A stretch of DNA of 64,000 bases, taken from the NCBI GenBank assembly GCA_964016885.1, contig OZ024744.1, forward strand, positions 101,060,001-101,124,000, in the 5' to 3' direction. The stretch is from Eledone cirrhosa (lineage: Eukaryota). Shown here in pieces: positions 1 through 64,000 of the stretch. The notes below the pieces were generated by a model. It ran no database searches, was not told the DNA's origin, and saw only the letters and a list, made by a program, of their open reading frames with translations. The position numbers and the translations under genes were made by a program. Numbering within the stretch: the stretch's first letter is position 1; every line of letters begins with the position of its first letter.

Positions 1-3000
1 TCAGCTCCCATTTGGTGTAAAGGTTATCACTAAAGTTATTGCATATAGTTGCTAATTTAGACAGGGACTGTTGTCAGCTCCCATTTGGTGTAAAGGTTAA
101 CACTAAAGTTATTGTATATAGTTCCTAATTTGTACAGAGACTGTTGTCAGCTCCCATTTGGTGTAAAGGTTAACACTAAAGTTATTGTATATAGTTCCTA
201 ATTTGGACAGAGACTGTTGTCAGCTCCCATTTGGTGTAAAGGTTAACACTAAAGTTATTGCATATAGTTGCTAATTTAGACAGGGACTGTTGTCAGCTCC
301 CATTTGGTGTAAAGGTTAACACTAAAGTTATTGTATATAGTTCCTAATTTGGACAGGGACTGTTGTCAGCTCCCATTTGGTGTAAAGGTTAACACTAAAG
401 TTATTGCATATAGTTCCTAATTTGGACAGAGACTGTTGTCAGCTCCCATTTGGTGTAAAGGTTAACACTAAAGTTATTGTATATAGTTCCTAATTTGGAC
501 AGGGACTGTTGTCAGCTCCCATTTGGTGTAAAGGTTAACACTAAAGTTATTGTATATAGTTCCTAATTTGGACAGAGACTGTTGTCAGCTCCCATTTGGT
601 GTAAAGGTTAACACTAAAGTTATCGTATATAGTTCCTAATTTGGACAGAGACTGTTGTCAGCAACCATTTACTGTAAAGATTAACACTAAAGTTACTATA
701 TATAGTTCCTAATTTCGACAGAGACTGTTGTCAGCTCCCATTTGGTGTAAAGGTTAACACTAAAGTTATTGTATATAGTTCCTAATTTGGACAGGGACTG
801 TTGTCAGCTCCCATTTGGTGTAAAGTTTAACACTAAAGTTATCGTATATAGTTCCTAATATGGACAGAGACTGTTGTCAGCTCCCATTTACTGTAAAGAT
901 TAACACTAAAGTTACTATATATAGTTCCTAATTTGGACAGAGACTGTTGTCAGCTCCCATTTGGTGTAAAGGTTAACACTAAAGTTATTGTATATAGTCC
1001 CTAATTTGGACAGGGACTGTTGTCAGCTCCCATTTGGTGTAAAGGTTAACACTAAAGTTATTGTATATAGTCCCTAATTTTGACAGGGACTGTTGTCAGC
1101 TCCCATTTGGTGTAAAGGTTAACACTAAAGTTATTGTATATAGTCCCTAATTTTGACAGGGACTGTTGTCAGCTCCCATTTGGTGTAAAGGTTAACACTA
1201 AAGTTATTGTATAGTTCCTAATTTGGACAGGGACTGTTGTCAACTCCCATTTGGTGTAAAGGTTAACACTAAAGTTATTATATATAGTTCCTAATTTGGA
1301 CAGGGACTGTTGTCAGCTCCCATTTGGTGTAAAGGTTAACACTAAAGTTATTGTATATAGTCCCTAATTTTGACAGGGACTGTTGTCAGCTCCCATTTGG
1401 TGTAAAGGTTAACACTAAAGTTATTGTATAGTTCCTAATTTGGACAGGGACTGTTGTCAACTCCCATTTGGTGTAAAGGTTAACACTAAAGTTATTATAT
1501 ATAGTTCCTAATTTGGACAGGGACTGTTGTCAGCTCCCATTTGGTGTAAAGGTTAACACTAAAGTTATTGTATATAGTTCCTAATTTGGACAGGGACTGT
1601 TGTCAGCTCCCATTTGGTGTAAAGGTTAACACTAAAGTTATTGTATATAGTCCCTAATTTTGACAGGGACTGTTGTCAGCTCCCATTTGGTGTAAAGGTT
1701 AACACTAAAGTTATTGTATAGTTCCTAATTTGGACAGGGACTGTTGTCAACTCCCATTTGGTGTAAAGGTTAACACTAAAGTTATTATATATAGTTCCTA
1801 ATTTGGACAGGGACTGTTGTCAGCTCCCATTTGGTGTAAAGGTTAACACTAAAGTTATTGTATATAGTTCCTAATTTGGACAGGGACTGTTGTCAGCTCC
1901 CATTTGGTGTAAAGGTTAACACTAAAGTTATTGTATATAGTCCCTAATTTGGACAGGGACTGTTGTCAGCTCCCATTTGGTGTAAAGGTTAACACTAAAG
2001 TTATTGTATATAGTTCCTAATTTGGACAGAGACTGTTGACAGCTCCCATTTGGTGTAAAGATTAACACTAAAGCTATTATATATAGTTCCTAATTTGGAC
2101 AGAGACAGTTGTCAGCTCCCATTTGGTGTAAAGATTAACACTAAAGCTATTGTATATAGTCCCTAATTTGGACAGAGACTGTTGTCAGCTCCCATTTGGT
2201 GTAAAGGTTAACACTAAAGTTATTGTATATAGTTCCTAATTTGGACAGAGAGTGTTGTCAGCTCCCATTTGGTGTAAAGGCTAACACTAAAGTTATTGTA
2301 TATAGTTCCTATTTTGGACAGGGACTGTTGTCAGCTCCCATTTGGTGTAAAGGCTAACACTAAAGTTATTGTATATAGTTCCTATTTTGGACAGAGACAG
2401 TTGTCAGCTCCCATTTGGTGTAAAGGTTAACACTAAAGTTATTGTATAGTTCCTAATTTGGACAGGGACTGTTGTCAACTCCCATTTGGTGTAAAGGTTA
2501 ACACTAAAGTTATTATATATAGTTCCTAATTTGGACAGGGACTGTTGTCAGCTCCCATTTGGTGTAAAGGTTAACACTAAAGTTATTGTATATAGTTCCT
2601 AATTTGGACAGGGACTGTTGTCAGCTCCCATTTGGTGTAAAGGTTAACACTAAAGTTATTGTATATAGTCCCTAATTTTGACAGGGACTGTTGTCAGCTC
2701 CCATTTGGTGTAAAGGTTAACACTAAAGTTATTGTATAGTTCCTAATTTGGACAGGGACTGTTGTCAACTCCCATTTGGTGTAAAGGTTAACACTAAAGT
2801 TATTATATATAGTTCCTAATTTGGACAGGGACTGTTGTCAGCTCCCATTTGGTGTAAAGGTTAACACTAAAGTTATTGTATATAGTTCCTAATTTGGACA
2901 GGGACTGTTGTCAGCTCCCATTTGGTGTAAAGGTTAACACTAAAGTTATTGTATATAGTCCCTAATTTTGACAGGGACTGTTGTCAGCTCCCATTTGGTG

Positions 3001-6000
3001 TAAAGGTTAACACTAAAGTTATTGTATAGTTCCTAATTTGGACAGGGACTGTTGTCAACTCCCATTTGGTGTAAAGGTTAACACTAAAGTTATTATATAT
3101 AGTTCCTAATTTGGACAGAGACTGTTGTCAGTTCCCATTTGGTGTAAAGGTTAACACTAAAGTTATTGTATATAGTTCCTAATTTGGACAGGGACAGTTG
3201 TCAGTTCCCATTTGGTGTAAAGGTTAACACTAAAGTTATTGTATATAGTTCCTAATTTGGACAGGGATTGTTGTCAGCTCCCATTTGGTGTAAAGGTTAA
3301 CACTAAAGTTATTGTATATAGTTCCTAATTTGGACAGGGACTGTTGTCAGTTCCCATTTGGTGTAAAGGTTAACACTGAAGTTATTGTATATAGTTCCTA
3401 TTTTGGACAGGGACTGTTGTCAGCTCCCATTTGGTGTAAAGGTTAACACTAAAGTTATTGTATATAGTCCCTAATTTTGACAGGGACTGTTGTCAGCTCC
3501 CATTTGGTGTAAAGGTTAACACTAAAGTTATTGTATATAGTTCCTAATTTGGACAGAGACAGTTGTCAGCTCCCATTTGGTGTAAAGGTTAACACTAAAG
3601 TTATTGTATATAGTCCCTAATTTTGACAGGGACTGTTGTCAGCTCCCATTTGGTGTAAAGGTTAACACTAAAGTTATTGTATAGTTCCTAATTTGGACAG
3701 AGACAGTTGTCAGCTCCCATTTGGTGTAAAGGTTAACACTAAAGTTATTGTATATAGTTCCTAATTTGGACAGAGACAGTTGTCAGCTCCCATTTGATGT
3801 AAAGGTTATCACTAAAGTTATTGTATATAGTTCCTAATTTAGACAGAGACTGTTGACAGCTCCCATTTGGTGTAAAGGTTAACACTAAAGTTATTGTATA
3901 TAGTTCCTAATTTGGACAGAGACTGTTGACAGCTCCCATTTGGTGTAAAGATTAACACTAAAGCTATTATATATAGTTCCTAATTTGGACAGAGACAGTT
4001 GTCAGCTCCCATTTGGTGTAAAGATTAACACTAAAGCTATTGTATATAGTCCCTAATTTGGACAGAGACTGTTGTCAGCTCCCATTTGGTGTAAAGGTTA
4101 ACACTAAAGTTATTGTATATAGTTCCTAATTTGGACAGAGAGTGTTGTCAGCTCCCATTTGGTGTAAAGGCTAACACTAAAGTTATTGTATATAGTTCCT
4201 ATTTTGGACAGGGACTGTTGTCAGCTCCCATTTGGTGTAAAGGCTAACACTAAAGTTATTGTATATAGTTCCTATTTTGGACAGAGACAGTTGTCAGCTC
4301 CCATTTGGTGTAAAGGTTAACACTAAAGTTATTATATATAGTTCCTAATTTGTACAGAGACTGTTGTCAGCTCCCATTTGGTGTAAAGGTTAACACTAAA
4401 GTTATCGTATATAGTTCCTAATTTGTACAGAGACTGTTGTCAGCTCCCATTTGGTGTAAAGGTTAACACTAAAGTTATTGTATATAGTTCCTAATTTGGA
4501 CAGAGGCTGTTGTCAGCTCCCACTTCGTGTAAAGGTTAACACTAAAGTTATTGTATATAGTTCCTAATTTGGACAGAGACTGTTGTCAGCTCCCATTTGG
4601 TGTAAAGGTTAACACTAAAGTTATTGTATATAGTTCCTAATTTGGACAGGGACTGTTGTCAGCTCCCATTCGGTGTAAAGGTTAACACTAAAGTTATCGT
4701 ATATAGTCCCTAATTTGGACAGGGACTGTTGTCAGCTCCCATTTGGTGTAAAGGTTAACACTAAAGTTATCGTATATAGTCCCTAATTTTGACAGGGACT
4801 GTTGTCAGCTCCCATTTGGTGTAAAGGTTAACACTAAAGTTATTGTATATAGTTCCTAATTTGGACAGGGACTGTTGTCAGCTCCCATTTGGTGTAAAGG
4901 TTAACACTAAAGTTATTGTATATAGTTCCTAATTTGGACAGGGACTGTTGTCAGCTCCCATTTGGTGTAAAGATTAACACTAAAGTTATTGTATATAGTC
5001 CCTAATTTTGACAGGGACTGTTGTCAGCTCCCATTTGGTGTAAAGGTTAACACTAAAGTTATTGTATAGTTCCTAATTTGGACAGGGACTGTTGTCAACT
5101 CCCATTTGGTGTAAAGGTTAACACTAAAGTTATTATATATAGTTCCTAATTTGGACAGAGACTGTTGTCAGCTCCCATTTGGTGTAAAGGTTAACACTAA
5201 AGTTATTGTATATAGTTCCTAATTTGGACAGGGATTGTTGTCAGCTCCCATTTGGTGTAAAGGTTAACACTAAAGTTATTGTATATAGTTCCTAATTTGG
5301 ACAGGGACTGTTGTCAGTTCCCATTTGGTGTAAAGGTTAACACTGAAGTTATTGTATATAGTTCCTATTTTGGACAGGGACTGTTGTCAGCTCCCATTTG
5401 GTGTAAAGGTTAACACTAAAGTTATTGTATATAGTCCCTAATTTTGACAGGGACTGTTGTCAGCTCCCATTTGGTGTAAAGGTTAACACTAAAGTTATTG
5501 TATATAGTTCCTAATTTGGACAGAGACAGTTGTCAGCTCCCATTTGGTGTAAAGGTTAACACTAAAGTTATTGTATATAGTTCCTAATTTGGACAGAGAC
5601 AGTTGTCAGCTCCCATTTGATGTAAAGGTTATCACTAAAGTTATTGTATATAGTTCCTAATTTAGACAGAGACTGTTGACAGCTCCCATTTGGTGTAAAG
5701 GTTAACACTAAAGTTATTGTATATAGTTCCTAATTTGGACAGAGACTGTTGACAGCTCCCATTTGGTGTAAAGATTAACACTAAAGCTATTATATATAGT
5801 TCCTAATTTGGACAGAGACAGTTGTCAGCTCCCATTTGGTGTAAAGATTAACACTAAAGCTATTGTATATAGTCCCTAATTTGGACAGAGACTGTTGTCA
5901 GCTCCCATTTGGTGTAAAGGTTAACACTAAAGTTATTGTATATAGTTCCTAATTTAGACAGAGAGTGTTGTCAGCTCCCATTTGGTGTAAAGGCTAACAC

Positions 6001-7550
6001 TAAAGTTATTGTATATAGTTCCTATTTTGGACAGGGACTGTTGTCAGCTCCCATTTGGTGTAAAGGCTAACACTAAAGTTATTGTATATAGTTCCTATTT
6101 TGGACAGAGACAGTTGTCAGCTCCCATTTGGTGTAAAGGTTAACACTAAAGTTATTATATATAGTTCCTAATTTGTACAGAGACTGTTGTCAGCTCCCAT
6201 TTGGTGTAAAGGTTAACACTAAAGTTATCGTATATAGTTCCTAATTTGTACAGAGACTGTTGTCAGCTCCCATTTGGTGTAAAGGTTAACACTAAAGTTA
6301 TTGTATATAGTTCCTAATTTGGACAGAGGCTGTTGTCAGCTCCCATTTGGTGTAAAGGTTAACACTAAAGCTATTGTATATAGTTCCTATTTTGGACAGA
6401 GGCTGTTGTCAGCTCCCACTTCGTGTAAAGGTTAACACTAAAGTTATTGTATTTAGTTCCTAATTTGGACAGGGACTGTTGTCAGCTCCCATTTGGTGTA
6501 AAGGTTATCACTAAAGTTATTGCATATAGTTGCTAATTTAGACAGGGACTGTTGTCAGCTCCCATTTGGTGTAAAGGTTAACACTAAAGTTATTGTATAT
6601 AGTTCCTAATTTGTACAGAGACTGTTGTCAGCTCCCATTTGGTGTAAAGGCTAACACTAAAGTTATTGTATATAGTTCCTATTTTGGACAGGGATTGTTG
6701 TCAGCTCCCATTTGGTGTAAAGGTTAACACTAAAGTTATTGTATATAGTTCCTAATTTGGACAGGGACTGTTGTCAGCTCCCATTTGGTGTAAAGGTTAA
6801 CACTAAAGTTATATATAGTTCCTAATTTGGACAGAGACTGTTGTCAACTCCCATTTGGTGTAAAGGTTATCACTAAAGTTATTGTATATAGTTCCTAATT
6901 TAGACAGGGACTGTTGTCAGCTCCCATTTGGTGTAAAGGTTAACACTAAAGTTATTGTATATAGTTCCTAATTTGGACAGAGACTGTTGTCAGCTCCCAT
7001 TTACTGTAAAGATTAACACTAAAGTTACTATATATAGTTCCTAATTTGGACAGAGACTGTTGTCAGCTCCCATTTGGTGTAAAGGTTAACACTAAAGCTA
7101 TTGTATATAGTTCCTAATTTGGACAGGGACTGTTGTCAGCTCCCATTTGGTGTAAAGATTAACACTAAAGTTATTGTATATAGTTCCTAATTTGGACAGA
7201 GACTGTTGTCAGCTCCCATTTGGTGTAAAGGTTAACACTAAAGCTATTATATATAGTTCCTAATTTGGACAGAGACAGTTGTCAGCTCCCATTTGGTGTA
7301 AAGATTAACACTAAAGCTATTGTATATAGTCCCTAATTTGGACAGAGACTGTTGTCAGCTCCCATTTGGTGTAAAGGTTAACACTAAAGTTATTGTATAT
7401 AGTTCCTAATTTGGACAGGGACTGTTGTCAGCTCCCATTTGGTGTAAAGTTTAACACTAAAGTTATTATATATAGTTCCTAATTTGGAAAGGGACAGTTG
7501 TCAGCTCCCATTTGGTGTAAAGGTTAACACTAAAGTTATTGTATATAGTC
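1..7550. repeat. 73-bp tandem satellite array, left segment (~103 monomers; truncated by the window start)
   Basis: TCAGCTCCCATTTGG recurs at 1, 74, 147 and onward (period 73). Monomers differ from consensus by about 0-5 substitutions. A 71-bp variant (TA deleted from GTATATAG) recurs. Confidence 0.99.
7547..7550 (+). other. Left target-site duplication AGTC
   Basis: AGTC directly precedes TGTAGCG. Removing the element plus one AGTC restores GTATATAGTCCCTAATTTGG, a monomer variant common elsewhere in the array. Confidence 0.93.
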
Positions 7551-7628
7551 TGTAGCGGTTGTCTCCCTTGTTTTGATTAGGATCTAGACGGGAAGTGGAA
7601 CCCTTTCTGCAACTTCCGGTCAGAGCCC

Positions 7629-7635
7629 TATAAAA
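7629..7635 (+). promoter_or_regulatory. Putative LTR TATA box (copy at 9360-9366)
   Basis: CC-TATAAAA lies about 80 bp into the LTR. A pyrimidine-rich, initiator-like stretch (TTCCTTTCTCTCTTT) follows about 22-35 nt downstream. Confidence 0.65.
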
Positions 7636-7849
7636 CTAACAACTTTAAGCTTCCTTTCTCTCTTTGCCTTTTCGGCACCAGGTCAAGAGTCTTCTCATTT
7701 GGCTCTGCCATTAATTTGGCCAACAGGCGCCTGGCCATAGCCAGGCGCCCTCTGCCAGCCGCGTTTGCCTGGCAATCAAAACGGTAACTACTAACTTTGT
7801 TTCATTCTAACATCTATCTTTGACATGTCAAGTATTCTATCTACCCTTA

Positions 7850-7855
7850 ATTAAA
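7850..7855 (+). terminator. Putative polyadenylation signal ATTAAA in the LTR (functional copy would be 9581-9586)
   Basis: ATTAAA about 60 nt from the LTR end, followed by CA dinucleotides and a GT/T-rich tract (TGTCTCGTTTTGTT). Confidence 0.5.
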
Positions 7856-7917
7856 TATTATATACACAAACCATGTCTCGTTTTGTTACATTCATACAAC
7901 CAGTATCCTCGCTATAT

Positions 7918-7935
7918 TGGTAACCCTGACGTGAT
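7918..7935 (+). promoter_or_regulatory. Primer binding site complementary to the 3' end of tRNA-Trp(CCA)
   Basis: TGGTAACCCTGACGTGAT versus the canonical tRNA-Trp PBS TGGTGACCCCGACGTGAT (as in avian leukosis virus): 16/18, starting 1 nt after the LTR end. Confidence 0.92.
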
Positions 7936-7949
7936 ACGAACACGCAGCC
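7918..7949 (-). other. tRNA-Trp-derived 3' fragment (positions ~45-76 including CCA); not a tRNA gene
   Basis: The minus strand reads GGCTGCGTGTTCGTATCACGTCAGGGTTACCA. The recalled metazoan tRNA-Trp 3' end is GGCTGCGTGTTCGAATCACGTCGGGGTCACCA (29/32). The T-arm is present; the anticodon and D arms are absent. Confidence 0.85.
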
Positions 7950-8132
7950 GTTCATCGCTATAAGTGGTCACCCCCAAAAAAAGAAAAAAATAGCACATCT
8001 GGTTTTGTGAGTAACATTACGAATACACAGCAAATTTAGCGACAAACTATGAAAATACTCAAGGACACGCACACACGCACATGTGGAATTCGCACAGACA
8101 TACTTTTTCTCTCACGCATCAATTAACTGTCG

Positions 8133-8267
8133 CATTTCACCAATATATATATATATGTTTCTCGTTTCTTACAACGAACACTTTCAAAACAAAAAAAACA
8201 TTTCACGATATATATATATGTTTCTCGTTTCTTACAACGAACTCTTTCAAAACACAAAAAAAAAAAA
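8133..8267. repeat. Two-copy ~66-bp tandem duplication inside the element
   Basis: CATTTCAC..(AT)n GTTTCTCGTTTCTTACAACGAAC[A/T]CTTTCAAAAC(A)n begins at 8133 and again at 8199. Confidence 0.9.
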
Positions 8268-8832
8268 AGAAATTTGATATTCTTTAAAAAACATTTCAAC
8301 AGGAACATTTATTTTCGATGAACCATTGCCTTTTGTTCTTCGTTTTCTTCATTGTTCAAGTTTTTTTTTTTTTTTTTTCAAAAAGTTCACACCTATAATT
8401 ATGCTGATTGAAGCCTTTCTTTTTCATCATTGTCACTTTCAAAATTGCACTATCATTTTCTCGCGCGTTAGAAATATTTTTTTTTCAACCTTGTATTGGC
8501 ACGTGTAGGCAGCATAAATTCTCGATTCACTGAGATGTCTCTACTCACAGACAGCCGCACGCCATTTATCACCAGGGATTCTTCAGCCTTAAGCTATATT
8601 CTTCTATTTGCCGGTTTATAAATTTACAATGTAAATTTACCGTTGATAACCGCGCATTTATTAAGAATGCTTATTTCTCTGGTCGCTGGCCTCTTGACCC
8701 TTCCAGGTCAACGCATTCTCAACATCGACCATCAACTTCGGCTGCTATTTCTAGCACTTTGCGCAACTCATTTTTTCTAAGTAAATTTTTTTTACTGTGA
8801 ATTTAAACACCGAATACGCTCACTCAGCGAGA

Positions 8833-8870
8833 CAACAGCAGCAGCAACAGCAATATAACAGCAACAGCAA
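8833..8870. repeat. Imperfect CAG/CAA trinucleotide microsatellite
   Basis: CAACAGCAGCAGCAACAGCAATATAACAGCAACAGCAA. Confidence 0.8.
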
Positions 8871-9269
8871 TACATCAATACAGCTTCACCAAAGCCAGAG
8901 AATTCATTTTTGCAGCACTCTTCCTGTGAGAAAATCCATTCGGAGGTTGGAAATTTCACGATATACCACAGAACAGAAACCACCTGCATTCATTCTCTGG
9001 AACACATTCTTTCCTGCTGTCATGTGATTGCACACCTGTGAACTATATTTTGAACTTTGAGCTCTTCTATTACTTTTACTTTATTACATTGTATCTTTGG
9101 GTGATGGATAAATGGATGTCCAGTCGTTCTCTGGCCAAGAGCGGTTGGCTACCTTGATATCTATCATTGATTTTTCCAAACATTCTTTTGTCGTAATTTT
9201 CATGCCTGTTACAACATTCTCGCCAACTTGCTACATATTTTCATTTCGATTTTTATACACTAAAATTCT

Positions 9270-9278
9270 GGCGGGAGG
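9270..9278 (+). promoter_or_regulatory. Polypurine tract (plus-strand primer), slightly degenerate
   Basis: GGCGGGAGG followed by TTA and then the TG of the 3' LTR. It is G-rich within AT-rich surroundings. Confidence 0.75.
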
Positions 9279-9281
9279 TTA

Positions 9282-9647
9282 TGTAGCGGTTGTCTCCCTT
9301 GTTTTGATTAGGATCTAGACGGGAAGTGGAACCCTTTCTGCAACTTCCGGTCAGAGCCCTATAAAACTAACAACTTTAAGCTTCCTTTCTCTCTTTGCCT
9401 TTTCGGCACCAGGTCAAGAGTCTTCTCATTTGGCTCTGCCATTAATTTGGCCAACAGGCACCTGGCCTTAGCCAGGCGCCCTCTGCCAGCCGCGTTTGCC
9501 TGGCAATCAAAACGGTAACTACTAACTTTGTTTCATTCTAACATCTATCTTTGACATGTCAAGTATTCTATCTACCGTTAATTAAATATTATATACACAA
9601 ACCATGTCTCGTTTTGTTACATTCATACAACCAGTATCCTCGCTATA
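9282..9647 (+). repeat. 3' LTR (366 bp)
   Basis: Direct copy of 7551-7916 at offset 1731. Differences: G7729/A9460, A7737/T9468, C7846/G9577. Confidence 0.97.
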
Positions 9648-9651
9648 AGTC
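9648..9651 (+). other. Right target-site duplication AGTC
   Basis: AGTC directly follows CGCTATA of the 3' LTR, and the satellite continues in phase. Confidence 0.93.
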
Positions 9652-12600
9652 CCTAATTTGGACAGGGACTGTTGTCAGCTCCCATTTGGTGTAAATGTTA
9701 ACACTAAAGTTATTGTATATAGTTCCTAATTTGGACAGAGACTGTTGTCAGCTCCCATTTGGTGTAAAGGTTAACACTAAAGTTATTGTATATAGTTTTT
9801 AATTTGGACAGGGACTGTTGTCAGCTCCCATTTGGTGTAAAGGCTAACACTAAATTTATTGTATATAGTTCCTACTTTGGACAGGGACTGTTCGCAGCTC
9901 CCATTTGGTGTAAAGGTTAACACTAAAGTTATTGTATATAGTCCCTAATTTGGACAGGGACTGTTGTTAGCTCCCATTTGGTGTAAAGATTAACACTAAA
10001 GTTATTATATATAGTTCCTAATTTGGACAGGGACTGTTGTCAGCTCCCATTTGGTGTAAAGGTTAACACTAAAGTTATTGTATATAGTTCCTAATTTGGA
10101 CAGGGACTGTTGTCAGCTCCCATTTGGTGTAAAGGTTAACACTAAAGTTATTGTATATAGTTCCTAATTTGGACAGAGACTGTTGTCAGCTCCCATTTGG
10201 TGTAAAGGTTAACACTAAAGTTATTGTATATAGTTCCTATTTTGGACAGAGACTGTTGTCAGCTCCCATTTGGTGTAAAGGTTAACACTAAAGTTATTGT
10301 ATATAGTTCCTAATTTGGACAGGGACTGTTGTTAGCTCCCATTTGGTGTAAAGATTAACACTAAAGTTATTATATATAGTTCCTAATTTGGACAGGGACT
10401 GTTGTCAGCTCCCATTTGGTGTAAAGGTTAACACTAGAGTTATTGTATATAGTTCCTATTTGGGACAGGGACTGTTGTCAGCTCCCATTTGGTGTAAAGG
10501 CTAACACTAAATTTATTGTATATAGTTCCTACTTTGGACAGGGACTGTTCGCAGCTCCCATTTGGTGTAATGGTTAACACTGAAGTTATTGTATATAGTC
10601 CCTAATTTGGACAGGGACTGTTGTTAGCTCCCATTTGGTGTAAAGATTAACACTAAAGTTATTATATATAGTTCCTAATTTGGACAGGGACTGTTGTTAG
10701 CTCCCATTTGGTGTAAAGATTAACACTAAAGTTATTATATATAGTTCCTAATTTGGACAGGGACTGTTGTCAGCTCCCATTTGGTGTAAAGGTTAACACT
10801 AAAGTTATTGTATATAGTTCCTAATTTGGACAGGGACTGTTGTCAGCTCCCATTTGGTGTAAAGGTTAACACTAAAGTTATTGTATATAGTTCCTATTTT
10901 GGACAGAGACTGTTGTCAGCTCCCATTTGGTGTAAAGGTTAACACTAAAGTTATTGTATATAGTTACTAATTTGGACAGAGACTGTTGTCAGCTCCCATT
11001 TGGTGTAAAGGTTAACACTAAAGTTATTGTATATAGTTCCTAATTTGGACAGAGATTGTTGTCAGCTCCCATTTGGTGTAAAGGTTAACACTAAAGTTAT
11101 TGTATATAGTTCCTAATTTGGACAGAGATTGTTGTCAGCTCCCATTTGGTGTAAAGGCTAACACTAAAGTTATTGTATATAGTTCCTATTTTGGACAGGG
11201 ACTGTTGTCAGCTCCCATTTGGTGTAAAGGCTAACACTAAAGTTATTGTATATAGTTCCTATTTTGGACAGGGACTGTTGTCAGCTCCCATTTGGTGGAA
11301 AGGTTATCACTAAAGTTATTGTATATAGTTCCTAATTTAGACAGGGACTGTTGTCAGCTCCCATTTGGTGTAAAGGTTAACACTAAAGTTATTGTATATA
11401 GTTCCTAATTTGTACAGAGGCTGTTGTCAGCTCCCATTTGGTGTAAAGGTTAACACTAAAGTTATTGTATATAGTTCCTAATTTGGACAGGGACAATTGT
11501 CAGCTCCCATTTGGTGTAAAGCTTAACACTAAAGTTATTGTATAGTTCCTAATTTGGACAGAGATAGTTGTCAGCTCCCATTTGGTGTAAAGGTTAACAC
11601 TAAAGTTATTGTATATAGTTCCTAATTTGGACAGGGACAATTGTCAGCTCCCATTTGGTGTAAAGCTTAACACTAAAGTTATTGTATATAGTTCCTAATT
11701 TGGACAGGGACAATTGTCAGCTCCCATTTGGTGTAAAGCTTAACACTAAAGTTATTGTATAGTTCCTAATTTGGACAGAGATAGTTGTCAGCTCCCATTT
11801 GGTGTAAAGGTTAACACTAAAGTTATTGTATATAGTTCCTAATTTGGACAGGGACAATTGTCAGCTCCCATTTGGTGTAAAGCTTAACACTAAAGTTATT
11901 GTATAGTTCCTAATTTGGACAGAGATAGTTGTCAGCTCCCATTTGGTGTAAAGGTTAACACTAAAGTTATTGTATATAGTTCCTAATTTGGACAGGGACA
12001 GTTGTCAGCTCCCATTTGGTGTAAAGCTTAACACTAAAGTTATTGTATATAGTTCCTAATTTGGACAGAGACTGTTGTCAGCTCCCATTTGGTGTAAAGG
12101 TTAACACTAAAGTTATTGTATATAGTTCCTAATTTGGACAGAGAGTGTTGTCAGCTCCCATTTGGTGTAAAGGTTAACACTAAAGTTATTGTATATAGTT
12201 CCTATTTTGGACAGAGACTGTTGTCAGCTCCCATTTGGTGTAAAGGTTAACACTAAAGTTATTGTATATAGTTCCTAATTTGGACAGGGACTGTTGTCAG
12301 CTCCCATTTGGTGTAAAGGTTAACACTAAAGTTATTGTATATAGTTCCTAATTTGGACAGGGACTGTTGTCAGCTCCCATTTGGTGTAAAGGTTAACACT
12401 AAAGTTATTGTATATAGTTCCTAATTTGGACAGGGACTGTTGTCAGCTCCCATTTGGTGTAAAGGTTAACACTAAAGTTATTGTATATAGTTCCTATTTT
12501 GGACAGAGACTGTTGTCAGCTCCCATTTGGTGTAAAGGTTAACACTAAAGTTATTGTATATAGTTCCTAATTTGGACAGAGACAGTTGTCAGCTCCCATT

Positions 12601-15600
12601 TGGTGTAAAGGTTAACACTAAAGTTATTGTATATAGTTCCTAATTTGGACAGGGACTGTTGTCAGCTCCCATTTGGTGTAAAGGTTAACACTAAAGTTAT
12701 TGTATAGTTCCTAATTTGGACAGGGACTGTTGTCAGCTCCCATTTGGTGTAAAGGTTAACACTAAAGTTATTGTATATAGTTCCTAATTTGGACAGGGAC
12801 TGTTGTCAGTTCCCATTTGGTGTAAAGGTTAACACTGAAGTTATTGTATATAGTTCCTATTTTGGACAGGGACTGTTGTCAGCTCCCATTTGGTGTAAAG
12901 GTTAACACTAAAGTTATTGTATATAGTCCCTAATTTTGACAGGGACTGTTGTCAGCTCCCATTTGGTGTAAAGGTTAACACTAAAGTTATTGTATATAGT
13001 TCCTAATTTGGACAGGGACTGTTGTCAGCTCCCATTTGGTGTAAAGGTTAACACTAAAGTTATTGTATATGGTCCCTAATTTTGACAGGGACTGTTGTCA
13101 GCTCCCATTTGGTGTAAAGGTTAACACTAAAGTTATTGTATAGTTCCTAATTTGGACAGGGACTGTTGTCAACTCCCATTTGGTGTAAAGGTTAACACTA
13201 AAGTTATTATATATAGTTCCTAATTTGGACAGATACTGTTGTCAGCTCCCATTTGGTGTAAAGGTTAACACTAAAGTTATTGTATATAGTTCCTAATTTG
13301 GACAGGGATTGTTGTCAGCTCCCATTTGGTGTAAAGGTTAACACTAAAGTTATTGTATATAGTTCCTAATTTGGACAGGGACTGTTGTCAGTTCCCATTT
13401 GGTGTAAAGGTTAACACTGAAGTTATTGTATATAGTTCCTATTTTGGACAGGGACTGTTGTCAGCTCCCATTTGGTGTAAAGGTTAACACTAAAGTTATT
13501 GTATATAGTCCCTAATTTTGACAGGGACTGTTGTCAGCTCCCATTTGGTGTAAAGGTTAACACTAAAGTTATTGTATATAGTTCCTAATTTGGACAGAGA
13601 CAGTTGTCAGCTCCCATTTGGTGTAAAGGTTAACACTAAAGTTATTGTATATAGTTCCTAATTTGGACAGAGACAGTTGTCAGCTCCCATTTGATGTAAA
13701 GGTTATCACTAAAGTTATTGTATATAGTTCCTAATTTACACAGAGACTGTTGACAGCTCCCATTTGGTGTAAAGGTTAACACTAAAGTTATTGTATATAG
13801 TTCCTAATTTGGACAGAGACTGTTGACAGCTCCCATTTGGTGTAAAGATTAATACTAAAGCTATTATATATAGTTCCTAATTTGGACAGAGACAGTTGTC
13901 AGCTCCCATTTGGTGTAAAGATTAACACTAAAGCTATTGTATATAGTCCCTAATTTGGACAGAGACTGTTGTCAGCTCCCATTTGGTGTAAAGGTTAACA
14001 CTAAAGTTATTGTATATAGTTCCTAATTTGGACAGAGAGTGTTGTCAGCTCCCATTTGGTGTAAAGGCTAACACTAAAGTTATTGTATATAGTTCCTATT
14101 TTGGACAGGGACTGTTGTCAGCTCCCATTTGGTGTAAAGGCTAACACTAAAGTTATTGTATATAGTTCTTATTTTGGACAGAGACAGTTGTCAGCTCCCA
14201 TTTGGTGTAAAGGTTAACACTAAAGTTATTATATATAGTTCCTAATTTGTACAGAGACTGTTGTCAGCTCCCATTTGGTGTAAAGGTTAACACTAAAGTT
14301 ATCGTATATAGTTCCTAATTTGTACAGAGACTGTTGTCAGCTCCCATTTGGTGTAAAGGTTAACACTAAAGTTATTGTATATAGTTCCTAATTTGGACAG
14401 AGGCTGTTGTCAGCTCCCACTTCGTGTAAAGGTTAACACTAAAGTTATTGCATATAGTTGCTAATTTAGACAGGGACTGTTGTCAGCTCCCATTTGGTGT
14501 AAAGGTTAACACTAAAGTTATTGTATATAGTTCCTAATTTGTACAGAGACTGTTGTCAGCTCCGATTTGGTGTAAAGGCTAACACTAAAGTTATTGTATA
14601 TAGTTCCTATTTTGGACAGGGATTGTTGTCAGCTCCCATTTGGTGTAAAGGTTAACACTAAAGTTATTGTATATAGTTCCTAATTTGGACAGGGACTGTT
14701 GTCAGCTCCCATTTGGTGTAAATGTTATCACTAAAGTTATTGTATATAGTTCCTAATTTAGACAGGGACTGTTGTCAGCTCCCATTTGGTGTAAAGGTTA
14801 ACACTAAAGTTATTGTATATAGTTCCTAATTTGGACAGAGACTGTTGTCAGCTCCCATTTACTGTAAAGATTAACACTAAAGTTACTATATATAGTTCCT
14901 AATTTGGACAGAGACTGTTGTCAGCTCCCATTTGGTGTAAAGGTTAACACTAAAGCTATTGTATATAGTTCCTAATTTGGACAGAGACTGTTGTCAGCTC
15001 CCTTTTGGTGTAAAGGTTAACACTAAATTTATTGTATATAGTTCCTAATTTGGACAGAGACTGTTGTCAGCTCCCATTTGATGTAAAGGTTAACACTAAA
15101 GTTATTGTATATAGTTCCTAATTTGGACAGAGACTGTTGTCAGCTCCCATTTGGTGTAAAGGTTAACACTAAAGTTATTGTATATAGTTCCTAATTTGGA
15201 CAGAGACTGTTGTCAGCTCCCTTTTGGTGTAAAGGTTAACACTAAAGTTATTGTATAGTTCCTAATTTGGACAGAGACTGTTGTCAGCTCCCATTTGATG
15301 TAAAGGTTAACACTAAAGTTATTGTATATAGTTCCTAATTTGGACAGAGACTGTTGTCAGCTCCCATTTGGTGTAAAGGTTAACACTAAAGTTATTGTAT
15401 ATAGTTCCTAATTTGGACAGAGACTGTTGTCAGCTCCCATTTGGTGTAAAGGTTAACACTAAAGTTATTGTATATAGTTCCTAATTTGGACAGAGACTGT
15501 TGTCAGCTCCCATTTGGTGTAAAGGTTAACACTAAAGTTATTGTATATAGTTCCTAATTTGGACAGAGACTGTTGTCAGCTCCCTTTTGGTGTAAAGGTT

Positions 15601-18600
15601 AACACTAAATTTATTGTATATAGTTCCTAATTTGGACAGAGACTGTTGTCAGCTCCCATTTGATGTAAAGGTTAACACTAAAGTTATTGTATATAGTTCC
15701 TAATTTGGACAGAGACTGTTGTCAGCTCCCATTTGGTGTAAAGGTTAACACTAAAGTTATTGTATATAGTTCCTAATTTGGACAGGGACTGTTGTCAGCT
15801 CCCATTTGGTGTAAAGGTTAACACTAAAGTTATTGTATAGTTCCTAATTTGGACAGGGACTGTTGTCAACTCCCATTTGGTGTAAAGGTTAACACTAAAG
15901 TTATTGTATATAGTTCCTAATTTGGACAGGGACTGTTGTCAGCTCCCATTTGGTGTAAAGGTTAACACTAAAGTTATTGTATAGTTCCTAATTTGGACAG
16001 AGACAGTTGTCAGCTCCCATTTGGTGTAAAGGTTAACACTAAAGTTATTGTATAGTTCCTAATTTGGACAGGGACTGTTGTCAGCTCCCATTTGGTGTAT
16101 AGGTTAACACTAAAGTTATTGTATATAGTTCCTAATTTGGACAGGGACAATTGTCAGCTCCCATTTGGTGTAAAGCTTAACACTAAAGTTATTGTATATA
16201 GTTCCTAATTTGGACAGAGACTGTTGTCAGCTCCCATTTGGTGTAAAGGTTAACACTAAAGTTATTGTATATAGTTCCTAATTTGGACAGAGACTGTTGT
16301 CAGCTCCCATTTGGTGTAAAGGTTAACACTAAAGTTATTGTATAGTTCCTAATTTGGACAGGGACTGTTGTCAGCTCCCATTTGGTGTATAGGTTAACAC
16401 TAAAGTTATTGTATATAGTTCCTAATTTGGACAGGGACAATTGTCAGCTCCCATTTGGTGTAAAGCTTAACACTAAAGTTATTGTATAGTTCCTAATTTG
16501 GACAGAGATAGTTGTCAGCTCCCATTTGGTGTAAAGGTAAACACTAAAGTTATTGTATATAGTTCCTAATTTGGACAGGGACAGTTGTCAGCTCCCATTT
16601 GGTGTAAAGCTTAACACTAAAGTTATTGTATATAGTTCCTAATTTGGACAGAGACTGTTGTCAGCTCCCATTTGGTGTAAAGGTTAACACTAAAGTTATT
16701 GTATATAGTTCCTAATTTGGACAGAGTGTTGTCAGCTCCCATTTGGTGTAAAGGTTAACACTAAAGTTATTGTATATAGTTCCTATTTTGGACAGAGACT
16801 GTTGTCAGCTCCCATTTGGTGTAAAGGTTAACACTAAAGTTATTGTATATAGTTCCTAATTTGGACAGGGACTGTTGTCAGCTCCCATTTGGTGTAAAGG
16901 TTAACACTAAAGTTATTATATATAGTTCCTAATTTGGACAGAGACTGTTGTCAGCTCCCATTTGGTGTAAAGGTTAACACTAAAGTTATTGTATATAGTT
17001 ACTAATTTGGACAGGGACTGTTGTCAGCTCCCATTTGGTGTAAAGGTTAACACTAAAGTTATTGTATATAGTCCCTAATTTTGACAGGGACTGTTGTCAG
17101 CTCCCATTTGGTGTAAAGGTTAACACTAAAGTTATTGTATATAGTTCCTAATTTGGACAGGGACTGTTGTCAGCTCCCATTTGGTGTAAAGGTTAACACT
17201 AAAGTTATTGTATATAGTTCCTAATTTGGACAGGGACTGTTGTCAGCTCCCATTTGGTGTAAAGGTTAACACTAAAGTTATTGTATATAGTTCCTAATTT
17301 AGACAGGGACTGTTGTCAGCTCCCATTTGGTGTAAAGATTAACACTAAAGTTATTGTATATAGTTCCTATTTTGGACAGGGACTGTTGTCAGCTCCCATT
17401 TGGTGTAAAGGTTAACACTAAAGTTATTGTATATAGTTCCTAATTTGGACAGAGACTGTTGTCAGCTCCCATTTGGTGTAAAGGTTAACACTAAAGTTAT
17501 TGTATATAGTTACTAATTTGGACAGAGACTGTTGTCAGCTCCCATATGGTGTAAAGGTTAACACTAAAGTTATTGTATATAGTTCCTAATTTGGACAGAG
17601 ACAGTTGTCAGCTCCCATTTGGTGTAAAGGTTAACACTAAAGTTATTGTATATAGTTACTAATTTGGACAGAGACTGTTGTCAGCTCCCATTTGGTGTAA
17701 AGGTTAACACTAAAGTTATTGTATATAGTTCCTAATTTGGACAGAGACAGTTGTCAGCTCCCATTTGGTGTAAAGGTTAACACTAAAGTTATTGTATATA
17801 GTTCCTAATTTGGACAGAGACAGTTGTCAGCTCCCATTTGGTGTAAAGGTTAACACTAAAGTTATTGTATATAGTTCCTAATTTGGACAGAGACAGTTGT
17901 CAGCTCCCATTTGGTGTAAAGGTTAACACTAAAGTTATTGTATATAGTTACTAATTTGGACAGAGACTGTTGTCAGCTCCCATTTGGTGTAAAGGTTAAC
18001 ACTAAAGTTATTGTATATAGTTCCTAATTTGAACAGAGACTGTTGTCAGCTCCCATATGGTGTAAAGGTTAACACTAAAGTTATTGTATATAGTTCCTAT
18101 TTTGGACAGAGACTGTTGTCAGCTCCCATTTGGAGTAAAGGTTAACACTAAAGTTATTGTATATAGTCCCTAATTTGGACAGAGACTGTTGTCAGCTCCC
18201 ATTTGGTGTAAAGGTTAACACTAAAGTTATTGTATAGTTCCTAATTTGGACAGAGACTGTTGTCAGCTCCCATTTGGTGTAAAGGTTAACACTAAAGTTA
18301 TTGTATATAGTCCCTAATTTGGACAGGGACTGTTGTCAGCTCCCATTTGGTGTAAAGGTTAACACTAAAGTTATTGTATAGTTCCTAATTTGGACAGGGA
18401 CTGTTGTTAGCTCACATTTGGTGTAAAGGTTAACACTAAAGTTATTGTATATAGTCCCTAATTTTGACAGGGATTGTTGTCAACTCCCATTTGGTGTAAA
18501 GGTTAACACTAAAGTTATTGTATATAGTTCCTAATTTGAACAGAGACTGTCGTCAGCTCCCATATGGTGTAAAGTTTAACACTAAAGTTATTGTATATAG

Positions 18601-21600
18601 TTCCTATTTTGGACAGAGACTGTTGTCAGCTCCCATTTGGAGTAAAGGTTAACACTAAAGTTATTGTATATAGTTCCTATTTTGGACAGAGACTGTTGTC
18701 AGCTCCCATTTGGAGTAAAGGTTAACACTAAAGTTATTGTATATAGTCCCTAATTTGGACAGAGACTGTTGTCAGCTCCCATTTGGTGTAAAGGTTAACA
18801 CTAAAGTTATTGTATAGTTCCTAATTTGGACAGAGACTGTTGTCAGCTCCCATTTGGTGTAAAGGTTAACACTAAAGTTATTGTATATAGTCCCTAATTT
18901 GGACAGAGACTGTTGTCAGCTCTCATTTGGTGTAAAGTTTAACACTAAAGTTATTGTATATAGTTCCTATTTTGGACAGAGACTGTTGTCAGCTCCCATT
19001 TGGAGTAAAGGTTAACACTAAAGTTATTGTATATAGTCCCTAATTTGGACAGAGACTGTTGTCAGCTCCCATTTGGTGTAAAGGTTAACACTAAAGTTAT
19101 TGTATAGTTCCTAATTTGGACAGAGACTGTTGTCAGCTCCCATTTGGTGTAAAGGTTAACACTAAAGTTATTGTATATAGTCCCTAATTTGGACAGAGAC
19201 TGTTGTCAGCTCCCATTTGGTGTAAAGGTTAACACTAAAGTTATTGTATAGTTCCTAATTTGGACAGAGACTGTTGTCAGCTCCCATTTGGTGTAAAGGT
19301 TAACACTAAAGTTATTGTATATAGTTCCTAATTTAGACAGGGACTGTTGTCAGCTCCCATTTGGTGTAAAGGTTAACACTAAAGTTATTGTATAGTTCCT
19401 AATTTGGACAGGGACTGTTGTTAGCTCCCATTTGGTGTAAAGGTTAACACTAAAGTTATTGTATATAGTTCCTAATTTGGACAGAGACTGTTGTCAGCTC
19501 CCATTTGGTGTAAAGGTTAACACTAAAGTTATTGTATATAGTTCCTAATTTGGACAGAGACTGTTGTCAGCTCCCATTTGGTGTAAAGGTTAACACTAAA
19601 GTTATTGTATATAGTTCCTAATTTGGACAGAGACTGTTGTCAGTTCCCGTTTGGTGTAAAGGTTAACACTAAAGTTATTGTATATAGTTCCTAATTTGGA
19701 CAGAGACTGTTGTCAGCTCCCATTTGGTGTAAAGGTTAACACTAAAGTATTTGTATATAGTTCCTAATTTGGACAAAGACAGTTGTCAGCTCCCGTTTGG
19801 TGTAAAGGTTAACACTAAAGTTATTGTATATAGTTCCTAATTTGGACAGGGACTGTTCGCAGCTCCCATTTGGTGTAAAGGTTAACACTAAAGTTATTGT
19901 ATATAGTTCCTAATTTGGACAGAGACTGTTGTCAGCTCCCATATGGTGTAAAGGTTAACACTAAAGTTATTGTATATAGTTCCTAATTTGGACAGGGACT
20001 GTTGTCAGCTCCCATATGGTGTAAAGGTTAACACTAAAGTTATTGTATATAGTTCCTAATTTGGACAGAGACTGTTGTCAGCTCCCATATGGTGTAAAGG
20101 TTAACACTGAATTTATTGTATATAGTTCCTAATTTGGACAGAGACTGTTGTCAGCTCCCATTTGGTGTAAAGGTTAACACTAAAGTTATTGTATATAGTT
20201 CCTAATTTGGACAGGGACTGTTGTCAGCTCCCATATGGTGTAAAGGTTAACACTAAAGTTATTGTATATAGTTCCTAATTTGGACAGAGACTGTTGTCAG
20301 CTCCCATATGGTGTAAAGGTTAACACTAAAGTTATTGTATATAGTTCCTAATTTGGACAGAGACTGTTGTCAGCTCCCATTCGGTGTAAAGGTTATCACT
20401 AAAGTTATTGTATATAGTTCCTAATTTAGACAGGGACTGTTGTCAGCTCCCATTTGGTGTAAAGGTTAACACTAAAGTTATTGTATATAGTTCCTAATTT
20501 GGACAGAGATTGTTGTCAGCTCCCATTTGGTGTAAAGGTTAACACTAAAGTTATTGTATATTGTTCCTAATTTGGACAGAGATTGTTGTCAGCTCCCATT
20601 TGGTGTAAAGGCTAACACTAAAGTTATTGTATATAGTTCCTATTTTGGACAGGGACTGTTGTCAGCTCCCATTTGGTGTAAAGGTTAACACTAAAGTTAT
20701 TGTATATAGTTCCTATTTTGGACAGGGACTGTTGTCAGCTCCCATTTGGTGTAAAGGCTAACACTAAAGTTATTGTATATAGTTCCTATTTTGGACAGGG
20801 ACTGTTGTCAGCTCCCATTTGGTGTAAAGGTTAACACTAAAGTTATTGTATATAGTTCCTAATTTGTACAGAGACTGTTGTCAGCTCCCAGTTGGTGTAA
20901 AGGTTAACACTAAAGTTATTGTATATAGTTCCTATTTTGGACAGGGACTGTTGTCAGCTCCCATTTGGTGTAAAGGCTAACACTAAAGTTATTGTATATA
21001 GTTCCTATTTTGGACAGGGACTGTTGTCAGCTTCCATTTGGTGTAAAGGTTAACACTAAAGTTATTGTATATAGTTCCTAATTTGTACAGAGACTGTTGT
21101 CAGCTCCCATTTGGTGTAAAGGTTATCACTAAAGTTATTGTATATAGTTCCTAATTTGGACAGAGACAGTTGTCAGCTCCCATTTGGTGTAAAGGTTATC
21201 ACTAAAGTTATTGTTTATAGTTCCTAATTTGGACAGAGACAGTTGTCAGTTCCCATTTGGTGTAAAGTTTAACGCTAAAGTTATTGTATATAGTTCATAA
21301 TTTGGACAGAGACTGTCAGCTCCCATTTGGTGTAAAGGTTAACACTAAAGTTATTGTATATAGTTCCTAATTTGGACAGGGACTGTTGTCAGCTCCCATT
21401 TGGTGTAAAGATTAACACTAAAGTTATTGTTTATAGTTCCTAATTTGGACAGAGACAGTTGTCAGTTCCCATTTGGTGTAAAGGTTAACACTAAAGTTAT
21501 TATATATAGTTCCTAATTTGTACAGAGACTGTTGTCAGTTCCCATTTGGTGTAAAGTTTAACACTAAAGTTATTGTATATAGTTCCTAATTTGGAAAGGG

Positions 21601-24600
21601 ACTGTTGTCAGCTCCCATTTGATGTAAAGGTTAACACTAAAGTTATTGTATATAGTTCCTAATTTGGACAGAGACTGTTGTCAGCTCCCATTTGATGTAA
21701 AGGTTAACACTAAAGTTATTGTATATAGTTCCTAATTTGGACAGAGACAGTTGTCAGCTCCAATTTGATGTAAAGGTTAACACTAAAGTTATTGTATATA
21801 GTTCCTAATTTGGAAAGGGACTGTTGTCAGCTCCCATTTGATGTAAAGGTTAACACTAAAGTTATTGTATATAGTTCCTAATTTGGACAGAGACTGTTGT
21901 CAGCTCCCATTTGATGTAAAGGTTAACACTAAAGTTATTGTATATAGTTCCTAATTTGGACAGAGACTGTTGTCAGCTCCCATTTGATGTAAAGGTTAAC
22001 ACTAAAGTTATTGTATATAGTTCCTAATTTGGACAGAGACAGTTGTCAGCTCCCATTTGGTGTAATGGTTAACACTAAAGTTATTGTATATAGTTCCTAA
22101 TTTGGACAGAGACAGTTGTCAGCTCCCATTTGGTGTAATGGTTAACACTAAAGTTATTGTATATAGTTCCTAATTTGGACAGAGACAGTTGTCAGCTCCT
22201 ATTTGGTGTAATGGTTAACAGTAAAGTTATTGTATATAGTTCCTAATTTGGACAGAGACTGTTGTCAGCTCCCATTTGGTGTAAAGGTTAACACTAAAGT
22301 TATTGTATAGTTCCTAATTTGGACAGAGACTGTTGTCAGCTCCCATTTGGTGTAATGGTTAACACTAAAGTTATTGTATATAGTTCCTAATTTGGACAGA
22401 GACTGTTGTCAGCTCCCATTTGGTGTAAAGGTTAACACTAAAGTTATTGTATAGTTCCTAATTTGGACAGGGTCTGTTGTCAGCTCCCATTTGGTGTAAA
22501 GGTTAACACTAAAGTTATTGTATATAGTTCCTAATTTGGACAGGGACTGTTGTCAGCTCCCATTTGGTGTAAAGGTTAACACTAAAGTTATTGTACATAG
22601 TCCCTAATTTTGACAGGGATTGTTGTCAACTCCCCTTTGGTTTAAAGGTTAACACTAAAGTTATTATATATAGTTCCTAATTTGGACAGAGACTGTTGTC
22701 AGCTCCCATTTGGTGTAAAGGTTAACACTAAAGTTATTGTATATAGTTCCTAATTTGGACAGGGACTGTTGTCAGCTCCCATTTGGTGTAAAGGTTAACA
22801 CTAAAGTTATTGTATATAGTTCCTAATTTGGACAGAGACTGTTGTCAGCTCCCATTTGGTGTAAAGGTTAACACTAAAGTGATCGTATATAGTTCCTAAT
22901 TTGGACAGAGACTGTTGTCAGCTCCCATTTGGTGTAAAGGTTAACACTAAAGTTATTGTATATAGTTCCTAATTTGGACAGGGACTGTTGTCAGCTCCCA
23001 TTTGGTGTAAAGGTTAACACTAAAGTTATTGTATATAGTTACTAATTTGGACAGAGACTGTTGTCAGCTCCCATATGGTGTAAAGGTTAACACTAAAGTT
23101 ATTGTATATAGTTCCTAATTTGGACAGAGACAGTTGTCAGCTCCCATTTGGTGTAAAGGTTAACACTAAAGTTATTGTATATAGTTACTAATTTGGACAG
23201 AGACTGTTGTCAGCTCCCATTTGGTGTAAAGGTTAACACTAAAGTTATTGTATATAGTTCCTAATTTGGACAGAGACAGTTGTCAGCTCCCATTTGGTGT
23301 AAAGGTTAACACTAAAGTTATTGTATATAGTTCCTAATTTGGACAGAGACAGTTGTCAGCTCCCATTTGGTGTAAAGGTTAACACTAAAGTTATTGTATA
23401 TAGTTCCTAATTTGGACAGAGACAGTTGTCAGCTCCCATTTGGTGTAAAGGTTAACACTAAAGTTATTGTATATAGTTACTAATTTGGACAGAGACTGTT
23501 GTCAGCTCCCATTTGGTGTAAAGGTTAACACTAAAGTTATTGTATATAGTTCCTAATTTGAACAGAGACTGTTGTCAGCTCCCATATGGTGTAAAGGTTA
23601 ACACTAAAGTTATTGTATATAGTTCCTATTTTGGACAGAGACTGTTGTCAGCTCCCATTTGGAGTAAAGGTTAACACTAAAGTTATTGTATATAGTCCCT
23701 AATTTGGACAGAGACTGTTGTCAGCTCCCATTTGGTGTAAAGGTTAACACTAAAGTTATTGTATAGTTCCTAATTTGGACAGAGACTGTTGTCAGCTCCC
23801 ATTTGGTGTAAAGGTTAACACTAAAGTTATTGTATATAGTCCCTAATTTGGACAGGGACTGTTGTCAGCTCCCATTTGGTGTAAAGGTTAACACTAAAGT
23901 TATTGTATAGTTCCTAATTTGGACAGGGACTGTTGTCAGCTCCCATTTGGTGTAAAGGTTAACACTAAAGTTATTGTATAGTTCCTAATTTGGACAGGGA
24001 CTGTTGTCAGCTCCCATTTGGTGTAAAGGTTAACACTAAAGTTATTGTACATAGTCCCTAATTTTGACAGGGATTGTTGTCAACTCCCCTTTGGTTTAAA
24101 GGTTAACACTAAAGTTATTATATATAGTTCCTAATTTGGACAGAGACTGTTGTCAGCTCCCATTTGGTGTAAAGGTTAACACTAAAGTTATTGTATATAG
24201 TTCCTAATTTGGACAGGGACTGTTGTCAGCTCCCATTTGGTGTAAAGGTTAACACTAAAGTTATTGTATATAGTTCCTAATTTGGACAGAGACTGTTGTC
24301 AGCTCCCATTTGGTGTAAAGGTTAACACTAAAGTGATCGTATATAGTTCCTAATTTGGACAGAGACTGTTGTCAGCTCCCATTTGGTGTAAAGGTTAACA
24401 CTAAAGTTATTGTATATAGTTCCTAATTTGGACAGAGACAGTTGTCAGCTCCCATTTGGTGTAAAGGTTAACACTAAAGTTATTGTATATAGTTACTAAT
24501 TTGGACAGAGACTGTTGTCAGCTCCCATATGGTGTAAAGGTTAACACTAAAGTTATTGTATATAGTTCCTAATTTGGACAGAGACAGTTGTCAGCTCCCA

Positions 24601-27600
24601 TTTGGTGTAAAGGTTAACACTAAAGTTATTGTATATAGTTACTAATTTGGACAGAGACTGTTGTCAGCTCCCATTTGGTGTAAAGGTTAACACTAAAGTT
24701 ATTGTATATAGTTCCTAATTTGGACAGAGACAGTTGTCAGCTCCCATTTGGTGTAAAGGTTAACACTAAAGTTATTGTATATAGTTCCTAATTTGGACAG
24801 AGACAGTTGTCAGCTCCCATTTGGTGTAAAGGTTAACACTAAAGTTATTGTATATAGTTCCTAATTTGGACAGAGACAGTTGTCAGCTCCCATTTGGTGT
24901 AAAGGTTAACACTAAAGTTATTGTATATAGTTACTAATTTGGACAGAGACTGTTGTCAGCTCCCATTTGGTGTAAAGGTTAACACTAAAGTTATTGTATA
25001 TAGTTCCTAATTTGAACAGAGACTGTTGTCAGCTCCCATATGGTGTAAAGGTTAACACTAAAGTTATTGTATATAGTTCCTATTTTGGACAGAGACTGTT
25101 GTCAGCTCCCATTTGGAGTAAAGGTTAACACTAAAGTTATTGTATATAGTCCCTAATTTGGACAGAGACTGTTGTCAGCTCCCATTTGGTGTAAAGGTTA
25201 ACACTAAAGTTATTGTATAGTTCCTAATTTGGACAGAGACTGTTGTCAGCTCCCATTTGGTGTAAAGGTTAACACTAAAGTTATTGTATATAGTCCCTAA
25301 TTTGGACAGGGACTGTTGTTAGCTCCCATTTGGTGTAAAGGTTAACACTAAAGTTATTGTATAGTTCCTAATTTGGACAGGGACTGTTGTTAGCTCACAT
25401 TTGGTGTAAAGGTTAACACTAAAGTTATTGTATATAGTCCCTAATTTTGACAGGGATTGTTGTCAACTCCCATTTGGTGTAAAGGTTAACACTAAAGTTA
25501 TTATATATAGTTCCTAATTTGGACAGAGACTGTTGTCAGCTCCCAATTTGGTGTAAAGGTTATCACTAAAGTTATTGTATATAGTTCCTAATTTGGACAG
25601 GGACTGTTGTCAGCTCCCATTTGGTGTAAAGGTTAACACTAAAGTGATCGTATATTGTTCCTAATTTGGACAGAGACTGTTGTCAGCTCCCAGTTGGTGT
25701 AAAGGTTAACACTAAATTTATTGTATATAGTTCCTAATTTGGACAGAGGCTGTTGTCAGCTCCCATTTGGTGTAAAGGTTAACACTAAAGTTATTGTATA
25801 TAGTTCCTAATTTGGACAGAGACAGTTGTCAGCTCCCATTTGGTGTAAAGGTTAACACTAAAGTTATTGTATATAGTTCCTAATTTGAACAGAGACTGTC
25901 GTCAGCTCCCATATGGTGTAAAGTTTAACACTAAAGTTATTGTATATAGTTCCTATTTTGGACAGAGACTGTTGTCAGCTCCCATTTGGAGTAAAGGTTA
26001 ACACTGAAGTTATTGTATATAGTTCCTATTTTGGACAGAGACTGTTGTCAGCTCCCATTTGGAGTAAAGGTTAACACTAAAGTTATTGTATATAGTCCCT
26101 AATTTGGACAGAGACTGTTGTCAGCTCCCATTTGGTGTAAAGGTTAACACTAAAGTTATTGTATAGTTCCTAATTTGGACAGAGACTGTTGTCAGCTCCC
26201 ATTTGGTGTAAAGGTTAACACTAAAGTTATTGTATATAGTCCCTAATTTGGACAGAGACTGTTGTCAGCTCTCATTTGGTGTAAAGTTTAACACTAAAGT
26301 TATTGTATATAGTTCCTATTTTGGACAGAGACTGTTGTCAGCTCCCATTTGGAGTAAAGGTTAACACTAAAGTTATTGTATATAGTCCCTAATTTGGACA
26401 GAGACTGTTGTCAGCTCCCATTTGGTGTAAAGGTTAACACTAAAGTTATTGTATAGTTCCTAATTTGGACAGAGACTGTTGTCAGCTCCCATTTGGTGTA
26501 AAGGTTAACACTAAAGTTATTGTATATAGTCCCTAATTTGGACAGAGACTGTTGTCAGCTCCCATTTGGTGTAAAGGTTAACACTAAAGTTATTGTATAG
26601 TTCCTAATTTGGACAGAGACTGTTGTCAGCTCCCATTTGGTGTAAAGGTTAACACTAAAGTTATTGTATATAGTTCCTAATTTAGACAGGGACTGTTGTC
26701 AGCTCCCATTTGGTGTAAAGGTTAACACTAAAGTTATTGTATAGTTCCTAATTTGGACAGGGACTGTTGTTAGCTCCCATTTGGTGTAAAGGTTAACACT
26801 AAAGTTATTGTATATAGTTCCTAATTTGGACAGAGACTGTTGTCAGCTCCCATTTGGTGTAAAGGTTAACACTAAAGTTATTGTATATAGTTCCTAATTT
26901 GGACAGAGACTGTTGTCAGCTCCCATTTGGTGTAAAGGTTAACACTAAAGTTATTGTATATAGTTCCTAATTTGGACAGAGACTGTTGTCAGTTCCCGTT
27001 TGGTGTAAAGGTTAACACTAAAGTTATTGTATATAGTTCCTAATTTGGACAGAGACTGTTGTTAGCTCCCATTTGGTGTAAAGGTTAACACTAAAGTTAT
27101 TGTATATAGTTCCTATTTTGGACAGAGACTGTTGTCAGCTCCCATTTGGTGTAAAGGTTAACACTAAAGTTATTGTATATAGTTCCTATTTTGGACAGGG
27201 ACTGTTGTCAGCTCCCATTTGGTGTAAAGGTTAACACTAAAGTATTTGTATATAGTTCCTAATTTGGACAAAGACAGTTGTCAGCTCCCATTTGGTGTAA
27301 AGGTTAACACTAAAGTTATTGTATATAGTTCCTATTTTGGACAGGGACTGTTGTCAGCTCCCATTTGGTGTAAAGGTTAACACTAAAGTATTTGTATATA
27401 GTCCCTAATTTGGACAGAGACTGTTGTCAGCTCCCATTTGGTGTAAAGGTTAACACTAAAGTTATTGTATATAGTTCCTAATTTGGACAAAGACAGTTGT
27501 CAGCTCCCATTTGGTGTAAAGGTCAACACTAAAGTTATTGTATATAGTTCCTATTTTGGACAGGGACTGTTGTCAGCTCCCATTTGGTGTAAAGTTAACA

Positions 27601-28229
27601 CTAAAGTTATTGTATATAGTTCCTAATTTGGACAGGGACTGTTGTCAGCTCCCATTCGGTGTACAGGTTATCACTAAAGTTATTGTATATAGTTCCTAAT
27701 TTAGACAGGGACTGTTGTCAGCTCCCATTTGGTGTAAAGGTTAACACTAAAGTTATTGTATATAGTTCCTAATTTGGACAGAGATTGTTGTCAGCTCCCA
27801 TTTGGTGTAAAGGTTAACACTAAAGTTATTGTATATTGTTCCTAATTTGGACAGAGATTGTTGTCAGCTCCCATTTGGTGTAAAGGCTAACACTAAAGTT
27901 ATTGTATATAGTTCCTATTTTGGACAGGGACTGTTGTCAGCTCCCATTTGGTGTAAAGGTTAACACTAAAGTTATTGTATATAGTTCCTATTTTGGACAG
28001 GGACTGTTGTCAGCTCCCATTTGGTGTAAAGGCTAACACTAAAGTTATTGTATATAGTTCCTATTTTGGACAGGGACTGTTGTCAGCTCCCATTTGGTGT
28101 AAAGGTTAACACTAAAGTTATTGTATATAGTTCCTATTTTGGACAGGGACTGTTGTCAGCTCCCATTTGGTGTAAAGGCTAACACTAAAGTTATTGTATA
28201 TAGTCCCTAATTTGGACAGGGACTGTTGT

Positions 28230-31200
28230 CAGCTCCCATTTGGTGTAAAGGTTAACACTAAAGTTATTGTATAGTTCCTAATTTGGACAGGGTCTGTTGT
28301 CAGCTCCCATTTGGTGTAAAGGTTAACACTAAAGTTATTGTATATAGTTCCTAATTTGGACAGGGACTGTTGTCAGCTCCCATTTGGTGTAAAGGTTAAC
28401 ACTAAAGTTATTGTACATAGTCCCTAATTTTGACAGGGATTGTTGTCAACTCCCCTTTGGTTTAAAGGTTAACACTAAAGTTATTATATATAGTTCCTAA
28501 TTTGGATAGAGACTGTTGTCAGCTCCCATTTGGTGTAAAGGTTAACACTAAAGTTATTGTATATAGTTCCTAATTTGGATAGGGACTGTTGTCAGCTCCC
28601 ATTTGGTGTAAAGGTTAACACTAAAGTTATTGTATATAGTTCCTAATTTGGACAGAGACTGTTGTCAGCTCCCATTTGGTGTAAAGGTTAACACTAAAGT
28701 GATCGTATATAGTTCCTAATTTGGACAGAGACTGTTGTCAGCTCCCATTTGGTGTAAAGGTTAATACTAAAGTTATTGTATATAGTTCCTAATTTGGACA
28801 GAGACAGTTGTCAGCTCCCATTTGGTGTAAAGGTTAACACTAAAGTTATTGTATATAGTTACTAATTTGGACAGAGACTGTTGTCAGCTCCCATATGGTG
28901 TAAAGGTTAACACTAAAGTTATTGTATATAGTTCCTAATTTGGACAGAGACAGTTGTCAGCTCCCATTTGGTGTAAAGGTTAACACTAAAGTTATTGTAT
29001 ATAGTTACTAATTTGGACAGAGACTGTTGTCAGCTCCCATTTGGTGTAAAGGTTAACACTAAAGTTATTGTATATAGTTCCTAATTTGGACAGAGACAGT
29101 TGTCAGCTCCCATTTGGTGTAAAGGTTAACACTAAAGTTATTGTATATAGTTCCTAATTTGGACAGAGACAGTTGTCAGCTCCCATTTGGTGTAAAGGTT
29201 AACACTAAAGTTATTGTATATAGTTCCTAATTTGGACAGAGACAGTTGTCAGCTCCCATTTGGTGTAAAGGTTAACACTAAAGTTATTGTATATAGTTAC
29301 TAATTTGGACAGAGACTGTTGTCAGCTCCCATTTGGTGTAAAGGTTAACACTAAAGTTATTGTATATAGTTCCTAATTTGAACAGAGACTGTTGTCAGCT
29401 CCCATATGGTGTAAAGGTTAACACTAAAGTTATTGTATATAGTTCCTATTTTGGACAGAGACTGTTGTCAGCTCCCATTTGGAGTAAAGGTTAACACTAA
29501 AGTTATTGTATATAGTCCCTAATTTGGACAGAGACTGTTGTCAGCTCCCATTTGGTGTAAAGGTTAACACTAAAGTTATTGTATAGTTCCTAATTTGGAC
29601 AGAGACTGTTGTCAGCTCCCATTTGGTGTAAAGGTTAACACTAAAGTTATTGTATATAGTCCCTAATTTGGACAGGGACTGTTGTCAGCTCCCATTTGGT
29701 GTAAAGGTTAACACTAAAGTTATTGTATAGTTCCTAATTTGGACAGGGACTGTTGTTAGCTCACATTTGGTGTAAAGGTTAACACTAAAGTTATTGTATA
29801 TAGTCCCTAATTTTGACAGGGATTGTTGTCAACTCCCATTTGGTGTAAAGGTTAACACTAAAGTTATTATATATAGTTCCTAATTTGGACAGAGACTGTT
29901 GTCAGCTCCCAATTTGGTGTAAAGGTTAACACTAAAGTTATTGTATATAGTTCCTAATTTGGACAGGGACTGTTGTCAGCTCCCATTTGGTGTAAAGGTT
30001 AACACTAAAGTGATCGTATATTGTTCCTAATTTGGACAGAGACTGTTGTCAGCTCCCAGTTGGTGTAAAGGTTAACACTAAATTTATTGTATATAGTTCC
30101 TAATTTGGACAGAGGCTGTTGTCAGCTCCCATTTGGTGTAAAGGTTAACACTAAAGTTATTGTATATAGTTCCTAATTTGGACAGAGACAGTTGTCAGCT
30201 CCCATTTGGTGTAAAGGTTAACACTAAAGTTATTGTATATAGTTCCTAATTTGAACAGAGACTGTCGTCAGCTCCCATATGGTGTAAAGTTTAACACTAA
30301 AGTTATTGTATATAGTTCCTATTTTGGACAGAGACTGTTGTCAGCTCCCATTTGGAGTAAAGGTTAACACTAAAGTTATTGTATATAGTTCCTATTTTGG
30401 ACAGAGACTGTTGTCAGCTCCCATTTGGAGTAAAGGTTAACACTAAAGTTATTGTATATAGTCCCTAATTTGGACAGAGACTGTTGTCAGCTCCCATTTG
30501 GTGTAAAGGTTAACACTAAAGTTATTGTATAGTTCCTAATTTGGACAGAGACTGTTGTCAGCTCCCATTTGGTGTAAAGGTTAACACTAAAGTTATTGTA
30601 TATAGTCCCTAATTTGGACAGAGACTGTTGTCAGCTCTCATTTGGTGTAAAGTTTAACACTAAAGTTATTGTATATAGTTCCTATTTTGGACAGAGACTG
30701 TTGTCAGCTCCCATTTGGAGTAAAGGTTAACACTAAAGTTATTGTATATAGTCCCTAATTTGGACAGAGACTGTTGTCAGCTCCCATTTGGTGTAAAGGT
30801 TAACACTAAAGTTATTGTATAGTTCCTAATTTGGACAGAGACTGTTGTCAGCTCCCATTTGGTGTAAAGGTTAACACTAAAGTTATTGTATATAGTCCCT
30901 AATTTGGACAGAGACTGTTGTCAGCTCCCATTTGGTGTAAAGGTTAACACTAAAGTTATTGTATAGTTCCTAATTTGGACAGAGACTGTTGTCAGCTCCC
31001 ATTTGGTGTAAAGGTTAACACTAAAGTTATTGTATATAGTTCCTAATTTGGACAGGGACTGTTGTCAGCTCCCATTTGGTGTAAAGGTTAACACTAAAGT
31101 TATTGTATATAGTTCCTAATTTAGACAGGGACTGTTGTCAGCTCCCATTTGGTGTGAAGGTTAACACTAAAGTTATTGTATAGTTCCTAATTTGGACAGG

Positions 31201-34200
31201 GACTGTTGTTAGCTCCCATTTGGTGTAAAGGTTAACACTAAAGTTATTGTATATAGTTCCTAATTTGGACAGAGACTGTTGTCAGCTCCCATTTGGTGTA
31301 AAGGTTAACACTAAAGTTATTGTATATAGTTCCTAATTTGGACAGAGACTGTTGTCAGCTCCCATTTGGTGTAAAGGTTAACACTAAAGTTATTGTATAT
31401 AGTTCCTAATTTGGACAGAGACTGTTGTCAGTTCCCGTTTGGTGTAAAGGTTAACACTAAAGTTATTGTATATAGTTCCTAATTTGGACAGAGACTGTTG
31501 TCAGCTCCCATTTGGTGTAAAGGTTAACACTAAAGTTATTGTATATAGTTCCTATTTTGGACAGGGACTGTTGTCAGCTCCCATTTGGTGTAAAGGTTAA
31601 CACTAAAGTATTTGTATATAGTTCCTAATTTGGACAAAGACAGTTGTCAGCTCCCATTTGGTGTAAAGCTTAACACTAAAGTTATTGTATATAGTTCCTA
31701 TTTTGGACAGGGACTGTTGTCAGCTCCCATTTGGTGTAAAGGTTAACACTAAAGTATTTGTATATAGTTCCTAATTTGGACAAAGACAGTTGTCAGCTCC
31801 CATTTGGTGTAAAGGTTAACACTAAAGTTATTGTATATAGTCCCTAATTTTGACAGGGACTGTTGTCAGCTCCCATTTAGTGTAAAGGTTAACACTAAAG
31901 TTATTGTATATAGTTCCTAATTTGAACAGAGACTGTTGTCAGCTCCCATTTGGTGTAAAGGTTAACACTAAAGTTATTGTATATAGTTTTTAATTTGGAC
32001 AGGGACTGTTGTCAGCTCCCATTTGGTGTAAAGGTTATCACTAAAGTTATTGTATATAGTTCCTAATTTGGACAGGGACTGTTGTCAGCTCCTATTTGGT
32101 GTAAAGGTTAACACTAAAGTTATTGTATATAGTTCCTATTTTGGACAGGGACTGTTGTCAGCTCCCATTTGGTGTAAAGGTTAACACTAAAGTTATTGTA
32201 TATAGTTCCTAATTTGGACAGAGACTGTTGTCAGCTCCCATTTGATGTAAAGGTTAACACTAAAGTTATTGTATATAGTTCCTAATTTGGACAGAGACTG
32301 TTGTCAGCTCCCATTTGGTGTAAAGGTTAACACTAAAGTTATTGTATATAGTTCCTAATTTGGACAGAGACTGTTGTCAGCTCCCATTTGGTGTAAAGTT
32401 AACACTAAAGTTATTGTATATAGTTCCTAATTTGGACAGGGACTGTTGTCAGCTCCCATTCGGTGTAAAGGTTATCACTAAAGTTATTGTATATAGTTCC
32501 TAATTTAGACAGGGACTGTTGTCAGCTCCCATTTGGTGTAAAGGTTAACACTAAAGTTATTGTATATAGTTCCTAATTTGGACAGAGATTGTTGTCAGCT
32601 CCCATTTGGTGTAAAGGTTAACACTAAAGTTATTGTATATTGTTCCTAATTTGGACAGAGATTGTTGTCAGCTCCCATTTGGTGTAAAGGCTAACACTAA
32701 AGTTATTGTATATAGTTCCTATTTTGGACAGGGACTGTTGTCAGCTCCCATTTGGTGTAAAGGTTAACACTAAAGTTATTGTATATAGTTCCTATTTTGG
32801 ACAGGGACTGTTGTCAGCTCCCATTTGGTGTAAAGGCTAACACTAAAGTTATTGTATATAGTTCCTATTTTGGACAGGGACTGTTGTCAGCTCCCATTTG
32901 GTGTAAAGGTTAACACTAAAGTTATTGTATAGTTCCTAATTTGGACAGGGTCTGTTGTCAGCTCCCATTTGGTGTAAAGGTTAACACTAAAGTTATTGTA
33001 TATAGTTCCTAATTTGGACAGGGACTGTTGTCAGCTCCCATTTGGTGTAAAGGTTAACACTAAAGTTATTGTACATAGTCCCTAATTTTGACAGGGATTG
33101 TTGTCAACTCCCCTTTGGTTTAAAGGTTAACACTAAAGTTATTATATATAGTTCCTAATTTGGATAGAGACTGTTGTCAGCTCCCATTTGGTGTAAAGGT
33201 TAACACTAAAGTTATTGTATATAGTTCCTAATTTGGATAGGGACTGTTGTCAGCTCCCATTTGGTGTAAAGGTTAACACTAAAGTTATTGTATATAGTTC
33301 CTAATTTGGACAGAGACTGTTGTCAGCTCCCATTTGGTGTAAAGGTTAACACTAAAGTGATCGTATATAGTTCCTAATTTGGACAGAGACTGTTGTCAGC
33401 TCCCATTTGGTGTAAAGGTTAATACTAAAGTTATTGTATATAGTTCCTAATTTGGACAGAGACAGTTGTCAGCTCCCATTTGGTGTAAAGGTTAACACTA
33501 AAGTTATTGTATATAGTTACTAATTTGGACAGAGACTGTTGTCAGCTCCCATATGGTGTAAAGGTTAACACTAAAGTTATTGTATATAGTTCCTAATTTG
33601 GACAGAGACAGTTGTCAGCTCCCATTTGGTGTAAAGGTTAACACTAAAGTTATTGTATATAGTTACTAATTTGGACAGAGACTGTTGTCAGCTCCCATTT
33701 GGTGTAAAGGTTAACACTAAAGTTATTGTATATAGTTCCTAATTTGGACAGAGACAGTTGTCAGCTCCCATTTGGTGTAAAGGTTAACACTAAAGTTATT
33801 GTATATAGTTCCTAATTTGGACAGAGACAGTTGTCAGCTCCCATTTGGTGTAAAGGTTAACACTAAAGTTATTGTATATAGTTCCTAATTTGGACAGAGA
33901 CAGTTGTCAGCTCCCATTTGGTGTAAAGGTTAACACTAAAGTTATTGTATATAGTTACTAATTTGGACAGAGACTGTTGTCAGCTCCCATTTGGTGTAAA
34001 GGTTAACACTAAAGTTATTGTATATAGTTCCTAATTTGAACAGAGACTGTTGTCAGCTCCCATATGGTGTAAAGGTTAACACTAAAGTTATTGTATATAG
34101 TTCCTATTTTGGACAGAGACTGTTGTCAGCTCCCATTTGGAGTAAAGGTTAACACTAAAGTTATTGTATATAGTCCCTAATTTGGACAGAGACTGTTGTC

Positions 34201-37200
34201 AGCTCCCATTTGGTGTAAAGGTTAACACTAAAGTTATTGTATAGTTCCTAATTTGGACAGAGACTGTTGTCAGCTCCCATTTGGTGTAAAGGTTAACACT
34301 AAAGTTATTGTATATAGTCCCTAATTTGGACAGGGACTGTTGTCAGCTCCCATTTGGTGTAAAGGTTAACACTAAAGTTATTGTATAGTTCCTAATTTGG
34401 ACAGGGACTGTTGTTAGCTCACATTTGGTGTAAAGGTTAACACTAAAGTTATTGTATATAGTCCCTAATTTTGACAGGGATTGTTGTCAACTCCCATTTG
34501 GTGTAAAGGTTAACACTAAAGTTATTATATATAGTTCCTAATTTGGACAGAGACTGTTGTCAGCTCCCAATTTGGTGTAAAGGTTAACACTAAAGTTATT
34601 GTATATAGTTCCTAATTTGGACAGGGACTGTTGTCAGCTCCCATTTGGTGTAAAGGTTAACACTAAAGTGATCGTATATTGTTCCTAATTTGGACAGAGA
34701 CTGTTGTCAGCTCCCAGTTGGTGTAAAGGTTAACACTAAATTTATTGTATATAGTTCCTAATTTGGACAGAGGCTGTTGTCAGCTCCCATTTGGTGTAAA
34801 GGTTAACACTAAAGTTATTGTATATAGTTCCTAATTTGGACAGAGACAGTTGTCAGCTCCCATTTGGTGTAAAGGTTAACACTAAAGTTATTGTATATAG
34901 TTCCTAATTTGAACAGAGACTGTCGTCAGCTCCCATATGGTGTAAAGTTTAACACTAAAGTTATTGTATATAGTTCCTATTTTGGACAGAGACTGTTGTC
35001 AGCTCCCATTTGGAGTAAAGGTTAACACTAAAGTTATTGTATATAGTTCCTATTTTGGACAGAGACTGTTGTCAGCTCCCATTTGGAGTAAAGGTTAACA
35101 CTAAAGTTATTGTATATAGTCCCTAATTTGGACAGAGACTGTTGTCAGCTCCCATTTGGTGTAAAGGTTAACACTAAAGTTATTGTATAGTTCCTAATTT
35201 GGACAGAGACTGTTGTCAGCTCCCATTTGGTGTAAAGGTTAACACTAAAGTTATTGTATATAGTCCCTAATTTGGACAGAGACTGTTGTCAGCTCTCATT
35301 TGGTGTAAAGTTTAACACTAAAGTTATTGTATATAGTTCCTATTTTGGACAGAGACTGTTGTCAGCTCCCATTTGGAGTAAAGGTTAACACTAAAGTTAT
35401 TGTATATAGTCCCTAATTTGGACAGAGACTGTTGTCAGCTCCCATTTGGTGTAAAGGTTAACACTAAAGTTATTGTATAGTTCCTAATTTGGACAGAGAC
35501 TGTTGTCAGCTCCCATTTGGTGTAAAGGTTAACACTAAAGTTATTGTATATAGTCCCTAATTTGGACAGAGACTGTTGTCAGCTCCCATTTGGTGTAAAG
35601 GTTAACACTAAAGTTATTGTATAGTTCCTAATTTGGACAGAGACTGTTGTCAGCTCCCATTTGGTGTAAAGGTTAACACTAAAGTTATTGTATATAGTTC
35701 CTAATTTGGACAGGGACTGTTGTCAGCTCCCATTTGGTGTAAAGGTTAACACTAAAGTTATTGTATATAGTTCCTAATTTAGACAGGGACTGTTGTCAGC
35801 TCCCATTTGGTGTAAAGGTTAACACTAAAGTTATTGTATAGTTCCTAATTTGGACAGGGACTGTTGTTAGCTCCCATTTGGTGTAAAGGTTAACACTAAA
35901 GTTATTGTATATAGTTCCTAATTTGGACAGAGACTGTTGTCAGCTCCCATTTGGTGTAAAGGTTAACACTAAAGTTATTGTATATAGTTCCTAATTTGGA
36001 CAGAGACTGTTGTCAGCTCCCATTTGGTGTAAAGGTTAACACTAAAGTTATTGTATATAGTTCCTAATTTGGACAGAGACTGTTGTCAGTTCCCGTTTGG
36101 TGTAAAGGTTAACACTAAAGTTATTGTATATAGTTCCTAATTTGGACAGAGACTGTTGTCAGCTCCCATTTGGTGTAAAGGTTAACACTAAAGTTATTGT
36201 ATATAGTTCCTATTTTGGACAGGGACTGTTGTCAGCTCCCATTTGGTGTAAAGGTTAACACTAAAGTATTTGTATATAGTTCCTAATTTGGACAAAGACA
36301 GTTGTCAGCTCCCATTTGGTGTAAAGCTTAACACTAAAGTTATTGTATATAGTTCCTATTTTGGACAGGGACTGTTGTCAGCTCCCATTTGGTGTAAAGG
36401 TTAACACTAAAGTATTTGTATATAGTTCCTAATTTGGACAAAGACAGTTGTCAGCTCCCATTTGGTGTAAAGGTTAACACTAAAGTTATTGTATATAGTC
36501 CCTAATTTTGACAGGGACTGTTGTCAGCTCCCATTTAGTGTAAAGGTTAACACTAAAGTTATTGTATATAGTTCCTAATTTGAACAGAGACTGTTGTCAG
36601 CTCCCATTTGGTGTAAAGGTTAACACTAAAGTTATTGTATATAGTTTTTAATTTGGACAGGGACTGTTGTCAGCTCCCATTTGGTGTAAAGGTTATCACT
36701 AAAGTTATTGTATATAGTTCCTAATTTGGACAGGGACTGTTGTCAGCTCCTATTTGGTGTAAAGGTTAACACTAAAGTTATTGTATATAGTTCCTATTTT
36801 GGACAGGGACTGTTGTCAGCTCCCATTTGGTGTAAAGGTTAACACTAAAGTTATTGTATATAGTTCCTAATTTGGACAGAGACTGTTGTCAGCTCCCATT
36901 TGATGTAAAGGTTAACACTAAAGTTATTGTATATAGTTCCTAATTTGGACAGAGACTGTTGTCAGCTCCCATTTGGTGTAAAGGTTAACACTAAAGTTAT
37001 TGTATATAGTTCCTAATTTGGACAGAGACTGTTGTCAGCTCCCATTTGGTGTAAAGTTAACACTAAAGTTATTGTATATAGTTCCTAATTTGGACAGGGA
37101 CTGTTGTCAGCTCCCATTCGGTGTAAAGGTTATCACTAAAGTTATTGTATATAGTTCCTAATTTAGACAGGGACTGTTGTCAGCTCCCATTTGGTGTAAA

Positions 37201-37550
37201 GGTTAACACTAAAGTTATTGTATATAGTTCCTAATTTGGACAGAGATTGTTGTCAGCTCCCATTTGGTGTAAAGGTTAACACTAAAGTTATTGTATATTG
37301 TTCCTAATTTGGACAGAGATTGTTGTCAGCTCCCATTTGGTGTAAAGGCTAACACTAAAGTTATTGTATATAGTTCCTATTTTGGACAGGGACTGTTGTC
37401 AGCTCCCATTTGGTGTAAAGGTTAACACTAAAGTTATTGTATATAGTTCCTATTTTGGACAGGGACTGTTGTCAGCTCCCATTTGGTGTAAAGGCTAACA
37501 CTAAAGTTATTGTATATAGTTCCTATTTTGGACAGGGACTGTTGTCAGCT
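28230..37550. repeat. Near-identical tandem duplication of a 4,658-bp (~64-monomer) satellite block; boundaries approximate
   Basis: Rare markers recur at +4658: GGTCT 28291/32949, TCCCCTTTGGTTT 28451/33109, TCCCAATTTGG 29907/34565, AAAGTTAAC 32395/37053. Confidence 0.9.
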
Positions 37551-40500
37551 CCCATTTGGTGTAAAGGTTAACACTAAAGTTATTGTATATAGTTCCTAAT
37601 TTGTACAGAGACTGTTGTCAGCTCCCAGTTGGTGTAAAGGTTAACACTAAAGTTATTGTATATAGTTCCTATTTTGGACAGGGACTGTTGTCAGCTCCCA
37701 TTTGGTGTAAAGGCTAACACTAAAGTTATTGTATATAGTTCCTATTTTGGACAGGGACTGTTGTCAGCTTCCATTTGGTGTAAAGGTTAACACTAAAGTT
37801 ATTGTATATAGTTCCTAATTTGTACAGAGACTGTTGTCAGCTCCCATTTGGTGTAAAGGTTATCACTAAAGTTATTGTTTATAGTTCCTAATTTGGACAG
37901 AGACAGTTGTCAGTTCCCATTTGGTGTAAAGTTTAACACTAAAGTTATTGTATATAGTTCATAATTTGGACAGAGACTGTCAGCTCCCATTTGGTGTAAA
38001 GGTTAACACTAAAGTTATTGTATATAGTTCCTAATTTGGACAGGGACTGTTGTCAGCTCCCATTTGGTGTAAAGATTAACACTAAAGTTATTGTTTATAG
38101 TTCCTAATTTGGACAGAGACAGTTGTCAGTTCCCATTTGGTGTAAAGTTTAACACTAAAGTTATTGTATATAGTTCCTAATTTGGAAAGGGACTGTTGTC
38201 AGCTCCCATTTGATGTAAAGGTTAACACTAAAGTTATTGTATATAGTTCCTAATTTGGACAGAGACTGTTGTCAGCTCCCATTTGATGTAAAGGTTAACA
38301 CTAAAGTTATCGTATATAGTTCCTAATTTGGACAGAGACAGTTGTCAGCTCCCATTTGATGTAAAGGTTAACACTAAAGTTATTGTATATAGTTCCTAAT
38401 TTGGAAAGGGACTGTTGTCAGCTCCCATTTGATGTAAAGGTTAACACTAAAGTTATTGTATATAGTTCCTAATTTGGACAGAGACTGTTGTCAGCTCCCA
38501 TTTGATGTAAAGGTTAACACTAAAGTTATTGTATATAGTTCCTAATTTGGACAGAGACTGTTGTCAGCTCCCATTTGATGTAAAGGTTAACACTAAAGTT
38601 ATTGTATATAGTTCCTAATTTGGACAGAGACAGTTGTCAGCTCCCATTTGGTGTAATGGTTAACACTAAAGTTATTGTATATAGTTCCTAATTTGGACAG
38701 AGACAGTTGTCAGCTCCCATTTGGTGTAATGGTTAACACTAAAGTTATTGTATATAGTTCCTAATTTGGACAGAGACAGTTGTCAGCTCCTATTTGGTGT
38801 AATGGTTAACAGTAAAGTTATTGTATATAGTTCCTAATTTGGACAGAGACTGTTGTCAGCTCCCATTTGGTGTAAAGGTTAACACTAAAGTTATTGTATA
38901 TAGTTCCTAATTTGGACAGAGACTGTTGTCAGTTCCCGTTTGGTGTAAAGGTTAACACTAAAGTTATTGTATATAGTTCCTAATTTGGACAGAGACTGTT
39001 GTCAGCTCCCATTTGGTGTAAAGGTTAACACTAAAGTTATTGTATATAGTTCCTAATTTGGACAGGGACTGTTGTTAGCTCCCATTTGGTGTAAAGGTTA
39101 ACACTAAAGTTATTGTATATAGTTCCTAATTTGGACAGAGACTGTTGTCAGCTCCCATTTGGTGTAAAGGTTAACACTAAAGTTATTGTATATAGTTCCT
39201 AATTTGGACAGAGACTGTTGTCAGCTCCCATTTGGTGTAAAGGTTAACACTAAAGTTATTGTATATAGTTCCTAATTTGGACAGAGACTGTTGTCAGTTC
39301 CCGTTTGGTGTAAAGGTTAACACTAAAGTTATTGTATATAGTTCCTAATTTGGACAGAGACTGTTGTTAGCTCCCATTTGGTGTAAAGGTTAACACTAAA
39401 GTTATTGTAAATAGTCCCTAATTTGGACAGAGACAGTTGTCAGCTCCCATTTGGTGTAAAGGTTAACACTAAAGTTATTGTATATAGTTCCTAATTTGGA
39501 CAGGCACTGTTGTCAACTCCCATTTGGTGTAAAGGTTAACACTAAAGTTATTGTATATAGTTCCTATTTTGGACAAAGACAGTTGTCAGCTCCCATTTGG
39601 TGTAAAGGTTAACACTAAAGTTATTGTATATAGTTCCTATTTTGGACAGGGACTGTTGTCAGCTCCCATTTGGTGTAAAGGTTAACACTAAAGTATTTGT
39701 ATATAGTTCCTAATTTGGACAGAGACAGTTGTCAGCTCCCATTTGGTGTAAAGGTTAACACTAAAGTTATTGTATATAGTTCCTATTTTGGACAGGGACT
39801 GTTGTCAGCTCCCATTTGGTGTAAAGGTTAACACTAAAGTATTTGTATATAGTTCCTAATTTGGACAAAGACAGTTGTCAGCTCCCATTTGGTGTAAAGG
39901 TTAACACTAAAGTTATTGTATATAGTCCCTAATTTTGACAGGGACTGTTGTCAGCTCCCATTTAGTGTAAAGGTTAACACTAAAGTTATTGTATATAGTT
40001 CCTAATTTGAACAGAGACTGTTGTCAGCTCCCATTTGGTGTAAAGGTTAACACTAAAGTTATTGTATATAGTTTTTAATTTGGACAGGGACTGTTGTCAG
40101 CTCCCATTTGGTGTAAAGGCTAACACTAAATTTATTGTATATAGTTCCTACTTTGGACAGGGACTGTTCGCAGCTCCCATTTGGTGTAATGGTTAACACT
40201 GAATTTATTGTATATAGTTCCTAATTTGGACAGGGACAGTTGTCAGCTCCCATTTGCTGTAAAGGTTAACACTAAAGTTATTGTATATAGTTCCTAATTT
40301 GGACAGAGACTGTTGTCAGCTCCCATTTGGTGTAAAGTTAACACTAAAGTTATTGTATATAGTTCCTAATTTGGACAGAGACTGTTGTCAGCTCCCATTT
40401 GGTGTAAAGGTTAACACTAAAGTTATTGTATATAGTTCCTAATTTGGACAGGGACTGTTGTCAGCTCCCATTCGGTGTAAAGGTTATCACTAAAGTTATT

Positions 40501-43500
40501 GTATATAGTTCCTAATTTGGACAGGGACTGTTGTCAGCTCCCATTCGGTGTAAAGGTTATCACTAAAGTTATTGTATATAGTTCCTAATTTAGACAGGGA
40601 CTGTTGTCAGCTCCCATTTGGTGTAAAGGTTATCACTAAAGTTATTGTATATAGTTCCTAATTTGGACAGGGACTGTTGTCAGCTCCCATTCGGTGTAAA
40701 GGTTATCACTAAAGTTATTGTATATAGTTCCTAATTTAGACAGGGACTGTTGTCAGCTCCCATTTGGTGTAAAGGTTAACACTAAAGTTATTGTATATAG
40801 TTCCTAATTTGGACAGGGACTGTTGTCAGCTCCCATTCGGTGTAAAGGTTATCACTAAAGTTATTGTATATAGTTCCTAATTTGGACAGGGACTGTTGTC
40901 AGCTCCCATTCGGTGTAAAGGTTATCACTAAAGTTATTGTATATAGTTCCTAATTTAGACAGGGACTGTTGTCAGCTCCCATTTGGTGTAAAGGTTAACA
41001 CTAAAGTTATTGTTTATAGTTCCTAATTTGGACAGGGACTGTTGTCAGCTCCCATTCGGTGTAAAGGTTATCACTAAAGTTATTGTATATAGTTCCTAAT
41101 TTGGACAGAGACAGTTGTCAGCTCCCATTTGGTGTAAAGGTTAACACTAAAGTTATTGTTTATAGTTCCTAATTTGGACAGGGACTGTTGTCAGCTCCCA
41201 TTTGGTGTAAAGGCTAACACTAAAGTTATTGTATATAGTTCCTATTTTGGACAGGGACTGTTGTCAGCTCCCATTTGGTGTAAAGGTTAACACTAAAGTT
41301 ATTGTATATAGTTCCTAATTTGTACAGAGACTGTTGTCAGCTCCCAGTTGGTGTAAAGGTTAACACTAAAGTTATTGTATATAGTTCCTATTTTGGACAG
41401 GGACTGTTGTCAGCTCCCATTTGGTGTAAAGGCTAACACTAAAGTTATTGTATATAGTTCCTATTTTGGACAGGGACTGTTGTCAGCTTCCATTTGGTGT
41501 AAAGGTTAACACTAAAGTTATTGTATATAGTTCCTAATTTGTACAGAGACTGTTGTCAGCTCCCATTTGGTGTAAAGGTTATCACTAAAGTTATTGTTTA
41601 TAGTTCCTAATTTGGACAGAGACAGTTGTCAGTTCCCATTTGGTGTAAAGTTTAACACTAAAGTTATTGTATATAGTTCATAATTTGGACAGAGACTGTC
41701 AGCTCCCATTTGGTGTAAAGGTTAACACTAAAGTTATTGTATATAGTTCCTAATTTGGACAGGGACTGTTGTCAGCTCCCATTTGGTGTAAAGATTAACA
41801 CTAAAGTTATTGTTTATAGTTCCTAATTTGGACAGAGACAGTTGTCAGTTCCCATTTGGTGTAAAGTTTAACACTAAAGTTATTGTATATAGTTCCTAAT
41901 TTGGAAAGGGACTGTTGTCAGCTCCCATTTGATGTAAAGGTTAACACTAAAGTTATTGTATATAGTTCCTAATTTGGACAGAGACTGTTGTCAGCTCCCA
42001 TTTGATGTAAAGGTTAACACTAAAGTTATTGTATATAGTTCCTAATTTGGACAGAGACAGTTGTCAGCTCCCATTTGATGTAAAGGTTAACACTAAAGTT
42101 ATTGTATATAGTTCCTAATTTGGAAAGGGACTGTTGTCAGCTCCCATTTGATGTAAAGGTTAACACTAAAGTTATTGTATATAGTTCCTAATTTGGACAG
42201 AGACTGTTGTCAGCTCCCATTTGATGTAAAGGTTAACACTAAAGTTATTGTATATAGTTCCTAATTTGGACAGAGACTGTTGTCAGCTCCCATTTGATGT
42301 AAAGGTTAACACTAAAGTTATTGTATATAGTTCCTAATTTGGACAGAGACTGTTGTCAGCTCCTATTTGGTGTAATGGTTAACAGTAAAGTTATTGTATA
42401 TAGTTCCTAATTTGGACAGAGACTGTTGTCAGCTCCCATTTGGTGTAAAGGTTAACACTAAAGTTATTGTATAGTTCCTAATTTGGACAGGGACTGTTGT
42501 TAGCTCCCATTTGGTGTAAAGGTTAACACTAAAGTTATTGTATATAGTTCCTAATTTGGACAGAGACAGTTGTCAGCTCCCATTTGGTGTAAAGGTTAAC
42601 ACTAAAGTTATTGTACATAGTCCCTAATTTTGACAGGGATTGTTGTCAACTCCAATTTGGTGTAAAGGTTAACACTAAAGTTGTATATAGTTCCTAATTT
42701 GGACAGGGACTGTTGTCAACTCCCATTTGGTGTGAAAGTTAACACTAAAGTTATTGTATATAGTTCCTAATTTGGACAGAGACAGTTGTCAGCTCCCATT
42801 TGGTGTAAAGGTTAACACTAAAGTTATTGTATATAGTCCCTAATTTGGACAGAGACAGTTGTCAGCTCCCATTTGGTGTAATGGTTAACACTAAAGTTAT
42901 TGTATATAGTTCCTAATTTGGACAGAGACTGTTGTCAGCTCCCATTTGGTGTAAAGGTTAACACTAAAGTTATTGTATAGTTCCTAATTTGGACAGGGAC
43001 TGTTGTTAGCTCCCATTTGGTGTAAAGATTAACACTGAAGCTATTATATATAGTTCCTAATTTGGACAGAGACTGTTGTCAGCTCCCATTTGGTGTAAAG
43101 GTTAACACTAAAGTTATTGTATATAGTCCCTAATTTGGACAGGGACTGTTGTCAGCTCCCATTTGGTGTAAAGGTTAACACTAAAGTTATTGTATATAGT
43201 CCCTAATTTGGACAGGGACTGTTGTCAGCTCCCATTTGGTGTAAAGGTTAACACTAAAGTTATTGTATATAGTCCCTAATTTGGACAGGGACTGTTGTCA
43301 GCTCCCATTTGGTGTAAATGTTAACACTAAAGTTATTATATATAGTTCCTAATTTGGACAGAGACTGTTGTCAGCTCCCATTTGGTGTAAAGGTTAACAC
43401 TAAAGTTATTGTATATAGTCCCTAATTTGGACAGGGACTGTTGTTAGCTCCCATTTGGTGTAAATGTTAACACTAAAGTTATTGTATATGGTTTTTTATT

Positions 43501-46500
43501 TGGACAGGGACTGTTGTCAGTTCCCATTTGGTGTAAAGGTTAACACTAAAGTTATTGTATATAGTTCCTAATTTGGACAGAGATTGTTGTCAGCTCCCAT
43601 TTGGTGTAAAGGTTAACACTAAAGTTATTGTATATTGTTCCTAATTTGGACAGAGATTGTTGTCAGCTCCCATTTGGTGTAAAGGCTAACACTAAAGTTA
43701 TTGTATATAGTTCCTATTTTGGACAGGGACTGTTGTCAGCTCCCATTTGGTGTAAAGGTTAACACTAAAGTTATTGTATATAGTTCCTATTTTGGACAGG
43801 GACTGTTGTCAGCTCCCATTTGGTGTAAAGGCTAACACTAAAGTTATTGTATATAGTTCCTATTTTGGACAGGGACTGTTGTCAGCTCCCATTTGGTGTA
43901 AAGGTTAACACTAAAGTTATTGTATATAGTTCCTAATTTGTACAGAGACTGTTGTCAGCTCCCAGTTGGTGTAAAGGTTAACACTAAAGTTATTGTATAT
44001 AGTTCCTATTTTGGACAGGGACTGTTGTCAGCTCCCATTTGGTGTAAAGGCTAACACTAAAGTTATTGTATATAGTTCCTATTTTGGACAGGGACTGTTG
44101 TCAGCTTCCATTTGGTGTAAAGGTTAACACTAAAGTTATTGTATATAGTTCCTAATTTGTACAGAGACTGTTGTCAGCTCCCATTTGGTGTAAAGGTTAT
44201 CACTAAAGTTATTGTTTATAGTTCCTAATTTGGACAGAGACAGTTGTCAGTTCCCATTTGGTGTAAAGTTTAACACTAAAGTTATTGTATATAGTTCATA
44301 ATTTGGACAGAGACTGTCAGCTCCCATTTGGTGTAAAGGTTAACACTAAAGTTATTGTATATAGTTCCTAATTTGGACAGGGACTGTTGTCAGCTCCCAT
44401 TTGGTGTAAAGATTAACACTAAAGTTATTGTTTATAGTTCCTAATTTGGACAGAGACAGTTGTCAGTTCCCATTTGGTGTAAAGTTTAACACTAAAGTTA
44501 TTGTATATAGTTCCTAATTTGGAAAGGGACTGTTGTCAGCTCCCATTTGATGTAAAGGTTAACACTAAAGTTATTGTATATAGTTCCTAATTTGGACAGA
44601 GACTGTTGTCAGCTCCCATTTGATGTAAAGGTTAACACTAAAGTTATTGTATATAGTTCCTAATTTGGACAGAGACAGTTGTCAGCTCCCATTTGATGTA
44701 AAGGTTAACACTAAAGTTATTGTATATAGTTCCTAATTTGGAAAGGGACTGTTGTCAGCTCCCATTTGATGTAAAGGTTAACACTAAAGTTATTGTATAT
44801 AGTTCCTAATTTGGACAGAGACTGTTGTCAGCTCCCATTTGATGTAAAGGTTAACACTAAAGTTATTGTATATAGTTCCTAATTTGGACAGAGACTGTTG
44901 TCAGCTCCCATTTGATGTAAAGGTTAACACTAAAGTTATTGTATATAGTTCCTAATTTGGACAGAGACAGTTGTCAGCTCCCATTTGGTGTAATGGTTAA
45001 CACTAAAGTTATTGTATATAGTTCCTAATTTGGACAGAGACAGTTGTCAGCTCCCATTTGGTGTAATGGTTAACACTAAAGTTATTGTATATAGTTCCTA
45101 ATTTGGACAGAGACAGTTGTCAGCTCCTATTTGGTGTAATGGTTAACAGTAAAGTTATTGTATATAGTTCCTAATTTGGACAGAGACTGTTGTCAGCTCC
45201 CATTTGGTGTAAAGGTTAACACTAAAGTTATTGTATAGTTCCTAATTTGGACAGGGACTGTTGTTAGCTCCCATTTGGTGTAAAGGTTAACACTAAAGTT
45301 ATTGTATATAGTTCCTAATTTGGACAGAGACAGTTGTCAGCTCCCATTTGGTGTAAAGGTTAACACTAAAGTTATTGTACATAGTCCCTAATTTTGACAG
45401 GGATTGTTGTCAACTCCAATTTGGTGTAAAGGTTAACACTAAAGTTGTATATAGTTCCTAATTTGGACAGGGACTGTTGTCAACTCCCATTTGGTGTGAA
45501 AGTTAACACTAAAGTTATTGTATATAGTTCCTAATTTGGACAGAGACAGTTGTCAGCTCCCATTTGGTGTAAAGGTTAACACTAAAGTTATTGTATATAG
45601 TCCCTAATTTGGACAGAGACAGTTGTCAGCTCCCATTTGGTGTAATGGTTAACACTAAAGTTATTGTATATAGTTCCTAATTTGGACAGAGACTGTTGTC
45701 AGCTCCCATTTGGTGTAAAGGTTAACACTAAAGTTATTGTATATAGTTCCTAATTTGGACAGAGACTGTTGTCAGCTCCCATTTGATGTAAAGGTTAACA
45801 CTAAAGTTATTGTATATAGTTCCTAATTTGGACAGAGACTGTTGTCAGCTCCCATTTGGTGTAAAGGTTAACACTAAAGTTATTGTATAGTTCCTAATTT
45901 GGACAGGGACTGTTGTTAGCTCCCATTTGGTGTAAAGATTAACACTAAAGCTATTATATATAGTTCCTAATTTGGACAGAGACTGTTGTCAGCTCCCATT
46001 TGGTGTAAAGGTTAACACTAAAGTTATTGTATATAGTCCCTAATTTGGACAGGGACTGTTGTCAGCTCCCATTTGGTGTAAAGGTTAACACTAAAGTTAT
46101 TGTATATAGTTCCTAATTTCGACAGAGACTGTTGTCAGCTCCCATTTGGTGTAAAGGTTAACACTAAAGTTATTGTATAGTTCCTAATTTGGACAGGGAC
46201 TGTTGTCAACTCCCATTTGGTGTGAAAGTTAACACTAAAGTTATTGTATATAGTTCCTAATTTGGACAGGGACTGTTGTCAGCTCCCATTTGGTGTAAAG
46301 GTTAACACTAAAGTTATTGTATATAGTTCCTAATTTGGACAGAGACTGTTGTCAGCTCCCATTTGGTGTAAAGGTTAACACTAAAATTATTGTATATAGT
46401 TCCTAATTTGGACAGAGACTGTTGTCAGCTCTCATTTGGTGTAAAGGTTAACACTAAAGTTATTGTATATAGTTCCTAATTTGGACAGGGACAGTTGTCA

Positions 46501-48449
46501 GCTCCCATTTGGTGTAATGGTTAACACTGAAGTTATTGTATATAGTCCCTAATTTGGACAGGGACTGTTGTCAGCTCCCATTTGGTGTAAATGTTAACAC
46601 TAAAGTTATTATATATAGTTCCTAATTTGGAAAGGGACTGTTGTCAGCTCCCATTTGGTGTAAAGGTTAACACTAAAGTTATTGTATATAGTCCCTAATT
46701 TGGACAGGGACTGTTGTTAGCTCCCATTTGGTGTAAATGTTAACACTAAAGTTATCGTATATGGTTTTTTATTTGGACAGGGACTGTTGTCAGTTCCCAT
46801 TTGGTGTAAAGGTTAACACTAAAGTTATTGTATATAGTTCCTAATTTGGACAGAGATTGTTGTCAGCTCCCATTTGGTGTAAAGGTTAACACTAAAGTTA
46901 TTGTATATTGTTCCTAATTTGGACAGAGATTGTTGTCAGCTCCCATTTGGTGTAAAGGCTAACACTAAAGTTATTGTATATAGTTCCTATTTTGGACAGG
47001 GACTGTTGTCAGCTCCCATTTGGTGTAAAGGTTAACACTAAAGTTATTGTATATAGTTCCTATTTTGGGCAGGGACTGTTGTCAGCTCCCATTTGGTGTA
47101 AAGGCTAACACTAAAGTTATTGTATATAGTTCCTATTTTGGACAGGGACTGTTGTCAGCTCCCATTTGGTGTAAAGGTTAACACTATAGTTATTGTATAT
47201 AGTTCCTAATTTGTACAGAGACTGTTGTCAGCTCCCAGTTGGTGTAAAGGTTAACACTAAAGTTATTGTATATAGTTCCTATTTTGGACAGGGACTGTTG
47301 TCAGCTCCCATTTGGTGTAAAGGCTAACACTAAAGTTATTGTATATAGTTCCTATTTTGGACAGGGACTGTTGTCAGCTTCCATTTGGTGTAAAGGTTAA
47401 CACTAAAGTTATTGTATATAGTTCCTAATTTGTACAGAGACTGTTGTCAGCTCCCATTTGGTGTAAAGGTTATCACTAAAGTTATTGTTTATAGTTCCTA
47501 ATTTGGACAGAGACAGTTGTCAGTTCCCATTTGGTGTAAAGTTTAACACTAAAGTTATTGTATATAGTTCATAATTTGGACAGAGACTGTCAGCTCCCAT
47601 TTGGTGTAAAGGTTAACACTAAAGTTATTGTATATAGTTCCTAATTTGGACAGGGACTGTTGTCAGCTCCCATTTGGTGTAAAGATTAACACTAAAGTTA
47701 TTGTTTATAGTTCCTAATTTGGACAGAGACAGTTGTCAGTTCCCATTTGGTGTAAAGTTTAACACTAAAGTTATTGTATATAGTTCCTAATTTGGAAAGG
47801 GACTGTTGTCAGCTCCCATTTGATGTAAAGGTTAACACTAAAGTTATCGTATATAGTTCCTAATTTGGACAGAGACTGTTGTCAGCTCCCATTTGATGTA
47901 AAGGTTAACACTAAAGTTATTGTATATAGTTCCTAATTTGGACAGAGACAGTTGTCAGCTCCCATTTGATGTAAAGGTTAACACTAAAGTTATTGTATAT
48001 AGTTCCTAATTTGGAAAGGGACTGTTGTCAGCTCCCATTTGATGTAAAGGTTAACACTAAAGTTATTGTATATAGTTCCTAATTTGGACAGAGACTGTTG
48101 TCAGCTCCCATTTGATGTAAAGGTTAACACTAAAGTTATTGTATATAGTTCCTAATTTGGACAGAGACTGTTGTCAGCTCCCATTTGATGTAAAGGTTAA
48201 CACTAAAGTTATTGTATATAGTTCCTAATTTGGACAGAGACAGTTGTCAGCTCCCATTTGGTGTAATGGTTAACACTAAAGTTATTGTATATAGTTCCTA
48301 ATTTGGACAGAGACAGTTGTCAGCTCCCATTTGGTGTAATGGTTAATACTAAAGTTATTGTATATAGTTCCTAATTTGGACAGAGACAGTTGTCAGCTCC
48401 TATTTGGTGTAATGGTTAACAGTAAAGTTATTGTATATAGTTCCTAATT

Positions 48450-51400
48450 TGGACAGAGACTGTTGTCAGCTCCCATTTGGTGTAAAGGTTAACACTAAAG
48501 TTATTGTATAGTTCCTAATTTGGACAGGGACTGTTGTTAGCTCCCATTTGGTGTAAAGATTAACACTAAAGCTATTATATATAGTTCCTAATTTGGACAG
48601 AGACTGTTGTCAGCTCCCATTTGGTGTAAAGGTTAACACTAAAGTTATTGTATAGTTCCTAATTTGGACAGAGACTGTTATCAGCTCCTATTTGGTGTAA
48701 AGGTTAACACTAAAGTTATTGTATATAGTCCCTAATTTGGACAGAGACAGTTGTCAGCTCCCATTTGGTGTAATGGTTAACACTAAAGTTATTGTATATA
48801 GTTCCTAATTTGGACAGAGACTGTTGTCAGCTCCCATTTGGTGTAAAGGTTAACACTAAAGTTATTGTATAGTTCCTAATTTGGACAGGGACTGTTGTTA
48901 GCTCCCATTTGGTGTAAAGGTTAAAACTAAAGCTATTATATATAGTTCCTAATTTGGACAGAGACTGTTGTCAGCTCCCATTTGGTGTAAAGGTTAACAC
49001 TAAAGTTATTGTATAGTTCCTAATTTGGACAGGGACAGTTGTCAGCTCCCATTTGGTGTAAAGGTTAACACTAAAGTTATTGTATATAGTTCCTAATTTG
49101 GACAGAGACTGTTGTCAGCTCCCATTTGGTGTAAAGGTTAACACTAAAGTTATTGTATATAGTTCCTAATTTAGACAGGGACTGTTGTCAGCTCCCATTC
49201 GGTGTAAAGGTTAACACTGAAGTTATTGTATATAGTTCCTAATTTGGACAGGGACTGTTGTCAGCTCCCATTTGGTGTAAAGGTTATCACTAAAGTTATT
49301 GTATAGTTCCTAATTTGGACAGGGACAGTTGTCAACTCCCATTTGGTGTAAAGGTTAACACTAAAGTTATTGTATATAGTTCCTAATTTGGACAGGGACT
49401 GTTGTCAGCTCCCATTTGGTGTAAAGGTTAACACTAAAGTTATTGTATATAGTTCCTATTTTGGACAGGGACAGTTGTCAACTCCCATTTGGTGTAAAGG
49501 TTAACACTAAAGTTATTGTATATAGTTCCTAATTTGGACAGGGACTGTTGTTAGCTCCCATTTGGTGTAAAGATTAACACTAAAGCTATTATATGTAGAT
49601 CCTAATTTGGACAGGGACTGTTGTCAGCTCCCATTTGGTGTAAAGGTTAACACTAAAGTGATAGTATATAGTTCCTATTTTGGACAGGGACTGTTGTCAG
49701 CTCCCATTTGGTGTAAAGGTTAACACTAAAGTTATTGTATAGTTCCTAATTTGGACAGCGACAGTTGTCAGCTCCCATTTGGTGTAAAGCTTAACACTAA
49801 AGTTATTGTATAGTTCCTAATTTGGACAGGGACTGTTGTCAGCTCCCATTTGGTGTAAAGGTTAACACTAAAGTTATTGTATATAGTTCCTATTTTGGAC
49901 AGGGACTGTTGTCAGCTCCCATTTGGTGTAAAGGTTAACACTAAAGTTATTGTATATAGTTCCTAATTTGGACAGAGATTGTTGTCAGCTCCCATTTGGT
50001 GTAAAGGTTAACACTAAAGTTATTGTATATAGTTCCTAATTTGGACAGAGATTGTTGTCAGCTCCCATTTGGTGTAAAGGCTAACACTAAAGTTATTGTA
50101 TATAGTTCCTATTTTGGACAGGGACTGTTGTCAGCTCCCATTTGGTGTAAAGGCTAACACTAAAGTTATTGTATATAGTTCCTATTTTGGACAGGGACTG
50201 TTGTCAGCTCCCATTTGGTGTAAAGGCTAACACTAAAGTTATTGTATATAGTTCCTATTTTGGACAGGGACTGTTGTCAGCTCCCATTTGGTGTAAAGGT
50301 TAACACTAAAGTTATTGTATATAGTTCCTAATTTGGACAGAGACAGTTGTCAGCTCCCATTTGATGTAAAGGTTAACACTAAAGTTATTGTATATAGTTC
50401 CTAATTTGGACAGAGACTGTTGTCAGCTCCCATTTGGTGTAAAGGTTAACACTAAAGTTATTGTATAGTTCCTAATTTGGACAGGGACTGTTGTTAGCTC
50501 CCATTTGGTGTAAAGATTAACACTAAAGCTATTATATATAGTTCCTAATTTGGACAGGGACTGTTGTCAGCTCCCATTTGGTGTAAAGGTTCACACTAAA
50601 GTTATTGTACATAGTCCCTAATTTTGACAGGGACTGTTGTCAGCTCCCATTTGGTGTAAAGGTTAACACTAAAGTTATTGTATATAGTTCCTAATTTGGA
50701 CAGGGACTGTTGTCAGCTCCCATTTGGTGTAAAGGTTAACACTAAAGTTGTATATAGTTCCTAATTTGGACAGGGACTGTTGTCAACTCCCATTTGGTGT
50801 AAAGGTTAACACTAAAGTTATTATATAGTTCCTAATTTAGACAGGGACTGTTGTCAGCTCCCATTTGTTGTAATGGTTAACACTAAAGTTATTGTATATA
50901 GTTCCTAATTTGGACAGAGACTTGTCAGCTCCCATTTGGTGTAAAGCTTAACACTAAAGTTATTGTATAGTTCCTAATATGGACAGGGACTGTTGTCAGC
51001 TCCCATTTGGTGTAAAGGTTAACACTAAAGTTATTGTATATAGTTCCTAATTTGGACAGGGACTGTTGTCAGCTCCCATTTGGTGTAGAAGTTTAACACT
51101 AAAGTCATTATATATAGTTCCTAGTTTGGACAGGGAGTGTTGTCAGCTCCCATTTGGTGTAAAGGTTAACACTAAAGTTATTGTATATAGTTCCTAATTT
51201 GGACAGGGACTGTTGTCAGCTCCCATTTTGTGTAAAGGTTAACACTAAAGTTTTTGTATATAGTTCCTAATTTGGACAAAGACTGTTGTCAGCTCCCATC
51301 TGGTGTAAATGTTAACACTAAAGTTAGTCTATATAGTTCCTAATTTGGATAGGGACTGTTGTCAGCTCCCATTTGGTGTAAAGGTTAACACTAAAGTTAT

Positions 51401-54400
51401 TGTATATAGTTCCTAATTTGGACAAAGACTGTTGTCAGCTCCCATCTGTTGTAAAGGTTAACACTAAAGTTATTGTATATAGTTCCTAATTTGGACAGGG
51501 ACTGTTGTCAGCTCCCATTTGGTGTAAAGGTTAACACTAAAGTTATTGTATATAGTTCCTAATTTGGACAGGGACTGTTGTCAGCTCCCATTTGGTGTAA
51601 AGGTTAACACTAAAGTTATTGTATATAGTTCCTAATTTGGACACAGACAGTTGTCAGCTCCCATTTGGTGTAAAGGTTAACACTAAAGTTATTGTATATA
51701 GTTCCTAATTTGGACAGCGACAGTTGTCAGCTCCCATTTGGTGTAAAGGTTAACACTAAAATTATTGTATATAGTTCCTAATTTGGACAGAGACTGTTGT
51801 CAGCTCCCATTTGGTGTAAAGGTTAACACTAAAGTTATTGTATATAGTTCCTAATTTGGACAGGCACTATTATCAGCTCCCATTTGGTGTAAAGGTTAAC
51901 ACTAAAGTTATTGTATGTAGTTCCTAATTTGGACAGAGATAGTTGTCAGCTCCCATTTGGTGTAAAGGTTAACACTAAAGTTATTGTATATAGTTCCTAA
52001 TTTGGACAAAGACTGTTGTCAGCTTCCATTTGGTGTAAAGGTTAACACTAAAGTTATTGTATATAGTTCCTAATTTGGACAGGGACAGTTCTCAGCACCC
52101 ATTTGGTGTAAAGGTTAACACTAAAGTTATTGTATATAGTTCCTAATTTGGACAGGGACAGTTCTCAGCTCCCATTTGGTGTAAAGGTTAACACTAAAGT
52201 TATTGTATATAGTTCCTAATTTGGACAGAGACTGTTGTCAACTCCCATTTGGTGTAAAGGTTAACACTAAAGTTATTGTATATAGTTCCTAATTTGGACA
52301 GAGACTGTTGTCAACTCCCATTTGGTGTAAAGGTTAACACTAAAGTTATTGTATATAGTTCCTAATTTGGACAGAGACTGTTGTCAGCTCCCATTTGGTG
52401 TAAAGGTTAACACTAAAGTTATTGTATATAGTTCCTAATTTGGACAGGGGTTGTTGTCAGCTCCCATTTTGTGTAAAGGTAAACACTAAAGTTATTGTAT
52501 ATAGTTCCTAATTTGGACAGGGACTGTTGTCAGCTCCCATTTGGTGTAAAGGTTAACACTAAAGTTATTGTATATAGTTCCTAATTTGGACAGGGACTGT
52601 TGTCAGCTCCCATTTGGTGTAAAGGTTATCACTAAAGTTATTGTATATAGCTCATAATTTGCACAGAGACTGTTGTCAGCTCCCATTTGGTGTAAAGGTT
52701 AACCCTAAAGTTATTGTATATAGTTCCTAATTTGGACAGAGACTGTTGTCAGCTCCCATTTGGTGTAAAGGTTAACACTAAAGTTATTGTATATAGTCCC
52801 TAATTTGGACAGAGACTGTTGTCAGCTCCCATTTGGTGTAAAGGTTAACACTAAAGTTATTGTATATAGTTCCTAATTTAGAGAGGGACTGTTGTCAGCT
52901 CCCATTTGGTGTAAAGGTTAACACTAAAGTTATCGTATATAGTTCCTAATTTGGACAGAGACTGTTGTCAGCTCCCATTTACTGTAAAGGTTAACACTAA
53001 AGTTATTGTATATAGTTACTAATTTGGACAGGGACAGTTGTCAGCTCCCATTTGGTGTAAAGGTTAACACTAAAGTTATTGTATATAGTTTCTAATTTGG
53101 ACAGAGACTGTTGTCAGCTCCCGTTTGGTGTAAAGGTTAACACTAAAGTTATTGTATATAGTTCCTAATTTGGACAGAGACAGTTGTCAGCTCCCATTTG
53201 GTGTAAAGGTTAACACTAAAGTTATTGTATATAGTTCCTAATTTGCACAGAGACTGTTGTCAGCTCCCATTTGGTGTAAAGGTTAACACTAAAGCTATTG
53301 TATATAGTTCCTAATTTGGACAGAGACTGTTGTCAGCTCCCATTTGGTGTAAAGGTTAACACTAAAGTTATTGTATAGTTCCTAATTTGGACAGGGACTG
53401 TTGTTAGCTCCCATTTGGTGTAAAGATTAACACTAAAGCTATTATATATAGTTCCTAATTTGGACAGAGACTGTTGTCAGCTCCCATTTGGTGTAAAGGT
53501 TAACACTAAAGTTATTGTATAGTTCCTAATTTGGACAGAGACTGTTATCAGCTCCCATTTGGTGTAAAGGTTAACACTAAAGTTATTGTATATAGTCCCT
53601 AATTTGGACAGAGACAGTTGTCAGCTCCCATTTGGTGTAATGGTTAACACTAAAGTTATTGTATATAGTTCCTAATTTGGACAGAGACTGTTGTCAGCTC
53701 CCATTTGGTGTAAAGGTTAACACTAAAGTTATTGTATAGTTCCTAATTTGGACAGGGACTGTTGTTAGCTCCCATTTGGTGTAAAGGTTAAAACTAAAGC
53801 TATTATATATAGTTCCTAATTTGGACAGAGACTGTTGTCAGCTCCCATTTGGTGTAAAGGTTAACACTAAAGTTATTGTATAGTTCCTAATTTGGACAGG
53901 GACAGTTGTCAGCTCCCATTTGGTGTAAAGGTTAACACTAAAGTTATTGTATATAGTTCCTAATTTGGACAGAGACTGTTGTCAGCTCCCATTTGGTGTA
54001 AAGGTTAACACTAAAGTTATTGTATATAGTTCCTAATTTAGACAGGGACTGTTGTCAGCTCCCATTCGGTGTAAAGGTTAACACTGAAGTTATTGTATAT
54101 AGTTCCTAATTTGGACAGGGACTGTTGTCAGCTCCCATTTGGTGTAAAGGTTATCACTAAAGTTATTGTATAGTTCCTAATTTGGACAGGGACAGTTGTC
54201 AACTCCCATTTGGTGTAAAGGTTAACACTAAAGTTATTGTATATAGTTCCTAATTTGGACAGGGACTGTTGTCAGCTCCCATTTGGTGTAAAGGTTAACA
54301 CTAAAGTTATTGTATATAGTTCCTATTTTGGACAGGGACAGTTGTCAACTCCCATTTGGTGTAAAGGTTAACACTAAAGTTATTGTATATAGTTCCTAAT

Positions 54401-57400
54401 TTGGACAGGGACTGTTGTTAGCTCCCATTTGGTGTAAAGATTAACACTAAAGCTATTATATGTAGTTCCTAATTTGGACAGGGACTGTTGTCAGCTCCCA
54501 TTTGGTGTAAAGGTTAACACTAAAGTGATAGTATATAGTTCCTATTTTGGACAGGGACTGTTGTCAGCTCCCATTTGGTGTAAAGGTTAACACTAAAGTT
54601 ATTGTATAGTTCCTAATTTGGACAGCGACAGTTGTCAGCTCCCATTTGGTGTAAAGCTTAACACTAAAGTTATTGTATAGTTCCTAATTTGGACAGGGAC
54701 TGTTGTCAGCTCCCATTTGGTGTAAAGGTTAACACTAAAGTTATTGTATATAGTTCCTATTTTGGACAGGGACTGTTGTCAGCTCCCATTTGGTGTAAAG
54801 GTTAACACTAAAGTTATTGTATATAGTTCCTAATTTGGACAGAGATTGTTGTCAGCTCCCATTTGGTGTAAAGGTTAACACTAAAGTTATTGTATATAGT
54901 TCCTAATTTGGACAGAGATTGTTGTCAGCTCCCATTTGGTGTAAAGGCTAACACTAAAGTTATTGTATATAGTTCCTATTTTGGACAGGGACTGTTGTCA
55001 GCTCCCATTTGGTGTAAAGGCTAACACTAAAGTTATTGTATATAGTTCCTATTTTGGACAGGGACTGTTGTCAGCTCCCATTTGGTGTAAAGGCTAACAC
55101 TAAAGTTATTGTATATAGTTCCTATTTTGGACAGGGACTGTTGTCAGCTCCCATTTGGTGTAAAGGTTAACACTAAAGTTATTGTATATAGTTCCTAATT
55201 TGGACAGAGACAGTTGTCAGCTCCCATTTGATGTAAAGGTTAACACTAAAGTTATTGTATATAGTTCCTAATTTGGACAGAGACTGTTGTCAGCTCCCAT
55301 TTGGTGTAAAGGTTAACACTAAAGTTATTGTATAGTTCCTAATTTGGACAGGGACTGTTGTTAGCTCCCATTTGGTGTAAAGATTAACACTAAAGCTATT
55401 ATATATAGTTCCTAATTTGGACAGGGACTGTTGTCAGCTCCCATTTGGTGTAAAGGTTCACACTAAAGTTATTGTACATAGTCCCTAATTTTGACAGGGA
55501 CTGTTGTCAGCTCCCATTTGGTGTAAAGGTTAACACTAAAGTTATTGTATATAGTTCCTAATTTGGACAGGGACTGTTGTCAGCTCCCATTTGGTGTAAA
55601 GGTTAACACTAAAGTTGTATATAGTTCCTAATTTGGACAGGGACTGTTGTCAACTCCCATTTGGTGTAAAGGTTAACACTAAAGTTATTATATAGTTCCT
55701 AATTTAGACAGGGACTGTTGTCAGCTCCCATTTGTTGTAATGGTTAACACTAAAGTTATTGTATATAGTTCCTAATTTGGACAGAGACTTGTCAGCTCCC
55801 ATTTGGTGTAAAGCTTAACACTAAAGTTATTGTATAGTTCCTAATATGGACAGGGACTGTTGTCAGCTCCCATTTGGTGTAAAGGTTAACACTAAAGTTA
55901 TTGTATATAGTTCCTAATTTGGACAGGGACTGTTGTCAGCTCCCATTTGGTGTAGAAGTTTAACACTAAAGTCATTATATATAGTTCCTAGTTTGGACAG
56001 GGAGTGTTGTCAGCTCCCATTTGGTGTAAAGGTTAACACTAAAGTTATTGTATATAGTTCCTAATTTGGACAGGGACTGTTGTCAGCTCCCATTTTGTGT
56101 AAAGGTTAACACTAAAGTTTTTGTATATAGTTCCTAATTTGGACAAAGACTGTTGTCAGCTCCCATCTGGTGTAAATGTTAACACTAAAGTTAGTCTATA
56201 TAGTTCCTAATTTGGATAGGGACTGTTGTCAGCTCCCATTTGGTGTAAAGGTTAACACTAAAGTTATTGTATATAGTTCCTAATTTGGACAAAGACTGTT
56301 GTCAGCTCCCATCTGTTGTAAAGGTTAACACTAAAGTTATTGTATATAGTTCCTAATTTGGACAGGGACTGTTGTCAGCTCCCATTTGGTGTAAAGGTTA
56401 ACACTAAAGTTATTGTATATAGTTCCTAATTTGGACAGGGACTGTTGTCAGCTCCCATTTGGTGTAAAGGTTAACACTAAAGTTATTGTATATAGTTCCT
56501 AATTTGGACACAGACAGTTGTCAGCTCCCATTTGGTGTAAAGGTTAACACTAAAGTTATTGTATATAGTTCCTAATTTGGACAGCGACAGTTGTCAGCTC
56601 CCATTTGGTGTAAAGGTTAACACTAAAATTATTGTATATAGTTCCTAATTTGGACAGAGACTGTTGTCAACTCCCATTTGGTGTAAAGGTTAACACTAAA
56701 GTTATTGTATATAGTTCCTAATTTGGACAGAGACTGTTGTCAACTCCCATTTGGTGTAAAGGTTAACACTAAAGTTATTGTATATAGTTCCTAATTTGGA
56801 CAGAGACTGTTGTCAGCTCCCATTTGGTGTAAAGGTTAACACTAAAGTTATTGTATATAGTTCCTAATTTGGACAGGGGTTGTTGTCAGCTCCCATTTTG
56901 TGTAAAGGTAAACACTAAAGTTATTGTATATAGTTCCTAATTTGGACAGGGACTGTTGTCAGCTCCCATTTGGTGTAAAGGTTAACACTAAAGTTATTGT
57001 ATATAGTTCCTAATTTGGACAGGGACTGTTGTCAGCTCCCATTTGGTGTAAAGGTTATCACTAAAGTTATTGTATATAGTTCATAATTTGCACAGAGACT
57101 GTTGTCAGCTCCCATTTGGTGTAAAGGTTAACCCTAAAGTTATTGTATATAGTTCCTAATTTGGACAGAGACTGTTGTCAGCTCCCATTTGGTGTAAAGG
57201 TTAACACTAAAGTTATTGTATATAGTCCCTAATTTGGACAGAGACTGTTGTCAGCTCCCATTTGGTGTAAAGGTTAACACTAAAGTTATTGTATATAGTT
57301 CCTAATTTAGAGAGGGACTGTTGTCAGCTCCCATTTGGTGTAAAGGTTAACACTAAAGTTATCGTATATAGTTCCTAATTTGGACAGAGACTGTTGTCAG

Positions 57401-57750
57401 CTCCCATTTACTGTAAAGGTTAACACTAAAGTTATTGTATATAGTTACTAATTTGGACAGGGACAGTTGTCAGCTCCCATTTGGTGTAAAGGTTAACACT
57501 AAAGTTATTGTATATAGTTTCTAATTTGGACAGAGACTGTTGTCAGCTCCCGTTTGGTGTAAAGGTTAACACTAAAGTTATTGTATATAGTTCCTAATTT
57601 GGACAGAGACAGTTGTCAGCTCCCATTTGGTGTAAAGGTTAACACTAAAGTTATTGTATATAGTTCCTAATTTGCACAGAGACTGTTGTCAGCTCCCATT
57701 TGGTGTAAAGGTTAACACTAAAGCTATTGTATATAGTTCCTAATTTGGAC
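48450..57750. repeat. Tandem duplication of a 4,867-bp (~67-monomer) satellite block, second copy 6 monomers shorter; boundaries approximate
   Basis: TTAAAACT 48921/53788 and TGGTGTAGAAGTTT 51081/55948 are 4867 apart. GGGGTTG 52447/56876 are 4429 apart (4867 minus 6x73). Confidence 0.9.
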
Positions 57751-60700
57751 AGAGACTGTTATCAGCTCCCATTTGGTGTAAAGGTTAACACTAAAGTTAT
57801 TGTATATAGTTCCTAATTTCGACAGGGAGAGTTGTCAGTTCCCATTTGGTGTAAAGGTTAACACTAAAGTTATTGTATGTAGTTCCTAATTTGGACAGAG
57901 ATAGTTGTCAGCTCCCATTTGGTGTAAAGGTTAACACTAAAGTTATTGTATATAGTTCCTATTTTGGACAGAGACTGTTGTCAGCTCCCATTTGGTGTAA
58001 AGGTTAACACTAAAGTTATTGTATATAGTTCCTAATTTGGACAGGGATTGTTGTCAGCTCCCATATGGTGTAAAGGTTAACACTAAAGTTATTGTATATA
58101 GTTCCTAATTTGGACAGGGACTGTTGTCAGCTCCCATTTGGTGTAAAGGTTAACACTAAAGTTATTGTATATAGTTCCTAATTTGGACAGAGACAGTTGT
58201 CAGCTCCCATTTGGTGTAAAGGTTAACACTAAAGTTATTGTATATAGTTCCTAATTTGGACAGCGACAGTTGTCAGCTCCCATTTGGTGTAAAGGTTAAC
58301 ACTAAAATTATTGTATATAGTTCCTAATTTGGACAGAGACTGTTGTCAGCTCCCATTTGGTGTAAAGGTTAACACTAAAGTTATTGTATATAGTTCCTAA
58401 TTTGGACAGGCACTATTATCAGCTCCCATTTGGTGTAAAGGTTAACACTAAAGTTATTGTATGTAGTTCCTAATTTGGACAGAGATAGTTGTCAGCTCCC
58501 ATTTGGTGTAAAGGTTAACACTAAAGTTATTGTATATAGTTCCTATTTTGGACAGAGACTGTTGTCAGCTCCCATTTGGTGTAAAGGTTAACACTAAAGT
58601 TATTGTATATAGTTCCTAATTTGGACAGGGATTGTTGTCAGCTCCCATATGGTGTAAAGGTTAACACTAAAGTTATTGTATATAGTTCCTAATTTGGACA
58701 GGGACAGTTGTCAGCTCCCATTTTGTGTAAAGGTTAACACTAAAGTTATTGTATATAGTTCCTAATTTAGAGAGGGACTGTTGTCAGCTCCCATTTGGTG
58801 TAAAGGTTAACACTAAAGTTATCGTATATAGTTCCTAATTTGGACAGAGACTGTTGTCAGCTCCCATTTACTGTAAAGGTTAACTCTAAAGTTATTGTAT
58901 ATAGTTCCTAATTTGGACAGGGACTGTTGTCAACTCCCATTTGATGTAAAGGTTAACACTAAAGTTATTGTATATAGTTACTAATTTGGACAGTGACAGT
59001 TGTCAGCTCCCATTTGGTGTAAAGGTTAACACTAAAGTTATTGTATATAGTTCCTAATTTGGACAGAGACTGTTGTCAGCTCCCATTTGGTGTAAAGGTT
59101 AACACTAAAGTTATTGTATATAGTTCCTAATTTGGACAGAGACTGTTGTCAGCTCCCATTTGGTGTAAAGGTTAACACTAAAGTTATTGTATATAGTTCC
59201 TAATTTGGACAGAGACAGTTGTCAGCTCCCATTTGGTGTAAAGGTTAACACTAAAGTTATTGTATATAGTTCATAATTTGGACAGGGACTGTTGTCAGTT
59301 CCCATTTGGTGTAAAGGTTAACACTAAAGTTATTGTATATAGTTCCTAATTTGCACAGAGACTGTTGTCAGCTCCCATTTGGTGTAAAGGTTAACACTAA
59401 AGTTATTGTATATAGTTCCTAATTTGGACAGAGACTGTTGTCAGCTCCCATTTGATGTAAAGGTTAACACTAAAGTTATTGTATATAGTTCCTAATTTCG
59501 ACAGGGACAGTTGTCAGTTCCCATTTGGTGTAAAGGTTAACACTAAAGTTATTGTATAAAGTTCCTAATTTGGACAGGGACTGTTGTCAGCTCCCATTTG
59601 GTGTAAAGGTTAACACTAAAGTTATTGTATATAGTTCCTAATTTGGACAGGGATTGTTGTCAGCTCCCATTTGGTGTAAAGGTTATCACTAAAGTTATTG
59701 TATATAGTTCCTAATTTCGACAGGGACAGTTGTCAGTTCCCATTTGGTGTAAAGGTTAACACTAAAGTTATTGTATATAGTTCATAATTTGGACAGGGAC
59801 TGTTGTTAGTTCCCATTTGGTGTAAAGGTTAACACTAAAGTTATTGTATATAGTTCCTAATTTGCACAGAGACTGTTGTCAGCTCCCATTTGGTGTAAAG
59901 GTTAACACTAAAGTTATTGTATATAGTTCCTAATTTGGACAGAGACTGTTGTCAGCTCCCATTTGGTGTAAAGGTTAACACTAAAGTTATTGTATATAGT
60001 TCCTAATTTGGACAGAGACTGTTGTCAGCTCCCATTTGATGTAAAGGTTAACACTAAAGTTATTGTATATAGTTCCTAATTTCGACAGGGACAGTTGTCA
60101 GTTCCCATTTGGTGTAAAGGTTAACACTAAAGTTATTGTATATAGTTCCTAATTTGGACAGGGACTGTTGTCAGCTCCCAATTGGTGTAAAGGTTAACAC
60201 TAAAGTTATTGTATATAGTTCCTAATTTGGACAGGGACTGTTGTCAGCTCCCATTTGGTGTAAAGGTTATCACTAAAGTTATTGTATATAGTTCCTAATT
60301 TCGACAGGGACAGTTGTCAGTTCCCATTTGGTGTAAAGGTTAACACTAAAGTTATTGTATATAGTTCCTAATTTGGACAGCGACAGTTGTCAGTTCCCAT
60401 TTGGTGTAAAGGTTAACACTAAAATTATTGTATATAGTTCCTAATTTGGACAGAGACTGTTGTCAGCTCCCATTTGGTGTAAAGGTTAACACTAAAGTTA
60501 TTGTATATAGTTCCTAATTTGGACAGGCACTATTATCAGCTCCCATTTGGTGTAAAGGTTAACACTAAAGTTATTGTATGTAGTTCCTAATTTGGACAGA
60601 GATAGTTGTCAGCTCCCATTTGGTGTAAAGGTTAACACTAAAGTTATTGTATATAGTTCCTAATTTGGACAAAGACTGTTGTCAGCTTCCATTTGGTGTA

Positions 60701-63700
60701 AAGGTTAACACTAAAGTTATTGTATATAGTTCCTAATTTGGACAGGGACAGTTCTCAGCTCCCATTTGGTGTAAAGGTTAACACTAAAGTTATTGTATAT
60801 AGTTCCTAATTTGGACAGGGACAGTTCTCAGCTCCCATTTGGTATAAAGGTTAACACTAAAGTTATTGTATATAGTTCCTAATTTGGACAGAGACTGTTG
60901 TCAACTCCCATTTGGTGTAAAGGTTAACACTAAAGTTATTGTATATAGTTCCTAATTTGGACAGAGACTGTTGTCAACTCCCATTTGGTGTAAAGGTTAA
61001 CACTAAAGTTATTGTATATAGTTCCTAATTTGGACAGGGGTTGTTGTCAGCTCCCATTTTGTGTAAAGGTTAACACTAAAGTTATTGTATATAGTTCCTA
61101 TTTTGGACAGGGACTGTTGTCAGCTCCCATTTGGTGTAAAGGTTAACCCTAAAGTTATTGTATATAGTTCCTAATTTGGACAGAGACTGTTGTCAGCTCC
61201 CATTTGGTGTAAAGGTTAACACTAAAGTTATTGTATATAGTCCCTAATTTGGACAGAGACTGTTGTCAGCTCCCATTTGGTGTAAAGGTTAACACTAAAG
61301 TTATTGTATATAGTTCCTAATTTAGAGAGGGACTGTTGTCAGCTCCCGTTTGGTGTAAAGGTTAACACTAAAGTTATTGTATATAGTCCCTAATTTGGAC
61401 AGAGACTGTTGTCAGCTCCCATTTGGTGTAAAGGTTAACACTAAAGTTATTGTATATAGTTCCTAATTTAGAGAGGGACAGTTGTCAGCTCCCATTTGGT
61501 GTAAAGGTTAACACTAAAGTTATTGTATATAGTTCCTAATTTGGACAGAGACTGTTGTCAGCTCCCGTTTGGTGTAAAGGTTAACACTAAAGTTATTGTA
61601 TATAGTTCCTAATTTGGACAGAGACTGTTGTCAGCTCCCGTTTGGTGTAAAGGTTAACACTAAAGTTATTGTATATAGTTCCTAATTTGGACAGAGACAG
61701 TTGTCAGCTCCCATTTGGTGTAAAGGTTAACACTAAAGTTATTGTATATAGTTCCTAATTTGGACAGAGACTGTTGTCAGCTCCCGTTTGGTGTAAAGGT
61801 TAACACTAAAGTTATTGTATATAGTTCCTAATTTGGACAGAGACAGTTGTCAGCTCCCATTTGGTGTAAAGGTTAACACTAAAGTTATTGTATATAGTTC
61901 CTAATTTGGACAGAGACTGTTGTCAGCTCCCGTTTGGTGTAATGGTTAACACTAAAGTTATTGTATATAGTTCCTAATTTGGACAGAGACAGTTGTCAGC
62001 TCCCATTTGGTGTAAAGGTTAACACTAAAGTTATTGTATATAGTTCCTAATTTGGACAGAGACTGTTGTCAGCTCCCGTTTGGTGTAAAGGTTATCACTA
62101 AAGTTATTGTATAGTTCCTAATTTGGACAGGGACTGTTGTCAGCTCCCATTTGGTGTAAAGGTTAACACTAAAGTTATTGTGTATAGTTCCTAATTTGGA
62201 CAGAGACTGTTGTCAGCTCCCGTTTGGTGTAAAGGTTAACACTAAAGTTATTGTATATAGTTCCTAATTTGGACAGAGACAGTTGTCAGCTCCCATTTGG
62301 TGTAAAGGTTAACACTAAAGTTATTGTATATAGTTCCTAATTTGGACAGAGACTGTTGTCAGCTCCCGTTTGGTGTAAAGGTTAACACTAAAGTTATTGT
62401 ATATAGTTCCTAATTTGTACAGAGACAGTTGTCAGCTCCCATTTGGTGTAAAGGTTAACACTAAAGTTATTGTATATAGTTCCTAATTTGGACAGAGACT
62501 GTTGTCAGCTCCCGTTTGGTGTAAAGGTTAACACTAAAGTTATTGTATATAGTTCCTAATTTGGACAGAGACAGTTGTCAGCTCCCATTTGGTGTAAAGG
62601 TTAACACTAAAGTTATTGTATATAGTTACTAATTTGGACAGAGAGTGTTGTCAGCTCCCATTTGGTGTAAAGGTTAACACTAAAGTTATTATATATAGTT
62701 CCTAATTTGGACAGGCACTGTTGTCAGCTCCCATTTGGTGTAAAGTTTAACACTAAAGTTATTGTATATAGTTCCTAATTTGGACAGAGACTGTTGTCAG
62801 CTCCCATTTGGTGTAAAGGTTAACACTAAAGTTATTGTATATAGTTCCTAATTTGCACAGAGACTGTTGTCAGCTCCCATTTGGTGTAAAGCTTAACACT
62901 AAAGTTATTGTATATAGTTCCTAATTTCGACAGGGACAGTTGTCAGTTCCCATTTGGTGTAAAGGTTAACACTAAAGTTATTATATATAGTTCCTAATTT
63001 GGACAGGGACTGTTGTCGGCTCCCATTTGGTGTAAAGGTTAACACTAAAGTTATTATATATAGTTCCTAATTTGGACAGGGACAGTTGTCAGCTCCCATT
63101 TGGTGTAAAGGTTAACACTAAAGTTATTATATATAGTTCCTAATTTGGACAGGGACTGTTGTCGGCTCCCATTTGGTGTAAAGGTTAACACTAAAGTTAT
63201 TGTATAGTTCCTAATTTGGACAGAGACTGTTGTCAGCTCACATTTGGTGTAAAGGTTAACACTAAAGTTATTGTATATAGTTCCTAATTTGGACAGGGAC
63301 AGTTGTCAGCTCACATTTGGTGTAAAGGTTAACACTAAAGTTATTGTATATAGTTTTTAATTTGGACAGGGATTGTTGTCAGCTCCCACTTGGTGTAAAG
63401 GTTAACACTAAAGTTATTGTATATAGTTCCTAATTTGGACAGGGACAGTTCTCAGCTCCCATTTGGTGTAAAGGTTAACACTAAAGTTATTGTATATAGT
63501 TCCTAATTTGGACAGGGACAGTTCTCAGCTCCCATTTGGTATAAAGGTTAACACTAAAGTTATTGTATATAGTTCCTAATTTGGACAGAGACTGTTGTCA
63601 ACTCCCATTTGGTGTAAAGGTTAACACTAAAGTTATTGTATATAGTTCCTAATTTGGACAGAGACTGTTGTCAACTCCCATTTGGTGTAAAGGTTAACAC

Positions 63701-64000
63701 TAAAGTTATTGTATATAGTTCCTAATTTGGACAGGGGTTGTTGTCAGCTCCCATTTTGTGTAAAGGTTAACACTAAAGTTATTGTATATAGTTCCTAATT
63801 TGAACAGGGACTGTTGTCAGCTCCCATTTGGTGTAAAGGTTAACACTAAAGTTATTGTATATAGTTCCTAATTTGGACAGGGACTGTTGTCAGCTCCCAT
63901 TTGGTGTAAAGGTTATCACTAAAGTTATCGTATATAGTTCATAATTTGCACAGAGACTGTTGTCAGCTCCCATTTGGTGTAAAGGTTAACCCTAAAGTTA

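Follow-up and report, generated by a model that had tools for sequence, protein, structure and literature searches.

The window analysed here is a 64,000-nucleotide stretch of the Eledone cirrhosa genome (contig OZ024744.1, positions 101,060,001 to 101,124,000 of the forward strand). It consists almost entirely of a 73-bp tandem satellite (>800 units, some of them 71 bp long) and contains a single insertion, an LTR element of 2097 bp at 7551-9647. Small irregular spots were seen in the satellite array near 51078-51144 and 55945-56011. In the 3.0 Gb genome 1439 candidate close copies of the element were detected, and the best 40 of the 1439 score 97-100%. The primer binding site (PBS) and the other features of the insertion are as follows:

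7547..7550, forward strand: 5′ target-site duplication (TSD) of 4 bp in the 73-bp satellite, with the identical four bases at 9648-9651
7551..7916, forward strand: 5′ LTR of 366 bp with the termini TGT...ATA, three differences from the 3′ LTR
7899..7921, forward strand: predicted U5-PBS hairpin (7899-7906 with 7914-7921, centroid structure), covering PBS bases 1-4
7918..7935, forward strand: PBS positions 1-18 (tRNA-Trp 76-59), mismatches at 7922 (position 5) and 7927 (position 10)
7936..7936, forward strand: PBS position 19, A for T, facing tRNA A58
7937..7949, forward strand: over-extension of 13 nt, the perfect complement of tRNA-Trp 57-45 (G57, C47 isodecoder)
7950..7964, forward strand: duplicate of the U5 end of the LTR (its final ~15 nt) together with the 2 nt that separate LTR and PBS
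7965..7975, forward strand: relic of the ancestral 11-nt PBS with two changes relative to the tRNA complement, intact in older copies and in 69 single-PBS copies
7976..9267, forward strand: non-coding internal region, 74-87% identical to the 11-nt subfamily
9268..9281, forward strand: polypurine tract 5′ of the 3′ LTR, identical in 20 of the 21 full copies
9282..9647, forward strand: 3′ LTR
9648..9651, forward strand: 3′ target-site duplication

The window holds no stop-free frame of 120 aa, and the element is accordingly non-coding. The 4-bp TSD seen here is exact in 16 of the 21 full family copies. A tRNA-Trp PBS, a 4-bp TSD and the TGT...ATA termini are all shared with the CsRn1 clade of Ty3/gypsy elements (PwRn1, AgCR), in which the termini are TGT...ATA or TGT...AAA (PMC2582038, in the part of the text available). 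These features point to a CsRn1-like, non-autonomous element, an assignment made by PBS, TSD and termini rather than by an RT tree. The CHCC Gag of the clade is found here in coding Trp-primed elements and not in the ORF-less window element. The published PBS of the clade is approximately 12 nt long (PMC2582038, same part), whereas the non-coding window element carries 32 nt and a relic 11-nt site.

The U5-PBS region as a whole folds no better than its shuffles (z = -0.77), and a special fold pairing both PBS copies was dismissed on account of this shuffle-level folding. The five to six bases that immediately precede the last seven of the LTR are hypervariable (7897-7910 in the window; L001-L030, L199-L238) in copies that are otherwise 98-99% identical. 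They coincide with the loop of the predicted hairpin listed above, and error-prone minus-strand initiation may be their cause.

The 32 bases at 7918-7949, starting one base past the 5′ LTR, are the complement of host tRNA-Trp positions 76-45, and an earlier note made from the sequence alone had correctly described them, including the A at 7936. Three PBS positions, 5, 10 and 19, are mismatched to the most frequent G57 form of the host tRNA-Trp (locus L046, CCA included), and only 5 and 19 to a variant host gene with A67 (L031). The mismatch opposite A58 on which the note had dwelt is present, but against the common G57 tRNA it is accompanied by those at 5 and 10, on which the note is silent. 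The stated run of complementarity past position 58 was borne out, with 13 of 13 bases beyond position 19 matching the host tRNA (chance ~1.5e-8 at a fixed place) and the match stopping at tRNA 45. ARAGORN and Rfam detected no tRNA in the window because the tRNA copy is too short. The duplicated LTR end and the second, decayed PBS at 7950-7975 had gone unmentioned in the note.

A search of the genome with the 3′ half of tRNA-Trp gave 71 matches, five of which are retro-copies lacking the 5′ half. The other 66 are gene-like; about half of them were inspected as loci and the others were classed by their position in tandem clusters. A58 is encoded in 65 of the 66, in agreement with the expectation that the host tRNA carries A58 and matches the extension. 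The only T58 gene has A57, and thus no host copy supplies the T58 and G57 combination of the window; a host T58 tRNA as the origin of A19 was ruled out on this ground. Most host tRNA-Trp genes lie in two tandem clusters (G000:C4:353.39-353.49 Mb and C4:277.40-277.44 Mb), the larger of which is mostly of the A57 isodecoder and holds the one T58 copy (L216).

With positions 19-32 left free in the search pattern, the family junction was found at 536 places in the genome. Position 19 of these copies is A in approximately 510 and G in 8, these eight being all the family copies without A19, so that neither T nor C occurs. When counted by the position-19 pattern, 517 places had A19 (a few of them from other families) and 58 had another base. 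A private mutation of the window copy, which the note had named as a possible objection, was rejected since A19 is family-wide.

The second PBS that follows the 32-nt site is intact in older copies, which predicted an ancestor with the second site alone, and 69 such copies were found. They form a sister subfamily with the LTR end, a single 11-nt PBS and the same internal sequence, the internal region being common to 14 of 15 fetched copies at 74-87% identity. The LTR pairs of the 11-nt subfamily are 87-98% identical (13 partial alignments) and those of 21 extended copies have a median identity of 99.4% (0.6% divergence). The window form corresponds to the 11-nt ancestor with 47 nt inserted, namely the tRNA copy and the duplicated LTR end, followed by the old PBS, where the direction from 11 to 32 nt rests on the LTR-pair ages and the published 12-nt PBS of the clade rather than on a rooted tree of the two subfamilies.

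The duplicated LTR end (7955-7962) tracks the true end (7909-7916), both having the old form in old copies and the new form in young ones, and some intermediate copies are mixed. This suggests repeated template switching between the LTR end and its duplicate. In the family copies L155 (G000:C1:315541400-315543300) and L201 the 32-nt unit and the LTR-end duplicate are present twice in tandem.

The upstream site bears traces of the primer itself. In the first 100 of the 536 copies listed, positions 5 and 10 read A/T in 78, the tRNA-like G/C in 11, G/T in 10 and A/C in 1, giving G5 in 21, C10 in 12 and T19 in none. These states were placed on a tree of 71 copies made without the PBS (76 were aligned and five long branches dropped), in which G5 copies had been oversampled on purpose. 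G5 was scattered (19 changes versus 19.7 with shuffled labels) and so was G19 (6 changes for 6 copies); position 10 was partly clustered (9 changes versus 12.2, p = 0.003) and a spacer variant was clustered (5 changes versus 7.7). The pattern fits an upstream site repeatedly overwritten by the tRNA, with an effect fading from position 5 to position 10 and absent at position 19. Recombination between co-packaged RNAs could alternatively cause the scatter of G5. No T19 copy exists in the family, which indicates that long over-extension is rarely inherited there. The A-to-G change at position 19 was found in 3 of 100 copies and at the other A sites of the extension in 0 of 400 (p = 0.008), and the RT perhaps occasionally inserts a single purine opposite m1A58 and then stalls, in which case A19 may postdate the extension. 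Ty1 and Ty3 inherit their PBS strictly (PMC7472051, as far as the accessible text goes), a strictness that the window's gypsy-type family seems to lack, and it is suggested that some gypsy elements, unlike Ty1/Ty3, inherit part of the PBS from the tRNA.

Over-extension is not confined to this family. The genome contains 410 perfect 18-nt Trp PBSs, and among the first 30 of these 18 end at 18-19 nt as in an m1A-type arrest, 9 extend to at least 29 nt, 2 to 22 nt, and 1 has an insertion at position 19. The note had taken 18 nt as the normal length of a PBS, which holds for these 18 of 30 sampled sites but not for the baseline of the window family, which was 11 nt. A purine at position 19 of the 18-nt PBSs was looked for by eye in 18 copies from approximately 14 families, too few to judge. 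Extensions by tRNA copy are present in many LTR families of the genome. A coding family bears its own 32-nt extension, with T19, in approximately 19 loci, independently of the window family. Over-extension is a recurrent accident of the Trp-primed elements in this genome; the note's proviso that extended sites might be real but not novel thus applies in part, as they are common among Trp-primed elements, the comparison having been made within this one genome.

The six coding Trp-primed loci share with the window element only the PBS and one weak 37-nt match, so that none is tied to it as an autonomous helper; the CHCC motif of Gag (CX2HX9CX3C) occurs in 3 of the 6, and L242 has the domain order RT-RNase H-integrase, features which, taken with the 4-bp TSD and the TGT...ATA termini, point to the CsRn1 clade. 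The 32-nt PBS and gag start of the coding family were found behind different LTR ends in L124/L243 (G000:C5:79388260), L066 and L063, which suggests recombination between Trp-primed families.

The errors made during such events were tallied with a search pattern that left positions 19-26 unconstrained and was anchored at 27-33; it gave 39 matches in the genome. One was a chance match and 11 belonged to three amplified groups (3 T/4 A, T/T and C/A at position 19); both classes were set aside and 27 singletons were kept. Position 19 was wrong in 7 of these 27 independent events, as opposed to 13 of 502 at the other positions (p = 2e-5). All three wrong bases occur (3 G, 3 A, 1 C), and transversions were seen in 6 of 27 at position 19 versus 3 of 502 elsewhere. 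A second hotspot lies opposite G37, with 2 of 6 wrong (p = 0.009; both are among the 13 of 502). The background is uneven, as positions 27 and 28 have three transitions each in the 27. The singletons end at tRNA 39-35 in 14 cases and at 29-27 in 6, none going beyond 27, and among these 27 events, which were chosen for length, neither errors nor ends are piled at tRNA 54-55. tRNA-Trp is taken by us to bear m1G37 and a methylated G26. The base m1A58 has been reported on human tRNA-Trp (PMC6380271, available part) and on primer tRNAs generally (PMC13191261, available part), and its signature is RT arrest together with misincorporation (PMC4787781, available part).

The hotspot depends on the isodecoder, with position-19 errors in 6 of 10 A57 events and 1 of 17 G57 events (p = 0.004). 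Three A57 events with A19 and T20 are possible products of the T58 gene; when they were dropped the hotspot was 4 of 24 (p = 0.005), and the contrast between isodecoders was 3 of 7 versus 1 of 17 (p = 0.06). Read-through of m1A was said in the earlier note to misincorporate typically, but 20 of the 27 read-throughs here carry the correct T19, so that passage usually requires no misincorporation, a result that fits copying of under-methylated tRNA.

A recurrent C-to-T change was observed at PBS position 28, opposite G49 (L162, L168, L171, L178, L140, L099, L245), in 3 of the 27 singletons and in others outside this set; the site is not a CpG and no host gene found matches it. In L187/L152 (G000:C10:53056951) and L163/L067 the over-extended tRNA copies fold back, one turning back at the anticodon stem, where its own sequence follows in inverted copy, and another running into an inverted LTR end, and these copies carry errors opposite both A58 and G37.

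In our view the 32-nt site likely arose when an over-extended copy of the primer became fixed, with a probable error at m1A58. The events would be as follows. A58 of the host tRNA, and G37 as well, would be methylated and the RT of the clade would normally halt at 18 nt. In the founding event the plus-strand strong-stop DNA would have over-run m1A58 and copied 32 bases of the primer. This over-long DNA would have been transferred onto the 11-nt PBS, leaving an unpaired 3′ flap, and after extension of the minus strand over U5 the flap may have slipped back ~15 nt onto U5 by short homology. Synthesis resumed on U5 would then have copied the LTR end together with the old PBS a second time. The new upstream site presumably took over priming while the downstream site decayed, and A19 would persist because nothing resets position 19 and m1A pairs with no base.

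Junctions of the same kind recur in unrelated elements as a tRNA copy followed by an LTR end. Among the singletons, the element's own LTR end follows in direct orientation in 3 of 27 and inverted in 2 of 27, and L087, L093/L104, L155 and L201 have a further PBS after the LTR-end copy. Two findings count against this explanation: 22 of the 27 junctions have no LTR-end copy by the test used, so these events must have rejoined elsewhere, and the first five bases of the LTR-end duplicate in the family are unlike most ancestral LTR ends. The earlier note had read the site as a fossil of RT read-through on a mature CCA-tailed tRNA. The CCA match and the hotspot at position 19 favour this, but the extension and A19 may have arisen separately: only 1 of 17 singletons of the G57 class, to which the window copy belongs, has a mismatch at position 19, which makes a founding misincorporation the rarer outcome, and A19 could have appeared later or by ordinary substitution.

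Taken further, the extension would have been copied faithfully with T19 from an unmethylated tRNA and A19 would be an ordinary substitution of the founder lineage, tolerated since m1A58 leaves position 19 without a pairing partner. The T19 state of 20 of 27 independent read-throughs, and of 16 of 17 of the G57 isodecoder, agrees with this, and two amplified groups that vary at position 19 within one junction (3 T/4 A; C/A) show that this position can change later. We nevertheless regard it as unlikely. The change from T to A is a transversion, of a kind seen in only 3 of 502 at other positions, the 13 sites of the extension show no other fixed difference, no T19 family copy survives, and the excess of G19 noted above suggests that the RT keeps inserting purines at position 19.

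It was also considered whether the tRNA copy had been inserted by another route, either the retroposition of half a tRNA by a LINE-type mechanism or a recombination involving a tRNA gene or pseudogene. A precedent is the Culex element cqgypsy_1, where a 26-nt LTR duplication around tRNA copies was interpreted as a target-site duplication (PMC3286476, text available in part). Here, however, all copies are antisense and begin at CCA, which is absent from the inspected tRNA genes, and the inspected copies follow LTR-end-like sequence from 15 upstream groups. There is no poly(A) and the ends of the copies are ragged (26-50 nt), and this route is very improbable.

A separate question is why the extension was retained. 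It may be a selected device that pairs with the T arm and the variable loop and out-competes the helper for the primer, with the tolerated mismatches at positions 5 and 10 perhaps blunting silencing by tRNA fragments. Such a reading concerns retention and is compatible with an origin by over-extension. The predicted net binding to the common G57 tRNA, with A58 held unpaired, is -34.5 kcal/mol for the window site, -21.3 kcal/mol for an 18-nt site of another family, and -9.0 and -1.8 kcal/mol for two 11-nt ancestors; the energy models, however, also paired bases outside the PBS. The extended subfamily is younger and approximately 8 times more numerous than the 11-nt one (536 versus 69), yet elsewhere the two are 15-25% divergent, and an 18-nt site would by itself account for much of the gain. 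The coding family has independently acquired an extension of the same length. The extension spans tRNA 48-55, the anti-PAS segment (PMC6380271, available part), and mismatched PBSs predominate in ETn/MusD (PMC7472051, accessible text). Against selection, the extension had 9 variants in 1400 sites and an internal control 4 in 1400 (p = 0.27), thus no excess conservation, in a test of low power whose control came from a younger subset and in which most variants are post-insertion, and most Trp-primed elements do without an extension (18 of 30, as given above). The claim that the site was kept because longer pairing aids primer capture is therefore plausible in predicted energy and finds no echo in the conservation of the extension. 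A selected device is possible, though we lean against it; the success of the family may be owed in part to a stronger predicted binding of the primer.

Several known systems resemble parts of this picture. The primer over-extension sequence (POS) of lentiviruses and spumaviruses is a short, kept complement of the primer tRNA past the 18-nt PBS, and HIV RT makes minor products that run past A58 to 55, 54 and 37 (strong-stop P2-P5), the one ending at 37 being described as non-functional (PMC13191261; PMC8599865, both in part). The window site likewise continues the primer complement directly past PBS position 18, and here too products that pass A58 end at later, presumably modified positions, 37 among them. 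The POS, however, reaches only tRNA 55-54, the second stop in the T loop, whereas the window family reaches 45 and singletons up to 27, and unlike in HIV the over-long products integrated, one of them founding more than 500 copies. A 2002 paper by Muthuswami is reportedly a cited reference on the lentiviral POS and the HIV-1 strong-stop products.

The Culex cqgypsy_1 (Osvaldo lineage) is a gypsy element in which, likewise, a tRNA copy with its CCA lies where LTR and PBS meet and the LTR end is directly duplicated, but it carries a whole tRNA dimer, is known in 3 copies and was read as a transposition-like insertion, with no modification signature reported in the part of the paper available (PMC3286476). 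In ETn, MusD and IAP the most frequent PBS is mismatched at two positions, and fully matching sites recur across the tree and were read as tRNA copying; those elements differ in being retroviral, with 18-nt sites and mismatches off the modified bases (PMC7472051, accessible text). The bipartite PBS of Ty1 and Ty3 similarly pairs with the T arm of the primer, in split segments as opposed to the contiguous copy of the window family with one mismatch at A58 (PMC5371799, in part). Retrotransposon PBSs are generally 8-18 nt long (PMC13524379, in part).

Our literature search, which did not reach older subscription papers, returned no genomic tally of primer over-extension or its errors, and no paper that used long primer copies as a record of tRNA modification. 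The component parts are known already; new are the pair of ancestor and derived form, the statistical signature of modification in genomic DNA, and the success of a presumed dead end. The role of m1A58 as an in vivo strong-stop signal, and the outcome when RT passes it, have been known mainly from HIV and from in vitro work. The genomic copies described here amount to an in vivo tally for a gypsy-type RT, in which most events stop at 18 nt and some go further, A58 and G37 are where errors are made, and products of excess length are still able to integrate. We offer, as a tentative and still somewhat doubtful proposal, that LTR retrotransposons record the germline tRNA modifications (m1A58, G37 and G26, by isodecoder) as a natural tRNA-seq, the stop sites and the spectra of misincorporation being preserved in over-extended primer copies, and that through one dead-end product a non-coding family acquired a primer trap of 32 nt, with which it replaced its 11-nt ancestor. 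If this is general, the modification state of germline tRNAs could be read from the assemblies of non-model animals, and the clean pair of 11-nt and 32-nt forms makes the effect of PBS length on a parasite of a parasite directly testable.

Follow-up and report, generated by a model that had tools for sequence, protein, structure and literature searches.

An LTR Element Within a Satellite Array

The window, by which we mean the whole 64-kb stretch of DNA that was analyzed, is occupied by an array of a 73-bp satellite, the left part (1-7550) and the right part (9652-64000) of which, neither assigned to a strand, are separated by the one break in the array, a 2,097-bp insertion at 7551-9647 that represents the sole non-satellite stretch present. 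The insertion, all features of which lie on the forward strand, is framed by 4-bp target-site duplications AGTC (7547-7550 on the left and 9648-9651 on the right). It starts with a 5' LTR of 366 bp (7551-7916), possessing TGT...ATA termini, and it ends with a 3' LTR (9282-9647), the two being identical at 363 of 366 positions and differing at 3 sites, while a polypurine-tract-like run is located at 9270-9278, 3 nt upstream of the 3' LTR. The internal region (7977-9269) is non-coding: no stop-to-stop open reading frame of at least 150 amino acids is present, either there or elsewhere in the window, and tblastn searches of the element with gag, PR, RT, and IN sequences from two of the loci discussed below (L016 and L018) returned a best E value of 0.10. 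No tRNA genes were called in the window by ARAGORN. With its LTRs, target-site duplication, primer-binding sites (see below), and polypurine-tract-like run, and without coding capacity, the element is a non-autonomous LTR retrotransposon.

The interior of the element includes a 66-nt direct repeat (91%; 8133-8198 and 8199-8261), and at the insertion site the TATA of the LTR end together with the AGTC of the target restores the satellite's own TATAGTC motif (7547-7550 and 9644-9651). An Rfam search over positions 7400-10500 produced two weak snoRNA matches, judged to be due to chance.

Two Primer-Binding Cassettes in the Leader

Behind the 5' LTR, the leader is arranged in the order LTR end, 32-nt tRNA-Trp complement, ~13-nt LTR-end copy, AG, and short primer-binding site (PBS). 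The first site, PBS1 (7918-7949), is complementary to the 3' end of tRNA-Trp including CCA and extends past tRNA position 58, with A, not T, found opposite A58. It agrees at 27 of 32 positions with our reference, the tRNA-Trp(CCA) called by ARAGORN in locus L013, which belongs to another organism. CCA is added to tRNAs on maturation, and its inclusion in the copy therefore points to mature tRNA as the source. The LTR end itself, TCGCTATA (7909-7916, repeated at 9640-9647 and there followed by the target duplication AGTC), recurs behind the tRNA complement, where GTTCA (7950-7954), TCGCTATA (7955-7962), AG (7963-7964), and TGGTCACCCC (7965-7974) follow each other, the last of these agreeing with the 3' complement of the reference tRNA at 9 of 10 positions. 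PBS2, which we take to be an older, short PBS, spans 7965-7976 and matches at 10 of 12 positions in the window copy. Only three occurrences of TCGCTATA are found in the 64 kb, i.e., the two LTR ends and 7955-7962. The two cassettes differ in their spacers (T versus AG), with AG before the PBS also found in loci L004, L006, L007, L014, and L018. Both the coordinates and the order of parts given in the initial annotation of this stretch hold, and the 8-nt LTR-end repeat that it had reported is real and longer than noted, as ~13 nt of U5 (7950-7962) are re-copied, the last 8 of them identical to the LTR end.

A chance estimate, proposed in the same annotation as a check, speaks strongly for a genuine duplication. 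The chance of the 8-mer occurring within 40 nt is 9.8e-4, the chance of a PBS match of at least 9 of 10 within 40 nt is 5e-4, and both motifs in order, with a spacer of 0-3 nt, are expected with a chance of 4.9e-8. A lenient Markov simulation (at least 6 of 8 plus at least 8 of 10 matches, 60 starts) reached this in 3 of 40,000 trials, and the layout recurs in two other loci, L011 and L002 (see below). Coincidental resemblance could draw on the 25-32% of reads that differ at two of the eight LTR-end letters, but given these estimates and the recurrence it must be considered extremely improbable.

The correspondence between the cassettes extends further upstream. A gapped alignment of U5 plus PBS1 with the tail plus PBS2 covers 35 columns, at a score reached by none of 2,000 shuffles (p = 0.0005). 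In register, the final 9 nt of this tRNA complement (7941-7949, 15 nt before PBS2) fall opposite U5 positions 7893-7901, located 16 nt before PBS1. This U5 stretch resembles the end of the tRNA copy at 6 of 9 positions and may have served as a microhomology landing site; as the outcome of a free search, the look-alike is not significant (p = 0.81).

Copies of the Family in Sequencing Reads

From two RAD runs (X14 and X15), which represent a biased and uneven sample of copies, 642 and 515 reads, respectively, were placed, and the cassettes are covered by these reads as well as by contigs of runs X2 and X4. Behind 7916, 86 (X14) and 97 (X15) reads leave into diverse flanks, and depth across the LTR end goes from 186 to 112 and from 187 to 95. 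These diverse flanks, along with the many subfamily variants, place the window element in a multi-copy, dispersed family. Across 7962, depth does not fall, going from 120 to 129 (X14) and from 90 to 93 (X15), so that nothing in it points to insertions that stop at the second cassette. This bears on the proposition that PBS2, along with its LTR-end motif, functions as an additional site of priming with its own end for integration. In HIV vectors with two PBSs, dual initiation was reportedly observed by Voronin and Pathak in 2004, and in the window PBS2 keeps 10 of 12 positions, with an intact LTR-end motif before it. However, besides the absence of a depth drop, no run-off at 7962 is seen among the loose ends listed (down to 48 and 26 reads, a loose bound), the 3' LTR of the window element ends at the first-cassette boundary and carries no PBS sequence, and the duplex predicted for PBS2 is weak (-14.3 versus -28.0 for PBS1), making a second working end highly improbable.

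Members with only the second cassette, or with additional cassettes, were also sought, as the initial annotation had suggested. None of the joints listed for the X14 and X15 reads skips or repeats a cassette, no such joint is found in X1 over the cassette region, and no sampled read shows the old junction by itself. Runs X5-X7, from three other organisms, match parts of the LTR or of the long PBS, none of the matches spanning 7952-7993. In run X6, contigs matching window positions 7912-7949 share only the long PBS; their upstream end differs, and the PBS is followed by several additional tRNA-like bases, possibly representing a further long-PBS family.

In the LTR-end copy, 7956T together with 7958T is present in 30 of 118 (X14) and 29 of 90 (X15) reads (25-32%) and in the main X4 contig, and therefore the 8/8 identity with the LTR end is not universal among copies. 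In PBS2, 7969G (11 of 126 and 7 of 86 reads, respectively) makes the first 10 nt perfect and is confined to reads with at least 7 other differences, while 7975G (46 of 145 and 42 of 96 reads) lengthens the tRNA match to position 12; both variants move toward a 12-nt tRNA match and fit the reading of PBS2 as an older PBS. In PBS1, the variants matching the reference tRNA are 7922G (27 of 111 and 19 of 93 reads) and 7927C (25 of 110 and 17 of 92 reads). At PBS1 positions 5 and 10 (within 7918-7935), mismatches to the reference tRNA are present in ~76-82% of reads. They persist though refreshing from the primer would be expected in each cycle, which may reflect either an isodecoder or element-templated inheritance. 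The initial annotation had viewed the new tRNA segment as rescuing a decayed PBS; this part of its proposal finds no support in the reads, with 8-9% of them possessing perfect first 10 nt in PBS2 and most mismatched at the two PBS1 positions.

The same annotation had offered, as an alternative, an anti-PBS switch; in this reading the downstream segment would be kept as a fold-back whose hairpin closes PBS1 and regulates primer loading. In the minimal fold (ViennaRNA), 7919-7941 and 7950-7972 form a stem of 18 pairs, with predicted pair probabilities of 0.38-0.68 when the folded context is short and 0.90-0.97 when it is long. Of the common variants, 7956T and 7958T would preserve pairing through G-U, while 7922G would close the central mismatch. 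But pairing of PBS1 with PBS2 follows from any PBS duplication, because GGTNACC is a self-complementary palindrome, and the fold is not significant when compared to shuffled sequences (z = -1.02, -0.60, and -1.76, the score being equaled or bettered in 31, 59, and 14 of 200 shuffles). The leaders of L011 and L016 score z = +0.18 and +0.77 and are without a PBS:PBS stem, 7927C would break a pair, no two-sided change is present among the listed variants, and the predicted duplex of the tRNA with PBS1 (-28 kcal/mol over 18 nt) exceeds the entire hairpin (-14.7). A regulatory role for the fold-back thus appears improbable.

Other Loci With Long or Repeated Primer Sites

Scanning of metagenome contigs for a 29-nt tRNA-Trp complement produced 21 loci. 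Fourteen of these are testable after two tRNA-Glu genes (L009 and L015), a tRNA-Trp gene (L013), two loci too short downstream (L014 and L021), and two near-duplicates (L012 and L016) are left out. At p <= 0.01, a renewed copy of old template is recognized downstream of the long PBS in 4 of the 14 distinct testable loci, in two lineages, and such a re-copied junction is not recognized in 10 of the 14. One example is L011, a short LTR element with the layout LTR end, AT, long PBS, ~20-nt LTR-end copy, AC, and decayed short PBS (register p = 0.0005). A more elaborate case is presented by its relative L002/L016, a gag-pol element (Pfam DUF7041 Gag, RVP, RVT_1, and rve) that possesses three PBS cassettes; a copy of the U5 end precedes each of the inner two (p = 0.0005 and 0.002), and the innermost PBS, of 14 nt, is located just upstream of gag; as in the window, the 3' LTR of L002 ends at the outermost cassette. 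In L008 and L017, which make up the other lineage, the inner part of the PBS is re-copied (10/10 and 9/10). Blastn searches at E < 0.01 recovered no match to the LTR or the interior of the window element from any of 64 loci, and the cases of L011, L002/L016, and L008/L017 are therefore independent of the window element. The leader of L016 (about 170-315), with three cassettes and an internal PBS repeat, is the clearest case of iterated tRNA capture.

These loci bear on a two-step scenario, in which slippage or unequal recombination duplicated the U5 end plus PBS first, and tRNA read-through lengthened the upstream PBS later. Such a sequence of events would account for the same letters, repeated duplications are found in the leaders of L008/L017 and L002, and the differing spacers suggest age. 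It needs two events, however, and the extension would still require re-priming at the same junction. Moreover, in the window, in L011, and in L002 alike, the tRNA tail occupies precisely the register of the U5 look-alike. Our main locus screen selected long PBSs, so that duplications of short PBSs could not appear in it. On balance, we find the two-step scenario unlikely.

A base other than T is expected opposite A58 from misincorporation by reverse transcriptase (RT) at m1A58. Such a base is present in the window and, tRNA genes left aside, in 6 of 16 distinct loci with long copies, which fits RT misreading of m1A58. As a control, 8 of 9 loci that we take to be avian-retrovirus-like stop at 18 nt. 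A locus found by the 18-nt pattern alone (L061) encodes a DUF7041-like gag and possesses a 25-nt PBS. The two long-PBS patterns had no matches in viral contigs, and most of the 34 matches in genome contigs seem to be either tRNA-Arg genes or fortuitous matches in bacteria. L020 was considered as a candidate for a second cassette (p = 0.013), but the sequence in question is actually the start of a new LTR (register p = 0.25).

Some of these loci are of separate interest. In L020, directly behind the PBS match at 1965, a 33-nt PBS abuts the start of a further LTR, which resembles the LTRs of L011 and L002, forming an LTR-PBS-LTR junction. L001 and L019 carry 50-nt tRNA-Trp complements, reaching to near tRNA position 27, with homologous flanks and upstream of open reading frames (PHD, endonuclease, and RT in L019 and NADAR in L001), possibly representing tRNA-related leaders of non-LTR elements. 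Eukaryotic retroelement-like sequence is also present in bacterial assemblies (L061, with gag and RT matches, L031, L048, L063, and L045), a probable contamination.

Origin of the Doubled Leader

Taken together, the data suggest that the doubled leader is probably the fixed scar of a single delayed plus-strand transfer in the ancestor of the family. Plus-strand strong-stop DNA normally ends at m1A58, with its end matching the PBS and overruns left unpaired, as stated in the available parts of two accounts (PMC8599865, PMC13191261). In the ancestor, RT copying the primer tRNA would have passed m1A58, placing a wrong base opposite, and continued to about tRNA position 45. The resulting 3' tail, unable to pair with the old short PBS, would have re-annealed ~46 nt upstream, at the short U5 look-alike, on a minus-strand template carrying U5, presumably an extended minus strand or a tandem-element template. 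The U5 end would then have been copied again, along with the spacer and the old PBS (~12 nt), resulting in the order U5, long PBS, U5 end, old PBS, leader. This product would have been fixed and amplified, its layout being common to the copies sampled in reads. To judge from the insertion ends, priming would now take place at PBS1, with cassette 2 a slowly decaying passenger. The core of the initial proposal, that an aberrant plus-strand transfer placed an over-long tRNA copy before an older U5/PBS junction, is thus in keeping with the register alignment, with the variants moving PBS2 toward a 12-nt match, and with the recurrence of this layout in a lineage unrelated to the window element.

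Of the proposed transfer, the landing is the least certain part, because the microhomology is weak (6/9) and because a general test of U5 motifs failed. A general PAS-like or relic tRNA motif in the U5s of CsRn1-type elements (see below) lacked significance when 29 and 30 loci were tested, with p < 0.05, uncorrected, reached only in L011, L007, L018, and L021 (best p 0.012-0.03, uncorrected).

A broader and rather doubtful extension of this model would be that in CsRn1-type elements read-through of m1A58 is routine and not lethal, and that a U5 stretch similar to the complement of the primer's T-arm provides a landing pad, each overrun adding a cassette of long PBS plus U5 end upstream in a ratchet-like fashion, as the three PBSs of L002/L016 might illustrate, with the long PBS kept as an aid to correct transfer of later overruns. 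If such a ratchet operates, leaders would record the degree to which the germ-line primer tRNA was modified, and they would lengthen as they take up tRNA sequence. More generally, if delayed transfers of this kind are widespread, leaders would represent a genomic record of RT stop sites on modified germ-line tRNA, and through them one could ask, in a natural setting, whether a longer complementarity at the PBS buffers against primers that are under-modified. Should the cassette be no more than a scar, its interest would be modest, that of a neat fossil of the mechanism.

Comparison With Known Systems

Elements of the CsRn1 clade of Ty3/gypsy (CsRn1, PwRn1, and AgCR) are described, in the available part of the account, as possessing a tRNA-Trp PBS with a motif of ~12 nt, a 4-bp target-site duplication, and TGT...ACA/AAA/ATA termini (PMC2582038). 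The window element resembles them in its tRNA-Trp PBS, 4-bp target-site duplication, TGT...ATA termini, and polypurine tract before the 3' LTR, and its PBS2 has the length of their PBS motif (PMC2582038, same part), while its ends match the CsRN1 att motifs at 6 of 7 positions each (PMC3601003, as far as its Table 3 goes). Unlike these elements, it encodes neither gag nor pol, and its 32-nt PBS1 and second U5/PBS cassette are features not described in that part of the account (PMC2582038). As no protein is encoded from which a CHCC Gag or an RT phylogeny could be derived, the element can be filed, by PBS, target-site duplication, and termini, as CsRn1-like only.

Likewise, the window element shares with TRIMs the presence of LTRs, PBS, and polypurine tract without coding capacity, but at 2,097 bp and with 366-bp LTRs it is too large to be one of them, TRIMs being defined, in the portion of the source available, by sizes of <1000 bp and terminal repeats of 100-250 bp, with biv-TRIMs lacking a canonical PBS (PMC6934838).

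A parallel is also found in the primer over-extension sequences of lentiviruses and spumaviruses. Located behind the 18-nt PBS, these pair with further tRNA bases, so that over-run strong-stop DNA still transfers (PMC13191261, in the text available). The complement in the window also extends beyond the 18-nt PBS; in the viruses run-on reaches tRNA position ~54-55 (PMC13191261), whereas in the window the complement reaches ~position 45.

Tandem U5/PBS cassettes occurring naturally in an LTR retrotransposon were not the subject of any title or abstract among the literature matches listed, which lie outside repeat databases, most subscription journals, and the older MLV/ASLV strand-transfer work. 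The class of error is already known from defective HIV-1; what may be new is a duplicating form that appears to have become fixed in a successful family. This form is present again, in up to three iterations, in a different tRNA-Trp-primed lineage with a CsRn1-type Gag.

In HIV-1, delayed second-strand transfer has been described, in the accessible part of the report, from 44 defective proviruses with tRNA inserts of 7-54 nt at deletion junctions (PMC12657518). As in these products, RT in the window family would have passed m1A58, leaving extra tRNA complement behind the PBS before a template switch (PMC12657518); by the measure of a mature-tRNA complement of >18 nt behind U5, the window presents 32 nt, including CCA. 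In HIV-1, however, the tail lands downstream, resulting in deletion and in defective, dead-end proviruses (PMC12657518), whereas in the window family it apparently landed upstream, and the product, with U5 and PBS duplicated, would have been fixed in an amplifying family. While m1A58 read-through has been described as destroying retroviral replication products, here its duplicating form appears to be fixed in a recently inserted, multi-copy family.
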